Assembly: GCA_963666285.1 (NCBI GenBank)
Contig: OY762711.1
DNA from: Sedimentisphaerales bacterium
GTDB taxonomy: Bacteria > Planctomycetota > Phycisphaerae > Sedimentisphaerales > SM23-30
DNA length: 64,000 bases
Strand: one strand, 5' to 3'
Part shown: positions 1-64,000 of the stretch, piece after piece
Layout of the letters: the number at the start of each line of letters is the position of its first letter
How positions within the stretch are numbered: position 1 is the stretch's first letter
Notes under the pieces: generated by a model
Told to the model about the DNA's origin: nothing
Seen by the model: only the letters and a program-made list of their open reading frames with translations
The model's database searches: none
Made by a program: the position numbers and the translations under genes

Positions 1-268
1 ATATTTTCAAGCAAATATTTATCAAAAATACTTCCTGTTGTTGTTCAATTTGCAGGGGCCACCAGATTTTGTATGCGGAGTTTGTAAAAATTATATGAAA
101 TCTATACTTGTTTATAATATTTATATCCTATAGATATTTCACTTGAGGACTAAATTTTCGATGAAAGATTTGAATATATGTCACAATTTGTCGATTTCCG
201 CTGACGCAAAATTAACCATATACAATGTGTATATTAAGGTGATTATCTTTTAAAATGAAATGATATTG

Positions 269-1525
269 TTATTTTTTAATATCTCGATTTGCCTGTTCAA
301 TTCTTTTCAATATCTCATCTGTTTTGCCATACTCCAGGCTCCAGTGTTGCTCGCCTCGCTCTATGACGCTGTCGTGATAGGTCCAATAAAGAGTAAGAGG
401 TATTTTGTTCTTTACGATTTCTTGCAGGCATGATTCAATGTATGGCAAACAGCCTGGTTTTCGATAATCTTCGATTTCATCAGGCATTTTTTTATACATT
501 CCGATTTCTCCTATCATTAGGGGCTTACCGATTTTTTGAGCTGTCTGCATAAATGATTTTATATTTCTCGTACTCATATTGTCATTGCCGTCAAAACATG
601 AGAATGCTTCTTCATAATAATGGATACTGATAATGTCGATCGGGTCTGGATTTGAAAGTTGGATGTATTCAATCAATTCCTGCCGGTTGTCACGAGTCCA
701 GTCGACCGGTTCAATATTTAAAGCAGCTCGCAGCAAATGCATAGCCGCCGGACGTGGAGAAGAGTGCCCGGTTGTGACCAGGTGATTTTTGTCGATGGAT
801 TTGATTAATTCAGCTAGCTGCTGCACCATTTCTGCCAGCTCTTCAGATGTAAAATTGTTACTGCCATCTCGAACAACGACTGACGGTGTTAAGTTATGTG
901 CGTAATCTCTGATAACACCATTATTTAATTGTAAATCCGCTTCCAGGTTCCATTCGTTGCCTAATTCCCACATTGCAATAGTTGTGCGATCCTTATATCG
1001 ACTGACAACGGCAGTAATATATTCTTTTATTTTCTGGCGGGCGGCAGATTGAGGATTGATAATACCTTCATGAATAGAGTGGCCCCCAAGATCAGCAAAG
1101 ACAGCGTTCCACCATATCAATGAAGGTATTACCTTTATATCATATTGGTCGCACAGATCTAGAATCCGATCAAAACGTTTAAAATATATTTCACGCTTGG
1201 CAATTTGTATTTCTTTGTCCCGATGGAAAAAATATCGATCATAATCTATCGCAAAATATGGACACGCCATAAAACGTACAATCTTAAAGCCATGTTGGTG
1301 TAATGCCTCTAAATCCCTGGTTACTATCTGTTTGTTTTTTGTTTGCCATTCTTCTTCCGGGCAAAAGATTGATTGGTGCAGCAAATCATATTTGTTGAAG
1401 CCAATTTCCCGGTACTCCTTTCCGTCGAGATAAAGATCTGTCCCTTTTGCTTTAAGGAAACCCTGACTTGCTGAACAGCCGGCAGCACTAATAAGCACGA
1501 ATAATATTATGTTAATAGTTTTCAA
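269..1525 (-). CDS. Secreted GH5-like glycoside hydrolase (mannanase/cellulase-like)
   Basis: Signal-like N-terminus; clan GH-A motifs WELGNE (acid/base) and IGEIG (nucleophile). Confidence 0.75.
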   Translation of the reverse strand: MKTINIILFVLISAAGCSASQGFLKAKGTDLYLDGKEYREIGFNKYDLLHQSIFCPEEEWQTKNKQIVTRDLEALHQHGFKIVRFMACPYFAIDYDRYFFHRDKEIQIAKREIYFKRFDRILDLCDQYDIKVIPSLIWWNAVFADLGGHSIHEGIINPQSAARQKIKEYITAVVSRYKDRTTIAMWELGNEWNLEADLQLNNGVIRDYAHNLTPSVVVRDGSNNFTSEELAEMVQQLAELIKSIDKNHLVTTGHSSPRPAAMHLLRAALNIEPVDWTRDNRQELIEYIQLSNPDPIDIISIHYYEEAFSCFDGNDNMSTRNIKSFMQTAQKIGKPLMIGEIGMYKKMPDEIEDYRKPGCLPYIESCLQEIVKNKIPLTLYWTYHDSVIERGEQHWSLEYGKTDEILKRIEQANRDIKK

Positions 1526-1568
1526 TTACTAATCTCCAGTTTTATAAACGAGTTGTACAAGCTTTTCA

Positions 1569-1602
1569 TTCGCACTTTTCAAATTGTAATAAACGCCTAA
1601 AA
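1569..1602 (+). repeat. Repeat family A, truncated copy 1
   Basis: ttcgcacttttcaaattgtaataaacgcctaaaa matches the 5' half of the copies at 4652, 30306, 44235, 46679 and 56354. Confidence 0.7.
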
Positions 1603-1642
1603 TTATCTTTACGGATAACGCCCAACAGTCAAAAGTACGCCT

Positions 1643-4528
1643 TTATTCAAATACATACCAGGTGGAACTTTCAGGCATTACATCAATATCCAGATCGATA
1701 GAATAGTCCCTGTTCAACTTTAGCGTCTTCATCGTTCCCGAAGCATCAATGACTTTGGCCGTGTCGGTCAGTCCGGTATAATACAGGTTCACACGAATAG
1801 ATTTCGCCGCTTTTTCTTTCAGCGGGTTAAAGATCATTAGCATTCCTTTTTCCTTGCCGCCCGGATTAACATTCAGCCAGTAATCGATATCCCGTCCATC
1901 TGGCCGCCGCAGGTGGATTATATCTCCTTCCAGCACTTCACGGTGTTGTTTGTACCAGTCAACGGTATTTTTCACCATCTGTTTTGTCTGGTCCGTATCG
2001 TATAGTCTCGGCCCGCGATAACATGCCTGCACCCCGGCTCCCAGGTTAGACAGCATCATTTTCTCATAATGGTCCAGATGTTCGTTCAGCGGCTCTATTG
2101 TTGCCGCGCTGCCCCCGCCTTGATATTGCGTCAGCGGTACAAACATCCAGCCCATGCCGGGTGTTTTTTGCCAGGTACCGTCATAGATATTCTGCCTGGT
2201 GTGTATTACCTGCTGCGACCTCGGCAGCGACCAGTTTGACTCGCGGTATCCCATCCCGCATTTATTTGAGCCTGCCAGGTAGTAAAAGTCCGGCACATTC
2301 AGATAGACGCCCTGGCTTCTGCACCATTTATAAAAATCACTTATTACTTGCCATTGACGCCACCTGGAATCGCCATGACCTTTATGGCCCGGGTGATCCG
2401 TTGCCATACATTCATCGCCCGGGTAAGAGCCGTCATGTTCCAGCAGCATAAAACCGGTCTTCTCATAGAACTGGTAAAGTTTGCGAAAATAATCCTGACC
2501 CCATTTGCTGCCCAGGCACGGACTGTTGCCAAAGGTAGGTCTTTTTCCTTCCGGCATAACAACATCATTACCGTTGCCGATGCGCCTCGATGCCAGCAGG
2601 GAGTATCCGCCTATCTCGATACCTTTGCTTTTTGCATAGTCTGCGTATCTTTTCATTTCGGCGATATACTTATCACTATCGTTTTCTATATTGAAGCCGC
2701 TGCCAAAGGTAAGGATCACCATCTCAAATCCAACTTCTGCGCATTGGTCGATAGCGTTTTTTACTGTATCCCAGTCGGCGTACCGCACATGCATCATCAA
2801 TGGGTTTTCTGTTATCCACGGAGAAATAATTCGATACATCTTTCGCTGTGCCAGCCCGTTTCTTTCCCGGTCGAAGCTGTCGTTGGGTTTTATAAATGCG
2901 TGAAATGATTCAAATTCCCCGCCCGGTGCGATCTCCATGTCTGGTCCCAGTTCTGGTCGAACCTCCAGCATGCAGGGATTCATACGCGGGTAGTTTACCT
3001 GTGTCCGGTAGTCAGGGTCCGGTTGCCAGTGAACTGAGAATCGGCTGGTATTGGCCGATGTCATCCCGCTAAAGGCATATTCAGTCTCGACATGAATATT
3101 CGGCGGAGTGAATTTCACGCCTCTATCTTCCACGGCTGAACTGTATTCGACCGCCGCCAGGATCTCACTTTTGAAGTTGTTTAGCTGGACGGGTTTATTG
3201 GTTCTGTTAGCTACGGTTATCCATTTGCTAAGAACAGGCACGCCATCGTAAAGTTCGTAATGTACTGAAACATTTATTTCGTTATTATTCTGCTTGCGGA
3301 TTTCACTCAGAGAGTTTGTGTCAATGCTGCCGTATGCGGCAAATTCCATTATCCGCAAACGGACCGGGTTGCCCGGTTCAGAAAAATCATCCGCTCCTCC
3401 GGTTTTGCTGGTCTTGCCGACTCGTACAGACTTAAGCTTACCGGCGTCAGCAGGTATCGTGATTTCCTCGCATGTCGTCCATGTCCCTTTCTGCGGCTTT
3501 GCCTGGGCATATATTTTATTGTCGTCAATCATCAGTCGCAAGTTACATGGTTTGCTCAGGTCCGGTTTCTGCCTGTCGCCTGCCGCCGCATTTTCATTTG
3601 AGCCAACAGTTAAACCGAACATCGCCACACCGTTATTGTTAGCATTGCCGCCCGGACGCAGGTAGAATTTAATAACAGTATTGTCATAAACCAGTGCTAT
3701 TCCCGGCCCCCAGCTTGCACTGCTGTCTGTCCCGGCGTCAATTTGAACTTCAACCAGTTTTGTACCCTCCGGCAATTCCCGTTCGGCATAAACAGCAGTG
3801 TTGGCAGGTGTATATATCTCACCGAATTTGCCCTCGTTTATAAATGAGCTGCGCGGATGAGATTTAGATGTGTGGATCTTCCAGCTTTCGCCGGCTTTGC
3901 TGAAGTTGTCGTACAGCAGTCTTTTTCTGCCGACATTACTATCCATCGTTTCACTTATCGAGATTTGTGATAGTTCCGGCATTTTGTAATCCATTCTCAG
4001 ATGCACTCCCCTGGGTGGCCAAACAGCATCTTTGGCATGATATCGCACCTGGTTCCACTTTATCCGCTCAACTGGCTGAGAAATCTCATATCCGCAAAAT
4101 GTAAATGCATCTGGTGAAGCTTCCAGTTTATCTATCCAGTCCTCGCGCAGGAATGCAAAATTCGATTGGCCTTTTAGCCCGCCTATCTCGTGCCAGCTGC
4201 CGTCTAGCTGGATCATCGCTTCCGGTTTTACTCCGCGGATTATCGATTCGCCGGTCATAAGGTTGTCAAAGCCTGTTGTTGCCGCGTTTGGTATAAGTTT
4301 GAATGTGCGGCTGATCAAACCGTTGCAGATTACCAGCTCATCATTTTTCTTACCGCGATATACCTCGGCTTTATATGGTGAACCGTCAAGCAGCCAGTCA
4401 CTTTTTGGTAATGAATTCATTTGTGGAAGTTGTTCCGGCTTATCTGTCTGTTGCAATTCAGCATAACCAGAAGAAGCTATTAATATGCAGGTAATTATCG
4501 ACTGGAAGAATCTTTTTCTGAAATTCAT
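1643..4528 (-). CDS. Secreted alpha-galactosidase-like (GH36-related) protein
   Basis: 961-aa ORF with signal peptide; C-terminal barrel-like region with EHDGSYPG resembling alpha-galactosidase-like proteins. Confidence 0.55.
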   Translation of the reverse strand: MNFRKRFFQSIITCILIASSGYAELQQTDKPEQLPQMNSLPKSDWLLDGSPYKAEVYRGKKNDELVICNGLISRTFKLIPNAATTGFDNLMTGESIIRGVKPEAMIQLDGSWHEIGGLKGQSNFAFLREDWIDKLEASPDAFTFCGYEISQPVERIKWNQVRYHAKDAVWPPRGVHLRMDYKMPELSQISISETMDSNVGRKRLLYDNFSKAGESWKIHTSKSHPRSSFINEGKFGEIYTPANTAVYAERELPEGTKLVEVQIDAGTDSSASWGPGIALVYDNTVIKFYLRPGGNANNNGVAMFGLTVGSNENAAAGDRQKPDLSKPCNLRLMIDDNKIYAQAKPQKGTWTTCEEITIPADAGKLKSVRVGKTSKTGGADDFSEPGNPVRLRIMEFAAYGSIDTNSLSEIRKQNNNEINVSVHYELYDGVPVLSKWITVANRTNKPVQLNNFKSEILAAVEYSSAVEDRGVKFTPPNIHVETEYAFSGMTSANTSRFSVHWQPDPDYRTQVNYPRMNPCMLEVRPELGPDMEIAPGGEFESFHAFIKPNDSFDRERNGLAQRKMYRIISPWITENPLMMHVRYADWDTVKNAIDQCAEVGFEMVILTFGSGFNIENDSDKYIAEMKRYADYAKSKGIEIGGYSLLASRRIGNGNDVVMPEGKRPTFGNSPCLGSKWGQDYFRKLYQFYEKTGFMLLEHDGSYPGDECMATDHPGHKGHGDSRWRQWQVISDFYKWCRSQGVYLNVPDFYYLAGSNKCGMGYRESNWSLPRSQQVIHTRQNIYDGTWQKTPGMGWMFVPLTQYQGGGSAATIEPLNEHLDHYEKMMLSNLGAGVQACYRGPRLYDTDQTKQMVKNTVDWYKQHREVLEGDIIHLRRPDGRDIDYWLNVNPGGKEKGMLMIFNPLKEKAAKSIRVNLYYTGLTDTAKVIDASGTMKTLKLNRDYSIDLDIDVMPESSTWYVFE

Positions 4529-4651
4529 TGATTAGGTTTCCGGTGTGTTTGAATATTAATATGTAAATTGAAATATATTTCCTGGAAGTGGAAAATTTTA
4601 CCAGAAATGTCTTTTCCTGGCCAAGTTAATTTAGTTTTATAACCATGTTAT

Positions 4652-4750
4652 AGTTTACTTTCGCAGTTTTTAAGTTGCAAAAATCGCCTAAAAGGGCCTT
4701 CCTGTAACACTTTGAATTAAATATACTTTCGAGAAATAACTCGAAAATAC
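4652..4750 (+). repeat. Repeat family A, copy 2
   Basis: agtttactttcgcagtttttaagttgcaaaaatcgcctaaaagggccttcctgtaacactt plus a degenerate tail. Confidence 0.9.
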
Positions 4751-4952
4751 AATTAAATGGTAAGTTTTTTATTCACAAGGCCCTGTTCCGGCCTTTGCGT
4801 ATAATGTTGAACAGTCAAAAGTGCGAAACCGCACTTATACAATTTTATGTAAAAATGTTAAGGTTAACTATATTACTAAAACTGACCGATTCTTCACTTT
4901 GCTTTGCTGTAACAAAATATAGCACAGTCTGTTACATTAATAATTTAAATTT

Positions 4953-5024
4953 GTCTGCCGCCTGCCCTGAGTTTATCGAAGGGCCGCGGCTTTCCTTCCC
5001 TAATACCTAAACACTAATACCTAA
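4953..5024 (+). repeat. REP-like module (ccctgag..tcgaaggg) plus CTAATAC-type heptamers; left flank of the unclassified element
   Basis: Aligns with 50223-50270. Confidence 0.8.
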
Positions 5025-6666
5025 CCCGGACAAGCCGGAACCAAACAGGTTTTTATAATTATATTTACGCTGCATAAGAATTCCACGATAATGTATCAGA
5101 ATTATTATGCAGAACTTTATTGAACGACATTTTAACAAAATTAAGGGAGTTACCTCCTGTTTTGACCGTGTCATATTTACTGGTACAATACCGGGAATAT
5201 GTTTTGCCGATGGAATGACTGTGCATTTGCGTAAACACAACATTCGAATATTTGATTTCACTAAATGGGCTGAACCTTTGCGTGACCTCATTAATGAAAA
5301 CGCCAAAGTTGTTGCATCTGACAATGGTCTTGAGATAGAATTTATTCGTAAAAAGAATTTCCGCAAAGAGAAAGTTATTAAACAGATAATTGACCAAAGA
5401 GGTAATCACCCTGGGCTGGTACATATTTTCTCGGCTATGGAAACCTGCAGCAGCTATGAACCATGGCATAACAAACAAACCGGAAAAACTTATATTAGAG
5501 GTTCTCAGGGAAGGTGTTTGCATTATTATTTCTATTTTATTGATAAAGCATTGGGGCTCTGCTATTTGAGAGTACCAACCTGGGCTCCGTTCCGATTGCA
5601 ATTGTACTTTAACGGTCATAATCAACTGGCTGCTAAATTGAAAAGTAAAAATATCGATTACACCATGCTTGACAATGTTTTTATTGATATCGAAGATTTC
5701 GACAAGGCCCAAAAGCTCAGTGACAGCCTTAGCGTCAACCAGCTTCATCGCATTATTGAAAAATATGCTACTACTTATTGTCCTGTAATTACAGAGCTTA
5801 AGGAAAATTTCCACTGGAGTATAATGCAGGCGGAATATGCTACAGACATTGTTTTCAAAAAACAATCTGACCTGACCTGTATATATGAGGAATTGACCAG
5901 AACAGCTATTCATTCGGTTAAGGCTGATAATATCGCCACCTTCCTGGGAAGAAAGTTGTATACCAGCTATGAAGGTGAAATGGGCAATGACTTTAGCACC
6001 AGAATTGAAGGCACACGGATAAAACATCACATGGGGCCGGCTTCTGTCAAAATGTACGATAAGCATAAGCTTGTTCTGCGAATTGAGACAACAGTTAATG
6101 ATGTCAGCTTTTTCAAACACTACCGCAAGGTGGAACATCGCGACGGCACAACGAGCATGAAGCAGGCTCCGTTGCGTAAAAGTATTTATTCCTTTCCGGT
6201 TCTCACCGACCTGCTTGCCGCTTCTAATAGAAGATATATTGACTTTATCTCGGCTATTGATGACCCTACCTCTGCTAATAAGGATATTGATAAAATCTCC
6301 AGAGCTAAAAAGAAAAACGGTCGCAGTTTCAAAGGGTTTAATCTGTTCAACAAAGATGACCTTAAACTGATGCAAACTGTGTTGAGAGGAGAATTTAATA
6401 TCAATGGCTTTACCAGCAAACTTTTGAGAAAACACATGGGTAATAAAACCCCTAATCAGGTCTCCAGGATGCTCAAAAGACTCCGAATACATGGCCTGAT
6501 TAAGAAAATCGGAAAAACGTACAAATACTATCTGACCAAAATGGGAAGAAGAGTTATTACCGCTGCTTTGAAAGCAAAGGAAATGCTCCTTATCCCTTTG
6601 CTCAGAGGTAATTTGAACTAATTGTAATAATTTCTTTGCCATTTTGCGCAAAATTTTATTGGTAAG
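5025..6666 (+). mobile_element. Unclassified IS-like element without TIR or TSD (ends uncertain by a few bp)
   Basis: Interrupts a repeat whose uninterrupted homologue is at 50199-50345; left hairpin ccgg-acaag-ccgg; right palindrome attttgcgcaaaat (6641-6654); single long sense ORF. Confidence 0.75.
5107..6621 (+). CDS. Putative transposase-like protein with Rep_trans-like motifs and C-terminal winged HTH
   Basis: QAEYATD, KMYDK and LRIET recall Rep_trans RxDxAxD / YxK / RxE; wHTH-like tail (NQVSRMLKRLRIHGLIKK..YYLT); no recognisable DDE, DEDD or HUH motif. Confidence 0.6.
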   Translation: MQNFIERHFNKIKGVTSCFDRVIFTGTIPGICFADGMTVHLRKHNIRIFDFTKWAEPLRDLINENAKVVASDNGLEIEFIRKKNFRKEKVIKQIIDQRGNHPGLVHIFSAMETCSSYEPWHNKQTGKTYIRGSQGRCLHYYFYFIDKALGLCYLRVPTWAPFRLQLYFNGHNQLAAKLKSKNIDYTMLDNVFIDIEDFDKAQKLSDSLSVNQLHRIIEKYATTYCPVITELKENFHWSIMQAEYATDIVFKKQSDLTCIYEELTRTAIHSVKADNIATFLGRKLYTSYEGEMGNDFSTRIEGTRIKHHMGPASVKMYDKHKLVLRIETTVNDVSFFKHYRKVEHRDGTTSMKQAPLRKSIYSFPVLTDLLAASNRRYIDFISAIDDPTSANKDIDKISRAKKKNGRSFKGFNLFNKDDLKLMQTVLRGEFNINGFTSKLLRKHMGNKTPNQVSRMLKRLRIHGLIKKIGKTYKYYLTKMGRRVITAALKAKEMLLIPLLRGNLN

Positions 6667-6678
6667 ATACTAATACAT

Positions 6679-6705
6679 CTCAAGCTGACATTCGGTCAGC
6701 TTGAG
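6679..6705. repeat. Palindrome family B
   Basis: ctcaagctgac-attcg-gtcagcttgag, perfect 11-bp stem; relatives at 30437, 42415, 50314, 50603. Confidence 0.85.
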
Positions 6706-6952
6706 TATATTGTCTATTTGCAGGTTGTGATTATATTTTATCTTTAAATCTTATTGGATTCCGTTTAAGCTCTTGCAAAGAAAAGAGATAGAGCCAAATG
6801 CGGTAGTATTTCTACTTCTTTTGAAAACTTTTTTTATTCGGTTTTATTTGAAAAATAATCATCTTACTGTATCATTCATAAGTTTAAGTAACAAATACGG
6901 TTTGATTTACCGGTTTATTAACCGGGTTAAAGGTTAAGACAGGAAAGATATA

Positions 6953-8236
6953 ATGTCAAAAATAGCGGCAGTAAAAGGCACCCGGGATTTTTATCCGGAT
7001 ATTATGGCGGTTCGCAACTGGATTGTCGACGGCTGGAAGGATGCATCAATTCGCAACGGTTTTGTGGAATATGACAGCCCGATATTCGAATATCTTGAGC
7101 TTTACACTCGTAAGAGCGGTGATGAGATTGTCAGCCAGTTATTCTCCATGACCGACCGCGGCGGCCGCGACCTGGCTATCCGTCCGGAAATCACACCGTC
7201 ACTGGCACGTATGGTCAACCAGCAGATAAATGCTTTACCACGCCCGGTTAAGTGGTTCTCTACCCCAAGATTATGTCGGGCCGAGCGCCCGCAGAAAGGG
7301 CGACTGCGAGAATTCTTCCAATGGAACTGTGATATTGTCGGTTCGGAATCTATCCTCGCTGATGCCGAGAGTATTTATACTGCTGTCGATTATCTTCGCA
7401 GTGTTAATCTTACTGCCGATGATATTGTTGTACGCATATCGAGCAGGTCGATGTTGGCAGAAGTTCTCAAAGCTATGGGTTTTGCCGAGGATCAGTTAAA
7501 TACAATTTATGTGCTTCTTGACAAAAAACCGAAGGTTTCTGATGAGGCTTTTGCCGAGATGGCTGCCGAACAGGTACCCGATGCCGATCTCCGGGCTAAA
7601 ATGATGCAGTTGCCGGAAGTGAAAACTCTGGACGATATCGATGCCCTGGCACATACCGATGCCGCTAAGCAAACAGTGGCAGAGCTTCGTGAGTTATTTA
7701 CCTGCCTTGATAATATGGGCATTGGCGAATATTGTAAATTTGATATCCAGATTGTTCGCGGCCTGGCTTATTATACCGGTCCGGTATTTGAAATTTTCGA
7801 TCGTAGTGAAAGCCTGCGTGCTATCTGCGGCGGTGGCCGTTACGATAGCCTGCTGACAATTCTTGGCGGGCCAAAGGTCCCGGCTACCGGTTTTGGTATG
7901 GGCGATGTCGTACTGGAAATTCTCCTGCGAGAGAAAGGCAAGATGCCGGAGTTTACCAGTACTATTGATTATTTTGTTATTGATGCCGGTGAAGATGTTT
8001 TTGACCGTGTACTCAAACTGGCATGCGATATTCGCAGCAAAGGCAAATCGGCTTCGTTCAGTTATAAACGACAGAATATGAAGAAACAATTCAAACAGGC
8101 CGACAGCCAACAGGCGAAGTACGCGATAGTTGTTGGCGAAGAAACAGTTGAACGAAACGAAATTACTGTCAAGGAACTGGCAACCGGTCAGCAGCAGTCT
8201 GTTAATATTGAAGAGTTTTTATCTTCTCTTTCTTAA
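6953..8236 (+). CDS. hisS: Histidine--tRNA ligase
   Basis: KGTRDF, RPEITPS, ERPQKGRLREFFQ, VRGLAYYTG, GGGRYD; anticodon-binding C-terminal domain. Confidence 0.97.
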   Translation: MSKIAAVKGTRDFYPDIMAVRNWIVDGWKDASIRNGFVEYDSPIFEYLELYTRKSGDEIVSQLFSMTDRGGRDLAIRPEITPSLARMVNQQINALPRPVKWFSTPRLCRAERPQKGRLREFFQWNCDIVGSESILADAESIYTAVDYLRSVNLTADDIVVRISSRSMLAEVLKAMGFAEDQLNTIYVLLDKKPKVSDEAFAEMAAEQVPDADLRAKMMQLPEVKTLDDIDALAHTDAAKQTVAELRELFTCLDNMGIGEYCKFDIQIVRGLAYYTGPVFEIFDRSESLRAICGGGRYDSLLTILGGPKVPATGFGMGDVVLEILLREKGKMPEFTSTIDYFVIDAGEDVFDRVLKLACDIRSKGKSASFSYKRQNMKKQFKQADSQQAKYAIVVGEETVERNEITVKELATGQQQSVNIEEFLSSLS

Positions 8237-8275
8237 CATAAAACTTTAATTGACCAAATGGTCGGGCTGTGCATC

Positions 8276-8313
8276 AAAAAAAAAGACACCGTTTCTGACG
8301 ACGGTGTCCTTTT
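8276..8313. terminator. Bidirectional intrinsic terminator
   Basis: gacaccgt/acggtgtc stem flanked by A and T runs, between convergent genes. Confidence 0.8.
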
Positions 8314-8365
8314 GAATATGTGCTTTCTTTTTTTTGGAGGTCTATACATGAAGCACGATTATTGT

Positions 8366-10300
8366 TTACGCAAATGTTTTGTCTAATGCAGTTTGTTCGG
8401 GGCTCTTTTGTGCTATCTCATGGAAAGCTGCGTCAGAGTGGGGCAACCCGTTATAACGGTCGCCGCTCGACATGGCTTTTGTGGTGCTTTCTCTTCCGGA
8501 AAGAGTTGCCAGCAAGTCGCCAACAACCAGTTTCATTTGTTCTGCCTGGGCCGACAACTCTTCTGCCGCTGACGCTCCTTCTTCCGAACTCGCTGCGTTT
8601 GACTGGGTAACTTTGTCCATTTGTATCATTGCCCGACTTATTTGCTCGATACTCATTGTCTGTTCCTGGCAGGAAGAGTCAACCTCATTAAGCAGGCCGG
8701 CAACTTTTTCAACTGATTCTGTTATTTCTACCAGGTTCTGGTCTACTTCTTTACAGATTTCTACACCATTATTTGAGTTGGCTACCGATTCTTCGATCAT
8801 ATACGAGGTATTCCTGGCCGCTTCAGCTGATCGCATTGCCAGGTTACGCACTTCCTCGGCAACTACGGCAAAACCTTTTCCGGCCTCGCCCGCTCGCGCT
8901 GCTTCTACTGCGGCATTAAGAGCAAGCAGGTTAGTCTGGAATGCTATTTCATCAATTACTTTTATGATTTTGGATGTCTCTTCTGACGAAGCCTGAATCT
9001 TGCCGATCGCTTCGTTCATCTTCTTCATTGACTCTGTGCCTTGCCGGGCTGATTTAGTTGTTGAACTTGCCAGTACATTTGCCTGCTGGGTATTTTCTGC
9101 ATTTTGTTTAACCATAACCGCCATATCCTGGATACTTCCGGATGTCTCTTCCAGTCCGGCTGCCTGTTCGGTAGCACCTTGTGCCAGCTGTTGAGATGAA
9201 GTTGACACCTGGCCGGCAGCATCTTCTACCTGGTCGGCATTGTTGTTTAATTCTGTGATAACCTTGAATATCGGCCTGGTAATATTCATGCTCAGGAATA
9301 TACCAAATGCTATTGCAAATACCGCAATTACACCGGTTGATACTATGGTGAAAAATGTGCTGAAAGATGCTATCTCTTTGGTTTCTTCACCTTTGTTGTT
9401 TGCTTGTTCCAATTCAGCGTCAACTATCTGCTTAACAATGTTTTCAGCTATTGTCTGTGTTTTTGTGCCTTCTGTTTCAAGTAGGGTATGTAAATCATGC
9501 AGCAGGTCCTGACCTTTTACTATTTCAGTTCTAATCAATTGTATATTAGCCAGAAATTCATCTACAAGTTCGTTTAATTGTTCGGCAGCTTCCTGTGCTT
9601 TGCTCTTATCTCCTTCATTATAATAATTCTTAGAGCTTGCGATCAGGTTGTGGAATTGTTTATGTGTTGTCTTAACTTTTTCAATCGCTTCATTTAAGTT
9701 TTTATTGGTCGTTTTAGTGTTTATCAGCCACTTGCCAAAATTACAAACATCGTCTCTTTCGCCGCCTTCAAATTTAATATCGTGGCTGAGCATATTTGAT
9801 ACGTCGATTACGCGTTTGTAGTGATCACCTCTGAAAATTTCTAATTCCGTCCTGAGAGTTTCCGGGTTACCCAGATCTAATTCATGAAGAGTTTCCCGCA
9901 TTGCCATGTATCTCTCATTGACCGATCTCCACTCGTTGATAGCTGCCTTATATTCTTCAAAAAGCTTCTCTGCTTCTGAGCCTGGGGGTAAGTGTTGAGA
10001 ATAGTCTTCCATTTTTTCTTTATATGCGGTCCTCAGAGAGTCAATGTTCCCGACAATTTTATTATATTCCTCATTTGGCATACCGGGTGTTTGCAATTCT
10101 TTCATATTAACTACAAGTTTCTCCACCAGAGAGTCAATATGCATTATTGTTGTTACAGATGGTATTGTATCATCTATCAGTATTTGGGTTGAGTTTGACA
10201 GGTTTGTAATAGAGTATATCCCAACTCCGCCCAGAATTGCTGTGAGTATAGTAACAATAACAAATCCGCCGATTAGTTTTTTGCTTAATGACAGTTTCAT
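8366..10300 (-). CDS. Methyl-accepting chemotaxis protein with CZB-like domain
   Basis: Two TM segments; [34 protein letters not shown] signalling hairpin; DH..CNFGKWL..HKQFH. Confidence 0.93.
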
Positions 10301-10673
10301 ATAAAATATCTCCCAAGAACATAATTCAAGTTAAAACATTACCTGAAACCTTCATCGTAATAATTAAATTAATGCTTTATGTAGAATGCTAATATATTTC
10401 GTTCTTTTAAATGCGATTATGCTATCTGTTTGCAGTGTAAAGAGTTGTATATTAAAAATGTGTTGAAATTGTTATGGGTGATTAAATAATTATTTTTTAG
10501 CCGCATATTATTGGACTTAATATTAGTGGCGTGTTCTTAAAAATACCTGAAACGGTTTTTTTCTAAAATAATTGGCAGTTAACACAAAAATAGCTTGATA
10601 TATTATTTTTCCTGTTTATTATTTATGATTCGTTTCAATATTTTAAAGGAATTGGACCCTAACCGGAGAGACG

Positions 10674-11498
10674 ATGTCTCAAACAGATGTTCACAAAGCT
10701 GTAATTTTAGCCAGGGGACTTGGCACCCGAATGCGTAAGGCAAATGACTCTGCCGTGCTGGACGATCAGCAGGCAAAGGTTGCCGATACCGGTGTCAAAG
10801 CACTTATCCCCATAGACAGGCCGTTTCTGGATTATGTGATGCATAATCTGGCCGAGGCCGGTTATAGCGAAATATGTCTGGTTATTGGCCCGGAACATGA
10901 TCTGGTGCGTGACTATTATACCAAAGAAATCACTACCAGTCGTGTGAAAGTCAGCTTTGCAATACAGGACGAGCCTTTAGGTACCGCTGATGCTGTTGCC
11001 GCGGCAAAAGATTTTGCCGGAATGGATCATTTTATTGTGATAAATTCGGATAATTACTATCCAATAGAAGCATTAAAAGGCCTGAAAGCACTTGGCACTG
11101 TCGGGCTGGCTGGGTTTGAACGCGAAGCACTTGTTGCTCAAAGCAATATTCCGGCTGATCGAGTAACGGCTTTTGCGGTTATTGAAACTGATGAAAATGA
11201 TTTTATGACCAGCGTGGTGGAAAAACCGACCGCCGAACAACTCGCAGCTATTGCTGAACCGCATTACCTCAGCCTTAATTGCTGGAGATTTGGCCCGTCG
11301 ATATTCGAGGCCTGTGCTAAAATCGAAAAATCGACTCGTGGTGAGTTAGAGTTACCTGACGCTGTAACTTATACCCGCGAAAATATGAACGAGATGTATA
11401 AAACTGTGAAAGTACACGCCGGTGTACTTGACCTGTCTCGTCGCGAAGATATACAGGAAGTAATAAATCGCCTCAAAGGCAAAGAGGTGAATATCTGA
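10674..11498 (+). CDS. Sugar-phosphate nucleotidyltransferase (RmlA-like)
   Basis: ILARGLGTRM, QDEPLGTA, EKP, RGELE motifs. Confidence 0.85.
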   Translation: MSQTDVHKAVILARGLGTRMRKANDSAVLDDQQAKVADTGVKALIPIDRPFLDYVMHNLAEAGYSEICLVIGPEHDLVRDYYTKEITTSRVKVSFAIQDEPLGTADAVAAAKDFAGMDHFIVINSDNYYPIEALKGLKALGTVGLAGFEREALVAQSNIPADRVTAFAVIETDENDFMTSVVEKPTAEQLAAIAEPHYLSLNCWRFGPSIFEACAKIEKSTRGELELPDAVTYTRENMNEMYKTVKVHAGVLDLSRREDIQEVINRLKGKEVNI

Positions 11499-11526
11499 AA
11501 AATCAGAAAATACTTCAGAAAATATC

Positions 11527-11565
11527 AAGCGGCAAGACTAGTTAATTAGTTTTGTCGCTTTTTTT
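11527..11565 (+). terminator. Intrinsic terminator
   Basis: aagcggcaagact/agttttgtcgctt stem followed by T run. Confidence 0.7.
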
Positions 11566-11610
11566 ATGAATAATTGTAGGTGCATTCCTATAATTCAGAA
11601 TGGATACATT

Positions 11611-13053
11611 ATGTTAGATTTAGTTAAAAACAAATGGCGAGGCCCCGGTGGCATGGCTCATGTATTGCAGATATCATTTCCTCTGATATTGAGTACATCA
11701 GCGCATACTATTAAAATGTTTACCGACAGGATGTTCCTTAGCTGGCATTCTCAGGAGGAATTTGCCGCCGGTCTGCAGGCTGGTATTACTGCTTTTTTAC
11801 TTATTTGCTTCTTTATGGGGGTAGCAGGATATGCCAATACTTTTGTTGCTCAATATACCGGTAATGGTCGGCCCGAACGGGTTGGCCCGGCTGTCTGGCA
11901 GGCAATATACTTTGCTTTGCTTGGCATCATTGCTATGGTTATTGCAATCCCACAGGCTGATTATATCTTCGATAAGATCGGTCATGATCCTGACGTACGT
12001 ATCCATGAAGTAGTTTATTTCAAACTGATTTGTATTTCATGTATACCTATGGTGGTTGGAAATGCAATGTCATGCTTCTATACCGGACGCGGAGAGACCT
12101 GGGTTGTCTTCTGGATAAATATTATATCTGCACTGGTAAATGTCGTTTTTGATTATGCGATGATTTTCGGTAGGTTCGGTTTCCAGGATATGGGTATTGC
12201 CGGTGCCGGCTGGGCAACAGTAATTTCGTGTTTTAGCACTGTATTTATGTATGGCATCATGTTTGTTCTTCCAGAAAACCGTAAAAAGTACAATACTTTA
12301 AGTGGTGCGAAGATCGATCTGGACCTCATGAAAAGACTTATCAGGTACGGCTGCCCTAACGGCATACATTTTACCCTGGATGTCGCAGGCTTTACCTTGT
12401 TTATCGCTTACGTTGGCGGATTGGGAACTGTTGAATTGGCTGCAACCAGCCTGGCTTTCCAGTTCAATCACCTGGCATTCTTCCCGATGATTGGGATGGG
12501 GATTGGCGTGACTATTATTACCGGCCAGGCTTTGGGTAAAGACCAGCCGGAGGAAGCTGTTAGGGCTGCATGGTCTGCCGGCATACTGGCTCTGGGCTAT
12601 ATGGTTCTTATGTCAATTGGTTTCCTCTTGGTGCCGGAAGTGCTTCTAAAACCTTTTGAGCATGATGCCGACATGGAAAAATTTATGCAGGTTAAACCGC
12701 TGGTAATCGTATTACTTAGGTTTGTTGCCCTATATTGCCTGCTTGATGCTGGTAACATTGTTTTTTCTGCGGTACTGAGAGGCGCCGGTGATACCAGGTT
12801 TGTTATGCTGTGCTCTCTGCTGTTATGCTGGGGCATAATGGTAATACCGACATACTTTATTACAAAATATGAATATGGACCGGGCAGGGGCTTATATCTC
12901 AGCTGGCTGGCTCTTACCGGCTTTGTCTGTCTGCTGGCTGTTATATTTTACCTGAGGTTTATTTATGGTAAATGGAAAACTATGCGGGTGATCGAACAGG
13001 CACCGCCGCTGCCGGCTTCGGCTTCGGTTGATATTCCGCCGGAACTCGAATAA
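11611..13053 (+). CDS. MATE family efflux transporter
   Basis: About 12 TM segments; TDRMFL, MGIAGAGWAT, LRGAGDT; ATG at 11611 preferred over 11566. Confidence 0.9.
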   Translation: MLDLVKNKWRGPGGMAHVLQISFPLILSTSAHTIKMFTDRMFLSWHSQEEFAAGLQAGITAFLLICFFMGVAGYANTFVAQYTGNGRPERVGPAVWQAIYFALLGIIAMVIAIPQADYIFDKIGHDPDVRIHEVVYFKLICISCIPMVVGNAMSCFYTGRGETWVVFWINIISALVNVVFDYAMIFGRFGFQDMGIAGAGWATVISCFSTVFMYGIMFVLPENRKKYNTLSGAKIDLDLMKRLIRYGCPNGIHFTLDVAGFTLFIAYVGGLGTVELAATSLAFQFNHLAFFPMIGMGIGVTIITGQALGKDQPEEAVRAAWSAGILALGYMVLMSIGFLLVPEVLLKPFEHDADMEKFMQVKPLVIVLLRFVALYCLLDAGNIVFSAVLRGAGDTRFVMLCSLLLCWGIMVIPTYFITKYEYGPGRGLYLSWLALTGFVCLLAVIFYLRFIYGKWKTMRVIEQAPPLPASASVDIPPELE

Positions 13054-13125
13054 AAATGTTTCAATAGAAAAAGTGAGCGTGGGAAAGGCATCACTTAATA
13101 TATACCCTGCTATTGGTATGGGTAT

Positions 13126-13165
13126 AAAAAAAAGGGTAACTGATTCTATCAGCTGCCCTTTTGTT
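13126..13165. terminator. Bidirectional intrinsic terminator
   Basis: aaaagggtaactga/tcagctgccctttt stem between convergent genes. Confidence 0.7.
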
Positions 13166-13206
13166 TTCTAAATCCCGTATATTGACCAATTTTCACCCTT
13201 CGGAAT

Positions 13207-13641
13207 CTATTCACTTAATACGTGTTTATCTTTCTCAATTGCGTATAGGCCATAAGCTCTATCATCTTCTAAGATGTGATTTTTTAACCAGTCGGAAACA
13301 AGTACGGTTAGTTCAAGATAGTTTATGTGTTCATCTTGTTCCAGCATGGTTTTGTAGTTGCTTGCCTGCTCGCTAAGCAGGTAATGCTTTTGGAAATGCT
13401 TGTCGAAATCTGGATATCCAATATCCAGCATGAATTTTTCTTCGGTTACAAAATGCTCTTTGGTATATTTTACTAACTTTGGAATTGCGTCTTTTATTGT
13501 TTCTTCTTCGTTATTTTTTTTAATACCATCGTAAAGTTCATTTAAAATTTCGATGAGCCTTTTATGTTGTTCGTCAATTTTGTCAACGCCTACAGAAAAG
13601 AAATTTGACCATTGTAGTATTGGCATTTTGTTCTCCTGCAT
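13207..13641 (-). CDS. Bacteriohemerythrin
   Basis: SVGVDKIDEQH, HFxxEE, HxxxH and WLKNHILEED di-iron ligand motifs. Confidence 0.93.
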   Translation of the reverse strand: MQENKMPILQWSNFFSVGVDKIDEQHKRLIEILNELYDGIKKNNEEETIKDAIPKLVKYTKEHFVTEEKFMLDIGYPDFDKHFQKHYLLSEQASNYKTMLEQDEHINYLELTVLVSDWLKNHILEDDRAYGLYAIEKDKHVLSE

Positions 13642-13768
13642 TATTAAGTGTTACCAGATGGTATTTATGTTTCATAGTCTGTATCGTTTGAAAATTGTTT
13701 AATATTTAGAATATTGCAGAAGAATGATACATATTTTTTCGGCGTCCAATAATAACTGACGTTTAGTT

Positions 13769-14815
13769 TTATTGAGCGTATTTTTTGCTAATAACAGCTT
13801 CCCAGTTAATTGTGGCAACTGCCGCAGTTAGTCTGATAAATTCATTATTGTCCGATAAGTATCTTTTTAATATCGATTGGTCCATTTCATTACCAAAGCT
13901 GCCTATTGCCAGGATTGCCAGATGTTTGACTCTCTGGGTAACATTCTGGTCATTATACGGGTCTTTGTATTCGAGTGCCCGGTATGCCGGTACTACATCG
14001 TCTTTGCCTGCCAGGGGGCCTAATGCCCTTAGTGCTGACAACGATACTTCTATCTGCTCATCAGCAGCCAGTACAGATAACATAGCATAGCATTCCTGGC
14101 TGCCGAGCAATTTTAATGATGACACTACCAGCAGTCTGTCGTCTGCAAAACTGCTGCCGGCAAAATCCAGTAGTCTTTCTGTTACTCTTATATCGCCAAG
14201 TCGTGCCAGGGCTTCAGCTGCCTGAAGACGAATGTATGCTTTCTGGTCTGTTTTTTTCATTACAGTCCATAATTTGTCTTTGCTGTTCCGGCGTATTGGA
14301 GTATTGCCGAGTTTGCCGAGAAGCAGGCAGCTTTGGCCGGCATATCGTTCGTTACTGCTCAGCAAGGCTTTATCATACCAACGAATAAATCTTTCGCCAT
14401 CTATACCCATCTTTTCCAGGGCGTACCCGGCAGCCAGTTGCAGCATGGGCTCTTGCGATCTCCTCATGAGTTCAAGGGTGTCTCGAGTTTGTTCGATTCG
14501 CATATCGCCGGCCGCTATTGCAGCTGCAATTTTTACTGATAAGGTAGTATCTGAAAGTGACTGCTGAATTAATGTGTCGCAGCCGTCGCAATCAGCTTTT
14601 GACAGTGCTTCCATGGCGTATGTTTTGACATAAGGATCATTTGAACCGGCGGATTGTTTTATTACCTCAATTGCTTCTGCTTTTAGCTTTTCAGGGTTCG
14701 AGTACATAAGGCTTGGTATTGATACCGAATCTATAGATTTACAACCTGTTGTGAATACGCTCGATAAAAAAGTTACCAGGATGACTGTGAGAAATAGCTT
14801 GGCTTTATTCTTCAT
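13769..14815 (-). CDS. HEAT-repeat lipoprotein
   Basis: Lipobox-like TTGC; repeated AAxALxxLG helical units. Confidence 0.75.
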   Translation of the reverse strand: MKNKAKLFLTVILVTFLSSVFTTGCKSIDSVSIPSLMYSNPEKLKAEAIEVIKQSAGSNDPYVKTYAMEALSKADCDGCDTLIQQSLSDTTLSVKIAAAIAAGDMRIEQTRDTLELMRRSQEPMLQLAAGYALEKMGIDGERFIRWYDKALLSSNERYAGQSCLLLGKLGNTPIRRNSKDKLWTVMKKTDQKAYIRLQAAEALARLGDIRVTERLLDFAGSSFADDRLLVVSSLKLLGSQECYAMLSVLAADEQIEVSLSALRALGPLAGKDDVVPAYRALEYKDPYNDQNVTQRVKHLAILAIGSFGNEMDQSILKRYLSDNNEFIRLTAAVATINWEAVISKKYAQ

Positions 14816-14875
14816 TTATATTCCTTTCTGATGTTTATGTATTTTCAGTATGTAATCGACTTTGCTGTTGTAATA

Positions 14876-15817
14876 TTATTTGCGTTTGAATGACCAGGTT
14901 AAATATTCTATAAATCCGCCCAGATGGCGAATTGCTGTTAAATGTTTGCTAAATAATTCCTGCTTATCACAATCTCTGATTATTACACTTTTAATAAGAT
15001 TTAAATAATGGATTGGGACAAGTAAACAATATTTGAGCAGCTTGTTTTTGCCCTGGTTTATCAGATCGAGACGTTTGCCAGACCTGGCATCATAATAAAC
15101 TCTTTTTTTGAACCACTCTTTGGTTAGCCGTTCGGGAGCGACTATATGGCCAACGACAGCTTTAGGTTCATATACAACCACACCGCCGTTTTCTACGATT
15201 TTATTTTGCATGTCAACTTCTTCATAGGAAAACAGCTTTTTTCCTATTCGGCCTATTTCCGTATTAAAGCCTCCAAGGTCCAGGGCCGGTTTTTTCAAAA
15301 GAGAATAGTTTAGGCCGTACATATGCTTGCTGGTTCCGACTAATGGTTCTTCGCCGTAATCTATGCGGGATAAATTTGTCTCCCATTCCGGCGAAAGCCA
15401 GTCTGGCGGGTCATGTGGGTAAATTAGATAACTTTTACCTCCTACCAGCGTGGCATTATAATTTGAAAATGCTTCTTCTACCGCCGTCAGCCAGTCTGGC
15501 TCTACTACGGCATCATCATCTATAAATGAGACAATTTCACCCTTGGCTTCGTTAAGGGCCCGGTTGCGGGCAAAACTTAATCCTTGCTTGCTCTCAAATA
15601 TATATCTTAGTTTTCCCGGCAAAATATTAGAAAACTCATTATACACTTCTTCTGTATTATCTGTAGAATTATTGTTAACTAACAGTATCTCATAATCTAC
15701 ATTACCTGAGTTTAATTTTGTTAAACTGTCAAGCACTTTTGCTAAGCACTCTGCATTGTTATATGTACATATTGCAATTGTTATCATATGTCTTTTCGTA
15801 AATTCTGCGGGATTCAA
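14876..15817 (-). CDS. GT2 glycosyltransferase
   Basis: IAICTYN, NNNSTD, GLSFARN, FIDDD; start may be the ATG at 15787. Confidence 0.9.
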   Translation of the reverse strand: MNPAEFTKRHMITIAICTYNNAECLAKVLDSLTKLNSGNVDYEILLVNNNSTDNTEEVYNEFSNILPGKLRYIFESKQGLSFARNRALNEAKGEIVSFIDDDAVVEPDWLTAVEEAFSNYNATLVGGKSYLIYPHDPPDWLSPEWETNLSRIDYGEEPLVGTSKHMYGLNYSLLKKPALDLGGFNTEIGRIGKKLFSYEEVDMQNKIVENGGVVVYEPKAVVGHIVAPERLTKEWFKKRVYYDARSGKRLDLINQGKNKLLKYCLLVPIHYLNLIKSVIIRDCDKQELFSKHLTAIRHLGGFIEYLTWSFKRK

Positions 15818-15826
15818 TTATCCGAG

Positions 15827-17008
15827 TCAGGTTGCTAAAATTTCTTCTATCTTTTTACCGATTATGTCCCAGGTATAATTGTCTTCAAAGGTTTTACGAC
15901 CGGCCTGCGACATTTGCTGTTGTTTATTCTGGTCTTCTGCCAGTTTTAGTATTTGATCGGCAAATTCCAATGGATCATCACAAATGATAATGTTATTTTC
16001 ATTTATTTTCAATCCATATGCCCCGGTTCCGGTAGAGATTACCGGGCAGCCCCTGGCAAACGACTCCAGTATTTTTAGACGTGTGCCGCCGCCCGATAAA
16101 AGCGGTACTATCATTGTTGTCCATGAATTAAACTCTTCACTGACATCATTTACAAATCCTGTATATTCAATATTTGCCCCCTTGGGCGGTGTTATGGAAT
16201 CTGATACCTTACCTACTACCCTCAAAATTGTATCCGGTCGTTTTTCCAATACTTTGGGCCATACTTGATCAATAAACCAGCTGAGCCCTTCCAGGTTTGG
16301 CCGGTATTCCAATATTCCAATAAATCCGATACGCAATTGAGCTGCTTTGGTGTCACTTCTATTTGGGGCCGGAATATTTTCAAATCCATTTGGTATTATA
16401 TATGTCTTTTCATTAATTTCGGGAAAACGCTCTGCCAGGTATGATTTATCTTTTTCGCTGCATAATCCGATCATGGAAAATTTTCTTAATGCCGATATTT
16501 CAGCCTTTTCCCATTTCTTTATTATGCATTTATTGGCTATATGCTGTCTTATGCCTGTTCTTTGCTTGTTGAGCATATCCCACTTTAAATGGTTAAGGTC
16601 ATCCAGGTCGATAATTGCTTTTTCACTGCCAAAATATCTGAATCTTGCTGCTGGTAATAAAGTTTCATACCAGATCAGGTCATAATCTGCTGCCATCTCC
16701 TCAAATCGCTTCTGGTCATTGCTGTTCACTGGTTTAGTCAGCTGGCCGGGCCAATGCTGCCAAAACTTATGAGACAGTTTATCTATTGGCGTTCCCGGTT
16801 TGGGGCCTGAAATGGTAAATTTTGTTATTTCGCCCAGCTCTTTTGATGAGGATTCATATCTGGTGTCCTGAAATTCTTTTTCTGCGCATACAAGTACGGT
16901 TTTTACCTGGTTATATCTGCCAAGTTGTCTGCCGATATTCAAAGTCCGCAGGTGTACTCCGGCATAAGCCGGACAAGGTAATTTGTCAATTACATATAGT
17001 ATTTTCAA
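15827..17008 (-). CDS. GT4 glycosyltransferase
   Basis: IIPNG, PLLSGGGTRLKILE, GCPVIST. Confidence 0.88.
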   Translation of the reverse strand: MKILYVIDKLPCPAYAGVHLRTLNIGRQLGRYNQVKTVLVCAEKEFQDTRYESSSKELGEITKFTISGPKPGTPIDKLSHKFWQHWPGQLTKPVNSNDQKRFEEMAADYDLIWYETLLPAARFRYFGSEKAIIDLDDLNHLKWDMLNKQRTGIRQHIANKCIIKKWEKAEISALRKFSMIGLCSEKDKSYLAERFPEINEKTYIIPNGFENIPAPNRSDTKAAQLRIGFIGILEYRPNLEGLSWFIDQVWPKVLEKRPDTILRVVGKVSDSITPPKGANIEYTGFVNDVSEEFNSWTTMIVPLLSGGGTRLKILESFARGCPVISTGTGAYGLKINENNIIICDDPLEFADQILKLAEDQNKQQQMSQAGRKTFEDNYTWDIIGKKIEEILAT

Positions 17009-17320
17009 TTACTGTTACCCTTGTATTGGTAGGCCCAATTACTAGCTGTTTGCTATAAATAACTCTAATCGGCATGGAAGGCCGGAACACAATATACTTT
17101 AATTTAATGAAAATTCACTTATTTGAGCTTACAAAAATGCTAAAAAATTTTCCAACTTAAAACACTTAACGTAAGTTCTTTATTTTCAATGTGTTGCATG
17201 TAGAGAGTTTTTGCCGTATCCTACCTTATTCCTGTAGTCCTGAAAATTTATTGTTTGACATATTCTTCAAGCTTTGATATTTGCCTTAGTCCTGATATTG
17301 ATTTAATAATGATAAAAATG

Positions 17321-17347
17321 TAAACTCAGTTTCTTTTTTGCCGATAG
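17321..17347 (+). promoter_or_regulatory. Sigma28-like promoter upstream of topA
   Basis: TAAA-N15-GCCGATAG. Confidence 0.5.
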
Positions 17348-17419
17348 CAAAAGAGAGTTTGATGATTATAACGATTATAATAGACCGATAACTATCGGAT
17401 AAGTGAGAGATAATTGAAT

Positions 17420-19897
17420 ATGGCAAAAGCAGCTACAGGAAAAAAACTGGTGATTGTGGAATCACCTGCTAAAGCTAAAACTATTAATAAGTATCTGGGT
17501 AGTGATTTTAAAGTTATCGCCAGTATGGGACATGTCAGGGATTTGCCCGGTAAAGATATGGCTGTTGATCTGGAAAATAACTTCGAACCAACCTATGAAA
17601 TTATACCAGGCAGAAAAAAAGTCCTTTCGGATCTTAAAAAATACGCAAAAGATGCCCCAATGATCTATCTCGCGAGCGATTTGGACCGCGAAGGAGAGGC
17701 TATTGCCTGGCATTTGACTGAAGCTCTGAAAATCAAACCTGAAAAATATTGCAGGGTGGTCTTCAACGCTATTACTAAAACTGCAATTCAGCAGGCATTT
17801 GCAAATCCGCATAAACTCGATCTTGATAAAGTTAATGCTCAACAGGCCAGACGAATACTGGACCGCATTGTAGGTTATCTGATTAGCCCGCTTTTGTGGA
17901 AAAAAGTTGCCCGCGGTTTGTCTGCCGGTCGTGTACAGTCTGTTGCTGTCAAGCTTATCGTACAGCGTGAAAAGGAAATTCAGGCTTTCATTCCGGAAGA
18001 ATACTGGAAAATTGGCGGTATTTTCTGTAACCAGGAGACTTCAGGGCTTGCCGAAAAATATCAGCAGTTTCTCAATAGCTTCGCCGACAGCGATAAGGGA
18101 CCGACCATAAAACAAAAGGGTGAATGGTTTTACGAACACAATTGCCTGGAAACTCATCTTATTAGCGTTGGCGGCAAAAACTTTAAACCTCATAACCAGC
18201 AGGATACCGACAAGGTATACAATGCTATCAAGGATGCCGGCTTTAAGGTTGGTTCTATTGAAACCAAGCATTCTACTTCAAAACCGCCTGCTCCGTTTAT
18301 TACCTCAACCCTGCAGCAGCAGGCAGCCAATAAACTTGGCTATGCTGCCAGAACGACTATGAGACTTGCTCAGGATCTTTACGAAGGTATCGATGTTTCA
18401 GGGCAGGGTTCTGTTGGTCTTATTACTTACATGCGTACCGATAGTACCAATCTCTCCAATGAAGCTATTTCTATGGTTAGAGATTATGTCGAAAGTAATT
18501 TTGGCGATGGGTATTTGCCTGAAAAACCAAACAAATATGGTTCTTCCAATAAATCGGCCCAGGAAGCACACGAAGCTATCCGGCCTACTGATGTTTCGAT
18601 TACTCCTGACAGTATCAAAGGTGATCTGAACCCTCAGCAGTTTAAATTGTACGAACTGATTTGGAAGCGGTTTGTTGCTTGTCAGATGACACCGGCTAAA
18701 TGGGATGTTACTTCTGTTAATATCGAAACCGGTGCTACTATTGACGGCGAAAATCAAACTGTTGTTTTCCGTGCTAATGGCCGCAAGCTTGTCTTTGACG
18801 GCTTCATGAAAGTTGCCGGGATTACTGTTAGCGGCAGCGATCAGATTCTGCCTCACCTGGAAATTGGTGCTGATGTCTGGCCGATTCAGATTCAGCCTAC
18901 TCAGCATTTCACCAGCCCGCCGGCAAGGTATACCGAGGCTTCATTAGTCAAAATGCTTGAAGCTGAAGGCATTGGCAGACCTAGTACTTATGCATCGATT
19001 ATCTCTACTATCCAGGATCGCGGATATGTCGAGCAGCTTGAGAAAAAATTCCACGCGACCGATCTTGGGATCGTTGTTACGGAAAAGCTGGATGAGCATT
19101 TTACCAATATTATGGATGTCGCTTTTACCAGATTTATGGAAAGCGAACTGGATAAAATCGAAGAGCAGCATTTGGATTGGGTGCATGTTCTTACTGAATT
19201 TTACGGACCTTTCAAAGACACTCTCGAACGTGCTCATGAAGAGATGGTCCATGCCAAGGCTGAAACTCAGCCTTCTGATTATACCTGCCCGGAATGTTCC
19301 AAGCCGATGGTGTATCGCTTTGGCAAAAATGGACGGTTCCTATCCTGCAGTGATTACCCGACTTGTAAATTTGCTTCGCCGTGCGATCGTGACGGCAAAA
19401 TGACCCAGCCGGAAGAAACTGAGCATAAATGTCCAAATTGTGGTAAGCCAATGATTCTTCGTAAGGCTCGGTTTGGCACGTTCCTCGGTTGCAGCGGATA
19501 TCCAGACTGCAAAACCACCCAGAAAGTTGACAAGGAAGGCAATGTCCTCCCGCCAAAAGAGCCTCCTAGGCCTACCGGTATTAAATGTCACAAATGCAAG
19601 GAAGGTGAACTTGTTATCCGTGACAGCAAACGCGGTGAGTTTATGGGATGCGGCAGATTCCCTAAATGCCGTTCTATCATCAGTATAAAACAGCTGGAGA
19701 ATCTTAAGCAGCTTCAGGCCGAAGGTAAATGGCCGCCTGAAACTATCGAGGAAGCTGATATTATCTTGGGCAGAAAAAAAGCTAAAGACGATAAAGACAG
19801 CGACGAAAAAAAGACTAAAAAGAAAACCGCTAAAAAAACCGCTAAAAAAGTTACTCGCAAGAAAGTAGAAGATGTTGAGGCGGAAGTAGAGGCTTAA
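17420..19897 (+). CDS. topA: DNA topoisomerase I
   Basis: IVESPAKAKTI, DxDREGE, SAGRVQ, ITYMRTD; Zn ribbons; Lys-rich tail. Confidence 0.97.
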   Translation: MAKAATGKKLVIVESPAKAKTINKYLGSDFKVIASMGHVRDLPGKDMAVDLENNFEPTYEIIPGRKKVLSDLKKYAKDAPMIYLASDLDREGEAIAWHLTEALKIKPEKYCRVVFNAITKTAIQQAFANPHKLDLDKVNAQQARRILDRIVGYLISPLLWKKVARGLSAGRVQSVAVKLIVQREKEIQAFIPEEYWKIGGIFCNQETSGLAEKYQQFLNSFADSDKGPTIKQKGEWFYEHNCLETHLISVGGKNFKPHNQQDTDKVYNAIKDAGFKVGSIETKHSTSKPPAPFITSTLQQQAANKLGYAARTTMRLAQDLYEGIDVSGQGSVGLITYMRTDSTNLSNEAISMVRDYVESNFGDGYLPEKPNKYGSSNKSAQEAHEAIRPTDVSITPDSIKGDLNPQQFKLYELIWKRFVACQMTPAKWDVTSVNIETGATIDGENQTVVFRANGRKLVFDGFMKVAGITVSGSDQILPHLEIGADVWPIQIQPTQHFTSPPARYTEASLVKMLEAEGIGRPSTYASIISTIQDRGYVEQLEKKFHATDLGIVVTEKLDEHFTNIMDVAFTRFMESELDKIEEQHLDWVHVLTEFYGPFKDTLERAHEEMVHAKAETQPSDYTCPECSKPMVYRFGKNGRFLSCSDYPTCKFASPCDRDGKMTQPEETEHKCPNCGKPMILRKARFGTFLGCSGYPDCKTTQKVDKEGNVLPPKEPPRPTGIKCHKCKEGELVIRDSKRGEFMGCGRFPKCRSIISIKQLENLKQLQAEGKWPPETIEEADIILGRKKAKDDKDSDEKKTKKKTAKKTAKKVTRKKVEDVEAEVEA

Positions 19898-19920
19898 GTC
19901 TGGTGTTTGATAAAGCAGTT

Positions 19921-20751
19921 ATGTTTGAGAAAGTTTTAGTTACAGGTGCCAGCGGTTTTATCGGTGGCGAGATTTGTAAGCAGCTGGTAAATGATATCCC
20001 GAATCTTTTCGCCGGCTGTTTCAGCAATACTCCTGATGCTGGTATTGCTCTAAAATTTGATATTCGTAATCTTGATTCCATTATGGATGCTTTATCAGCC
20101 GCTCAACCGGAGTTGGTAATCCATTGTGCCTACGATAAAAACCCAGAGTTTAGAGATCAGGTAATTATCAGCGGCACAAAAAATCTTGTCGAGGCCTGTA
20201 AGGCGTTTAACCCTGCGATTCGTTTTATTTTTATCAGCTCGGAATGGGTTTTTGATGGCGACGCAGGACCGTATTCTGAAACTGATACGCCTAATCCTAA
20301 AACTGGCTATGGCAAAGCCAAGCTGGCTGCTGAAAAGATCGTTTCTGAGACTCTTGCAAATTCTGCGATTCTGAGAACTGGTCTGGTTGGCTGTGAACTG
20401 CCGCCTGCCCCAAGGTGGATAGTAGAAGAAGAAAAATGGCAGGCCGGCCAGAGAGTGGTTTTTTACGATAATGAAATTCGTAATCCAATTCATGTCGCTG
20501 ATCTTGCCCGGGGCATAATAATGCTGAGCCTCTCTGATGAAAACGGTATCTGGCATCTCGCTGGCCCGGAATATATGTCCAGATACGATGAGCTGCTTTT
20601 ATATGCGAAATACAAGGGGATTCCTGAAGAACTGGTGGGTTCGTCAAAATCTGATGGCATAAATAGACCGCTCGATTGCTCGATTAAAAACGATAAATTC
20701 TTGAAAAGATTCGACTTAGATCTAAAAGCACCTAAAGACTACTACCTGTAG
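19921..20751 (+). CDS. RmlD-like SDR oxidoreductase
   Basis: TGASGFIG, VFDG, YGKAK. Confidence 0.82.
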   Translation: MFEKVLVTGASGFIGGEICKQLVNDIPNLFAGCFSNTPDAGIALKFDIRNLDSIMDALSAAQPELVIHCAYDKNPEFRDQVIISGTKNLVEACKAFNPAIRFIFISSEWVFDGDAGPYSETDTPNPKTGYGKAKLAAEKIVSETLANSAILRTGLVGCELPPAPRWIVEEEKWQAGQRVVFYDNEIRNPIHVADLARGIIMLSLSDENGIWHLAGPEYMSRYDELLLYAKYKGIPEELVGSSKSDGINRPLDCSIKNDKFLKRFDLDLKAPKDYYL

Positions 20752-20865
20752 TACCTTGTAGCCCTGTTTTTCCGGGAGTCATTAATAGGTAAATGTCCCA
20801 TTTGGATATTGCCGGATTTGCGAGAGGGGAGTGATGGTCGACTAATCAAATATTCAGCCTTTGGA

Positions 20866-21351
20866 TTATCCTTCCAGACAGATATGCGAACCGAGTTCGC
20901 CGCATAATATTTCTTCTGCTGTTGGAATATGGTCGGAATCTAACATATTTTCCGGGGCATCATCATATCCGTCTTTAGAGATTTTTTCCAGCAGTAGCGA
21001 CCAGGTTTCTCGCATATAACTCAATATCTTAATCGCTTCATCCAGGCTTTTTAAATCTCTCTTAAGATTTGCCATCATCAGTCTTTCATAACAGAACAAA
21101 TATAGTGCACGCATCTTTCCGCATAACTCAGGTGCAGCATCGTCGTTCAAAGTAGTCATAAACTCTGATACGATATTCTGAGCTTTGGTTATCAGCTTGA
21201 AACTATTCTCAAATTCTTTATTAACAATAGCTTCTCTGCCTTGTTCGGCAAATTTGACCACTCCGTCATACAGCATCATTGTCAGCTGCTCCGGTGCTGC
21301 GGTCATCACTTTTGTCTTCATATATTCGTTTGTTGTGACTGGATTACTCAT
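20866..21351 (-). CDS. fliS: Flagellar export chaperone FliS
   Basis: VMTAAPEQLTMMLYDG, KAQNIV, LY, RETW. Confidence 0.92.
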   Translation of the reverse strand: MSNPVTTNEYMKTKVMTAAPEQLTMMLYDGVVKFAEQGREAIVNKEFENSFKLITKAQNIVSEFMTTLNDDAAPELCGKMRALYLFCYERLMMANLKRDLKSLDEAIKILSYMRETWSLLLEKISKDGYDDAPENMLDSDHIPTAEEILCGELGSHICLEG

Positions 21352-21362
21352 TACAAAAATAG

Positions 21363-21389
21363 TTATCGGCTGTATTAAGCGCTGTCATA
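21363..21389 (-). promoter_or_regulatory. Sigma28-like promoter of fliS
   Basis: Exact GCCGATAA -10 on the minus strand; weak -35 (TATG). Confidence 0.5.
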
Positions 21390-21643
21390 AATATTTTTTT
21401 TAATTTATGATAGATTTTAGAGTCAATAATTATGGGCCGCCCAGTATGCGATTGATAAACATTCTGCCGATCCTGCTCAAATTTAACCGCATCTGGTACT
21501 ACCATATTCGTTTTTTACCCCGCTTTTTAGCAGTGTTAATAGGGGATGTAGATAAAATAGGAAGTTTTAATCTAATAAATGGGTTAGACATCTAATAATC
21601 TGGCAAAAAAAAGTCTGGAAATGCCCTTATCAGTCTAAAAAAA

Positions 21644-21672
21644 TTGACTTTATGTATATTATTTCGTATTAT
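21644..21672 (+). promoter_or_regulatory. Sigma70-like promoter
   Basis: TTGACT-N17-TATTAT. Confidence 0.6.
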
Positions 21673-21780
21673 GAATATTCAAGCCGGGTGGGCGAGGAGA
21701 GAGTTTGACATGCCCAATTTATAACCAGCCTGTTTTTAGTTGTCACGCCGACAAAAAAGAAACCATTAAGAGGTGAGATT

Positions 21781-24700
21781 ATGCTGCATTTGGAAGCACT
21801 CGAAAGCCGTTGTCTATTATCTAATAATAGCGGATTGTTTGTTCTCGCGGAATTGGTGGGAGCCGAAGCCGCTGCTCCGCTTACGAATCATTTATCTATC
21901 ACTGATTCTCTTGACGTTGAAGATGATTCGTCTATGGATTTTGGCACACATTCTGTCGGCTATGCTACAGGATATGAATCGATTAGTTTTGAAAACATTA
22001 CTAATGATAATCTGGTAGTGACTGTTCTCTTCAAAGATATGGAGAACTTCAATTTTGCTGCTGATAATATCTTTATTACCGGCAACACTGATTCTGATAT
22101 TATAGATTTGAATAAATTCACAGCCTCAGATCTGGAAGATGGTGAGGTTGATATCCATTTGGAACCTGGTGCGACCGGTATTATCGACCTGTCATTTAAC
22201 CCGGTATCCGGTCCTTCTGATATACATGAAGTTATTAAATTCAAGGCCGGTGTCGATTCGGATGCTAACCAGGTGATCGATGAAACTGAAAAAGCTAACA
22301 ATGTCATTCAAACTGTTGACTTGTATGGTACCAGCACTCTTCTCTCCGGTCAGCAGCTTCATCTTAATACCGCTGAAATTTCAAATACAATTATTGTCAA
22401 CGGCAGCGATAACCAGTTTGTCTATGGCAATGACCCGGTAGAAATTAACCTTTCTCTGGTTAATACCTCTGGCAATGTCGTCGAGGATGCTCTTCTGGAT
22501 TTGAGTTTCTATCTTAGCTCTGACTCAGAGTTAAATTATAGCCAGGATACTTTGCTCTCTACCCAGTATATTGATCTGGTTTCTCAAGGAACATCAACGG
22601 CTACATATTCTGTAAATCTGCCGGCATCGACTCAGGGCGCATACACTATTTTCGCTGTGCTTGATCTGGATCATGACGTGATCAGTGAAGCCAACTTTAA
22701 TGCGAGACAGATTTGGAGCTCAGGTGAATTCTATGCCGTAACTGAATCTGTCTTTGTTAATGATACTGAAGGTAGTGTGGACGATCAGGATATCAATTAC
22801 GGTGAAGTTCCTGTTGGAAGCAATTCTACCATTCATTACGTAAATATTGTCAACACTTCCAGTACAGATGTTTCTGTTGATACTAATCTGGTTGTTAATG
22901 GTGCTGGTTTCTATATTGGCTACGATCGACCTGAAGCTATTCCGGCCGGTTATTCTTCTGTCAGCAGCAAAGAAGTCAGACCTTTTGACAATCTATATGC
23001 AGTTGATGGTGAATATTATAATTGGCTGACTTTTGATACTCTTGAAATGAAAACCGTTACATTTGGTGTTGACAGCTATGTTACCGGTGCCAATGTTTAT
23101 AATTCCTATGGTGATCTGATTGCTCAGGCGAGTGTCTCAGAACTTTACGATGCATACGATATTGGATATTATGGTGATTATTCCCAGGATGAGATTGATG
23201 AACTGCAGATGGAGCCGTTTACCTTTGAGGCTTTAGGCGCCGGTACATATTACATCGAATTGCTCGGTGCTGAAGGTAGCTTCGAGGTATATATCGATTC
23301 AGTTGATGTGTATGTCCCTGATGCTGATGTTATAACTTCAGATTCCGTTAGTACATTTAACCATACCGAAGAAACAAATATTTATTCGGTTGTTATTGAT
23401 CAGCCTACTGAGCTTAAAGGCGTAATCGATCTCTCTATTAGTAGTGACTATTACTATCCCGGCATAGAAACATATATTGCTCTTTACAATGACCCAAACC
23501 AGGATTCGCGATATTTACCTGATTCTGTAAATACAACTCTTGAAGTTTATAGTGAAGACGGGCTGCTGATCTATTCTTATGAATATGATTTCGAACAGAT
23601 GTATGAAGACTTTATCTCATACTATTCCTATGAGCTGGCTAACGACCTTAATATCAGTGACGATCCTTTTGCCAGTGACTTCTTCAAACAGGAGATAGAT
23701 ATCGATCTGCTGGTTGCAGGTACTTATACTTTTGTCTATACCCAGTCGACAGTGGATACCTTCCCTGGTAATGGCAATGGTAACGGCAATAACAATGACG
23801 ATACAAGTGTTACAGAAGTTCTTTTCAGTTACACCTCTTCTGATTCTGTATTCGATCTTTCCAAGGGTGATTCTCTTACTATCCCGGTAATGTTCAGCCC
23901 GGATGCTTCCGGTGAATTTAACGGCTCGCTGGAATTTAACCTGGTAGATAGTACTGATACTGTTTCTGTTGCTCTTCATGGTAACGGTGGCGCCGGCGAC
24001 CTTGAAATAACCGAAAATGCGATTGAGGCTACTTATCCGGAAAATATTCAGTCCGATGCGATTGTTACTATAGCTTCTACTATATATAATGATGGGCCTG
24101 GCCTTACTGTTGGCAACTCTGTACTGAAATTCTATCTCAGTAATGACGATATACTTGGAAATGATGATGATATCGCTCTCCAGCTGCAAGATGGTTCTTA
24201 CGAAATGGCACTGGATGATTTTGTTGTATATGAAGAGATCGAGTTCTTGTCTCATGTGTACATCCCGTCTGTCGATGCCGGTGATTATTATCTGTTTACC
24301 GAGCTGCAGCAGACAGATATCGCATCTGACCCGGATACTGATGTCACATCAACAATGGTATGGATTGATCCTTATGATACTGTTGTTGAATTATCAGAAA
24401 TAAATATTGATTTAAACACATCTCTAGTTAAAAGTGTTGAATATTCTACAGATACTGATGGTATCGGAAATATTTTGGAATTTGGATATAGTGGTATTGA
24501 CAGCATTATCCCTGAATATTTGAACTTCTTTAACAGAAGCGGTGAAGATGTTACTATTACTAATGTTGAACTGGCTTCAGGTCTGCACTACTATACCAGT
24601 CTTTCTGCTAATGGTGGCGCTGCAATTCCTGACGAAGGAGTTATTATTACACCTGGTCAGTATCAGAGAATTTATGTCTACTTCGACCCGCAGTTCTTTG

Positions 24701-27465
24701 ACACAGAGAATGTTATCCTGAATGATGTTATTACCGTAACCACCACCGAAACTCAATATAAAGTTGCATTGAATGGCGAAGTGCTGGGTGCTGATCTGGT
24801 TGTCTTGGAAAATACCGGTGCTGAGGCCAATGACGATATAATTGTTATGCCTGCCACCAGACCTGGCAAAACCAGTGAGATGGTAAGTATCACCCTGGCT
24901 AATATGGGTAACGAAGCCCTGACTGTTAATGAGTTCGATTTCCTTAACCCTCAGACTCCGTTCAGTGTTGTTGATCCAATAGACGGTACTGTTATCTCGG
25001 CAGGTATCACTATTCAGCCGGGCGAATCTGCTGTTGTCGGTCTGCTGTTCGAACCTACTACGGTTGGTACTTCAAGTGGGGTATTGACTATTCGCAGTAC
25101 AGACCCTGCTAATGATTTTGAATATAATATTGATATTTCCGGTGAAGGTGTTAACCCTGTTGTTCGTGTCTATGAAGACAGTGCTACTCCAAACGACAAC
25201 TCAATTGCTTATGGTTCCTACGGCACTGTTAAGTCATCTGACCCTGTTGAGCAGATAATTCTGCATAATATCGGTTCTGATACCTTGTATATTTCTGATA
25301 TCTCGTTTGCCAATGACAATCCGAACGATTTTGCTATTCTGGAAGACCTGTTTGGTGAAAACAGTGTTATAGAAGTAGCTCCTGGCGAGCAGTTGGTATT
25401 CAATGTTGAATTTATTGCTGATATTGAAGGCAGCTATTCTGACACCTTGAATATCACATCTCTCGATGATGTCGAAGTTATCCATTTTGGCGGATCAATT
25501 GAAGAAACCGAAGTTTATGTTTCTAAGCAGGGTTCTACCGATCCTGTTGACGAAGTTGATCTTGGCAGTATAGCTGTTAACTCACTGGTTACCGAGTCTG
25601 AAGTTGAGAAAATACAAATTTTCAATTTCAATGTAAGCGGCCATTCTTCTGTATTTGTCTCAACTATTGAGATAACAAATTCTGGATTTTCGCTGCTTGA
25701 TAGTGAAGGAAATTCTACTCATTCTATCAGTGTTAACAGGGAATTGGACCCAGGCGAAAAGATTTCACTTTATGTGCAGTTTGATGCTTACTATGATGGC
25801 GAATTCCTTGCCGATGGTGAACATACCGGTACTGTTACAATTAACGGTTCTGCTCAGACTCAATATGACGTTAGCTGTACAGTTGTTACACCGGAAATTG
25901 AACTTGATAGTTCCAGCTTAACCTTTGAAGAAACCTTGATCGGTCAGAAGTCTTCTCAGTTTATTACTGTTGCGAATACCGGTACTTCTGATCTGACTAT
26001 TACCGGTTATAATAGTACCGATGATCAGTTTACTATCTTTAATAGTAATGTTGTTATCCCTGCCGGAGAATCTGCTCAACTCGAATTTGTCTATGAGCCT
26101 GACAGTATTGATTCATCAAGTGCAGTAATTACTTTGCTGACCGGTGATATGGATGAAAGTGAAATTGATATCAATGTTGCCGGAGTAAGTGCCGGTAATA
26201 TTCTGGCTCCTTCAAAGGTCTCCGGCGATAATTATACTTATGTTTTCAATAATGCCGATGATCAGCGAGTTAAACTGATTGTGAAATATGTCACAGAAGA
26301 TGCAAAAAGTGATGCCGTTCCTTATGTATACCTTGACTCTTCTGACGATAGTGGAAATATTTCCAAGATTGTTATGCCGGGTTCTGCTATTGGGTCTAGC
26401 ATTTCGATTTCAGGAGAAGTTGAAATTTATTCTATCGAGGCCGGTAGTCTTAAAGCTATAAAAGCATCGAATGCCGATCTTGATGGTGATATATATCTTA
26501 CCGGATCTATTGGTCAGATTCAGTTAGACCAGATTGCAGCTGATTCAAGTATTACTGTTTTAGATGATGAAAAAGATGTTTCTGTTAAAGCTGACACTGT
26601 CGCCGAAAATACAGTGTTCGATATACATGCTGATGTTAAGACCTTCCAAGCCAGTACCTTTGATAGTGGCAGCCTTATCGCAAATGACATTCAGTCAATC
26701 AATGTCAAAAATGATCTGGGTGCCGACCTTATCAGCTATAATGAAATCAAATCTGTTAATGTTAAAGGTGATATCGATGGTGATATCAGGGCTCTGAAAT
26801 CTATCGGGTCGGTTAAGGCCGGCGGTGATATCAGTGATAACTTCATAATTGCCGGTGATGATTCAATCGACGATCAGGCTCGTGCCTATTATAACGGTTC
26901 GATTAAGAGCGTTCAGGCCGGTGGCGATATTAGTGCAAACATTATGGCCGCTGATGATATCGATAAGATCATGGCAGCTAAAGGCAATATGTCAGGTTAT
27001 GTCAGGGCTGATAATATTAAATCTGTTAAAGTTGCTAATCTTGACAATGCCGTTATCAGTGCTGCTGATAGCCTCGGCTCTGTTAGTGTTAAAAGCGATA
27101 TCTCTGATTCATTCCTTATGGGTGGATATGATATCGGTGTTGCAACCAGCCTTAATGAACTTGCTTCCTTCCAGGATGACAGTTTCGGTGCCGGTTCAAT
27201 TGGAAAGGTTAGCTTCGGCGGACAGTTCAGTGACTCATATGTTACTGCCGGTGCCATGCCGTCGTTTGCTCTTGATTCTCTCTATGGTTTCAGCCTCAGC
27301 GGCGGAGAAAATCAGTCTGAAGGTTCTTCCAATATCGGTAGTATCAAAGGTAAATATGTTGATACTTCAAGTGATAGTGGAACTATATTCGGCTTCTATG
27401 CCTCTGGAGCTATCAATAGCAACCTGAGTGGTAACGATGATTTCCAGATCGTCGAATCCTTCTAA
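21781..27465 (+). CDS. Giant acidic surface protein with planctomycete LEPRxLL-type motif and repeated Ig-like (CARDB / choice-of-anchor-D-like) domains
   Basis: N-terminal LEALESRCLL; repeated FG..ITxxNxGxxxLxI..I.PGE..F.P units; C-terminal I.SV.. beta repeats. Confidence 0.8.
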   Translation: MLHLEALESRCLLSNNSGLFVLAELVGAEAAAPLTNHLSITDSLDVEDDSSMDFGTHSVGYATGYESISFENITNDNLVVTVLFKDMENFNFAADNIFITGNTDSDIIDLNKFTASDLEDGEVDIHLEPGATGIIDLSFNPVSGPSDIHEVIKFKAGVDSDANQVIDETEKANNVIQTVDLYGTSTLLSGQQLHLNTAEISNTIIVNGSDNQFVYGNDPVEINLSLVNTSGNVVEDALLDLSFYLSSDSELNYSQDTLLSTQYIDLVSQGTSTATYSVNLPASTQGAYTIFAVLDLDHDVISEANFNARQIWSSGEFYAVTESVFVNDTEGSVDDQDINYGEVPVGSNSTIHYVNIVNTSSTDVSVDTNLVVNGAGFYIGYDRPEAIPAGYSSVSSKEVRPFDNLYAVDGEYYNWLTFDTLEMKTVTFGVDSYVTGANVYNSYGDLIAQASVSELYDAYDIGYYGDYSQDEIDELQMEPFTFEALGAGTYYIELLGAEGSFEVYIDSVDVYVPDADVITSDSVSTFNHTEETNIYSVVIDQPTELKGVIDLSISSDYYYPGIETYIALYNDPNQDSRYLPDSVNTTLEVYSEDGLLIYSYEYDFEQMYEDFISYYSYELANDLNISDDPFASDFFKQEIDIDLLVAGTYTFVYTQSTVDTFPGNGNGNGNNNDDTSVTEVLFSYTSSDSVFDLSKGDSLTIPVMFSPDASGEFNGSLEFNLVDSTDTVSVALHGNGGAGDLEITENAIEATYPENIQSDAIVTIASTIYNDGPGLTVGNSVLKFYLSNDDILGNDDDIALQLQDGSYEMALDDFVVYEEIEFLSHVYIPSVDAGDYYLFTELQQTDIASDPDTDVTSTMVWIDPYDTVVELSEINIDLNTSLVKSVEYSTDTDGIGNILEFGYSGIDSIIPEYLNFFNRSGEDVTITNVELASGLHYYTSLSANGGAAIPDEGVIITPGQYQRIYVYFDPQFFDTENVILNDVITVTTTETQYKVALNGEVLGADLVVLENTGAEANDDIIVMPATRPGKTSEMVSITLANMGNEALTVNEFDFLNPQTPFSVVDPIDGTVISAGITIQPGESAVVGLLFEPTTVGTSSGVLTIRSTDPANDFEYNIDISGEGVNPVVRVYEDSATPNDNSIAYGSYGTVKSSDPVEQIILHNIGSDTLYISDISFANDNPNDFAILEDLFGENSVIEVAPGEQLVFNVEFIADIEGSYSDTLNITSLDDVEVIHFGGSIEETEVYVSKQGSTDPVDEVDLGSIAVNSLVTESEVEKIQIFNFNVSGHSSVFVSTIEITNSGFSLLDSEGNSTHSISVNRELDPGEKISLYVQFDAYYDGEFLADGEHTGTVTINGSAQTQYDVSCTVVTPEIELDSSSLTFEETLIGQKSSQFITVANTGTSDLTITGYNSTDDQFTIFNSNVVIPAGESAQLEFVYEPDSIDSSSAVITLLTGDMDESEIDINVAGVSAGNILAPSKVSGDNYTYVFNNADDQRVKLIVKYVTEDAKSDAVPYVYLDSSDDSGNISKIVMPGSAIGSSISISGEVEIYSIEAGSLKAIKASNADLDGDIYLTGSIGQIQLDQIAADSSITVLDDEKDVSVKADTVAENTVFDIHADVKTFQASTFDSGSLIANDIQSINVKNDLGADLISYNEIKSVNVKGDIDGDIRALKSIGSVKAGGDISDNFIIAGDDSIDDQARAYYNGSIKSVQAGGDISANIMAADDIDKIMAAKGNMSGYVRADNIKSVKVANLDNAVISAADSLGSVSVKSDISDSFLMGGYDIGVATSLNELASFQDDSFGAGSIGKVSFGGQFSDSYVTAGAMPSFALDSLYGFSLSGGENQSEGSSNIGSIKGKYVDTSSDSGTIFGFYASGAINSNLSGNDDFQIVESF

Positions 27466-27509
27466 TATTAGTATGTAATATTACATGATCAATCATGACG
27501 TTTTCCCCA

Positions 27510-27545
27510 GGCCGCGGTAATTATTTTGCCGCGGCTTTTTTTGTT
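27510..27545 (+). terminator. Intrinsic terminator
   Basis: gccgcggtaa/ttgccgcggc stem followed by T run. Confidence 0.85.
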
Positions 27546-27685
27546 TCCTTTTTCCTCTGTGAGTCCTAAAATATATATGCGCATTATTGCGCAGCGTAAG
27601 GCTTACTTGCCGATTATAATTATTATTGCATATTACGGGGCTTTGTTTCCCTCTTGCTCAGCTGCGGGAATGAAACTTCTCCGGT

Positions 27686-29344
27686 ATGCCGACTTTTATT
27701 TCTCAGGAAAACATGTCTGCTAAAACAAATAAAAAAACTGATAAGTTACTTAGAAGATACCTGGTTAATATGGACACCAGTCGTATGGGACACATATTTG
27801 CCGATTGTATTGTTATCGGTTCCGGTATCGCCGGTTTAAGAGCCGCTCTGGAAGCTTCCAGGTCTGGCCGGGTATTGCTCATTACCAAGGGTGATGTACC
27901 TGACAGTAATTCTTATTACGCTCAGGGCGGTATAGCTGCCGTTGTCAGGGATGATGATTCTTTTCAGGCTCATATTGACGACACGCTCAGTACCGGTTGT
28001 GGCTTATCCAATGAAGATGTTGTCAGTAAAGTTATCCGGGAGGCACCTGTTCATATAAACGAACTCGTCGGGTGGGGTACTCCGTTCGATAAAAATGACA
28101 CCGAGCTGGATGCCGGTCGCGAAGGCGGCCATTCAAACTTCAGGGTTGTTCATGCGCTGGGCGATGCTACCGGCAAAGCTATTGTCGAAACTCTCTGGCA
28201 GAAGGTTAAAGAGAACGATCGCATCAAGATTTTTGATAGATGCTATTGTATCGATCTGCTGACTAATGATGGACAATGTGTGGGAGTTGTCAACTGGCAT
28301 AATAAATATCGCATGCAATGCTGCTGGTCTGGCAATGTTATTCTTGCCACCGGTGGTGCTGGTAGGTTATGGCGTGAATCCACTAATCCGAACGTCTCTA
28401 CCGCCGATGGACTTGCTATGGCCTGGCGGGCCGGCGCCGTTCTGGCCGACCTCGAATTTATGCAGTTTCATCCTACCACAATTTATATCGCCGGTGCCGA
28501 CCGAACGCTTATTACCGAGGCACTTCGCGGTGAAGGCGCATATCTGGTCGATGCCGACGGCAACAGGTTTATGCAGGACTATCATGCGATGGCTGAGCTC
28601 GCCCCGCGCGATGTCGTCAGCCGGGCAATATTCGATCAAATGTCCAAAAAAAATACTACCAGTGTCTTTCTCGATGTTCGCCATCTTGGCAGCGAATTTT
28701 TGGATAGCCGTTTCCCTACTATCAGTGCCTTGTGCGGGTCGTTTGATATCGATGTCAATAATGACCTTATCCCTGTTCGGCCAAGTGCTCATTATATGAT
28801 CGGTGGTGTTTATACCGATATCAATGGCAGAACCAATTTGCCCGGACTCTTCTGTTGTGGCGAGGTTGCCTGCACAGGGCTTCATGGCGGCAATCGTCTG
28901 GCCAGTAACTCGCTGCTCGAAGCGCTTGTCTTTGGCAAAATATGCGGTCAGCAGGTTTGCGAAAATATCGAATCCGGCTCCAAGCCGCAAATGTTCCATA
29001 TGAACTATGAAGTCCCTCACTCTGAACGTTCGCGGTTGGACGTCCCTGATGTTATGAACTCGCTTATGGCTCTTATGTGGCGTAATGTCGGGGTTGCCCG
29101 CGAGCAGGGCCATCTTGCCGAGGCTGTCGAAATTATCGAGTTCTGGCAGAGATATGTTATGGACAAGGTTTTCGACAAACCGGCCGAATGGCAATGTCAG
29201 AATATGCTTACCGTTTGTCGGCAGATCGCTAAATTTGCCCTGCGGCGGCAGGAGTCTCGAGGCGTTCATTTCCGAACCGATTTCCTGGATACCTCTCAGG
29301 ATTTCCAGAAGCATTCCACCACCGAACCGGTCGATCTGAAATAG
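27686..29344 (+). CDS. nadB: L-aspartate oxidase
   Basis: GSGIAG, AQGGIA, REGGH, QFHPT, ELAPRD, GLHGGNRLASNSLLE, ESRGVH. Confidence 0.95.
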   Translation: MPTFISQENMSAKTNKKTDKLLRRYLVNMDTSRMGHIFADCIVIGSGIAGLRAALEASRSGRVLLITKGDVPDSNSYYAQGGIAAVVRDDDSFQAHIDDTLSTGCGLSNEDVVSKVIREAPVHINELVGWGTPFDKNDTELDAGREGGHSNFRVVHALGDATGKAIVETLWQKVKENDRIKIFDRCYCIDLLTNDGQCVGVVNWHNKYRMQCCWSGNVILATGGAGRLWRESTNPNVSTADGLAMAWRAGAVLADLEFMQFHPTTIYIAGADRTLITEALRGEGAYLVDADGNRFMQDYHAMAELAPRDVVSRAIFDQMSKKNTTSVFLDVRHLGSEFLDSRFPTISALCGSFDIDVNNDLIPVRPSAHYMIGGVYTDINGRTNLPGLFCCGEVACTGLHGGNRLASNSLLEALVFGKICGQQVCENIESGSKPQMFHMNYEVPHSERSRLDVPDVMNSLMALMWRNVGVAREQGHLAEAVEIIEFWQRYVMDKVFDKPAEWQCQNMLTVCRQIAKFALRRQESRGVHFRTDFLDTSQDFQKHSTTEPVDLK

Positions 29345-29346
29345 AC

Positions 29347-29625
29347 CTAAACATCAGCTTCCAGGATCTTTCGTTCGATAGCTTTATTCCGGAAATACAA
29401 TGCCAGGTCAACCAGCACCAGTAATCCGTTCAGGGCATATAGCCATGTAACCTGGTCAAAATCGTTTTGTATTTTGTGGATTATTCCCGCAATATATCCC
29501 ACCAGTACCATTAGTAAAAATCTGGCTGACTTACTGCCGACCTGGCGGCTTTTCCATGACTTATATATCGAAACCGGCCATGCCGCGCCAAAACAGACTA
29601 ACATTATTATTTCAAATATACTCAT
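29347..29625 (-). CDS. Small 3-TM PQ-loop/SemiSWEET-like membrane protein
   Basis: 92 aa, three hydrophobic helices, FGAAWP.SIYKS. Confidence 0.6.
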   Translation of the reverse strand: MSIFEIIMLVCFGAAWPVSIYKSWKSRQVGSKSARFLLMVLVGYIAGIIHKIQNDFDQVTWLYALNGLLVLVDLALYFRNKAIERKILEADV

Positions 29626-29667
29626 AAGTGATTCTTATCTCGTATGCCATAACTTTCCCCTCTTGAG

Positions 29668-30252
29668 TTACCTTATTTCTTGTTTCCAGTCAACCGGCGG
29701 TTGCTCGTTATTAATGCTTATCATTTCGATATCGGTGATTTTATATTTATCGTTTCTGCCTCGATTATATGTAAACTGCCATTTACTCGTTGACATTCCT
29801 GCCATTGCATAATCACCGTTCTGGTCAAAAACTGTAAAGGCTGTAAACTCTACCAGGGCCTGGTCATCTTCAGCTTTAATTACGTTTAATGACTTGATGC
29901 TGTTTGAACTGAATTGTTTCTTCCTCAGGAAAGTTCTTATCGAGGCCGACATTTGATCGCGGCTGATACCGCCGATCTCCATTGTCTCATGCAACGCCCC
30001 GATGACAAAGCCACTGTCCGGTTTGACCGTTGCCTCAACAATTTTCCTGGTTAAGGCATCTGCCTGTTCCCGATTGGTTTCTACCGACCTGTCCAGCCCC
30101 CATACCACGACAGCTAAGATTACTCCTGACAATAATGCCAGGTGCCTCAAACGCCGTTGGGAAAAACTTATGTAGATTAACGCTCCGATTTCAACAGCTG
30201 CCGCTGCCAGGAATCCGTAAGAGGGGTCATCAAATATATAATACATTGCCAA
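29668..30252 (-). CDS. Membrane-anchored hypothetical protein (NTF2-like C-terminus)
   Basis: Two TM helices followed by an alpha/beta domain. Confidence 0.6.
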   Translation of the reverse strand: MAMYYIFDDPSYGFLAAAAVEIGALIYISFSQRRLRHLALLSGVILAVVVWGLDRSVETNREQADALTRKIVEATVKPDSGFVIGALHETMEIGGISRDQMSASIRTFLRKKQFSSNSIKSLNVIKAEDDQALVEFTAFTVFDQNGDYAMAGMSTSKWQFTYNRGRNDKYKITDIEMISINNEQPPVDWKQEIR

Positions 30253-30305
30253 TCTCCCGCTATTGAATAATTCTAATCTGACACCTGAAAATTAACTTAT
30301 ATATT

Positions 30306-30463
30306 AGTTTACTTTCGCAGTTTTTAAGTTGTAAAAATCGCCTAAAAGGGCCTTCCTGCAACACTTATTTTTTAAACAAACGTGAGACGATAGTCGAACA
30401 CCTCCCCTTATGCCTGATCCCTTATCTCTTATGCTTCTCAAACCGACCATCGGTCAGTTTGTG
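30306..30463 (+). repeat. Repeat family A copy 3 + hairpin/ACACCT + heptamers + palindrome B
   Basis: Direct match to the other modules. Confidence 0.9.
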
Positions 30464-30467
30464 TTAG

Positions 30468-31478
30468 TTAATTTTCCATCTTTTCGATAGTAAATTTTAT
30501 CGGGGTTTTCTTACGGTTTATTATCTCTATCTTATCACCTGCCGGGCCGGTATTATACACTGGTATCCTCGCAATTTCCTTATCGATCATTGCCAGGTCT
30601 TCTTCCGTTATTACTATCATCAAATGTACCGGCGAATCATAGTAGCTGTCTAATACCTGGTTGTCTCCCCGGCATTGAATAGTCTGGTATTCATCCATCT
30701 GCGGTGACTTTTCGTCGATTACTATACGATACTTGCCTTCCATTGAATACGGCCATAGCACGCCAAACCTCGGCGAGTTAATCTCACGCTCCGGAACAAC
30801 GCTTATTATCGGTGATATCCTGATTGACACTTCGTATTCTGCTGCGCTTCGATATGGGGTAAAAACCGCGGCCTTGACTGTTATCGCTTTCTCCGTTGCT
30901 TCCTGACGCTGCTTGTCGGTTAGCTCTACTATCGCCTCTGTATTATTTCCTTCGATTATATATGCGTCCACCGTCTCGGGTACAACTTTTTCCGGGGATA
31001 GTTTCTGACCTCTGTGATACACCACTACCGGCACCGGTTTATTTACCAGCCTGGTAACTTTTACATTTACCGTTTGAGGTAATGCATCGGCAACCATCAG
31101 GAAGTGATTCCGTTCATCGATTTCAAATTTGCCTTCCAGCAAATCTCTTACCTTTAATGACACTATCTCAAACTTGCCCGGCTCCGGCAAAACATCAATT
31201 ATAGTCGTATTAATATCGTGTACACTGGAGTTTAGTTTCGCCGCCTGATTTACCCTGCCGGTTGTCCCTTCAACGGTAAGTTTGACATCCAGTTTATTAT
31301 CCGCCAGCGGAACATTATCCTCATCCAGAAATTCTATTATTGTATCACCTTCACTCTGGGGAATCTGCAGGCGAACGCGTACCTGGTCACGCTTCGTTAC
31401 CGCCTGCTCTGCTGTTACCCATATCAGGCACGTCAGTAATACGACGATGAAACCACTTTTTATCTTTTCTGCTATCAT
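30468..31478 (-). CDS. CdaR/YbbR-like protein
   Basis: N-terminal TM helix, beta-rich repeats, directly downstream of cdaA. Confidence 0.6.
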   Translation of the reverse strand: MIAEKIKSGFIVVLLTCLIWVTAEQAVTKRDQVRVRLQIPQSEGDTIIEFLDEDNVPLADNKLDVKLTVEGTTGRVNQAAKLNSSVHDINTTIIDVLPEPGKFEIVSLKVRDLLEGKFEIDERNHFLMVADALPQTVNVKVTRLVNKPVPVVVYHRGQKLSPEKVVPETVDAYIIEGNNTEAIVELTDKQRQEATEKAITVKAAVFTPYRSAAEYEVSIRISPIISVVPEREINSPRFGVLWPYSMEGKYRIVIDEKSPQMDEYQTIQCRGDNQVLDSYYDSPVHLMIVITEEDLAMIDKEIARIPVYNTGPAGDKIEIINRKKTPIKFTIEKMEN

Positions 31479-31561
31479 GTACTATTTTCTTTCACAGTTG
31501 TCAAACTGCAAAAACAGCTAACCCTGAAAAGCCGGAACTTACATTGAACTTGATTCCTGCT

Positions 31562-32383
31562 TTACCCTTTTTTGGGTGTCTTTTTCTTTTCTTTTTCCTG
31601 TTTCGAAAGAACTGTCAGGTCGAATAACTGCTGACGCAGCTGCTCAACTGTTAGAAACCTTGCCAGCTTGCCATTCAATGCCAGCGAAATATTACCTGTC
31701 TCCTCGCTCACTACCACAATCGCGGCATCTGTTACCTTACTCAAACCTATCGCTGCTCTATGTCGGGAGCCTAACTGGCGATCGTATTCTCCATGCTCGG
31801 CCAGCGGAAACTGTACGCCCGCCGCTTTCACCAGGCCGTTGCTCACTACCACTCCCATATCATGCAGCGGAGTGCCGGGCCAGAATATCGTATTCAAAAG
31901 GTCAATACTAACCTTTGCATCCAGCATAGTGCCGGTCGCCATCCAGTCGCCAAGTTTTACATCTCGTTCGATTGCTATTATCGCTCCGATATGTGCCCGG
32001 CTCATTGCCGCCACGGCATTTACTATGTTTTCCACCGCTCGCGCAGACTCGCTGAAACTGCCTCTGCCAAACCTGGTGCCGCCCAGCCGGATTAGGCCGC
32101 GCCTGATCTCTGGCTGAAATGCTACCGTGGATATTACCATTACTGATACCAGGAAATATTTCATCAGAAGCTGGATACGTTCCAGTTCAAGATCGAGATT
32201 GGTTGCTATTATACGCAGTACCCAGACACCCAGCAATACAACAATCAAACCGCGAAATAGTTTCTCGCCGCCGGTACCACGCAGAAATCGCATAACTGAC
32301 CAGACCACAAAACCGATCAAAAGCATTTCGATCATGATCGGGCCCAGCTCGTATGTCTTTAGATATTCAAAATATTCACGCAA
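31562..32383 (-). CDS. cdaA: Diadenylate cyclase CdaA/DacA
   Basis: 3 TM, FQPEIRRGL, TPLHD, GSRHRAAIG, VVSEETG. Confidence 0.92.
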   Translation of the reverse strand: MREYFEYLKTYELGPIMIEMLLIGFVVWSVMRFLRGTGGEKLFRGLIVVLLGVWVLRIIATNLDLELERIQLLMKYFLVSVMVISTVAFQPEIRRGLIRLGGTRFGRGSFSESARAVENIVNAVAAMSRAHIGAIIAIERDVKLGDWMATGTMLDAKVSIDLLNTIFWPGTPLHDMGVVVSNGLVKAAGVQFPLAEHGEYDRQLGSRHRAAIGLSKVTDAAIVVVSEETGNISLALNGKLARFLTVEQLRQQLFDLTVLSKQEKEKKKTPKKG

Positions 32384-32495
32384 TTAATTCTTGTCTCTCG
32401 TAATAAATGAATGGCTGCAAGATGCAAAGCCATAATACAAGGTCGCGTTAGCGACACCTTAACTTTTCTCTCGGTTGATTTTGGCAAAGCCGAAA

Positions 32496-33251
32496 TCAAT
32501 CAAACTCATCTCCCCTGAACGACTGACCCAGGTAGGTCTTTCTCACCAGCTCGTTATTTACCAGCTCCTTCGGTGTTCCAGATGCCAAAACCTGGCCTTC
32601 ATTAATAATGTAAGCACGGTCCACAACCTCTAGCGTACGTTCGACATTATGGTCCGTTATCAATATACTTATCCCGCGGTCCTGCAGGCTGCGGATCTCC
32701 TTCTGAAGATCCTCAACTGCTATCGGGTCAACTCCGCTGAACGGTTCATCCAGCAGTATTAGTGATGGGTTTGTTACCAGCGACCTGGCAATCTCCAGCT
32801 TACGCCTTTCACCGCCGCTGAGTACACGGGCCTCTGATTTGCGTACTTTTTCCAGGCTGAATTGGCTGATTAGCTCGCTGGTCTTACGGAGCCGGTCATT
32901 CCTGGTCAGGCTCATTGTCTCCAATATCGCCAGCAGGTTCTGCTCTACTGTCAATCTCTGGAATACACTCGGCTCCTGCGACAAATAGCCGATCCCCATT
33001 CGTGCCCGGCGATACATTGGCAGCTTGGTAATATCATGACCTTCAAAAATGACCTTACCTTCTTCTGGTTGTACCATTCCGATTGTCATCCGAAACGAGG
33101 TCGTTTTACCGGCACCATTTCGACCAAGCAGACCAATACTCTCACGACCGTAAACTGCTAACGAAACTCCGTTTACGACCCTTCGGCCTGAATAGCTCTT
33201 TACAAGGTTCCGGGTTTCCAGCAGAACCATATCCATAGGGCACACTTCCAA
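32496..33251 (-). CDS. lptB: LPS export ABC ATPase
   Basis: GRNGAGKT, LPMYRRARMGIGYL, LSGGERR, DEPFSGVDP, ITDHNV. Confidence 0.93.
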   Translation of the reverse strand: MEVCPMDMVLLETRNLVKSYSGRRVVNGVSLAVYGRESIGLLGRNGAGKTTSFRMTIGMVQPEEGKVIFEGHDITKLPMYRRARMGIGYLSQEPSVFQRLTVEQNLLAILETMSLTRNDRLRKTSELISQFSLEKVRKSEARVLSGGERRKLEIARSLVTNPSLILLDEPFSGVDPIAVEDLQKEIRSLQDRGISILITDHNVERTLEVVDRAYIINEGQVLASGTPKELVNNELVRKTYLGQSFRGDEFD

Positions 33252-33651
33252 ACTATATAAATCGCGGACATGCTGACCCGCTTGTTTATAACTCTATTAT
33301 TTACAAACTATTACGCAATATGTTGTCTCATTTTACGCAATATGATATTTTTGTAACTCCAATCGTAAACCATTATAATTCTAACCGTAAAAACCGTCAA
33401 AGAAAATACGCAATAATATCTAACCGATAGTATATATATGGTATGTCCTAAAACCTGCTGTATCCAATATATTGATTTGGCAATCTATTACGCTATTTGA
33501 TTGTTCATAAAGCATTGATAATTATTGTGTTATGTAAAGTTGCTGACTAAGCTCAGGTTTACCTGGTTTTGACACAATACAAAAAACATACATATTTTCT
33601 ACCATTCATTTTTCTTTTTCATTTTCACTCAATCAAACTTCCCATATATGG

Positions 33652-33680
33652 TTGACATTTAGATGTATCTGTTCTATAAT
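33652..33680 (+). promoter_or_regulatory. Consensus sigma70 promoter
   Basis: TTGACA-N17-TATAAT. Confidence 0.85.
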
Positions 33681-33731
33681 GCGTGTCTTGCATTTATCAC
33701 TATTTAACTGGAAGAAAAGGTAGCAACAGTT

Positions 33732-33953
33732 ATGCGTAAATTTACAAAATCGATTTTAGCATTGACTCTGGCGGTAACTGTACTCGCTCTGGCCGGTTGT
33801 GAATCTACTACTCACAGCAGCGAGCAGCAGGCCAAGAAGTATGGTCGTATCTTCGATGTCCATAAAAAGATGGCTGTTGATGATTTCGATAAATTCTTCC
33901 TGCTGGAAAGAAACTCCCGCCTGGGCAGATGGCACACCATCACTGCTGAATAA
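33732..33953 (+). CDS. Small lipoprotein
   Basis: LAGC lipobox; purine-rich RBS; consensus promoter upstream. Confidence 0.8.
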   Translation: MRKFTKSILALTLAVTVLALAGCESTTHSSEQQAKKYGRIFDVHKKMAVDDFDKFFLLERNSRLGRWHTITAE

Positions 33954-34113
33954 TCCCGCCAAAAGCACTCTCTCCTTAAAAGGTACTACCATTTACCTGT
34001 TATTGTCTGAAGTCTTCGCTTTAGCGTGAGGCAGATCGTCAAAGAGTTTATTTTGGCTTGCAGGCATTCAGACTACTTTATACACTTAGTGTATTATATA
34101 TGGTGGCACCAAT

Positions 34114-35394
34114 TTGCAACTATTGAAATGGTACAATTCATTACCCAGGCGTTCTCGGCTCAGTCTTAACCGGGAGTTTACCGCTTGTGTACCAATGGCT
34201 ATTGTCTATGGCGTTATGAGCAACAGCTTTGTCGGGCTCGTCGGTCACAAAGCTCTTGGAATGTCTGGCAATCAGGTCGCTGTTCTTCAATCTATTAGTT
34301 TTGCCGGATACGCTTTTTCTGGTATCGGCGCTTCTTATCTGCTGCGATATAGCAAACCTCTGGTTCTAAAATATATCTTCATTATTGTTAGTCTTTTATT
34401 AGCAAGTGTATATGTATCTTGCGGCAGGCCGTTCAGCTCTTATCTGTTTATCGCGCAAATGTTTCTGCTGCAAACTCTTATCGCTTCAACCGGGGTGCTT
34501 CGTTCCGCGATCTGGAGAATTAACTATCCCGACAGCCAGCGGGCAAAGATGCTCGTTTCCGTTTATCTCACTATCGGGATTATTAGCAGCCTTTCCGCGA
34601 AAGCCTATGGACGTACCATGGATATGGGCGTTTCCTACAGCTCGATTTTCCTGTTTTGTGCCGTCGCTTCTATTCTGACAGCCTGGGGGTTCGGCAGAAT
34701 AAGGGTCTCCAATGAAGTCAATGACATCATCAGATACCGGCATGAATCTAATAAAGAAAAGCAGTTTGCGAAGTTTTTCACCGGGCTCAAAGTTCTCAAA
34801 GAAGATCCTCGGTTCCGACGATTTATGTCATGGCAGTTCCTCAACGGTCTTTGCTGCCTTTCAATTGATATCGGTGCGCTGATTATAATTATACCAAAAG
34901 TGGTTGACGGCTATGAGCGGGCGACCGACATTCTCGTTACGATACACCTTATCGTATCAGCCATCGCATCGCCGCTTTGGGCCAGGTTCTTTGACAACAA
35001 AGATATTTTTACTGTGCGTACTATCGCTGCTCTATGCTGGGCTGGCAGCCGAATTGTTCTGGCCGCAGGGCTGTATTTGCTTGATATCAGAATTATTATC
35101 TTTTCACGGGTACTTTCAGGTATCAGTGCTTCGCTCGGCCAGCTTGCCTGGCGGCTCGGACATATGACTTTTGCTCCGCCCGATCGTGACGGTGAATATA
35201 TGAGCTCGCACCTTATGCTCACCGGCATCCGCGGCATGCTCGCGCCCCTTATTGGAATCTTCCTGCTCAAATTCTCTTGGGCCGGACCCAACGGCTCTGG
35301 GCTGGTATTGCTCTCCGCCGCCGGGCTGATGCTCTCGGCATTCGCTTTCCACCGTATGAAGCACGACTATCCCGACCTCGCCGCTAAAAAATGA
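34114..35394 (+). CDS. MFS-like transporter
   Basis: About 12 TM segments in two halves. Confidence 0.7.
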   Translation: MQLLKWYNSLPRRSRLSLNREFTACVPMAIVYGVMSNSFVGLVGHKALGMSGNQVAVLQSISFAGYAFSGIGASYLLRYSKPLVLKYIFIIVSLLLASVYVSCGRPFSSYLFIAQMFLLQTLIASTGVLRSAIWRINYPDSQRAKMLVSVYLTIGIISSLSAKAYGRTMDMGVSYSSIFLFCAVASILTAWGFGRIRVSNEVNDIIRYRHESNKEKQFAKFFTGLKVLKEDPRFRRFMSWQFLNGLCCLSIDIGALIIIIPKVVDGYERATDILVTIHLIVSAIASPLWARFFDNKDIFTVRTIAALCWAGSRIVLAAGLYLLDIRIIIFSRVLSGISASLGQLAWRLGHMTFAPPDRDGEYMSSHLMLTGIRGMLAPLIGIFLLKFSWAGPNGSGLVLLSAAGLMLSAFAFHRMKHDYPDLAAKK

Positions 35395-35516
35395 TACTGG
35401 CTATCTTCTCACCAGTTGATACAATATCATTCTGACAAAAACATAAGTGCGAAACCACACTATTAGTGAATGCGATTAATATTAAATCTGTGGATAAGTA
35501 AGTATAAAATAAGTTT

Positions 35517-35567
35517 CGGCGTAGCCGTTACCTTTCCTTATGCCTTATCCCATATCCCTTATGCCTG
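35517..35567 (+). repeat. Mini-hairpin plus CCTTAT(C/G) heptamer tract
   Basis: cggc-gta-gccg, ttacctt, then ccttatg ccttatc ccatatc ccttatg. Confidence 0.75.
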
Positions 35568-35573
35568 ATTTAT

Positions 35574-36155
35574 ATGCGTATCATAGCCGGAAAAAAAGCT
35601 CGTTATAAACTTATCTCGCCCAAGGATAAAACTACGCGCCCCATACCAGACATGGTAAAGGAGGCTCTGTTCTCTATCCTGGGTAAAGAGATCGAAAACA
35701 AAACCGTTGCCGACCTTTTCAGTGGCACAGGCTCCATCGGGCTAGAGGCCGTCAGTCGCGGCGCCGCTCATGCCGTATTCGTCGATATGGACCGCGAAGC
35801 TGTCATTCGCCTCAAGCAGAACATTGACAAGCTGGAGTTCCATAACGAAAGCACCGTAGTCTCTGCCGATATCTTTAAGTTCGGGCTGCCCAACGACCGG
35901 TTCTCCGGCGGCCATTCCGATTATGATATTGTCTTCTGTGATCCGCCGTTCCCGCTCGCCCGTGAAACCGACGAACAGTCTAAGCTCGGCAAACTCATGG
36001 CAAAGATCAACAAACAGGTCAAGCCAGGCGCAACAGTTATCGTACGCAACGAAAAAAAATTCCCCATGCTTGATACCTACGCCGATCTCAAAATATACGA
36101 CCGACGCACCTACGGCATAATGACCCTCAACTTCTACAAAAAAGAAAATGAATAA
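35574..36155 (+). CDS. rsmD: 16S rRNA m2G966 methyltransferase
   Basis: MRIIAG, TRP..VKEALF, DLFSGTGSIGLEA.SRGA, DPPF. Confidence 0.93.
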   Translation: MRIIAGKKARYKLISPKDKTTRPIPDMVKEALFSILGKEIENKTVADLFSGTGSIGLEAVSRGAAHAVFVDMDREAVIRLKQNIDKLEFHNESTVVSADIFKFGLPNDRFSGGHSDYDIVFCDPPFPLARETDEQSKLGKLMAKINKQVKPGATVIVRNEKKFPMLDTYADLKIYDRRTYGIMTLNFYKKENE

Positions 36156-36588
36156 TGCTAAAACAAAAGCTTGTTATACCATTCTTATATTAATAGCATT
36201 AATTACGATTTGTAATTTTGTTAGTGGTTGGTTTTATTGGGGTATTGACATTTTCTACAGTATTAAAAATGATAAGATTTCTTGCATAAGTAGGATCGAA
36301 AATGTAATTGTTTTGCTAGTTAATATTATATTGGTTACGTTGTTTTTTACTGCAATTTCTTTTGCGTTTAAGAAAAAAGTGAAATGTTTTGGTGTGTTTG
36401 CCATAGCATTTATAGCGTCAATATTTTTATTTATTATAGAAATCAATTTTATGGAACCGCAATACAGAAACCCTGTAACTCACATTGGAAATCAATATTA
36501 TGATATGACAGTTGGATACAGAAAATATTATTACAACTGGCTTTGGTATAATGAAACAGAATTAATTTGGAAAGAAAATATAAACTAA
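36148..36588 (+). CDS. AT-rich hypothetical membrane protein
   Basis: Three TM helices; overlaps the rsmD stop. Confidence 0.6.
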   Translation: MNNAKTKACYTILILIALITICNFVSGWFYWGIDIFYSIKNDKISCISRIENVIVLLVNIILVTLFFTAISFAFKKKVKCFGVFAIAFIASIFLFIIEINFMEPQYRNPVTHIGNQYYDMTVGYRKYYYNWLWYNETELIWKENIN

Positions 36589-36600
36589 ATTCAAAATTTA

Positions 36601-36629
36601 TTCGTGAAAATTCGTGTCCATTCGTGGTT
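36601..36629 (+). repeat. TTCGTG decamer tandem repeat (empty IS1111 target type)
   Basis: ttcgtgaaaa ttcgtgtcca ttcgtggtt. Confidence 0.8.
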
Positions 36630-36751
36630 GAATTTTCTTCATGACCTTCATGGTATAAATACTTTTTTTGTGGTTTTATTTTCCCTCGCCGCAGGCGATA
36701 TAAATTAGCTTGCGAAGACCTTAACTTATATCTTATTACTTGTTACTTATT

Positions 36752-38088
36752 ACTGAACTTTTGCAAAATTAAAAAATTAACGTTAAAATGTGGTATAGAC
36801 CGATAAAATTTGATAGCAGAGCACTCCGAAAACCCAGAAAGGATTTTGGTATGCCAGCTATAGTACAATACCCTACAGTAGTCCAGCAAGCTGTCGATGA
36901 ATTTGGCGATCATTTTCAAAATGAGCCTGAACGTCGTCATTTTGCTGAGTATATCACCGGTCTTATCATTGCCCGCAAGAAAAACGTCTCTGCCATCAAC
37001 AGGGAATTTGCATTTGCCTCTGATCAATCCTGTCTCAACCGGTTTCTCACCGATGTTGAATGGGACGAAGAATCGCTTAACACTGCCAGACTGGAGTGGC
37101 TGCAGAAAGACCCTAAAACCAGATATAGCGATTCTGGGGTTATTGCCCTTGATAATGTTCTGATAGACCATAGTGGTAAACATATTGAGGATGTAGGATA
37201 TTTCTGGGATCATGCAGATCAACGTAATAAAATAGCCCATGATTACCTGATAGCCAATTATGTCTGTAATTCCGGGAAACATTATCCTTTGGAGTTTTAC
37301 AGATTTGTCAAAAAAGAAGATTGTCTGGAACGGGGCATTGAATTTCAGGATCATAATATCCTTTTCCGCAATCTGGTTGACTGGACTGTAGCTAACGATA
37401 TTCCCGGTGACTTTACCTTCGATAGCTGGTTTACCCATAGCGACAACCTTAACCATATAAACCAGTATGAACGTAATTATGTTGGTGATTTGAAAACAAA
37501 TCGTAAGACTATATTTCAGGGCAAAGTAATAAAGGCTGAAGAAGTAGCCAAATCTATTGACCCTGAAATCAAAAAACTCATAACTATTGGCAAGCATCGC
37601 CAATATTACTTTACTAAAAGTATCAGGATTCCTGGTGTAGACCACAAAGTACGTATCCTGATTATCTGGCATAAAAAGAATGATATTGAACCTAAAAAGA
37701 TTCTGGTTTGCAATCGATGCAACTGGGAAGCGATTCGTATCCTGAAGGTCTATCGCTGCCGCTGGCAAGGCACAGAGTGCTTTCATCGAGACGGCAAGCA
37801 GTATTTGGGCATGGGCGACTGTCAGCTTAGAAGCGGCCTGGGTCAGACAAGACACATGTACATGGTGTTTCTGGCGTATAGCGTACTTTTGACTCAAATG
37901 CAGCAGAACCGTGTGTGTGAATGGGCACGAGAACGCCTGACGACCATAGGACAATCTTGTATGGCAGTTATGCGAGAAACTCTCAGCAATACAATCGCTT
38001 GGGTGGTTGATCAAATCGAATCCAACGGAACAAGTTTTAAACGTATTAAAGTACAATTAGCTTTACCCTAATTTTGCAAAAGTTCAGT
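36752..38088 (+). mobile_element. IS701-like insertion sequence
   Basis: Perfect 20-bp TIR actgaacttttgcaaaatta; TATT duplication (or 19-bp TIR with TTATTA). Confidence 0.92.
36851..38071 (+). CDS. DDE transposase (IS701/IS4 superfamily)
   Basis: IALDNV, FDSWF, RW..ECFHRDGKQ; ATG 36851 has an AAGGA RBS (ORF open from 36788). Confidence 0.88.
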   Translation: MPAIVQYPTVVQQAVDEFGDHFQNEPERRHFAEYITGLIIARKKNVSAINREFAFASDQSCLNRFLTDVEWDEESLNTARLEWLQKDPKTRYSDSGVIALDNVLIDHSGKHIEDVGYFWDHADQRNKIAHDYLIANYVCNSGKHYPLEFYRFVKKEDCLERGIEFQDHNILFRNLVDWTVANDIPGDFTFDSWFTHSDNLNHINQYERNYVGDLKTNRKTIFQGKVIKAEEVAKSIDPEIKKLITIGKHRQYYFTKSIRIPGVDHKVRILIIWHKKNDIEPKKILVCNRCNWEAIRILKVYRCRWQGTECFHRDGKQYLGMGDCQLRSGLGQTRHMYMVFLAYSVLLTQMQQNRVCEWARERLTTIGQSCMAVMRETLSNTIAWVVDQIESNGTSFKRIKVQLALP

Positions 38089-38100
38089 TATTACTTTCTT

Positions 38101-39303
38101 ATGACAATCGAAAACAAAAAAGCAGCACTCAAAGTCATTACGACCCTCCATCAGGCAGGCCATCAGGCACTGCTCGCCGGCGGTTGTGTACGCGATATGC
38201 TGCTCAATATAGACGCCAACGACTACGATGTCGCTACCAGCGCCCATCCCGACCAGGTCGCCAAATTGTTCCGCAAAACTCTTATGGTAGGGGCCCAGTT
38301 CGGCGTTGTCGTCATCATCCTCAACAAACAGCAGATCGAAGTTGCCACCTTCCGCAACGATGGCGGCTATGCCGATGGCCGCCGCCCTGACTCAGTACAC
38401 TTTACCAACGCCGAAGAAGATGCACAACGCCGCGACTTCACCATCAACGGCATGTTCTACGACCCAATCGAAGATAAAGTCATCGATTACGTCAATGGTC
38501 AGCCGGACCTCGCCGCCGGTATCATCCGTGCCATCGGCAACCCCGTCGAACGTTTCACTGAAGACCATCTGCGTATGCTGCGCGCTGTCCGGTTCGCTGC
38601 CCGGTTCGATTACCAGATCGAGCCCGACACTTTCAACGCTATCTGTGACCATGCCGAAAAGATCAAAAAGATCTCTGCCGAACGCATCGCCGCCGAGCTC
38701 GAAAAAATTCTTACCCACCCCAACCGCCTGCTAGGCATGCAGATGACCCAGTCTTCCGGCATGCTCGACCATATTATACCATACGACCAGACCAAACTAA
38801 CCGACGGCATAAACCTGCTCAATGAACTCCCCAAAGCCGACTTTGCCCTCGCTCTTGCCGCGGTACTTATCAACCTCGACGCGAAAGCCGTCCAAAACAT
38901 ATGCCGCGACCTGAAACTCAGTAACGATGTCCGCAAAAAAACCGCATGGCTGCTCATCAGCCTGCCCGAACTGCTCGATGCTCTGCCGCTCACTAAAGGC
39001 AACCTCAAACTCTGGCTCGCAAACGAATATTTCGACGATCTGCTGACCCTCGTCTATGCTCGCACCTGCCAGACCGGCCGACCAACCGATCCGCTCGATC
39101 GGCTCGCCCAACAGATCACCGACCTCGGTGATGAGGAGATCACACCAGTCCCGCTGCTCGACGGCAATGAGCTCATGGCTCTTGGCATCCCCCAGGGCCC
39201 ACTGCTTGGCAAAGCTGTCGCCCAAACCTACCTCGCCCAGCTCGAAGGTCAAATCACCACAAAAGCTTCCGCTACCGAATGGGTTAAATGCAATTTGATA
39301 TAA
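38101..39303 (+). CDS. cca: CCA-adding tRNA nucleotidyltransferase / poly(A) polymerase family
   Basis: GGCVRD, DYDVAT, EVATFR, RRDFTING, EDHLRMLRAVRF, SAERI. Confidence 0.9.
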   Translation: MTIENKKAALKVITTLHQAGHQALLAGGCVRDMLLNIDANDYDVATSAHPDQVAKLFRKTLMVGAQFGVVVIILNKQQIEVATFRNDGGYADGRRPDSVHFTNAEEDAQRRDFTINGMFYDPIEDKVIDYVNGQPDLAAGIIRAIGNPVERFTEDHLRMLRAVRFAARFDYQIEPDTFNAICDHAEKIKKISAERIAAELEKILTHPNRLLGMQMTQSSGMLDHIIPYDQTKLTDGINLLNELPKADFALALAAVLINLDAKAVQNICRDLKLSNDVRKKTAWLLISLPELLDALPLTKGNLKLWLANEYFDDLLTLVYARTCQTGRPTDPLDRLAQQITDLGDEEITPVPLLDGNELMALGIPQGPLLGKAVAQTYLAQLEGQITTKASATEWVKCNLI

Positions 39304-39408
39304 GTCTTTTATTAATAATTATTTACCAGTTATTGTTGCTTTTTATGCACATTTGTCCGAAAATAATGCTAATCCGTTATTACGGAGGTGGATGGCCATG
39401 TGCTATTG

Positions 39409-39432
39409 AAGCCCCAATTTGGGGCTTTTTTT
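39409..39432 (+). terminator. Intrinsic terminator after cca
   Basis: aagcccca/tggggctt stem followed by T run. Confidence 0.8.
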
Positions 39433-39553
39433 ATGGGAAATTGAAATTAATTATGTTTTTGGGAGAAAAAATCTCTTAAAGTTTGTGTTTATTGTCTACG
39501 ATTGCTATAATATTGCAAGCTAATGAGTTATTTTCTCTTAAATTGGAGTAGTT

Positions 39554-40882
39554 ATGTTACTGAGTTTTACAGTTGAAAACTGGATGTCATTTAAAGAGCG
39601 GGCTTCATTTTCCATGGTTGCGACTCGTGAGAAGCAACATGGTGAAAGAGTTCCTTTTGTCAATAAGTATAAAACTAAAATATTACCTGTCGCTGCAATA
39701 TATGGTGGTAATGCTTCTGGTAAAACCAATTTTTTTAAAGCATTAAATTTTATTAAAAATATGGTTATTGACGTTAGGAAACCTGACAGTACTATTCCTG
39801 TCGAGCAATACCGCTTAGATAAAAAATGTTTATCTGTTCCTTCTTCTTTTGTGGTTGTGATTCTAGTCGATAATGAAATATATGAGTTTGCTTTTTCTTT
39901 AACAAAGACTTCGATTATTGAGGAAAAACTTGTACATATTAAAAGTGCAAGTGAAAAAGTATTGTATCATCGCAGAGGAAATAAAATTAATTTCACTGAA
40001 CCATTAACTAAAAACGATAGGCTTAAATTTGTGTTTGAAGGTACAAGGGATAATCAACTTTTTCTTTCAAACTCAATTATGCAAAAAATTGATATCTTTA
40101 AACCGGTATATGATTGGTTCAATGATAGACTTGAATTGATTGCGCCCGATACTCGTTTTGCATCATTTGAATATTTTTTTGATAGTGATAATCCTTTGTA
40201 CAATACAATGAATGAAATGTTGCCATTGCTTGATACCGGTATTTCTTTTTTGGGTGGCGAAGAAATTCCAATTGAAAATATATCGTTTCCTGATGAAATA
40301 AATAATGACATATTAGCGGATATTAAAGAGGGCATGTCAGCAAGAATAATTGATGTTAATAATAATGACCGCTTTATTGTTTCCAGAAAAGATGATAATC
40401 TGATTATAAAAAAAATGATTACAAAACATTCTACAATTGACGGAACTGATATAAAATTTGATATGAAACAAGAGTCTGATGGTTCGCAAAGGATTATAGA
40501 TCTACTACCAGCTTTTTTGAATATTTCTGACTCTAAATCACAAAAAGTATTTGTAATTGATGAACTTGATAGAAGTTTGCATACTTTATTGACAAGTAGG
40601 ATCTTGAATGCATACTTGGACAGTTGTTCCACGGAAAGCCGTTCTCAGTTATTATTTACTACTCATGACGTTCTACTTATGAATCAAGACCTGTTTAGGC
40701 GGGACGAAATGTGGGTAACTGAAAGAAATAGGCATGGAGCTTCAAAGCTTTGTTGTTTTAGTGAATACAAAGATGTTAGAAATGACAAAGATATTCGCAA
40801 AAGCTATCTTCAGGGAAGACTTGGCGGTATCCCTAAAATACTATTTAGTGGCAATCAACTATCGCTGAAAGGTGGTGGCTGA
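39554..40882 (+). CDS. rloA: AAA_21 ABC-type ATPase (RloA/AbiLi-like)
   Basis: [42 protein letters not shown]. Confidence 0.85.
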
Positions 40883-41475
40883 TGGTGAAAAATAGAAGAA
40901 GTCTCACTAGGCCGCAAGGTCAACGCCGCTATAAAAGGATGTACATTCTTGCCGTAGAAGGGGCTGTTACTGAAATTCAATATTTCAACATCCTCAATAA
41001 TGAAAATATTGTAGTTCATATTCATTGTTTAAGAGGTAATCATAAAAGTGCTCCAAAAAATGTCTTAGAAAGAATGGAAAAATATCTTAATATTAACGAA
41101 CTGAATGATAATGATCAGGCGTGGCTTGTTGTTGATAAGGATCAGTGGACTGACGGACAGTTAAATGAATTGTTTCAATGGTCACAACAAAAAGATAATT
41201 ACGGTTTTGCACTTAGTAATCCTAAATTTGAATATTGGCTTTTATTGCATTTTGAAGATGGGAATGGTGTTTCTAATTCAAGGCAGTGTACAGATAAGTT
41301 AAAACTCCATCTACCTGATTACCAAAAGCATATAAATCCACGAGAATTTACTATTGATAAAATTAAGCGTGCAATTCAAAGAGCAAAAATAAAGGATAAT
41401 CCTCCTTGTTCTGATTGGCCCCGTTCAACGGGAACCACTGTTTATCGTCTGGTGGAGCAAATTATGAAGTGTTGA
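40882..41475 (+). CDS. rloB: RloB-family protein
   Basis: VEGAVTE..YF, VVDKD, SNPKFEYWLLLHF; translationally coupled to the ATPase. Confidence 0.9.
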   Translation: MVKNRRSLTRPQGQRRYKRMYILAVEGAVTEIQYFNILNNENIVVHIHCLRGNHKSAPKNVLERMEKYLNINELNDNDQAWLVVDKDQWTDGQLNELFQWSQQKDNYGFALSNPKFEYWLLLHFEDGNGVSNSRQCTDKLKLHLPDYQKHINPREFTIDKIKRAIQRAKIKDNPPCSDWPRSTGTTVYRLVEQIMKC

Positions 41476-41505
41476 ATAACAAATTTTCTAATTGTAAAAG
41501 TTGTT

Positions 41506-41562
41506 GGTCAAATCACCACCAAAACCGATGCCGCAAACTGGGTTAAACAAAATATTTTATAA
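41506..41562 (+). pseudogene. Second copy of the cca 3' end
   Basis: Reads GQITTKTDAANWVKQNIL* versus cca GQITTKASATEWVKCNLI*; first 14 nt identical to 39247-39260. Confidence 0.85.
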
Positions 41563-41844
41563 TTTTGCTCGATCTCCCATCATATCCGGCATAACCGTTA
41601 CAATTGAAATAGCTTTAATATTACATAATACTATATCCTTTAGTAGGTGGTGTAACTTTCTATTTACCAAGGGTATATGTGTTTTAACCTTGTCGCTTGA
41701 AATGATTATTATTTGACATTTACGTCAACTTAAAAACTAGGTTGCTTCTACAACATCTAAACTTCTTACTTTTCACTATTAGTTATTCACTTAAAATTCC
41801 TCTTACTTGCTGTTTAAACCCTTTTCATATATAATGTTTCGACT

Positions 41845-42300
41845 ATGAATAATGAATTTAACAAAGAAAAAGAACAGACCGCTGATTGGAAGCACGACCC
41901 CGCGGCCAGCAAGCAGCTTGCCATCGACATGGCTCGTATCGCGCATGACAGCCGTTGCACCGACATTGTGGTACTAGACCTCAACGGCCGCAGCCCGGTA
42001 GCACGATATTTCGTCATCGCAACCGGTACCAGTACCCAACAGGTAAGGGCCGTTGCCGACGAGATCGAAATCGCCGGCAAGCATTCCGGCAACAAGGCAT
42101 ACGGCAACGCTGGTCTCCAGGAAGGGCGATGGGCTATCATCGATTTCGTTGATGTCATCGTTCACATTTTCGACGATGAATTTCGTCATTTCTATGATCT
42201 CGAAATGCTTTGGGGCGATGCTCCCAAAGTTGAATGGCAGCGTGAGGGCGATGATGATACTCCCCATTCCGGATTTGGTCCCGGCGTCGAAATCCATTAG
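41845..42300 (+). CDS. rsfS: Ribosome silencing factor
   Basis: DIVVLDL, YFVIATG.S, W..IDF.DVIVHIF, FYDLE.LW. Confidence 0.93.
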   Translation: MNNEFNKEKEQTADWKHDPAASKQLAIDMARIAHDSRCTDIVVLDLNGRSPVARYFVIATGTSTQQVRAVADEIEIAGKHSGNKAYGNAGLQEGRWAIIDFVDVIVHIFDDEFRHFYDLEMLWGDAPKVEWQREGDDDTPHSGFGPGVEIH

Positions 42301-42365
42301 TAGTTTATTATGTAAAAGGTGTCTGCTTTATCATTTTTATAACTTTGGTGCTGGCTTTAAAATAG

Positions 42366-42441
42366 GGTCGCGCAGCGACACCTTCCCTAATACCAAAACC
42401 TGGTACCTGATACCTTCAAGCTGACTCAAGGTCTGTTTGAG
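42366..42441 (+). repeat. Mini-hairpin/ACACCTT + heptamers + palindrome B
   Basis: gtcgc-gca-gcgac acctt, ctaatac..ctgatac, ttcaagctgac..gtctgtttgag. Confidence 0.8.
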
Positions 42442-42450
42442 CAATTAATT

Positions 42451-44208
42451 ATGTATCCATTAATAGAACAACTCGAAGATCGTGTTAGTAAAGTAATGTC
42501 AGAGATCGCTGGCGAACCCGTCTCGGCTATCGTCAAACTCTCGCAAAATCCCAAGTTCGGCGACTACCAGGTCAACGGCGTAATGGCTCTTGCCAAAAAG
42601 TTGGACATGAACCCTCGCCAGCTCGCTGACAAGGTTGTTACCCATTGCGACCTCTCCGACATCTGTGAAGATCCAGAGATCGCCGGTCCAGGCTTTATCA
42701 ACCTTCGCGTCAAAACCGAATGGCTGCTGGCTCAACTTACTGCTGCCGCCGCTGACTGCGAACGCATTGGCGTCGATGTCAAACCTGACACCGTCACCAC
42801 CGTTGTCGATTTCTCCAGCCCAAATCTGGCCAAGGAGATGCACGTCGGCCACCTCCGCAGCACGATCATTGGTGATGTTATTGCCAAGGTGCTCGAATTC
42901 ATCTCAGACGACTCTGCCAGGGTTATCCGCCAGAACCATGTTGGCGATTGGGGTACACCGTTCGGCATGCTCGTCAGCTATATCCAGTCTACCGACCCGG
43001 AAACCTATAACAATCCGCAGAACCTGAACGTCTCTGACCTTGAGCAGTTCTATAAAAAAGCCAAACAGCTGTTCGATACCGTCGAAAGCTTTAAGGAACT
43101 GGCATACCAGAATACTGTTAAGCTTCACGAAAAAGATCCCCAGACCCTCGCCGTCTGGCAGGCGGTTCTCGATGAATCACGCCGATATTGCAGTGAGATC
43201 TACGATCGGCTCAAGATCAGGCTCGACCGCAATGATGAACGAGGCGAAAGCTGCTACAGCGACGAGCTGCCCGGGGTTATCGCAGATCTCGCCGCCGCAG
43301 GGTTAACCCAGGAATCCGACGGTGCCCAGTGTGTGTTCATGGACGGCTATAAAACCGCCGAAGGCGAACCTATGCCGCTTATCGTTCAGAAATCGGACGG
43401 GGCATATCTCTACGCCACTACCGACCTGGCCGCTATCCGATATCGTGTCGGCCACCTCGGCGCCGGGCGTGTCATATACGTTGTCGGCGCTCCGCAGAAG
43501 CTCCATTTCCAGATGGTCTTCGAATGTGCCGCTAAGGCCGGCTGGGTTGGCGACGCTTCGCTCGAACACGTTCCGTTCGGTTCGGTTCTCGGCGATGACG
43601 GCAAAATGTTCAAGACCCGTTCCGGCGAATCTGTCAAACTTGCCGCGCTGCTCGACGAAGCCGAAACCCGCGCGATGAAAGTTGTCGAACAGAAGAACCC
43701 GGACCTGTCCGATCAGGAAAAAACTGAAATTGCCCGAGCCGTTGGTATCGGTGCTGTTAAATATTCCGACCTTTCCAATAACCTGATAAGCGATTATGTT
43801 TTCAACTGGGACAAGATGCTCGCCATGGAAGGCAACACCGCTCCATACATGCAGTATGCCTACGCCCGTGTCCGCAGTATCTTCCGTAAAGGCGAGATCG
43901 ATACCGCTGCTTTAGTAACCCAGACCGACAAACTTGATCTTAACGACCAGACCGAGGTCGCCCTCGCCAAGGTCCTCGTTCGCTATGCCGAAACTATCTC
44001 TGCGGTCGCCCGCGAGCTTCGTCCGCATCTGCTCACCGGCTACCTTTACGATCTTGCCGGTGCGTTCAGTACGTTCTATAACGCCTGCCCGGTCCTCAAG
44101 GAAGATGAGCCGACCCGCACCAGCCGACTGCTGCTCTGCCAGCTGACCGCCCAGACCCTCAAGCACGGTCTAGACCTGCTGGGCATAGAAACTATCGAAC
44201 AAATGTAA
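42451..44208 (+). CDS. argS: Arginine--tRNA ligase
   Basis: FGDYQ, SSPNLAKEMHVGHLRS, NHVGDWG, KSDG.YLY.TTD, GNTAPYMQY. Confidence 0.97.
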   Translation: MYPLIEQLEDRVSKVMSEIAGEPVSAIVKLSQNPKFGDYQVNGVMALAKKLDMNPRQLADKVVTHCDLSDICEDPEIAGPGFINLRVKTEWLLAQLTAAAADCERIGVDVKPDTVTTVVDFSSPNLAKEMHVGHLRSTIIGDVIAKVLEFISDDSARVIRQNHVGDWGTPFGMLVSYIQSTDPETYNNPQNLNVSDLEQFYKKAKQLFDTVESFKELAYQNTVKLHEKDPQTLAVWQAVLDESRRYCSEIYDRLKIRLDRNDERGESCYSDELPGVIADLAAAGLTQESDGAQCVFMDGYKTAEGEPMPLIVQKSDGAYLYATTDLAAIRYRVGHLGAGRVIYVVGAPQKLHFQMVFECAAKAGWVGDASLEHVPFGSVLGDDGKMFKTRSGESVKLAALLDEAETRAMKVVEQKNPDLSDQEKTEIARAVGIGAVKYSDLSNNLISDYVFNWDKMLAMEGNTAPYMQYAYARVRSIFRKGEIDTAALVTQTDKLDLNDQTEVALAKVLVRYAETISAVARELRPHLLTGYLYDLAGAFSTFYNACPVLKEDEPTRTSRLLLCQLTAQTLKHGLDLLGIETIEQM

Positions 44209-44234
44209 GGTTTAGCAGTTTACTGATATAAATA

Positions 44235-44413
44235 AGTTTACTTTCGCAGTTTTTAAGTTGCAATAACGAAGTGCCTCTGGTAAATCGCCTATAAGGGCCT
44301 TCCTGCAACGCTTTAATATTAAACAAAACGTGAGACGATAGCGAATTATTCCTGAGGTCAACGTACATCAGGACACCTTAACTTATATCTTATGTCTTGT
44401 TACTTATTACTTT
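44235..44413 (+). repeat. Repeat family A copy 4 (with short insertion) + ACACCTT + heptamers
   Basis: Direct match; the 3' part equals the reconstructed IS701-like target. Confidence 0.9.
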
Positions 44414-44416
44414 GAT

Positions 44417-44896
44417 ATGATCCGTAAAGCCAAAACATCTGAAGCTGAGCTGCTCACCGATATCTCATTCGCTGCCAAGCGATACTGGAACTATCCCGAG
44501 TCGAACTTCGATATCTGGCGCGAAGAGCTTACCATCACCAAAAAGTATATCGATGACAATGCCGTATTCGTCTATCTGCAGTCCGACCGGCCCGTCGCCT
44601 ACTATTCCATCGTTCAGCTCGAAAACGACGTCATCATCAACGGCATAACCATCACCGCCGGGCTATGGCTCGAGCATATGTTTGTACTGCCGGAATTTAT
44701 CGGCCGGGGCATCGGTCGCGAAATGTTCAAACACATGACCGATACTCTAAAGCAGTACGATGTCAGATCCATCGGCATACTCGCCGACCCGAACGCCAAA
44801 GGCTTCTATGAAACTCTCGGCTGTCGCTATCTCGGCGAATATCCGTCCAGTATCGAAGGCCGTTCAACCCCGTACTTTGAGTATGTAATAACATGA
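44417..44896 (+). CDS. GNAT N-acetyltransferase
   Basis: FV.PEFIGRGIG, ADPNAKGFY. Confidence 0.9.
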   Translation: MIRKAKTSEAELLTDISFAAKRYWNYPESNFDIWREELTITKKYIDDNAVFVYLQSDRPVAYYSIVQLENDVIINGITITAGLWLEHMFVLPEFIGRGIGREMFKHMTDTLKQYDVRSIGILADPNAKGFYETLGCRYLGEYPSSIEGRSTPYFEYVIT

Positions 44897-44928
44897 AACC
44901 AGGCATGAGCCATAAGACGAAACATTTT

Positions 44929-44960
44929 TTTTCATAATTCAGCATTCATAATTCATAATT
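44929..44960 (+). repeat. TTCATAA heptamer tract, identical to 46768-46799
   Basis: ttttcataattcagcattcataattcataatt occurs twice. Confidence 0.85.
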
Positions 44961-45009
44961 ATCAAATATAACATGCATCTAAAGTTTCGATAAAACAAGA
45001 GAGTTTACA

Positions 45010-45744
45010 ATGGCACAAAAAGATACGATATTTTCTACATACCAATCCGAAGTGTCACGCTTCGTATTCGATGAAAAGGTCGTCTCCGTCTTCGATGATA
45101 TGATCCGCCGTTCGGTCCCAGGCTATTCTACTGTGCTTGCCATGACCGCCGTGCTCGCCGAACGCTACGCCCAGCCCGGCACCAACTGCTACGATCTCGG
45201 CTGCTCGCTCTGTGCCGGCACCATCGCGCTCCGCCACGGCATCCAGGCCCCCGACTGCCAAATCATCGCCGTTGACAACTCCGAAGCCATGATCACCCGT
45301 GCCGCCGATATCCTCGAAAGCGACATCAGCAAAACTCCCGTCGAACTGCTCGTTGCCGATATAGCCGATATAAATATCGAAAACGCGTCGATCGTCATTA
45401 TGAACTATACCCTCCAGTTCTTCGACCCGGCCAAACGAGACGAACTTGTCAAAAATATCTACAACGGGCTCCGTCCCGGCGGCATATTCATCCTCTCGGA
45501 AAAAATGAAATTTGAAACCGACGCCGAACAAAACTTCCAGGACGATATCTATTACGAGTTCAAAGCCTACAACGGCTACTCCCAGACCGAGATCAGCCAG
45601 AAACGCAAGGCTCTCGAAAACGTACTCATACCCGACACACTCGACACTCACATGGCCCGCCTCAAAGCCGCCGGGTTCGATTATTCCTACAAATGGTTCC
45701 AGTGCTTCAACTTCACATCTATCTTCGCCCAAAAGCTGGAGTGA
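45010..45744 (+). CDS. cmoA: Carboxy-SAM synthase
   Basis: FDDMIRRSVPGY, YDLGCS, VDNS, YTLQF, LSEK, ISQKRKALENV, WFQCFNF. Confidence 0.93.
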   Translation: MAQKDTIFSTYQSEVSRFVFDEKVVSVFDDMIRRSVPGYSTVLAMTAVLAERYAQPGTNCYDLGCSLCAGTIALRHGIQAPDCQIIAVDNSEAMITRAADILESDISKTPVELLVADIADINIENASIVIMNYTLQFFDPAKRDELVKNIYNGLRPGGIFILSEKMKFETDAEQNFQDDIYYEFKAYNGYSQTEISQKRKALENVLIPDTLDTHMARLKAAGFDYSYKWFQCFNFTSIFAQKLE

Positions 45745-45927
45745 TTTGTTTAGAGATAGCCTTTAGAGTTTTGTCAGTAAATAAGAAATTCAATGCTAGG
45801 CGATGCTCTTCCAATATTGGCCAATGGATATTATTTTCAAACTTGTCCGTTCAGAATAAACGGTCATAAATAATTCAAAATCAATTACTCGCCGAACTCT
45901 GCTTGCCTGAGACCGGTCTGGTCAAGG

Positions 45928-46335
45928 CTATGCCTTGCGTACCCAGTTTTCCAACTTCAAGCCATTAATCCTTTTGAACTCTCTCATATTGTTTGTTACT
46001 AATGTTAAGTCAAGCGATAGAGCGTGCGAGGCAATTAAAGTGTCCATCGGCCCGATAGGTGTTCCTTTACTTTCCTGGCCAAAGCGAACATAACCATAAG
46101 CTGCCGCCGCATCATTGTCAAAAGGTAATATTGTAAAAGGGGCACAAAATTTTATTATCGCTCGATTGTTTTTTGCCGGGTCAGCACTTTTTGCTGCACC
46201 AAATTGTAATTCAGCCAAAACAATTGTCGACAGATATATTTCTCCAGAAGCTATCGAAGATATTTTAGAAATCAATTTCGGGTTTCGCTTCCTGATAACT
46301 TCTATACAGATATTTGTATCCAGCATATATCCCAT
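45928..46335 (-). CDS. vapC: PIN-domain toxin
   Basis: MLDTNICI, IGPMDTLIA.HA, LVTNN.REF. Confidence 0.93.
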   Translation of the reverse strand: MGYMLDTNICIEVIRKRNPKLISKISSIASGEIYLSTIVLAELQFGAAKSADPAKNNRAIIKFCAPFTILPFDNDAAAAYGYVRFGQESKGTPIGPMDTLIASHALSLDLTLVTNNMREFKRINGLKLENWVRKA

Positions 46336-46355
46336 TGAAATTTTCCCGCAACTTC

Positions 46356-46586
46356 TTAAAAAGATTTTCTTCCGTCAAATTCCTCAGGTTGTCCTCTATC
46401 CGACATAAAGTCATCTGTAAATTCATTCAATGATTCAGAAAACATATCCCAGGCTTTGTCCAGTGGATACAGGATAACCATATTGCCAATTTTATTAATA
46501 CCTACCTCATCACCATCGAACCTGTATTCCTTTGGCAATCGTACTGCCTGGCTGCGTCCATTTTGAAATAATTTTGCTGTATTCAT
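46356..46586 (-). CDS. vapB: AbrB-type antitoxin
   Basis: AKLFQNGRSQAVRLPKEYRF; GGAG RBS before ATG 46586. Confidence 0.93.
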   Translation of the reverse strand: MNTAKLFQNGRSQAVRLPKEYRFDGDEVGINKIGNMVILYPLDKAWDMFSESLNEFTDDFMSDRGQPEEFDGRKSF

Positions 46587-46602
46587 ATTGTTAACTCCTA
46601 AA

Positions 46603-46645
46603 ATGGTATCTATCATAGTATATACCATATTTTGCGGTATGTCAA
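46603..46645 (-). promoter_or_regulatory. vapBC promoter with overlapping inverted-repeat operator
   Basis: TTGACA-N17-TATACT; atggtat/ataccat inverted repeat at 46603-46628. Confidence 0.75.
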
Positions 46646-46678
46646 ATATGTAGAGTTAATCTTTTCAAACTGCTGTAA

Positions 46679-46799
46679 ACTTTCGCAGTTTTTAAGTTGC
46701 AAATCGCCTAAAAGGGCCTTCCTGCAGCACTTTAACTTAAACAAAACATGAGACACACTAACACGAATTTTCATAATTCAGCATTCATAATTCATAATT
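46679..46799 (+). repeat. Repeat family A copy 5 + TTCATAA heptamers
   Basis: Direct match. Confidence 0.9.
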
Positions 46800-46817
46800 T
46801 TTAGCTTCTAACTCTTC

Positions 46818-47954
46818 CTATTTCCTCCCCGCCTTATGTCTATACAGCATTCTGTTTACCCGCCTCATTATCTCCCGGTGCCGTTTCGCTGCACTTTTCT
46901 TTTCCTTGCCAAATGCTTTCTTCAACCTTGCCGCTTCCTCGACCGTCAGTTTCACTACGCACCCGTGCCTGGCATCCGCCGGGCCGCTTACATCCGGCAA
47001 AATCTGCCATTGCACCATATCCGGCGACCACGAAATCCCAAAGTCATTACTCATACAAAAATCATACAGCAGCAGCCAGCCTTTCTTCATCGGGTCAGGC
47101 ATAAGCGACGGCCCCTCGGTTATCGTCGGCACCAGCTGGCCGCCGTTCAAATTTCCCTCGACTGTCTCGTACGGCCCCTCAAGTTTATCCGCCACCGCCA
47201 GTCGTATCGCTCGCCGCTCGCCGGTTATCGCGCCAAACTCCTCTTCCTTATGCAGCAGGTAATACTTACCGCCTATATTATGCAGTGTCCCGTCAATCAC
47301 CGAGTAGTCCGGGTCGAACAACACCTTCGCCTCACTAAACTCTTGCCAGTCTTTCGTCCTCGCATACCATAGCCTGCTCTTCTTCCAGCCCGCATCCTCA
47401 AACGATGATGACCACAACAAAACAATATCGCCTGTCAGCTCATCATAAAACCATTCCGGCGCCCAGATATTACCGGCTAACTTCCCGTCCTCACGCACAT
47501 CTTTCATCAGCGGCAAATATCCTTCCACCTTCCATTTCACCAGGTCCGCCGAACTGGCATGCAGACAGCTCGGCCCAAACTTCGCCCGGTCTATCTCACC
47601 GCTGCCGCCGGTTGCTACCATATGCCATTTCCCGTCCGGCCCGCGATTAATAAATGAGTCCCGGACAAAATGACCCCATACCGGCTTATTATTGTTCAGC
47701 GGCTGCCAGTCTCTGCCGTCGGTTGACAACGCATAATGCAGCTTCTCTTCTTTCATCGGGTTCGGCAGCGGCACCTCACGCACCGTACCGTCCGCATCTA
47801 TCTCAACCCTGGTCGGATACCGCTGGCGAAAATAGCCCAGCAGCCATACTTCCTTACCCGCTCTCTTGGAGCTTCCGCCGGAACCGCAGCCCGGCATGAT
47901 TGTCACCAGTATTACCATCGCCAGGAGCGACACAAATAATCTTTTTATATTCAT
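46818..47954 (-). CDS. GH43-like beta-propeller lipoprotein
   Basis: Lipobox PGC; RDS, WAPE, VIDG, EGP. Confidence 0.8.
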   Translation of the reverse strand: MNIKRLFVSLLAMVILVTIMPGCGSGGSSKRAGKEVWLLGYFRQRYPTRVEIDADGTVREVPLPNPMKEEKLHYALSTDGRDWQPLNNNKPVWGHFVRDSFINRGPDGKWHMVATGGSGEIDRAKFGPSCLHASSADLVKWKVEGYLPLMKDVREDGKLAGNIWAPEWFYDELTGDIVLLWSSSFEDAGWKKSRLWYARTKDWQEFSEAKVLFDPDYSVIDGTLHNIGGKYYLLHKEEEFGAITGERRAIRLAVADKLEGPYETVEGNLNGGQLVPTITEGPSLMPDPMKKGWLLLYDFCMSNDFGISWSPDMVQWQILPDVSGPADARHGCVVKLTVEEAARLKKAFGKEKKSAAKRHREIMRRVNRMLYRHKAGRK

Positions 47955-48338
47955 AAAGAATCCTTTTACTTTTGTTATTCTTTAACTTGTATGACATACA
48001 ATAATCCAAAAAGGTCTGAATTTCGATTATTTTTTCGAACTTTTCTGGCTTAGTTCTTGCAAAAGATTATGAATTTATGACTTATTCTCATACCACATAA
48101 CGGCCTATAACATAGTTTGCTGCTTGGCTTTTGTCGGTTTAATTTGCTTTGTTATTGGACGAAATTTTAGTTTTATATTTAAAATATCCATCAAAATCTG
48201 ACTTTTCAGCATTATTATTTATCATACAATAAGATTTTTGTTTCATTCGATTTTATTTTAATGTTTTGCATATATATTCCTGCCGACTATTGAAATATAC
48301 AATGCCGTATTTGGGGTAAGGTTTAATATTAATTAATA

Positions 48339-48755
48339 ATGGGGGCATGTATGCAGCATAAACGTTTAATGAGTGTAGTACTTCTCAGAAACTTATTTGA
48401 GGCTCATGGCTGGCAATGCAAAACCAGGGGTGATACTGAATTGTATTTTACCAAAGACGGTGAAGATTCTGTCTTCGTTTCTACTGATTCCTGTAATAAG
48501 TCTCATGTAAACATTTATCCATTACTCAATTCAATCTCTTCTAATATGCGCGCTGTTATTTCTTCTGTAGCTGACAGTATTAGTTTCGGAATTGATCTGT
48601 GCATAAATCCTGGCTCCGCTGACCGGGAAGATATCAGTAACCTGTTAAATGCTGTATTTGAACTCAATATCGCCTTAGGCGGCGACACTATCTACCCGGA
48701 ACTGATTCCCTGTGATAATAGCGGACAGGCTGCCGCCGTCAAGGAGATGGTATGA
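48339..48755 (+). CDS. Hypothetical protein
   Basis: 138-aa ORF with ATGA overlap to the next gene. Confidence 0.55.
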   Translation: MGACMQHKRLMSVVLLRNLFEAHGWQCKTRGDTELYFTKDGEDSVFVSTDSCNKSHVNIYPLLNSISSNMRAVISSVADSISFGIDLCINPGSADREDISNLLNAVFELNIALGGDTIYPELIPCDNSGQAAAVKEMV

Positions 48756-50140
48756 AAGATAACAAACCTCAAAAGAGACGCGGTATGCCGTGTGTGAGAT
48801 TGTCAAATATAGTCCTTGATGCCAAAGCTTACAGGAAAAAAGGTAAATCTCTACCGTATATCGCCGGTTTTATTCTCACCGGTCTGAAAGAGTTTGTCGT
48901 TAATAATATCTCTACTATTATTGACGATACTCTTGATGTCAGGGAAGCAGTGGTTGATAGTATCCTGAAAAAACTGCTGGCCGAAAAAAAGATTGCTGAT
49001 AATGCAGCAAACGATGAAGCTTCGCAAGACAATTTCATGCTTGAACCGAAAATCCGTATCGATCATGACCGGATCTCCGAGATACTTACACGTATCAAGG
49101 AATATGCAAATATTATCTGTCGAAAAGGCGGGTCTGTTAAATTTGAACATGATCAATTGGTAAGTATCATGCTCTCGGATTTTAACCCTTCTGATAAGTT
49201 GCATTTCGAGTTATGTAAAAGTTACCTTATTGATAAGGTCGTGGAAAAACGCGGTGCCGAAATATCGGTACCGATTATTGATGAGATTAACACCCATGAA
49301 GATTTGCCTTCTTCTTTTGAGGTTGTATCACAGATAATCAGTAAAATATCCAGCCCGGGCTATGAGATAAAAGAACTCGTAGAGATCGTCAAAACTGACC
49401 CCGCCCTGGCCGCGAAACTTATAAAGCTTGCCAATTCTTCTATTTTCGGACGCACTACAAAAACCAGCAGTCTTGACAATGCGATTATCTATCTTGGCAA
49501 AAATATCCTTCGCTGTACTGCTGTCGCGATCGCTCTTAAACCGCAGGAATATTTGTGCGAGCATTTTGATTATGAAAATTTCTGGGCCCAGGCCCGGGCC
49601 AGATCGATTGCTGCCAAATATTCTGTTACTAAAAAACTTGGCAAAACGGATAACAAGTATACCGCCAGCGAATCTGAGAGGATTAGCCGGGCGTTTACCG
49701 CCGGGCTGCTGGCAAAACTCGGAACCCTTGTTTACGCTTCTATCTGGCATAATGATTATTCGGTGATAAATGTTTTAGCTTGCGGCAATAATACCATGCT
49801 CAAAAGGTTCGAAAAATTCAGGTTCGAACTCGACCATAACAATCTGACCGCGGAACTTATGAAATCCTGGGGATTTGACGAAGATATCTGTATGGCTGTC
49901 CGTCTGCAGGATGACAAAGAGCAAAGCGGCTTATACATTGATGAAGAATATGAAGTCTTAAGTGCTCTTGTTAACTCTCCTCGTTTTATTCCTGTTATAC
50001 TCGAAAGTGTAAAATCCGGACTGATTCCTTCAGCTGGATCAGGCCCGGCAGAAAAAGCCGCCACTCAATATCCCGATATACCGCCTGAAGATCTGGAATA
50101 TATGGTTGCCGAGTATAACGATCTGGTAGAAATATTTTAG
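48752..50140 (+). CDS. HDOD-domain protein
   Basis: LPS..DPALAAKLIKLANS..AIIYLG..AFTAGLL..DH..WGF. Confidence 0.85.
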   Translation: MKDNKPQKRRGMPCVRLSNIVLDAKAYRKKGKSLPYIAGFILTGLKEFVVNNISTIIDDTLDVREAVVDSILKKLLAEKKIADNAANDEASQDNFMLEPKIRIDHDRISEILTRIKEYANIICRKGGSVKFEHDQLVSIMLSDFNPSDKLHFELCKSYLIDKVVEKRGAEISVPIIDEINTHEDLPSSFEVVSQIISKISSPGYEIKELVEIVKTDPALAAKLIKLANSSIFGRTTKTSSLDNAIIYLGKNILRCTAVAIALKPQEYLCEHFDYENFWAQARARSIAAKYSVTKKLGKTDNKYTASESERISRAFTAGLLAKLGTLVYASIWHNDYSVINVLACGNNTMLKRFEKFRFELDHNNLTAELMKSWGFDEDICMAVRLQDDKEQSGLYIDEEYEVLSALVNSPRFIPVILESVKSGLIPSAGSGPAEKAATQYPDIPPEDLEYMVAEYNDLVEIF

Positions 50141-50198
50141 TACTTTCTCAAACTGACCAATCAGAGTCGACATGTTGTTGTAACATGTTTTTAGACAA

Positions 50199-50378
50199 TA
50201 CATTAAACTTAAATTAAAATTAGTCTGCCGTATGCCATGAGTTCATCAAAGGGCTGCGGTTTTCCTTCCCTTATCCCTTATCCCTTATCCCTTATGCCTT
50301 ATCTATTATACCTCTCAAACTGAACATCGGTTAGTTTGAGTAAATTAGTTTGCCGCCTGTTCTGAATTCATCGGAGGT
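50199..50378 (+). repeat. Composite repeat; uninterrupted homologue of the 5025-6666 insertion site
   Basis: REP-like module + (CCTTATC)n + palindrome B + second degenerate REP-like module. Confidence 0.85.
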
Positions 50379-50578
50379 CTTCACTGGCCCCCGGCATATG
50401 TCTGTTAATCTCATATTCCAGCTATTAGTTGACAAATATCAATATTTAGTGCATATTAATGACATATTTACGTTAGAAGAATATTGTACTACTAAAAGTT
50501 ACCCGGTTTTACACTTTGTTTAGCAGTAATAAATTATATTACAATATGTTGTATTAGTAATTAAAACGGTTGCCGCTC

Positions 50579-50629
50579 TGCGGCTTTCCTTACCTAATAC
50601 TTCACAAACTGACCGATGGTAAGTCTGAG
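50579..50629 (+). repeat. Short composite repeat with inverted palindrome B
   Basis: gcggctttcctt..ctaatac..cacaaactgaccgatggtaagtctgag. Confidence 0.75.
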
Positions 50630-50693
50630 TAGTACTAACATGAAATGAGAATCTGATTCTTGTTGGTTCCGATTTGAAAGAAAGTATATCGTT

Positions 50694-53600
50694 ATGACCA
50701 GAAAAATAATTTCTATGTTCGTTGTTCTTATCGCTGTTATTTCTACTGTATCGGCCTTCAACGGTCACAATGTCACGGAAGGGCCGCTGACAATTGAAAT
50801 TGCTCCCGTCCCTGACATTCAGAAGTATAATGAGCCTGTAACCATAACAGTCTGCCTTGCCAATTCATCTGGAGACTCGCTCGAGGTGAATTTACTGCTT
50901 AACGGGCTCGTCGATGAAACTATTGCTCTTGGCCGCACCAGAAAAACCATAACCATACCTGCGAACGGCAAAACAGATTGCGACTTCTCTATCGCTTTCG
51001 GTACCGGCGCATTCTCTGCCTTGTACCCGGTCCATATCTTCGCCGATTTCAATGCCGAAGGTTCCGATCATCATGCCCATGCCGTGCGTATCGTCCAGAC
51101 TGATTTTATCAATCAGGATTCGCCCGCTGTCGAACAAACTCTTTCTCCCGTTATCGTATCTGATAACGGTTCTGTTAATCTGCTGTCTTCATCTTCACGC
51201 AGGGTTATTTGGCAATATATAGATGGCCCGCAAAACATAATGCCTGTCAACTGGTCCGGCTCAGACCAGACCAGCGGCACATTCGCTGCTGTCGAAAATG
51301 TCTTCCGCGGCGAATTCAAACCGGCTCTCACGGTCCATCCGCCTTGGCGGACTCGTCCCGGCACGGCATTCATCGAATTTCGTGTTAAACTGCCTGATAC
51401 CAGACCGCTTACTCTTACCTTTGCCAACGCTATCCGCGACAGCCATGAACCGGAACCTTCCAGCGATGGTGTTACCTTCTGCGTATGGGCCGACTCTGAC
51501 AAAATCTTCGACCGACATACCGATTCCAAATCATGGCTGCCCGCCGTTGTCGATCTTTCTCAATATGCCGGCCATGAAATATCACTCAAGCTCGAATCTC
51601 ATCCCGGCCCCAAAAATGATACTACCTGCGACTCCTCATACTGGGCTCAGCCAATGATCATCTCCGGTTCGCTGCCGGTTATAAAATCTGCTCAGCAATG
51701 GCAGCAGCAGCGGCAGCTCGCTGCCGAACTGATCGCCGGCAAAACGCACCAGGCTCCCAATGAAATGTCATTCCCGCTGGCCGACAATTATCATGCCGCT
51801 GTCGTTCTTGGCCCCAACGGACTGCTCGATGCCTCCATTGCCATCGGCACCACTGACAAGTTCGTTATCTTCGACGGGCTCGACCTTGCCATCCTGAAAC
51901 AACAGATCGGCAAATCATTCTCCGGCATAAAACTGCTGAAATTCAATCTATCTCGACTGCCCGACAATACGGTCCAGGTTGACCATCTGCTTTCTATCAA
52001 CGGCAAATCTGCAACACTGACTGTTTCACTTTCTCCCGCGCAAACCGGGCTAAAAATTTCGTGTGAATGTTCCGAACGCATAACCGACTTTGCTCTCGGC
52101 TCTGCCGACCAGATCGCCGACCGCATCTATTACGGCCATGGCTATTGCATCGAAAAGCCCAAACCGTTCCGAGCCGGGTTCGGCGGTCATAATCTATCCA
52201 CCAGCTACGTCGGCTTCGATTTCGCTTCCGGCATATCGCTGGTCACCGCTTCTGACAATCCGCCCGATTGCCTCGTTGTCAACCCCGCAGCCAAAACCTA
52301 CGCTTTGCATACCCATATGAACGCCGCCCTTACTCTCGTTCCCGGCATAGGCGGCGCGTTTGATGCTGCTCTGCGCTATCGTCCACTATACGACAAAAAG
52401 CCTGCGTCCGCTTTCAACCGCAAGGCCGGTCGCTTCGTCTTCGATATTTGGGGCGGTCGCTACGCCGACAACGCTCGCGCCATGCAGAAGCTGATCGACT
52501 ACGGGCTTACCGATTCCATGCTCACCCTGCACGTCTGGCAGTGGTGGGGCTACGACTATCGCCTGCCCGATATCTATCCGCCCAACCCCGACCTCGGCTC
52601 ACTCGCCGACCTCCAGGCTCTATCCGAACTATGCCGCAGCCATAACATACCATGGGGTCTGCACGACAACTATATCGACTTCTATCCCGATGCCGACGAT
52701 TACAGCTACGATCATATCGCCTTCACCGAGTCCGGTCAACCCGTCAAGGCATGGATCAACGAAGGACGCGACGCCCAGTCTTACCGCTGGCGACCGGACC
52801 GCATCATGCCGTTTGTCAAACGAAACCTCGATCTCATCAAACCAAACCTCCGGCCCGACCATTATTTCATCGATGTCTTTACCTCAATCGACTGTTTCGA
52901 TTTCTACGACCGCTCCGGCGCGTTCCACTCCTTCCTCGAAACCCGCAAATGCTGGGGCGAAGCCTTCAGCTGGATCCGCGACTATCTCGGCGGTTCGGCC
53001 ATAATGACCAGCGAAGCTGGCGACGATCTGCTCGTCGGTTACATCGAAGGCTCCGACTGTCAGTTCCTCTCTCTTTCAGATTCGCCACGCAACTTCTCTA
53101 TACACTTGCCCTGTGAAAACTGGGAAAGAGTTCCCTGGTACGATGTCGTCCTGCACGACAGGTTCAGCCTTCATGGCGTAGGCTATTCCGGTCGATACCA
53201 GGGCGGCCGCGACCGACAGGACCATGGCATCCAGTCTGACGACTATATCTCTGCCGAGCTGCTCACCGGCCATGCCCTTATGACCGATATCGAAGCTTTC
53301 GGACGTGACGCCATCCGCAAATACTATCTCGCCCAGGATTTCATCCGCTCTATCGCCGCCGACACTATCAAATCGGTCGAGTTCATCGACGATGATATCC
53401 ATCACCAGAAAATAACATGGAACTCAAACGCAGTTGTCTATGTCAACCGGTCCGACAAACCCTGGCATATCGCCGGTAAAACCCTGCCGACTTTCGGCTA
53501 CTACGCCCAAAGCGGCCCCATCAGATCCAGTATCGAAACCATCGACAATATCGTGGTCGAGCAGTCTTCAACCGCTGGTCATTTTTATGTCAACGCCCGC

Positions 53601-54353
53601 GGCTATAGCGACGACAGCCAGCTGGAAATATCGCCCAGCGCCGAGCGTATCGAGCAGCTGGACTCTAACAGCTTCAAGTTGTTTATCAACTGGCGGATCG
53701 ACCGGCCCGGCCCCAAAGATGCCAGGGTATTCCTGCACTTTACCGACCGTTCCAGCAACCATAAGGAAGACATTGTCTTCCAGGGCGACTTCTCACCTTC
53801 GGTCCCGATAGCTAATTGGTCCGGCTCAGTTACTACCGGCGCAAACCGTATCATCCATATCCCGGCTGATATCCAGCCCGGCGAATACAACGTTCTCGTT
53901 GGCATGTGGAGCCCCAAAGAAGGACGACGGTTCAGGCTCAGAGGTGAAAATACCGGCGGCAACAGATACCTCATCGCCACACTGACCGTCGAAAAAAATG
54001 ATAATGATATCGCCACCCTGAAACTCAAACCGCACCGGCTGCAGCTCCAAAAGCCGTGGGGCAATATCGCCCGCACCCCGGTCAATTTCGGCCGGGCAGC
54101 AACTTCCGGCGCGTTCCGTTGCGAACTCAACGGCGATAAACTCCGTATCATCCCGCTGCCCGATCTCGACCCGTTCGAGATCACGCTCGATCTGCCGGCT
54201 GTCTTCCGCAAAACCGCCGTTCCGGTTTCCTTAACCGCTGTCACGCCCGACGGCAAATCCATTGGCACTGTTAACTACACAATTACCAATAACCGCCTGA
54301 CCTTCCAGGCCAAACCTGGAACCTTCGCCTACGAACTAAACTTTAAACCATAA
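50694..54353 (+). CDS. Large secreted putative glycoside hydrolase (DUF5696/GH101-like core with CBM-like modules)
   Basis: Signal peptide; SSDGVTF module; HVWQ.WGYD.RLPD, LHDNYID.Y, YFIDVF, SE. Confidence 0.55.
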   Translation: MTRKIISMFVVLIAVISTVSAFNGHNVTEGPLTIEIAPVPDIQKYNEPVTITVCLANSSGDSLEVNLLLNGLVDETIALGRTRKTITIPANGKTDCDFSIAFGTGAFSALYPVHIFADFNAEGSDHHAHAVRIVQTDFINQDSPAVEQTLSPVIVSDNGSVNLLSSSSRRVIWQYIDGPQNIMPVNWSGSDQTSGTFAAVENVFRGEFKPALTVHPPWRTRPGTAFIEFRVKLPDTRPLTLTFANAIRDSHEPEPSSDGVTFCVWADSDKIFDRHTDSKSWLPAVVDLSQYAGHEISLKLESHPGPKNDTTCDSSYWAQPMIISGSLPVIKSAQQWQQQRQLAAELIAGKTHQAPNEMSFPLADNYHAAVVLGPNGLLDASIAIGTTDKFVIFDGLDLAILKQQIGKSFSGIKLLKFNLSRLPDNTVQVDHLLSINGKSATLTVSLSPAQTGLKISCECSERITDFALGSADQIADRIYYGHGYCIEKPKPFRAGFGGHNLSTSYVGFDFASGISLVTASDNPPDCLVVNPAAKTYALHTHMNAALTLVPGIGGAFDAALRYRPLYDKKPASAFNRKAGRFVFDIWGGRYADNARAMQKLIDYGLTDSMLTLHVWQWWGYDYRLPDIYPPNPDLGSLADLQALSELCRSHNIPWGLHDNYIDFYPDADDYSYDHIAFTESGQPVKAWINEGRDAQSYRWRPDRIMPFVKRNLDLIKPNLRPDHYFIDVFTSIDCFDFYDRSGAFHSFLETRKCWGEAFSWIRDYLGGSAIMTSEAGDDLLVGYIEGSDCQFLSLSDSPRNFSIHLPCENWERVPWYDVVLHDRFSLHGVGYSGRYQGGRDRQDHGIQSDDYISAELLTGHALMTDIEAFGRDAIRKYYLAQDFIRSIAADTIKSVEFIDDDIHHQKITWNSNAVVYVNRSDKPWHIAGKTLPTFGYYAQSGPIRSSIETIDNIVVEQSSTAGHFYVNARGYSDDSQLEISPSAERIEQLDSNSFKLFINWRIDRPGPKDARVFLHFTDRSSNHKEDIVFQGDFSPSVPIANWSGSVTTGANRIIHIPADIQPGEYNVLVGMWSPKEGRRFRLRGENTGGNRYLIATLTVEKNDNDIATLKLKPHRLQLQKPWGNIARTPVNFGRAATSGAFRCELNGDKLRIIPLPDLDPFEITLDLPAVFRKTAVPVSLTAVTPDGKSIGTVNYTITNNRLTFQAKPGTFAYELNFKP

Positions 54354-54912
54354 ATATACTTTGCCTTTGCTATTTAAATTTACAATTTACCCTTTTAATC
54401 TCAGCCCCGTAATATAAGGTACAAAAATTCTTCTTCATGCCCTTTACTATCTTCATGGTAAAAGAGATCTTATCTGTGCCAGTCCGTAACCGTCCGTGTT
54501 TGTCCTTTAATCAAAATCTTGAGTGCATAAAATAACGTCCTTGTGATATGGAAGAGTAGATAGTATCCAAACTGTTATTGTTGCTTTGTAGTAAAAAAAG
54601 ATGAGGAATATGCTTGATTGACTGGTTGCAGAGAGGTAGAATAAGAGAAACTGAAAGATTGAATGCAGATTACTATTTTGTGGAGCAAAGGGAATCGGAT
54701 GTGTCTCTTGGTTTTAGCGATTTTTGTCTCATTTTTGCTGACGATATACATTAGCACTTACAAATAACTAAATGTGACCTATGGAATTGCTTATGATGTG
54801 ATAGTTTAAGATTTTGGTTGCTGACAAGGAATTTGAAATCGTGCATATTGGGCTATTTTCAATGTTTTATATTATGCACGTCAGCAGGAAAAAGAAAAAC
54901 TAGCCGCTCAAA

Positions 54913-56274
54913 ATGAATTTTCAGAGTGTGACTAAAATATTTATAGGAAATGTTATGAGGAAGATTTGTCTCAAAAGTATTTTTTGTCTGGTTTCGATAA
55001 TCATGACGACTTCGTTAATTGCTGGCGTACAGGAGGGCATAGCTGCTATCAACGCTGGAGATTATGATGCTGCTTACGCCGAGTTCAGCAAACTTGCAGA
55101 AAACGGTGATTCTAAAGCAATGGTTACAATAGGAACCTGGTATCTAAATGGACAGGGTTTTGAGCAGGATTATTCAAAGGCGATGGTATGGTATTTAAAG
55201 GCATTTGCCGAGAATAACCCAGACTCAATGAATAATATTGGTGTAATGTATCGTGATGGACTGGGGGTTACTCAGGATTTGGAAATTGCCTATGCCCTTT
55301 TTCATCTGACGATAAAAAATACCGATAGTGATGACATTCTGGCTAGAGTTGATCGGAATCTTAATACATTAGATAATATTATTACAAAGGACCAGATAAA
55401 TCGTGCTGAGGTATTATTGAAAGATGGTCTAACAGCTAAGAAATTAAAAGAACATAAAACTGAAAAGTCTGCTGCACGTCAACAGATAAATTTATTACCA
55501 AAGGATATTTTTGATACAATTCCAGATACTTATAAATTAACCAATAATAATGCTCGATCAAAAGTTAATATCGTTTCTGTTTATAACGATTCTTATGAAG
55601 AGATGCCGGGGTTTGTCGGCTTTTCTGGAGAAGCTGTTGAGGATACGAACGGGATAATTATTGATAGTCAGTATATTTGTAAAGACGGTCGCTTTTCTGT
55701 TATAGTGCCGAAGTTGTCTTTTGGTAACATTGTGATACGACAAACGGTATTCAGAGGGGGCGTAGACCATCAGGTTCGTTTTTTTGAAGAAGGCTCAGAC
55801 CCTACGATACCTTGGATAGTTAACAAAAACTATGGCCATGCAGCAGTTAGTACTACAAAACTGCCGAAAGAATGGGAAAATAAAGAAAAGGATGTTTTAA
55901 AGATTATTCAGGAAATGCAGCTTGGATTTGTAATGTCCCTGCCGGAAGATTATTATCGCTGTACATTAATCAGCGGGCAATCGGGCGATGTATTTCAGAC
56001 GGTCGTTCTAAATAGAATTCCTAGTATGATGTACCCTCAGACAGATGTAAAAATATGTCCTCCTCGTGAAGGGTTGAAAACGCTCGGCATAAACAGGTTA
56101 TTCTTTAAGGATTGTGTACTTGTCGAGTTGGCTTTAATTCTTTCCCGACCGGATGATATGCCTGAGGGTGAATTCATAAATGATTGTGTGAACCAAATGG
56201 ATGCCTTTATGAGCGGATTTGAACTTTTAAAGGAGTTGCAGGCAAAACAGTCAACTCATCAAACTGAATATTAA
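54913..56274 (+). CDS. Secreted Sel1-repeat protein
   Basis: Y.NGQG.EQDY.KA..WY.KA and NNIGVMYRDGLGV; start may be 54955. Confidence 0.8.
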   Translation: MNFQSVTKIFIGNVMRKICLKSIFCLVSIIMTTSLIAGVQEGIAAINAGDYDAAYAEFSKLAENGDSKAMVTIGTWYLNGQGFEQDYSKAMVWYLKAFAENNPDSMNNIGVMYRDGLGVTQDLEIAYALFHLTIKNTDSDDILARVDRNLNTLDNIITKDQINRAEVLLKDGLTAKKLKEHKTEKSAARQQINLLPKDIFDTIPDTYKLTNNNARSKVNIVSVYNDSYEEMPGFVGFSGEAVEDTNGIIIDSQYICKDGRFSVIVPKLSFGNIVIRQTVFRGGVDHQVRFFEEGSDPTIPWIVNKNYGHAAVSTTKLPKEWENKEKDVLKIIQEMQLGFVMSLPEDYYRCTLISGQSGDVFQTVVLNRIPSMMYPQTDVKICPPREGLKTLGINRLFFKDCVLVELALILSRPDDMPEGEFINDCVNQMDAFMSGFELLKELQAKQSTHQTEY

Positions 56275-56353
56275 TGGGTATCTGGAAATTAGTTCATCCG
56301 CATTCATCATTGGCTCTGTTTCTCAGCATTTCCATTTCTTCTTCATGCGCTTC

Positions 56354-56599
56354 AGTTTACTTTCGCACTCTTCAAGTTGCAATAAACGCCTAAAAGGGCC
56401 TTCCTGCAACGCTTTAAATTTGCAAGCATTCACAGGTGCGTTATTTGTGTCAGATTCTGTAGCTTATTTCTTTTTACTTATATCTTATTATTGTAACTGT
56501 GTGAACGGTTGCTTAAATTTAAACAAAACGTGAGACGATAGTCGAACACCTTACTTCTTACCTCTTACCTTTTACTTTTTACCTCTTACTTCTTACCTG
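56354..56599 (+). repeat. Repeat family A copy 6 (interrupted) + ACACCTT + TCTTAC(C/T) heptamers
   Basis: Direct match on both sides of the insertion. Confidence 0.88.
56422..56512. mobile_element. 91-bp MITE-like insertion
   Basis: 8-bp direct repeat TTAAATTT (56414-21, 56513-20); TIR 11/13 match; absent from other copies of repeat A. Confidence 0.75.
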
Positions 56600-56622
56600 T
56601 ATCCTCTCTCTTCTCGCTCTGC

Positions 56623-57591
56623 TTACTGCTTGCTCCATATACGCCGGTTAAGGTTCAGCTCTTCGATAATACTCACTGCCAGCATAAGATCATCATAATA
56701 CTTCTCGATCGGCTTGAAACTCAGCAGTGTCTTATACAGGTTCGGCTCAAATATCTCTTCGTCCATTGTTATCGCGACAAAAACAAAGGATGCCGTAAAA
56801 CTCAGCCCGATCTCTTTTCCCGTCTTATACTTATAATTCTTTATCCGCTGCATCAGTGCCGGGCTAAGAATATACCTCGCCTCGATCTGGTCGGTACTAT
56901 AAACCACAAACACACTGTCAAACTCCGGGTCCTCCAGCTTCACCCGCTCCGCCGACGAATCTGCATCTCTCAGAAACTTCAACGGCTTTTTAAAATAATG
57001 GAAACCCGTATTCGGTATCACCAGCGTATAACCGTCGAAGTCCTTATTGAAATCCCCCATGAAATAGATTCCCTTGAATATCGTTCCGATCGGCTTTTCA
57101 TCATCATCTTCATCTCTTGTGCCGACATATTCGGTACACAACTCCGAAAACATAAACTTAGTCTTACCGACCTGCCCTTTTACCAGGTCCTTGCCCCGAT
57201 ATCGGTTATGAACCTCCGGAAACAGCCTGCTTATATTATACAGCGGACTTTCTATATGCTTTTTAGGATAATATTCAAGCTCCGGATCGACAAACTTTAT
57301 TATCCGCTCGATGATATCATCCTTAAAGAATGTGCGGTACGACCCGGCATAATATTTACGCAGCAGAACATAAACACTGCTTATCGCCATTATCGGCAAT
57401 ATCGCACAAAACTTGAACACACCCGTACCAAAAACGCCGATTGCGATAGCTCCTGCTATCGCTGTAACTGTCAGCATCAGGGCATACTTATGCATCTGGC
57501 CCAAAATCGACACCCGGGCATTCTCATACCGTTTCAGGATACCGGCCAGCTCTTTCTCGTAATACTCTTTCAGTTGCTCTTTATTTTTCAC
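56623..57591 (-). CDS. DUF3137-like membrane protein
   Basis: 2 TM; FSEL..TIFKG..DFNK.F..VKLEDPEF..DQIEARYILSPALM. Confidence 0.8.
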   Translation of the reverse strand: MKNKEQLKEYYEKELAGILKRYENARVSILGQMHKYALMLTVTAIAGAIAIGVFGTGVFKFCAILPIMAISSVYVLLRKYYAGSYRTFFKDDIIERIIKFVDPELEYYPKKHIESPLYNISRLFPEVHNRYRGKDLVKGQVGKTKFMFSELCTEYVGTRDEDDDEKPIGTIFKGIYFMGDFNKDFDGYTLVIPNTGFHYFKKPLKFLRDADSSAERVKLEDPEFDSVFVVYSTDQIEARYILSPALMQRIKNYKYKTGKEIGLSFTASFVFVAITMDEEIFEPNLYKTLLSFKPIEKYYDDLMLAVSIIEELNLNRRIWSKQ

Positions 57592-57944
57592 TTCGACCGC
57601 CTGTCATATCTGCTATTACCAAAACCGTCCCAAAACTAAGGACACCTTCTCCCAGCCATTATACCGCAACTTCTCTCCATGCCATACACCTTTTTTCCAT
57701 CCTCTTTGAGGCCAGGTATACAACAAATATACATCTTGTATAATAGGCAGGGTTGGCACAGTCACCACACAACCATTACTATTTCAAAACCGCCAATTCT
57801 CGCGTCAGCTTTAAATTTAATCGTCCGCAAATGCGGAAACCTTCTATCCATTTCATATTTTTTTCGTGAATTTTTGTGTATTTCTATGAAGCCAGAATGC
57901 AACATTAATTTTCTAATTTTATTCATTTTTGCTATAATTCCTTT

Positions 57945-58034
57945 ATCTTGCAAAGGATAGGGCTCTGCTGAGGAGCAACCCGAGCGTTGCAAGTTGTCGA
58001 GAAGCCGGGGCGGTTTTACACCGCCTCGTTTTTT
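57945..58034 (+). ncRNA. Candidate ~90-nt structured sRNA inside the IS right end
   Basis: TGcTATAAT, cttgcaa/ttgcaag stem, GC stem plus T-run terminator. Confidence 0.4.
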
Positions 58035-58094
58035 GCTTTTTGACCTTATGCGATAAACCTATTTAAAACAATTTTCGCGTAGCGAATCATTATT

Positions 58095-58260
58095 TACCTG
58101 ATTGTTTCATCTTTCTATCCGGAGTGTCCGAGGCTGTATTTTACGCCATGGTTCCATTATATATATTGCGATACGGCTTAATTTTCGTGTCAGGTTCAAA
58201 ACCCAAATGCACGACCAAGGTTCCGTATCGATTTCAATCGGGCAAAATCATAGGTAATAT
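58095..58260 (-). ncRNA. Candidate bridge/seekRNA of element 1 (limits approximate)
   Basis: Stem 58169-76/58223-30 encloses segments matching both target halves. Confidence 0.65.
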
Positions 58261-58282
58261 TTATATTTTACTTATATTGGTA

Positions 58283-59329
58283 TCAAACACTTTGCAATTC
58301 AGGCATCTGCCAACTTGTCCCATCTCGCATCATCGCCCACAATCGTACGAACAACCGTCGGGCTGTAGCTACTATCGCTATTTTTGCACGAGTTTTACTT
58401 CCCCTCTTTATTCTTTCGTATGTTTCTTTTATCCATGGATTCCAACGCAAACCCAGCCAGCAAACCTCAACAAGTAATGCTCGCAATAACCTATTGCCAT
58501 ATTTACTTATCCGCCCATGACGGTCTGTATTACCTGATTGGTACTGACGCGGTGTCATACCAATATAGCTGCCAACTTGTTTGCAATTCTTAAATCTATG
58601 TGGATCATCAATATAAGCTGCAACTGCCTCTGCCAGACGTGGGCCAACTCCGGGAACAGTCTGTAATAGTTTTACCTTTTCATCAGTACTATTTAACTCT
58701 TCCAGTTTATCTTCAACTACTTGCAAAGCGTCTGTTAATTGTTCCAGTAATATAAGCTCGCTCCATAGATTGCCTTTCCAGAGCTCATCTGGTTTAACTT
58801 TATCCATTGGCATAGCCATACTTCTTAACTGTTCCAGATTCTGCTTAGACCAGCACTTTCTGCCTGACGGCAACGAATACGCCTGGGCATTTAATAAAGA
58901 ACGAATAGTATTTTTTACCTGAGTTATCCGTTCTGTAAGGCTCTGGCGATAATTAATTAAAGATCGTTTCTCTCGAATTTCCTTTTTAGGAACATAGACA
59001 GTTGATAAATCTCCTAAAGCAGCACGCTTGGCCAGCCAAAATGCATCCTTTTTATCTGTTTTCTTCTTCAATTTTCTGCCAGACCATTCGCCGGTATTAG
59101 TATTTGCCACTTCATATTTTAATTCCAGGGTGTCAAAAAGGTCACAAATCCAGCCTATGATATCACAAGCCTCAAATACAATAAGATCAGCAGGGTGAGA
59201 TACTGCCAGGTCATGAAGCTCTTGAGGGTTAGTCTTAAACGACTTATATATAGCCTTACAGCTTTTTACCTCATAAAAACAAACTACACTCTTGAATTTT
59301 CCTAAATCAATTGACATAATAGTCTTCAT
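58283..59329 (-). CDS. IS110-family DEDD recombinase
   Basis: SIDLGK, FEAC, KTDKKDA, VPGVG, YQSG, ARRL. Confidence 0.95.
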   Translation of the reverse strand: MKTIMSIDLGKFKSVVCFYEVKSCKAIYKSFKTNPQELHDLAVSHPADLIVFEACDIIGWICDLFDTLELKYEVANTNTGEWSGRKLKKKTDKKDAFWLAKRAALGDLSTVYVPKKEIREKRSLINYRQSLTERITQVKNTIRSLLNAQAYSLPSGRKCWSKQNLEQLRSMAMPMDKVKPDELWKGNLWSELILLEQLTDALQVVEDKLEELNSTDEKVKLLQTVPGVGPRLAEAVAAYIDDPHRFKNCKQVGSYIGMTPRQYQSGNTDRHGRISKYGNRLLRALLVEVCWLGLRWNPWIKETYERIKRGSKTRAKIAIVATARRLFVRLWAMMRDGTSWQMPELQSV

Positions 59330-59638
59330 AGCCAGAATACTCCGTATAAAATTGGTTAAATATTTGAGCGTCCCTGTGACAGCTCGTGCTAAAATTATTG
59401 TGTATTATAACACAAGCCATGCTACAGGAATATTCTGGCTTTCATTGTATTTTCGTGGTTCTAAAAAAATATTAAAGTACAAGCGTTCTTATCGAGCTAT
59501 AGCTTTAGCGAAGCCTGAAATGAGTATCCTCTTTATTCTTTGCGATCTTTGCGGCCTTTGCGAGAGACAAATCCTATCAAAACCACTCTGCTTAATATCA
59601 TTCCAATCTCCAACCAAACCAGCATCGTTAAGGACATA

Positions 59639-59723
59639 GTAGTTCAGGCATCCCTGCCTGACAATAAACCAGCCGTCACGCAAGCGACTCCTAATTCCTG
59701 GGAACGCCGAGCACCAGCTCGGC
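59639..59723 (+). repeat. Two REP-like palindromes
   Basis: GTAG-t-tcaggca-tccc-tgcctga; gccgagc-acca-gctcggc. Confidence 0.65.
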
Positions 59724-59828
59724 ATATTCGGCGCCAGCCGATTTAAACTTGGTCACACACCTGTCCTGAGCGAGCGATGCGAGTCGAATAACAGCAATAC
59801 CATCTTTTCTCAGATCTCAGACTTTATT

Positions 59829-60000
59829 TGTCCTATCTGTCCTATATGTCACATGCGTCATATATGTCCTATTTCCTTTTTCCGTCTCTTCAGTTATTTC
59901 AGTAGTAAAGCATTTTCCCGCCCGCACCAGCTTTAAAAAAAGTTGTAAGCCGTTAGGCGAACACCTTAATTTTTCATTTTTCACTATTCATTTTTCATTT
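59829..60000 (+). repeat. TGTCCTAT nonamer tract; hairpin/ACACCTT + TTTTCAT heptamers
   Basis: Direct reading. Confidence 0.7.
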
Positions 60001-60118
60001 AACGAAGCCTCTCTTCTCCCTCCTCGCTTCTAACTCTCTTCATTCGTGAAAATATGAAGAAAAGGCATCCTAAGGTATAATATATACCAAAACAAACTTT
60101 TATACGAAAGGATGCCTC

Positions 60119-61150
60119 ATGAACAACATACATTATATTGGAACAGATTTGCATAGCAACAATATTGAGCTGGCAATTCGTTACAGGCAGAAGGTAATCC
60201 AGAGATATTCTCTGCCGACATCGTTGCCTCCTGTTTTGGAGGTTATAAGCTCCATCAAAGGCAAAAAACAGATGGCAGTAGAGGAAGGCCCCATGGCAGG
60301 CTGGCTTTATCGCGGCGTATTTGGCAAAGTTGACAGGTTTGTAATCGCAGAACCTCGCCGTAACAAGCTGATAAGCTCAGAAGGCGATCATGATGATGAA
60401 ATTGATTCTGCAAAACTTGCAATGCTGCTGGAAGGAGGCCTTTTGAAGGAAGTTTATCATCCTCTAAATAGAGAGCAAGCGGTATTTAAAAAGTGGGTAA
60501 CTCTTTACCATGACAATGTTAAGGATGCAGTAAGAAGTATTAACAAAATCAGAGCCTGTTGTCGTATGGAAGCCATAAGAATACCCAGATATGTAATAAA
60601 AAACCCTGACAAACGTGACAAATGGCTTTCGGAGCTTGAATATACAGACATTGCCGAGCAATTAATGTTGCTGCTTATCGGCTACGATGCAGCTTCCTGC
60701 CAGTGTAGACTTGCCAGGCAAAAAATCATGACTCTAAGTAAATCTTATCCGGTAATTAAGCAATTTCAGGAGCTGCCCGGAGTTGGCATAATACGAGCAG
60801 TAACCTTCCTGGCATATATCGATACGCCATGGAGGTTTAAGAAAAAAAGTCAATTATGGAAATATTGCGGCATTGGACTTGAACGTACAACCAGCGGCAA
60901 AGACAAATATGGCAACTCAAAACCGGCAAAACTTAAATTGCCTTACAACTGTAATCGCACTCTTAAAAATGTAATAATTGGTGCCGCTTTAAGTGCTATC
61001 AGGCAAAAGAATAGTACATATGCCCAGGATTATGAAAGGATGATCTCAAATGGTGTAAATAGATCAAATGCTCGCCATACCGTTGCCAGGAAAATACTGA
61101 CAACTATGTGGGGGATTTGGAAAAGCAGCTTTCAGTATAATACGGATTAA
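60119..61150 (+). CDS. IS110-family DEDD recombinase
   Basis: GTDLH, VEEG, DDEID, LPGVG, TSG, ARKI. Confidence 0.93.
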   Translation: MNNIHYIGTDLHSNNIELAIRYRQKVIQRYSLPTSLPPVLEVISSIKGKKQMAVEEGPMAGWLYRGVFGKVDRFVIAEPRRNKLISSEGDHDDEIDSAKLAMLLEGGLLKEVYHPLNREQAVFKKWVTLYHDNVKDAVRSINKIRACCRMEAIRIPRYVIKNPDKRDKWLSELEYTDIAEQLMLLLIGYDAASCQCRLARQKIMTLSKSYPVIKQFQELPGVGIIRAVTFLAYIDTPWRFKKKSQLWKYCGIGLERTTSGKDKYGNSKPAKLKLPYNCNRTLKNVIIGAALSAIRQKNSTYAQDYERMISNGVNRSNARHTVARKILTTMWGIWKSSFQYNTD

Positions 61151-61204
61151 GATATCGTAATTTATACTCTTTCAAAATATTATGATTTTCTAATAGTCTT
61201 TTTG

Positions 61205-61350
61205 CATAACAGCAAAGAGTTCCGTTTCAACCACTGGACAGGCAAGAACTTGAACCCGATTCGTGAATGAACCTTTGCTTTTAGACGTGCCTCTTTTCTT
61301 TTTATGAACTGCCCAAAGGGCATGTTCCCAATAGATGGTTGGCAGCATAA
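61205..61350 (+). ncRNA. Candidate bridge/seekRNA of element 2 (limits approximate)
   Basis: Two stem-loops with segments matching the target (aaccac, attcgtg) and the donor end (atagatg). Confidence 0.65.
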
Positions 61351-61735
61351 TTTAATTTACGGCTATACACAATTTTATAAAAGAATTGACCGAACAGAAA
61401 ATTGTAGTTATTGAAAAAATCGCAAAATTACAAAAAAGATATCTATGACATGTACCTGCTGATGCAATAACTTACAACAAACGTATGGATGCCCTCAAAG
61501 TAATTCATTCGAATTAGAAATTTTTTAACTTGACTTTGAGTTCTTCATAGATGGTTTAGCTCTTAGCCCGCCCGCGCGATTCTAAACAATCTCGGCAAAG
61601 CCGGATTAATTATTACTAGTCCCGCCATGAACGACAACATACAGCTGCTGCCAGCAAGCCCGTGGAACAAAAGCCACCCAAAACATCTCAAGCCCTGTCA
61701 AGGGCGACAGAAACTATACTTCATAATGATTTTTC

Positions 61736-63607
61736 TTATTTAAATAATTCTGGAGCAATTAATTTGAGTTCATTATCAACTTCTGTGCGATCATATCCTA
61801 AATCAATTAAAAGATTGCCGTAATTATTAATTGAATCAATTAAATTAGTATGTTGATGGCCGGTTTTACGTGAAAACTCAAGAAATATTTCTATTACCCT
61901 TTTAGCTATTGAAAGAGCTTCTTTTGTTCTGCTGGTTGCCTGGTACAGCATAGCTAGATTGTTTAGGTCTTTAGCTAGGTTCGGATGGTTTGGGCCAAAT
62001 AAAACTTCATCTATTTCTATTGCTCTTAACATTAGTGGTTCAGCCTTTGAATATTGTTTAGAGTAATTGTATAGAGCTGCGAGATTACTTATTGCTGTTG
62101 CTAGACTCGGATGTTGCATTCCATAAGCTTCTTCATAAATAGATATAGATTTGGTAAGTAAGCGTTCAGCTTCAGAAAAGCGACTTATATCTAGGTAATA
62201 ATTTGCAATATTGTTTAAATCTCTCGCTACTGCTGGATGATTTGGCCCGTACAATTTTTGGTCAATTTCAAGTGCTTGTATAAACAGTGGTTCAACTTTT
62301 GACATTTGGCCCGTATGTTCATAATAGGCACCCAGATTATTTAGAGAAAGTGCGGTATTGGGGTGTATTTCTCCATAAGCATTTTTATCAATTTCCAGTG
62401 TACGAAGTAATAGTGGTTCTACCTCAGAAAGTCGATTTGTATCTTTATAAATCATCGCAAGATTATTATACCATGGGGCTAAAATTGAATTATCTTTTCC
62501 TAATGTCTTTATTCCTATTGATATTGCTTTAGTCAACAAATCCTCTGCTTCTGCTAAGCGATTTGTCGCTTGGAATAATTGAGCTAAAACATTATATGCG
62601 ATAGCAATGCTATGATGATCCTCTCCGTAGTATCTATCATATATGTCAATAGCTTTTTTAATATATGACTCAGCAATTTTAAATTTATTAATAGTTTTAT
62701 AAAGTTGTGCTAAGTTAAGATATGCCGAAGCTAAACCTATATAGTCTTTGCCATAATTAGATTTAAATATTTCAATTGCGCGAATCATAAGCTGTTCAGC
62801 TTTAAAAATTCGTCCGGTATTAAAGTACAATTGGGCAAGATTATTTAATGTGATTCCTGTATTGGGATGGTTTTCTCCATATTTAAGTTTATCAGTTTCC
62901 AGTATATTGAGGATAAATGATTCAGCTTTCACGTATTGAGCTGTATGAATGTAAATGCAGGCAAGTTCATTTTTTCTACGATCAATAATATCCTGTAATT
63001 GACTGTATTTTGGTGGGTTATTTAACCATTGCTCTAATTCTGATTGACGGTTAAGCAAATCCTCATGACTCATTGAATTGATTAGTTCCGCATAATCATT
63101 ATTTGATATAGGTGGTAAGTCATCTATTCGCTTTTGCCAATTTGACATGTCTGAAAAATATAAATGATGACTTATCCATGCCCAAAAGTCTCTTGCGATT
63201 CTAGAAATGATAGTTGTTAAATATTCGGGTAGCCAGAATATAACTGGGCTTTGAAAGTGACGTTTCCATTTTTCTCTTGATAAATTTAGTTCCTGAATTA
63301 AATTTATGTTAGTATGGTTGTTGGTTACTAGTGATTCTATATTAGTAATGAAGATAGCTGTTGGTTTATGGTATTTAATTTTAAGCAGAACTTGATCTAA
63401 AATACTTCTACTTGAATCAGTAATTTCAATTATAAGAATATTTTTGTGAATTGCATTTATATTTGAAATAATGCTATTTCTAATTTCGATTGTTTGGAAT
63501 GTAGCAACTGCAAAAGAGCATGTACCTTCGCTTATTTCAATCAGTTTATTAAGATGGTTGAAGTTTTGTTTACTTTCATCAGTTAATATTGTATCAATGT
63601 CTATCAT
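61736..63607 (-). CDS. TPR-repeat protein with degenerate NTPase-like N-terminal domain
   Basis: About nine 42-aa G..HP..A..LNNLA repeats; N-terminal LNLSRE..PVIFWLP..DFWAW. Confidence 0.85.
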   Translation of the reverse strand: MIDIDTILTDESKQNFNHLNKLIEISEGTCSFAVATFQTIEIRNSIISNINAIHKNILIIEITDSSRSILDQVLLKIKYHKPTAIFITNIESLVTNNHTNINLIQELNLSREKWKRHFQSPVIFWLPEYLTTIISRIARDFWAWISHHLYFSDMSNWQKRIDDLPPISNNDYAELINSMSHEDLLNRQSELEQWLNNPPKYSQLQDIIDRRKNELACIYIHTAQYVKAESFILNILETDKLKYGENHPNTGITLNNLAQLYFNTGRIFKAEQLMIRAIEIFKSNYGKDYIGLASAYLNLAQLYKTINKFKIAESYIKKAIDIYDRYYGEDHHSIAIAYNVLAQLFQATNRLAEAEDLLTKAISIGIKTLGKDNSILAPWYNNLAMIYKDTNRLSEVEPLLLRTLEIDKNAYGEIHPNTALSLNNLGAYYEHTGQMSKVEPLFIQALEIDQKLYGPNHPAVARDLNNIANYYLDISRFSEAERLLTKSISIYEEAYGMQHPSLATAISNLAALYNYSKQYSKAEPLMLRAIEIDEVLFGPNHPNLAKDLNNLAMLYQATSRTKEALSIAKRVIEIFLEFSRKTGHQHTNLIDSINNYGNLLIDLGYDRTEVDNELKLIAPELFK

Positions 63608-64000
63608 CTTTTATCTTTTGATTGGTAAGGATTATCTGGTAAAAGAGGGTTAAGGTTGTACCACTCATTTCCATTTCTATATTGTAAGACAGCTCTCATG
63701 CTCAATAGGTCCATACAAATACGGTCATTATCTACAGATCGTTCAAATTGATGTTTGTGTCTAACTATTTCAATTTCTTTCCAATGTTCTTTAAATAGCT
63801 GACGACTATATGAGTTTGTTATGTTTTTAGCTGCGTTGTTGATATCGTCTTTATTTATTGGCCAATTTCCAACTGTCATAGCTGATCGAATAAGAACCAT
63901 TAATTCTCTTGGTTGTCCTCCAGATTTAGTAATTATTTCCTTTAATACATTTGTCTCATCAGAAAAAATATCACCCATTTGAACATTTGCGACATGAATA
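63604..64000 (-). CDS. C-terminal part of a probable P-loop ATPase (truncated by the window edge)
   Basis: SGGQPREL helical lid and LQYRNG..W..LNPL tail; overlaps the TPR gene start. Confidence 0.65.
   Translation of the reverse strand, partial: IHVANVQMGDIFSDETNVLKEIITKSGGQPRELMVLIRSAMTVGNWPINKDDINNAAKNITNSYSRQLFKEHWKEIEIVRHKHQFERSVDNDRICMDLLSMRAVLQYRNGNEWYNLNPLLPDNPYQSKDKR

Follow-up and report, generated by a model that had tools for sequence, protein, structure and literature searches.

The stretch of DNA analysed here, 64,000 nucleotides of a Sedimentisphaerales genome and referred to below as the window, carries on its minus strand an IS1111-type insertion sequence lodged in a CACGA tandem repeat (Table 1). 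The element encodes a DEDD recombinase of 348 aa, inside the 330–350 aa range of the IS1111 group, and the gene is followed by some 400 nt of non-coding DNA as against 121 nt upstream, which is again a feature of that group. The genome has nine copies, 98.75–100% identical, and the differences listed among the eight that were aligned leave the guide region untouched. In sequencing runs X1 and X2, which may represent the source sample, the element is covered at about 8–9 times the depth of its flanks. A scan of a genome collection for the element returned two distant loci only.

Table 1. Features of the element and of the site it occupies (window coordinates)
Feature	Position	Strand	Remarks
IS1111-type element	57883..59450	(-)	1568 bp between two AA core copies, 57881-57882 and 59451-59452; core placed from homologue geometry
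Interrupted CACGA repeat target, right half	57861..57880	(-)	sequence; junction table
Interrupted target, core and left half	59451..59460	(-)	sequence; junction table
Right sub-terminal inverted repeat, 13 nt	57886..57898	(-)	sequence; 10-bp perfect part; then 3-nt terminal extension 57883-57885
Left sub-terminal inverted repeat, 14 nt, one extra A	59432..59445	(-)	sequence; 5-nt extension and 2-nt core, 7 nt together
-35 hexamer TTGCAT, circle-junction promoter (predicted)	57897..57902	(-)	17-nt spacing in reconstructed junctions
-10 hexamer TACAAT, circle-junction promoter (predicted)	59444..59449	(-)	reconstructed junctions
DEDD recombinase/transposase, 348 aa	58283..59329	(-)	PF01548 and PF02371; NF033542
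Target-binding hairpin, predicted seek/bridge RNA	58169..58230	(-)	outer stem, 4-bp closing helix, 11 x 11 loop, apical stem-loop 58204-58192
Right target guide	58205..58215	(-)	complements target top strand over core and right flank; covariation
Left target guide including core	58183..58190	(-)	covariation
Probable right donor guide	58159..58163	(-)	4/5 complementary to left end; by eye, from alignment position and change with left end
Left donor guide	58112..58118	(-)	equals right end plus core; follows both in homologues
Left-end hairpin	59330..59440	(-)	inverted repeat 59427-59440 pairs with Shine-Dalgarno region 59330-59343, 14 nt
Structured module, ~130 nt	57941..58067	(-)	separate from conserved guide RNA; between RNA and right end

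The transposase has the broad characteristics of the IS110 family and scores 213.5 bits against the NCBIfam model NF033542, for which the cut-off is 140. Residues D8, E53, D92, D95 and S265-G266 are invariant in an alignment of 27 transposase homologues, as are G257, P260, S265 and G266 of the GL-P----S(T)G motif, in which M replaces L. The nearest named protein, from a Sedimentisphaerales MAG, is 73% identical, and the plasmid matches are unnamed IS110 transposases at 42%. The only matches in the PDB are 8wt6 (IS621, E 1.6e-20) and 9t56 (ISCro4, E 1.2e-22). The sub-terminal inverted repeats, 13 and 14 nt long with 10 bp perfect, fall in with the approximately 11–13 bp of IS1111 elements, and the terminal extensions are 7 nt on the left and 3 nt on the right if the boundary is derived from homologues, or 6 and 3 with the boundary of the preliminary description; both combinations belong to the group. 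Every IS1111 feature that can be read from sequence is thus present, and the element is assigned to the IS1111 group on these features rather than by placement among ISfinder references.

Two contig observations concern the element itself. A joint at low depth in runs X1 and X2 connects 58205 to 59284, skipping 58206–59283, and run X3 has a loose end at 58179; these represent either a deleted relative or chimeras. The contigs of four sequencing runs contained no circle joint, contigs being an assembly product from which rare forms drop out.

Where exactly the element ends matters both for the promoter that circularization would create and for the form of the empty site. We place the boundary from homologues because the junction here falls in an A/T run. 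Where a homologue has an AG or GG core, CATRG and one more base are followed by this 2-bp core and then by a left extension of 5 nt (6 nt in five close relatives), and in those whose cores are unambiguous 8 nt separate CATRG from ATG (9 nt in the same number of close relatives). Both left guides, target and donor, terminate with the AA core in the homologous position, and where the core changes to AA or GG the left guides and the junction change with it. We infer from this geometry that the core is AA, that the junction spacer is N17, and that the units of the empty site are spaced at 9 bp. Among 38 distinct junctions assembled in silico, a 17-nt spacing gave the top score in 37, two of which score poorly. 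The hexamers TTGCAT and TACAAT of the circle-junction promoter are where the preliminary description put them, on the minus strand, and its 16-nt spacer gives way to one of 17 nt by homologue geometry; in the same manner its empty site holds, by the homologue-derived boundary, one T too many. Right junctions with an extra A also occur in three other genomes (G145, G330 and G110), and at one homologous locus (L136) the neighbouring empty sites carry the extra A as well, so it is probably derived from the target. The cores at the two junctions can be unequal: the left junction then usually has the guide-encoded core and the right has target bases (L024, L097, L136), and one case (L099) fits neither pattern. 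None of 30 relatives provided an empty orthologous allele of the window locus.

Downstream of the gene lies the region from which a guide RNA would be made. The motifs listed in the preliminary description are all there: the stem 58169-76/58223-30, attttcgtg at 58181 and again at 59449, aaatgcacga at 58205, and tttctat at 58112. The stem that encloses the target guides is also sound by calculation, the hairpin folding with z = -4.0 and none of 200 shuffles folding equally well; the fold of the whole 183-nt region is not significant (z = -1.3). The internal loop does contain both guides as described; its true size is 11 x 11 nt, an additional helix of 4 bp (58219-16/58180-77) closing it. When the non-coding region was shuffled 3000 times with its dinucleotides preserved, 25 shuffles yielded the 9-nt match and 47 the 10-nt match with one mismatch, but none yielded both. 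The identity of tttctat with the element end is weak as a 7-nt match by itself (285 of 3000 shuffles), and its support comes from covariation among homologues.

That covariation supports the guides. From 143 homologous loci, 58 had both ends recognizable by motif, 48 of these had the RNA anchor, and 31 segments resulted; removal of gapped or short-flank rows left 22 distinct guide pairs and 34 sites. Guide-target covariation had been proposed as a check, and in this set each of the two target guides varies together with the flank of its own insertion. The left guide matches its flank at a mean of 4.56 of 6 positions with the core excluded (2.0 when permuted), the right guide matches its cognate flank at 5.72 of 8 in the better of two registers (3.14 when permuted), and in neither case did any of 5000 permutations reach the observed value, although these counts overstate the significance because the homologues are related. 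Fits are poor, at two or fewer of 8 positions of the right guide, in 3 of the 34 sites (L033, L095, L116). The left donor guide changes with the right end, ATAGAAA here becoming ATAGGAG in genome G145 and ATAGAGG at loci L114 and L115, with exceptions that include L013 and L129. A relative in run X5 differs, among the matches listed, at 58185, 58186, 58208 and 58214, all inside guides. Read 5' to 3', the RNA has first the right and left target guides and then the right and left donor guides, the right donor guide being placed by eye and the other three by covariation; on the minus strand 58215-58205 thus precedes 58190-58183, the IS1111 order, in which the complement of the top strand comes first (PMC11187229). 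The guides, in short, are real as far as sequence comparison can take them, and the RNA itself is predicted. The right flanks of L013 and L121 resemble a T-arm, and these homologues have presumably inserted in tRNA genes; ARAGORN found no tRNA in the interrupted loci L013, L121 and L004.

All nine copies occupy the same register of the CACGA tandem repeat, at one position and in one orientation, which is the target specificity expected of IS1111 elements. The left junction (CCACGA, the AA core, left end) is identical in all nine, and the right junctions read TTCACG in five copies, ATTCACG in two, TACACA in the window, and AACACG in a copy within a CRISPR array. Insertion sites elsewhere that ignored the guides would have spoken against guidance. 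Instead, besides sharing the left junction, the right flanks of all nine fit the right guide at 5–6 of 8 positions, the window and CRISPR copies at only 5. The genome has 92 CCACGAAA sites, 83 of them empty: 76 empty sites match the right guide at no more than 4 of 7 positions, one at 5 and six at 6, and the nine filled sites match at 5–6 of 7. Given the N17 boundary, seven of eight sites with 9-bp register are filled versus two of seven with 10-bp register, a weak difference (Fisher p = 0.04) between copies that may not be independent. One longer intergenic repeat subfamily holds seven of the copies, partly clustered at 714–718 and 909–918 kb, and clustered copies may not represent separate insertions. 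A 443-aa frame lies between two repeat units, adjoining an element copy (G000:C1:911204-912535); we take its start to resemble that of a group II intron reverse transcriptase.

The decamer repeat at 36601, said to be colinear with the empty site, does belong to the same repeat family, but this variant, in which GGACACG comes after an AT core, is used by none of the nine copies. Three sites of the 36601 type are filled by a third IS110-family element, 34% identical and present in four copies (G000:C1:1589832, 2394698, 5026811 and 5746294), and five such sites are empty. Element 2 of the window (~60050–61553, 27% identical, three copies) has a TG core, the same end geometry, and matching guides, and is inserted, in opposite orientation, in the final unit of this repeat family; its further copies are at G000:C1:3804259 and 5397370. 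One repeat family is thus common to three IS110-family lineages. Also near the 36601 repeat, about 160 bp downstream, begins a DDE transposase gene of the DDE_5 family (36788–38071).

The CRISPR copy (G000:C1:3248899-3250496) splits spacer 10 of an array that has 13 spacers and lies behind cas12a, cas4, cas1 and cas2. The locus as a whole is of type V-A (G000:C1:3248295-3250718; L026, L127), with a Cas12a of 1290 aa and 14 repeats. Spacer 10 consists of TTCGTG repeated with a period of 9 and lacks the flanks that usually accompany the repeat, so the insertion was evidently drawn by sequence alone. In two genomes of the class, G142 and G163, which have 65 and 58 exact copies, respectively, of the 16-nt repeat form carried by the spacer, this form belongs to a dense family with a 9-bp period; when 29 sites were read from 30 of the 123 matches, it continued at 9 bp in all ten cases that continued. 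Rebuilt without the element, spacer 10 has 29 nt versus 26–28 nt for the other 12, a length that counts against the boundary reading. Its first 24 nt are unaltered by the insertion, and the spacer may therefore still work as a guide. We considered whether the insertion had rescued the host from self-targeting and rejected the idea: nothing in the genome matches spacer 10 (3 mismatches in 20 nt; 5 over the 30-nt rebuilt form). In viral contigs, a search for its protospacer gave one 19-nt match that does not extend, and in 401 genomes of the class a search for its source gave four near matches, all of them chromosomal repeats in G142 and G163. In spacer 2, the first 20 nt match a host contig at G000:C1:5307714 with one mismatch, behind CTTC rather than TTTV. 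A literature search found nothing on IS110 elements and self-targeting Cas12a spacers. IS110-family insertions within CRISPR arrays are known from Thermoanaerobacter, where they split the arrays (PMC4852346); here the insertion is in a spacer and is explained by guide match, whereas the text available for Thermoanaerobacter offers no explanation based on guides.

These observations bear on three other ways of reading the locus. The nine copies might have spread together with their flanking repeat by segmental duplication instead of by targeted insertion, as the concentration of seven in one subfamily and the clusters at 714–718 and 909–918 kb would allow. Beyond the target, however, the window and CRISPR-spacer copies have unrelated flanks, and filled members of the subfamily have empty ones beside them, which makes duplication very unlikely as the general cause. 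We give still less credence to the view that the matches to the target simply reflect the two sides of a stem in the RNA (UCGUG/CACGA), protein or DNA structure doing the targeting in place of RNA. It has in its favor that the minimum-energy fold pairs the guides, which must be forced apart at a predicted 8.3 kcal/mol, and that the specificity of ISPpu10 is increased by a stem-loop in its target (bioRxiv 10.64898/2026.03.19.712850). Yet pairing between the guides is not conserved, only 41% of cells being paired in 27 homologue rows, and in eight homologues whose targets are not repeats the loop opens at 0.8–2.2 kcal/mol, with both segments following the flanks. RNA guidance into the CACGA repeat remains much the better account.

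The third alternative concerns detail rather than kind. With the boundary of the preliminary description, the donor would have one A fewer, the spacer would be 16 nt, and the target would have the usual 10-bp spacing. CACGAA tandems in this genome are indeed mostly at 10 bp (35, versus 6 at 9 bp); in the main repeat subfamily, five of the six best empty sites, those matching at 6 of 7 positions, have 10-bp spacing; and 6/3 extensions occur occasionally in IS1111 elements (PMC11187229). Against it stand the geometry of the homologues, the junction scores and the AA core that terminates both left guides, as well as the 9-bp period of the spacer's repeat form. It would also demand 11-bp targets for two copies, and no empty 11-bp target exists. 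We regard that boundary as unlikely, and keep to the homologue-derived one.

A direct repeat as target makes the two target guides complementary to one another, and in the minimum-energy fold five bases of each pair together. The cost of opening the loop, predicted for RNA free of protein, is the 8.3 kcal/mol given above for this element and 8.2 in three close relatives; apart from the eight homologues with non-repeat targets, the others are intermediate or high. The consensus fold was computed on 27 homologue rows, three near-duplicates and the mis-anchored L095 having been taken out. In the free RNA, then, the loop is predicted to be closed. We found no literature on bridge RNAs with a self-complementary target-binding loop, nor on IS1111 elements aimed at tandem repeats in Planctomycetota. 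Perhaps, and we offer this tentatively, being on balance doubtful of it, a clade of Planctomycetota IS1111 elements has specialized on short, purine-rich direct tandem repeats, its complementary guides forming a gate that closes by itself, at about 8 kcal/mol, and gives way only to protein or to a matching target, with a preference for 9 over 10 bp, and with a second module that moves among IS1111, IS110, IS256, IS30 and IS21 elements.

The left end of the element forms a hairpin of its own. In the 34 of 37 left ends that have GGAG near the start, the inverted repeat pairs better on average with its cognate partner than with swapped ones (means -20.3 and -14.3 kcal/mol; 0/300 permutations). 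The hairpin probably hides the ribosome-binding site, and should then damp transposase synthesis. Its apical part includes TATAAT (59404–59409), which resembles a -10 hexamer; such hexamers occur in 25 of 37 homologous left ends, where 5.9 are expected, with no conserved -35. Hypothetically, a second promoter lies there, and in a transcript begun behind the hexamer the GGAG is still predicted to be partly paired. An internal inverted repeat has reportedly been described for IS4321-type elements. In IS621, weak read-through is enough for excision (PMC13626964).

Between the guide RNA and the right end sits the structured module, missing in most homologues and present in two (L028, L110). A profile search of the genome placed it at 11 positions: in the nine copies and directly behind both IS256-family genes (G000:C1:4656444-4656584 and 155262-155402). 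The module also occurs at loci L140–L156 and L165–L181. With a covariance model, 10 of 150 further genomes in the phylum proved to carry it. Among outside loci, 25 were scanned for neighbouring genes, and by raw count a transposase or integrase was present within 11 of them; the neighbours include IS30, IS256, IS21, IS110, DDE_Tnp_1, rve and tyrosine integrase, upstream or downstream and on either strand. Across 13 sequences, 11 of the 16 pairs predicted for the 3' hairpin show compensatory changes. A GGGG..CCCC hairpin often lies 5' of the module, and loci L029–L033 have this hairpin without it. Rfam gave nothing at gathering thresholds in the window, and one match with E = 3.3 in 57850–58300. 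The module was not found in plasmids, viral contigs had no exact 31-mer of it, and literature searches found no clearly related paper on it or on GxxExxY repeats. Most likely, it is a passenger or a shared site acquired by several IS families.

Taken as a whole, we are confident that the element is an autonomous, recently active member of the IS110 family, IS1111 group, guided by RNA into a CACGA tandem repeat; that a recombinase is aimed by RNA at a host repeat, as first suggested, is borne out on comparative evidence by the guide match at nine of nine sites and by retargeted homologues whose guides have changed. By analogy with its family, the recombinase, with the RNA from 58230 to about 58100, would excise the element as a circle. 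Joining of the ends would build TTGCAT-N17-TACAAT, which may be active in transcribing gene and RNA, while the hairpin at the left end would mask the ribosome-binding site and hold transposase synthesis down. The RNA, its guide loop predicted to stay closed until protein or DNA opens it, would direct recombination at the AA core and so bring the element into the final unit pair of the repeat, with a 9-bp unit spacing preferred and 10 bp tolerated. Recognition being by sequence, a CRISPR spacer that carries the repeat would be hit as well.

The closest described systems are ISEc11, ISPa11 and ISKpn4 (Siddiquee et al. 2024, PMC11187229), which likewise have sub-terminal inverted repeats, 7/3 extensions, a junction promoter, a long non-coding region downstream of a 330–350 aa DEDD transposase, and a top-strand guide 5' of the bottom-strand guide. 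ISPa11, too, aims at a host repeat, REP. Compared by description, the present element differs from these in its short direct tandem-repeat target, complementary guides, and extra 130-nt module. For IS1111 elements in general, the RNA has been located to the right end and its donor guides to a multi-loop (PMC11208160). IS621 (Durrant et al. 2024, PMC11208160; 8wt6) and ISCro4 (9t56) share the DEDD and catalytic serine chemistry, a 2-bp core, target and donor guides, and insertion into host repeats (PMC11208160), but in IS621 the RNA is encoded upstream, the core is CT, the guide order is reversed, and the inverted repeats are 2–3 bp (PMC11208160). ISPpu10 (bioRxiv 10.64898/2026.03.19.712850) and ISPpu9 also target repeats. 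Repeat targeting is known already, from ISPa11 and IS621; the original reading is right, and the kind of system has been described before. This clade and its targets may be included already in the tables that supplement PMC11208160 and PMC11187229.

The known mechanism is unchanged by these findings. What they add is a natural programmable IS1111 recombinase with four readable guides and a core other than CT, whose relatives are retargeted by few guide changes, and which is suited to tool mining. The module spread across IS families is an unexplained lead. The copy in the CRISPR spacer indicates that about 15 bp of sequence is enough without the usual flanks, and the self-complementary guides pose a testable question of design for bridge RNAs against direct repeats.

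Follow-up and report, generated by a model that had tools for sequence, protein, structure and literature searches.

The systems most closely resembling the locus studied here are the IS1111 elements guided by a seekRNA or bridge RNA, IS621, and the IS110-family elements ISPpu9 and ISPpu10. In the portions of text considered, the subterminal inverted repeats of the IS1111 group are given as 7–17 bp long (PMC11208160) or usually 11–13 bp long (PMC11187229), their spacing of 7 bp at one end and 3 bp at the other is described as a feature of the group (PMC11187229), and the rule in the RNA is that the top-strand complement comes first and the bottom-strand match second (PMC11187229). The handshake bases of IS621, as presented in parts of PMC11208158 and PMC13626964, are located after the right guides; once the exchange has taken place, they pair with the top strand of the partner and favor insertion. 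ISPpu9 and ISPpu10, the proteins of which show 57.8% similarity, are reported to share one insertion position within the REP sequences of Pseudomonas putida (parts of PMC1525189 and PMC12288879).

The window analyzed here is a stretch of 64,000 nucleotides from contig OY762711.1 of a Sedimentisphaerales bacterium (assembly GCA_963666285.1). It carries the insertion sequences called element 1 and element 2 below, and a third, element 3, occurs in the same genome. Element 2 is an intact bridge-RNA element of IS1111 type. The explanation which accounts best for the data, and which we hold to be very probable, is that element 2 was recently mobile and that three IS1111 lineages settled independently on one repeat.

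Extent, Copies, and Insertion Sites of Element 2

Element 2 occupies positions 60049–61553 on the plus strand (1505 bp including one TG core), and its TG cores are located at 60047–60048 and 61552–61553. A preliminary description of this DNA had placed it at 60041–61560: the element is real, but that span includes a few host bases. On its left, ATTCG forms one half of the broken target and is followed by the core (60042–60048, plus strand); this stretch reads (A/T)TTCG-TG in all three copies and matches the left target guide. On its right, the core is followed by the right half, GTTTAG (61552–61559, plus strand). Besides the repeat at 36619–36629, the genome contains another empty copy, which is nearly identical to the rebuilt site of element 2 over about 30 bases on each side and is unbroken across the site. 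TG flanks both ends of the element in 3/3 copies, and this short core at both junctions, with no other target duplication, is typical of the IS110 family. A joint in the run contigs spanning the element was considered as a possible empty allele of the locus and rejected, as it corresponds to an empty paralogous repeat.

The chromosome contains three copies of element 2, differing by at most one synonymous base, and the contig depth over the element was about 2.5 times that of the flanks (two runs, one sample). When the copies were catalogued, all three were found to share one type of site, (A/T)TTCG-TG-GTT, as expected from the preliminary description. An AAA_21 ATPase with a downstream partner gene was also noted, and a 623-aa TPR protein is encoded directly to the right of element 2 (window positions 39554–41475 and 61736–63607).

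The left end is 70 bp and the right end 403 bp long, and this long downstream non-coding region is characteristic of the IS1111 group. The 8-bp subterminal inverted repeats, both on the plus strand, are ATGAAGAA (60054–60061), which begins 7 bp from the core start and is kept in relatives, and TTCTTCAT (61541–61548), which ends 3 bp ahead of the core. Their spacing is therefore that of the IS1111 group, and their length falls inside the 7–17 bp range but under the usual 11–13 bp. The IS1111-type identity previously assigned to element 2 is borne out by this 7/3 spacing, together with the TG core, the DEDD/Ser recombinase, and the predicted downstream RNA.

Recombinase of Element 2

The gene at 60119–61150 (plus strand) encodes an IS110-family recombinase of 343 aa, which was matched by PF02371 above the cut-off; no match was obtained with PF01548, and the NF033542 score of 95 bits is below the cut-off of 140. 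A search at E 1e-20 yielded 1,349 proteins, and when the query was aligned with 59 homologues out of the 120 listed, residues D10, E55, D93, D96, and S259-G260 were found to be invariant. The structure model (pLDDT 83.8) showed a fold match to IS621 and ISCro4 with a TM of about 0.53, an E of 1e-10 to 1e-13, and 14–16% identity, while the search of PDB sequences with the 60-protein profile gave no match at E 0.001. The protein combines the RuvC-like DEDD domain and the Tnp domain with catalytic serine typical of the IS110 family: it is a divergent yet ordinary bridge recombinase.

Bridge RNA and Guides

The relatives studied come from 85 loci, namely 80 metagenomic ones (the best 80 of 371 confirmed), one found in a single-protein scan of GTDB genomes, one from a genome of the same family, and the three copies of the host itself; none of the 27 candidates from viral contigs was confirmed. 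The right ends of 71 loci could be aligned, two of the host copies being left out, and they formed 59 clusters at 90% RNA identity, 53 of which have a left flank and 49 a right flank. The matches between guides and flanks were compared with 20,000 shuffles.

RNAalifold, run on 48 RNAs, predicted two stem-loops, each with a 13 × 13 internal loop, and compensatory changes were found in 22 of the 31 pairs. In element 2, this consensus places a target-binding stem-loop at 61211–61278 and a donor-binding stem-loop at 61288–61344 (both plus strand). The z values of the single-sequence fold (−1.2 and −1.6) are not significant, so that it is the alignment which supports the structure. All the guides are likewise on the plus strand. 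The right target guide TTCAAC-CA-C (61226–61234) pairs with the top strand G-TG-GTTGAA, and the left target guide ATTCG-TG is followed by a handshake-like AA (61259–61267). In the donor loop, the right guide TTTT-TA-T (61299–61305) pairs with A-TG-AAAA with one U.G wobble, and the left guide ATAGA-TG, followed by a handshake-like G(T) (61331–61339), tracks the right end and, through its extension, the right target flank. The short motifs singled out in the preliminary description were all found in place: agcaaag at 61211, ctttgct at 61273, aaccac at 61229, attcgtg at 61259, atagatg at 61331 and 61547, cattcgtggtt at 36619, and ttgact at 61530.

The target guides covary with the DNA which they are predicted to read. 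The left guide matched the left flank (−5 to −1) in 43, 52, 45, 43, and 53 of the 53 clusters (shuffled means 22, 46, 26, 23, and 47), and the right guide matched the right flank (+1 to +6) in 46, 45, 33, 35, 38, and 29 of 49 (shuffled means 30, 18.5, 22, 23, 24, and 20). At any position of the target guides, these counts were reached by at most one of the 20,000 shuffles, and outside the guides no signal was detected at −7, −6, and +7. Since the flanks are host DNA, it is targeting that these matches reveal, although guides are still shared among related elements. The left donor guide was identical to the right end in 50/50 cases, and the A which replaces G at −1 in element 2 only is present in this guide and in the right end alike. 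The right donor guide, which was absent from the preliminary description, tracks the left end at +3 in 54 of 55 cases (46.6 in shuffles). When the dinucleotides of the 380-nt right end were shuffled 20,000 times, all three guide words were found together, on either strand, in 0.04% of the shuffles; the covariation in relatives is a stronger test than this one. The guides initially proposed were correctly assigned, each of them changing with the flanking DNA in about 50 distinct relatives.

A predicted RNA with target and donor loops covarying with DNA is typical of the IS110 family, and the location of the right guide (61226–61234) ahead of the left guide (61259–61265) is that of the IS1111 group. 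The recombinase would bind an RNA made from the right end, the target loop of which would read five bases to the left of the TG core and up to six to its right, the other loop reading the circle junction.

Promoters and Left-End Hairpin

The right end carries the −35-like hexamer TTGACT of a putative circle-junction promoter (61530–61535, plus strand), and TTGAC is present in 49 of 50 right ends. The hexamer located 17 bases past TTGAC is a weak −10, reading GAAGAT in 42 of 46 junctions and GAAAAT in 3 of 46. The circle junction of element 2 does read TTGACT-N17-GAAAAT, as was initially proposed, but GAAAAT is a poor −10 which has a competitor in a conserved internal TATAAT. The latter (60076–60081, plus strand), a candidate −10 of an internal promoter, was present at a constant distance of 29 bases from the core start in 53 of 55 left ends. 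The circle junction of element 2 was detected neither in the assembly nor in the contigs of four runs, in which rare forms are dropped; no RNA run was among the sequencing runs listed, which has no bearing on expression. A circular intermediate with a junction promoter is typical of the IS110 family; element 2 would form circles and presumably uses IS621-like catalysis.

A hairpin is predicted at 60063–60117 (plus strand; arms 60063–60071 and 60109–60117), for which RNAalifold gave 11 pairs on 41 left ends, two of them with a compensatory change, that is, a weak covariation. It would mask the ribosome-binding site of the recombinase gene in transcripts starting upstream of the hairpin. By analogy with IS10 and IS50, on one reading, the internal promoter would give a translatable mRNA, whereas junction and read-through transcripts would supply RNA with little protein. 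In one relative (L032), the right end of a different IS1111-type element seems to have taken the place of the left end at the ribosome-binding site, and another relative (L054) shows a short tandem duplication of the right end.

The Repeat and Its Three Occupants

The empty target repeat at 36600–36629 (plus strand) consists of three 10-bp-phased ATTCGTG units ending in GTGGTT; a DDE transposase gene (PF13546, window positions 36788–38071) starts about 160 bases past it. In the genome, the repeat takes the form of arrays of 9–10-bp-phased units ending in GTGGT, with 51 pattern matches, 40 of which are outside ORFs; the Markov control gave none in 2 Mb, a figure which understates chance, given the 11 ORF-located matches among the 51. 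A link of the repeat to GxxExxY genes was considered; PF13366 was not found in the genome of element 2, in which there are 10 four-helix-bundle matches. In the literature searched, we found no description of the phased repeat and no report of IS110 targets in planctomycetes; PMC4679880 deals, in the portion of its text considered, with a different heptamer.

The genome contains 17 PF02371 genes in four groups, with nine, four, and three copies on the chromosome and one on contig C4. Element 1, one of the nine copies of an IS1111-type element with an AA core, lies at 57881–59450 on the minus strand (recombinase 58283–59329), and its site is a further copy of the repeat family in which element 2 lies. 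A right donor guide could not be clearly recognized in element 1, and in its donor loop (window positions 58135–58142, minus strand) a same-sense 8-base copy of the left end was seen on the 5′ side, where a complement would be expected. Element 3 (L116) is also of IS1111 type, with copies at G000:C1:2394583, 1590951, 5026696, and 5746179; in both left guides of its RNA, the core position is AG instead of AT. The element on contig C4 (L117, G000:C4:42407–44577) is a fourth IS110-family element with a long upstream non-coding region; by eye, a long hairpin seems common to this region and the distal part of the right end of element 3.

The 16 rebuilt chromosomal sites read AAC[CA]CGA[AA/AT], element 2 being inserted in reverse (at CA), element 1 forward three bases further on (at AA), and element 3 also forward (at AT). 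The opposite orientation and different core which had been ascribed to element 2 with respect to element 1 are therefore visible in the rebuilt sites. The two elements do not form a pair, as had been suggested, since the third one shares the anchor: elements 1 (AA, nine copies) and 3 (AT, four copies) use the same AACCACGAA anchor 3 bp away and in the orientation opposite to that of element 2. Among the chromosomal IS1111 insertions, 15/16 are at AACCACGA and the remaining one at AACCACTG. One copy of element 2 occupies the repeat subfamily favored by element 1 and two that used by element 3.

Element 2 would insert in the last unit of the short intergenic repeat with its 9–10-bp-phased units, and such abundant intergenic repeats would offer harmless landing sites, most likely the motive for this choice. 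A preference beyond the guide match cannot be deduced from three copies, because three non-coding hits would occur by chance about once in three (16 of the 49 intact sites matching element 2 are inside ORFs). Helical phasing, a flanking hairpin, or another structural or protein-bound feature of the repeat might also set the choice of site and draw unrelated elements. All 16 insertions are indeed in repeat contexts, and a target stem-loop is described as a second determinant for ISPpu10 in part of a preprint (bioRxiv 10.64898/2026.03.19.712850). However, the guide matches suffice to explain the sites, relatives with retuned guides are present at unrelated sites, including tRNA-like ones, and the preference is not significant at three copies; we regard a contribution of this kind as unlikely.

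The insertion of element 1 or 3 keeps the element 2 site intact, as in eight and three such junctions, respectively, among the 58 TTCGTGGTT sites, and no doubly occupied repeat was seen in the genome. One recombinase might use the RNA or the ends of another, and sharing the repeat would then reflect partial cooperation or parasitism. By eye, all three RNAs have two loops, a left target guide followed by AAT, and a left donor guide containing ATAG, and every right end finishes with CATAG(A/G); moreover, RNA-only modules using the recombinase of another element are described for ISPpu9 in part of PMC12288879. Against such an exchange, cores and subterminal repeats differ between the elements, no solo end or solo RNA loop of element 2 was found in the genome, where only the three full copies are present, and there is no chimera among the 16 chromosomal copies. 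We consider it improbable. The orthogonality raised as a possibility in the preliminary description would require each recombinase to work with its own RNA and ends and no others, a point on which these sequence data bear indirectly.

Probable Independent Arrival on the Repeat

The proteins of the three elements are indeed very divergent, as the preliminary description had stated (23–35% identity overall): elements 2 and 1 share 27% over 164 residues, elements 2 and 3 share 24%, and elements 1 and 3 share 35%. A quick tree was built with 52 proteins (26 from the element 2 side, 14 of the 30 element 1 loci, 11 of the 18 element 3 loci, and the C4 element), on which target labels were set by eye. 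Elements 1, 2, and 3 fall in separate clades (SH-aLRT 100%), and a tree uniting them in one clade was rejected (p-AU 0.0004). Among the relatives of element 1 from other hosts with callable ends, none was seen by eye to have the anchor; one locus of the element 1 side (L100) lies in a sequence resembling the initiator tRNA-Met of the host. Three relatives of element 3 (52–65% identity) are in repeat-like sites, and another, at 55%, uses a different repeat. In the clade of element 2, 20 of 49 sites follow the phased unit, as compared with 113 of 5,829 matching host sites (1.9%), and 29 of 49 fail the strict phased-repeat pattern.

The repeat, or something similar, could have been the original target of these IS1111 lineages, other targets resulting from later retargeting. 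Repeat-like sites do recur in the element 2 clade down to 34% identity (the G158 copies), in the above kin of element 3, and in a fourth lineage (L150). On the other hand, the elements differ in their cores, positions, strands, and guide sequences, the target label requires at least eight changes on the tree, and the sisters of element 1 (L089 and L094, 45–47% identity) aim at (A)TTA/GTAA-AG-GG(G)TC. An ancestral target therefore seems very unlikely to us. The fact that the recombinases belong to separate clades and that elements 1 and 3 have close relatives with other targets supports convergence, that is, the separate arrival of three lineages on the repeat: the two other lineages of this genome would have reached the same 9-bp anchor independently, with cores of their own (AA and AT) and in the opposite orientation.

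Of the convergence which had been proposed, this independent arrival holds, but not the local programming of element 2: since many relatives from other samples (the 20 of 49) share its aim, element 2 probably inherited its guides and arrived at the repeat already programmed. Its clade is a large one, in which the TG core is nearly fixed and the guides have been retuned to many variants of the repeat and sometimes to tRNA-like sites. Some relatives with retuned guides are present at a tRNA-Phe-like sequence, the target resembling the stretch from the anticodon to the T arm in one subclade (L006, L020, L026, L028, L031, L035, L038, and L058). ARAGORN detected no tRNA in any of the 10 loci with suspected broken tRNA targets, so that the resemblance is based on comparison with host tRNAs. 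The relative at 34% identity (G158) has five copies in phased repeats (L126, L134, and L137–L139), has CG in place of TG at its right junction, and shows a direct tandem arrangement of two of the copies. The fourth lineage (L150, from G256), which shows 36% identity to element 3, has a TG core, a CTTCGTG left guide, and a repeat-like site.

Handshake-Like Bases and Strand Geometry

The guide order is the same in element 1 (right guide 58214–58206, then left guide 58189–58181) and in element 2, as previously noted; it is not a coincidence or evidence of convergence, however, but the family rule of IS1111, as given in the part of PMC11187229 considered. The bases next to the left guides bear on the meaning of this order. 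In 54 of 55 cases the left end opens with the same two bases as the AA that follows the left target guide; this AA is invariant, and hence without covariation. The base following the left donor guide tracks target position +1 in 41 of 49 cases (29.7 in shuffles) and inspection by eye showed the same in 6 of 8 relatives that are more distant; no signal was detected at +2 and +3.

Viewed on the opposite strand, the RNA of element 2 has a layout which suggests that of IS621. We infer from this that the reversed guide order of the IS1111 group may reflect swapped strands rather than a different mechanism, and the handshake-like bases after the left guides would mean that the bottom strand is exchanged first in element 2. 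The signal at issue is confined to one column, with eight misses in 49 and few independent events. This explanation of the IS1111 guide order was not found stated in the portions of literature text searched. If it is true, the design rules of IS621 (handshake bases, insertion vs. excision) carry over directly to IS1111-type tools.

A broader joint reading, which we put forward tentatively and with rather less than even confidence, would be that a widespread and apparently undescribed phased repeat serves as a landing pad for at least three to four converged IS1111 lineages, that the TG, AA, and AT elements form a mutually orthogonal trio able to address one 13-bp anchor while leaving one another's sites intact, and that IS1111 elements carry out the IS621 reaction with top and bottom strands interchanged, so that the "reversed guide order" would need no mechanism of its own.

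Comparison with Known Systems

Element 2 is a real, well-supported addition to the IS1111 bridge-RNA group and not a new kind of system. In common with the seekRNA or bridge RNA elements ISEc11, ISPa11, and IS4321, as described in parts of PMC11187229 and PMC11208160, it has a short left end and a long RNA-bearing right end, 7/3-bp spacing of the subterminal repeats, the top-strand complement first, one fixed orientation in a specific target, and a DEDD recombinase of about 340 aa with an SG motif. It differs from them in its recombinase, which is under the NCBIfam cut-off and has no PDB sequence match, in its weak junction −10 accompanied by a conserved internal TATAAT, and in its donor guides, which lie in a simple 13 × 13 internal loop like that of IS621, whereas many IS1111 RNAs are multi-loop (part of PMC11208160).

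With IS621 (PDB 8WT6 and 8WT9; parts of PMC11208158 and PMC13626964), element 2 shares the fold, the catalytic residues, a two-loop RNA, a 2-bp core, and, presumably, handshake bases pairing with the partner DNA after exchange and favoring insertion. The RNA is in the left end and the core is CT in IS621, while the RNA is in the right end and the core is TG in element 2; in the former, the handshake bases come after the right guides and have the top strands as pairing partners, whereas in the latter they come after the left guides and their predicted partners are the bottom strands. The clade of element 2 provides about 50 naturally reprogrammed guide–target pairs; the recombinase to which they belong is divergent and of IS1111 type, and its two-loop RNA resembles that of IS621.

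That several IS110-family elements use one repeat is already known from ISPpu9 and ISPpu10, which, like the elements studied here, are different members of the family inserted in the same intergenic repeat family of one genome. In that case, two elements use one position of a palindromic REP; elements 1–3, with 23–35% identity, three cores, two positions, and both orientations, use a phased direct repeat. What is added here is a clean natural experiment, in which one host contains three distantly related recombinases, each with a core of its own, that address one anchor, so that the cross-reaction, core preference, and orientation of elements 1–3 can be tested on a single substrate.
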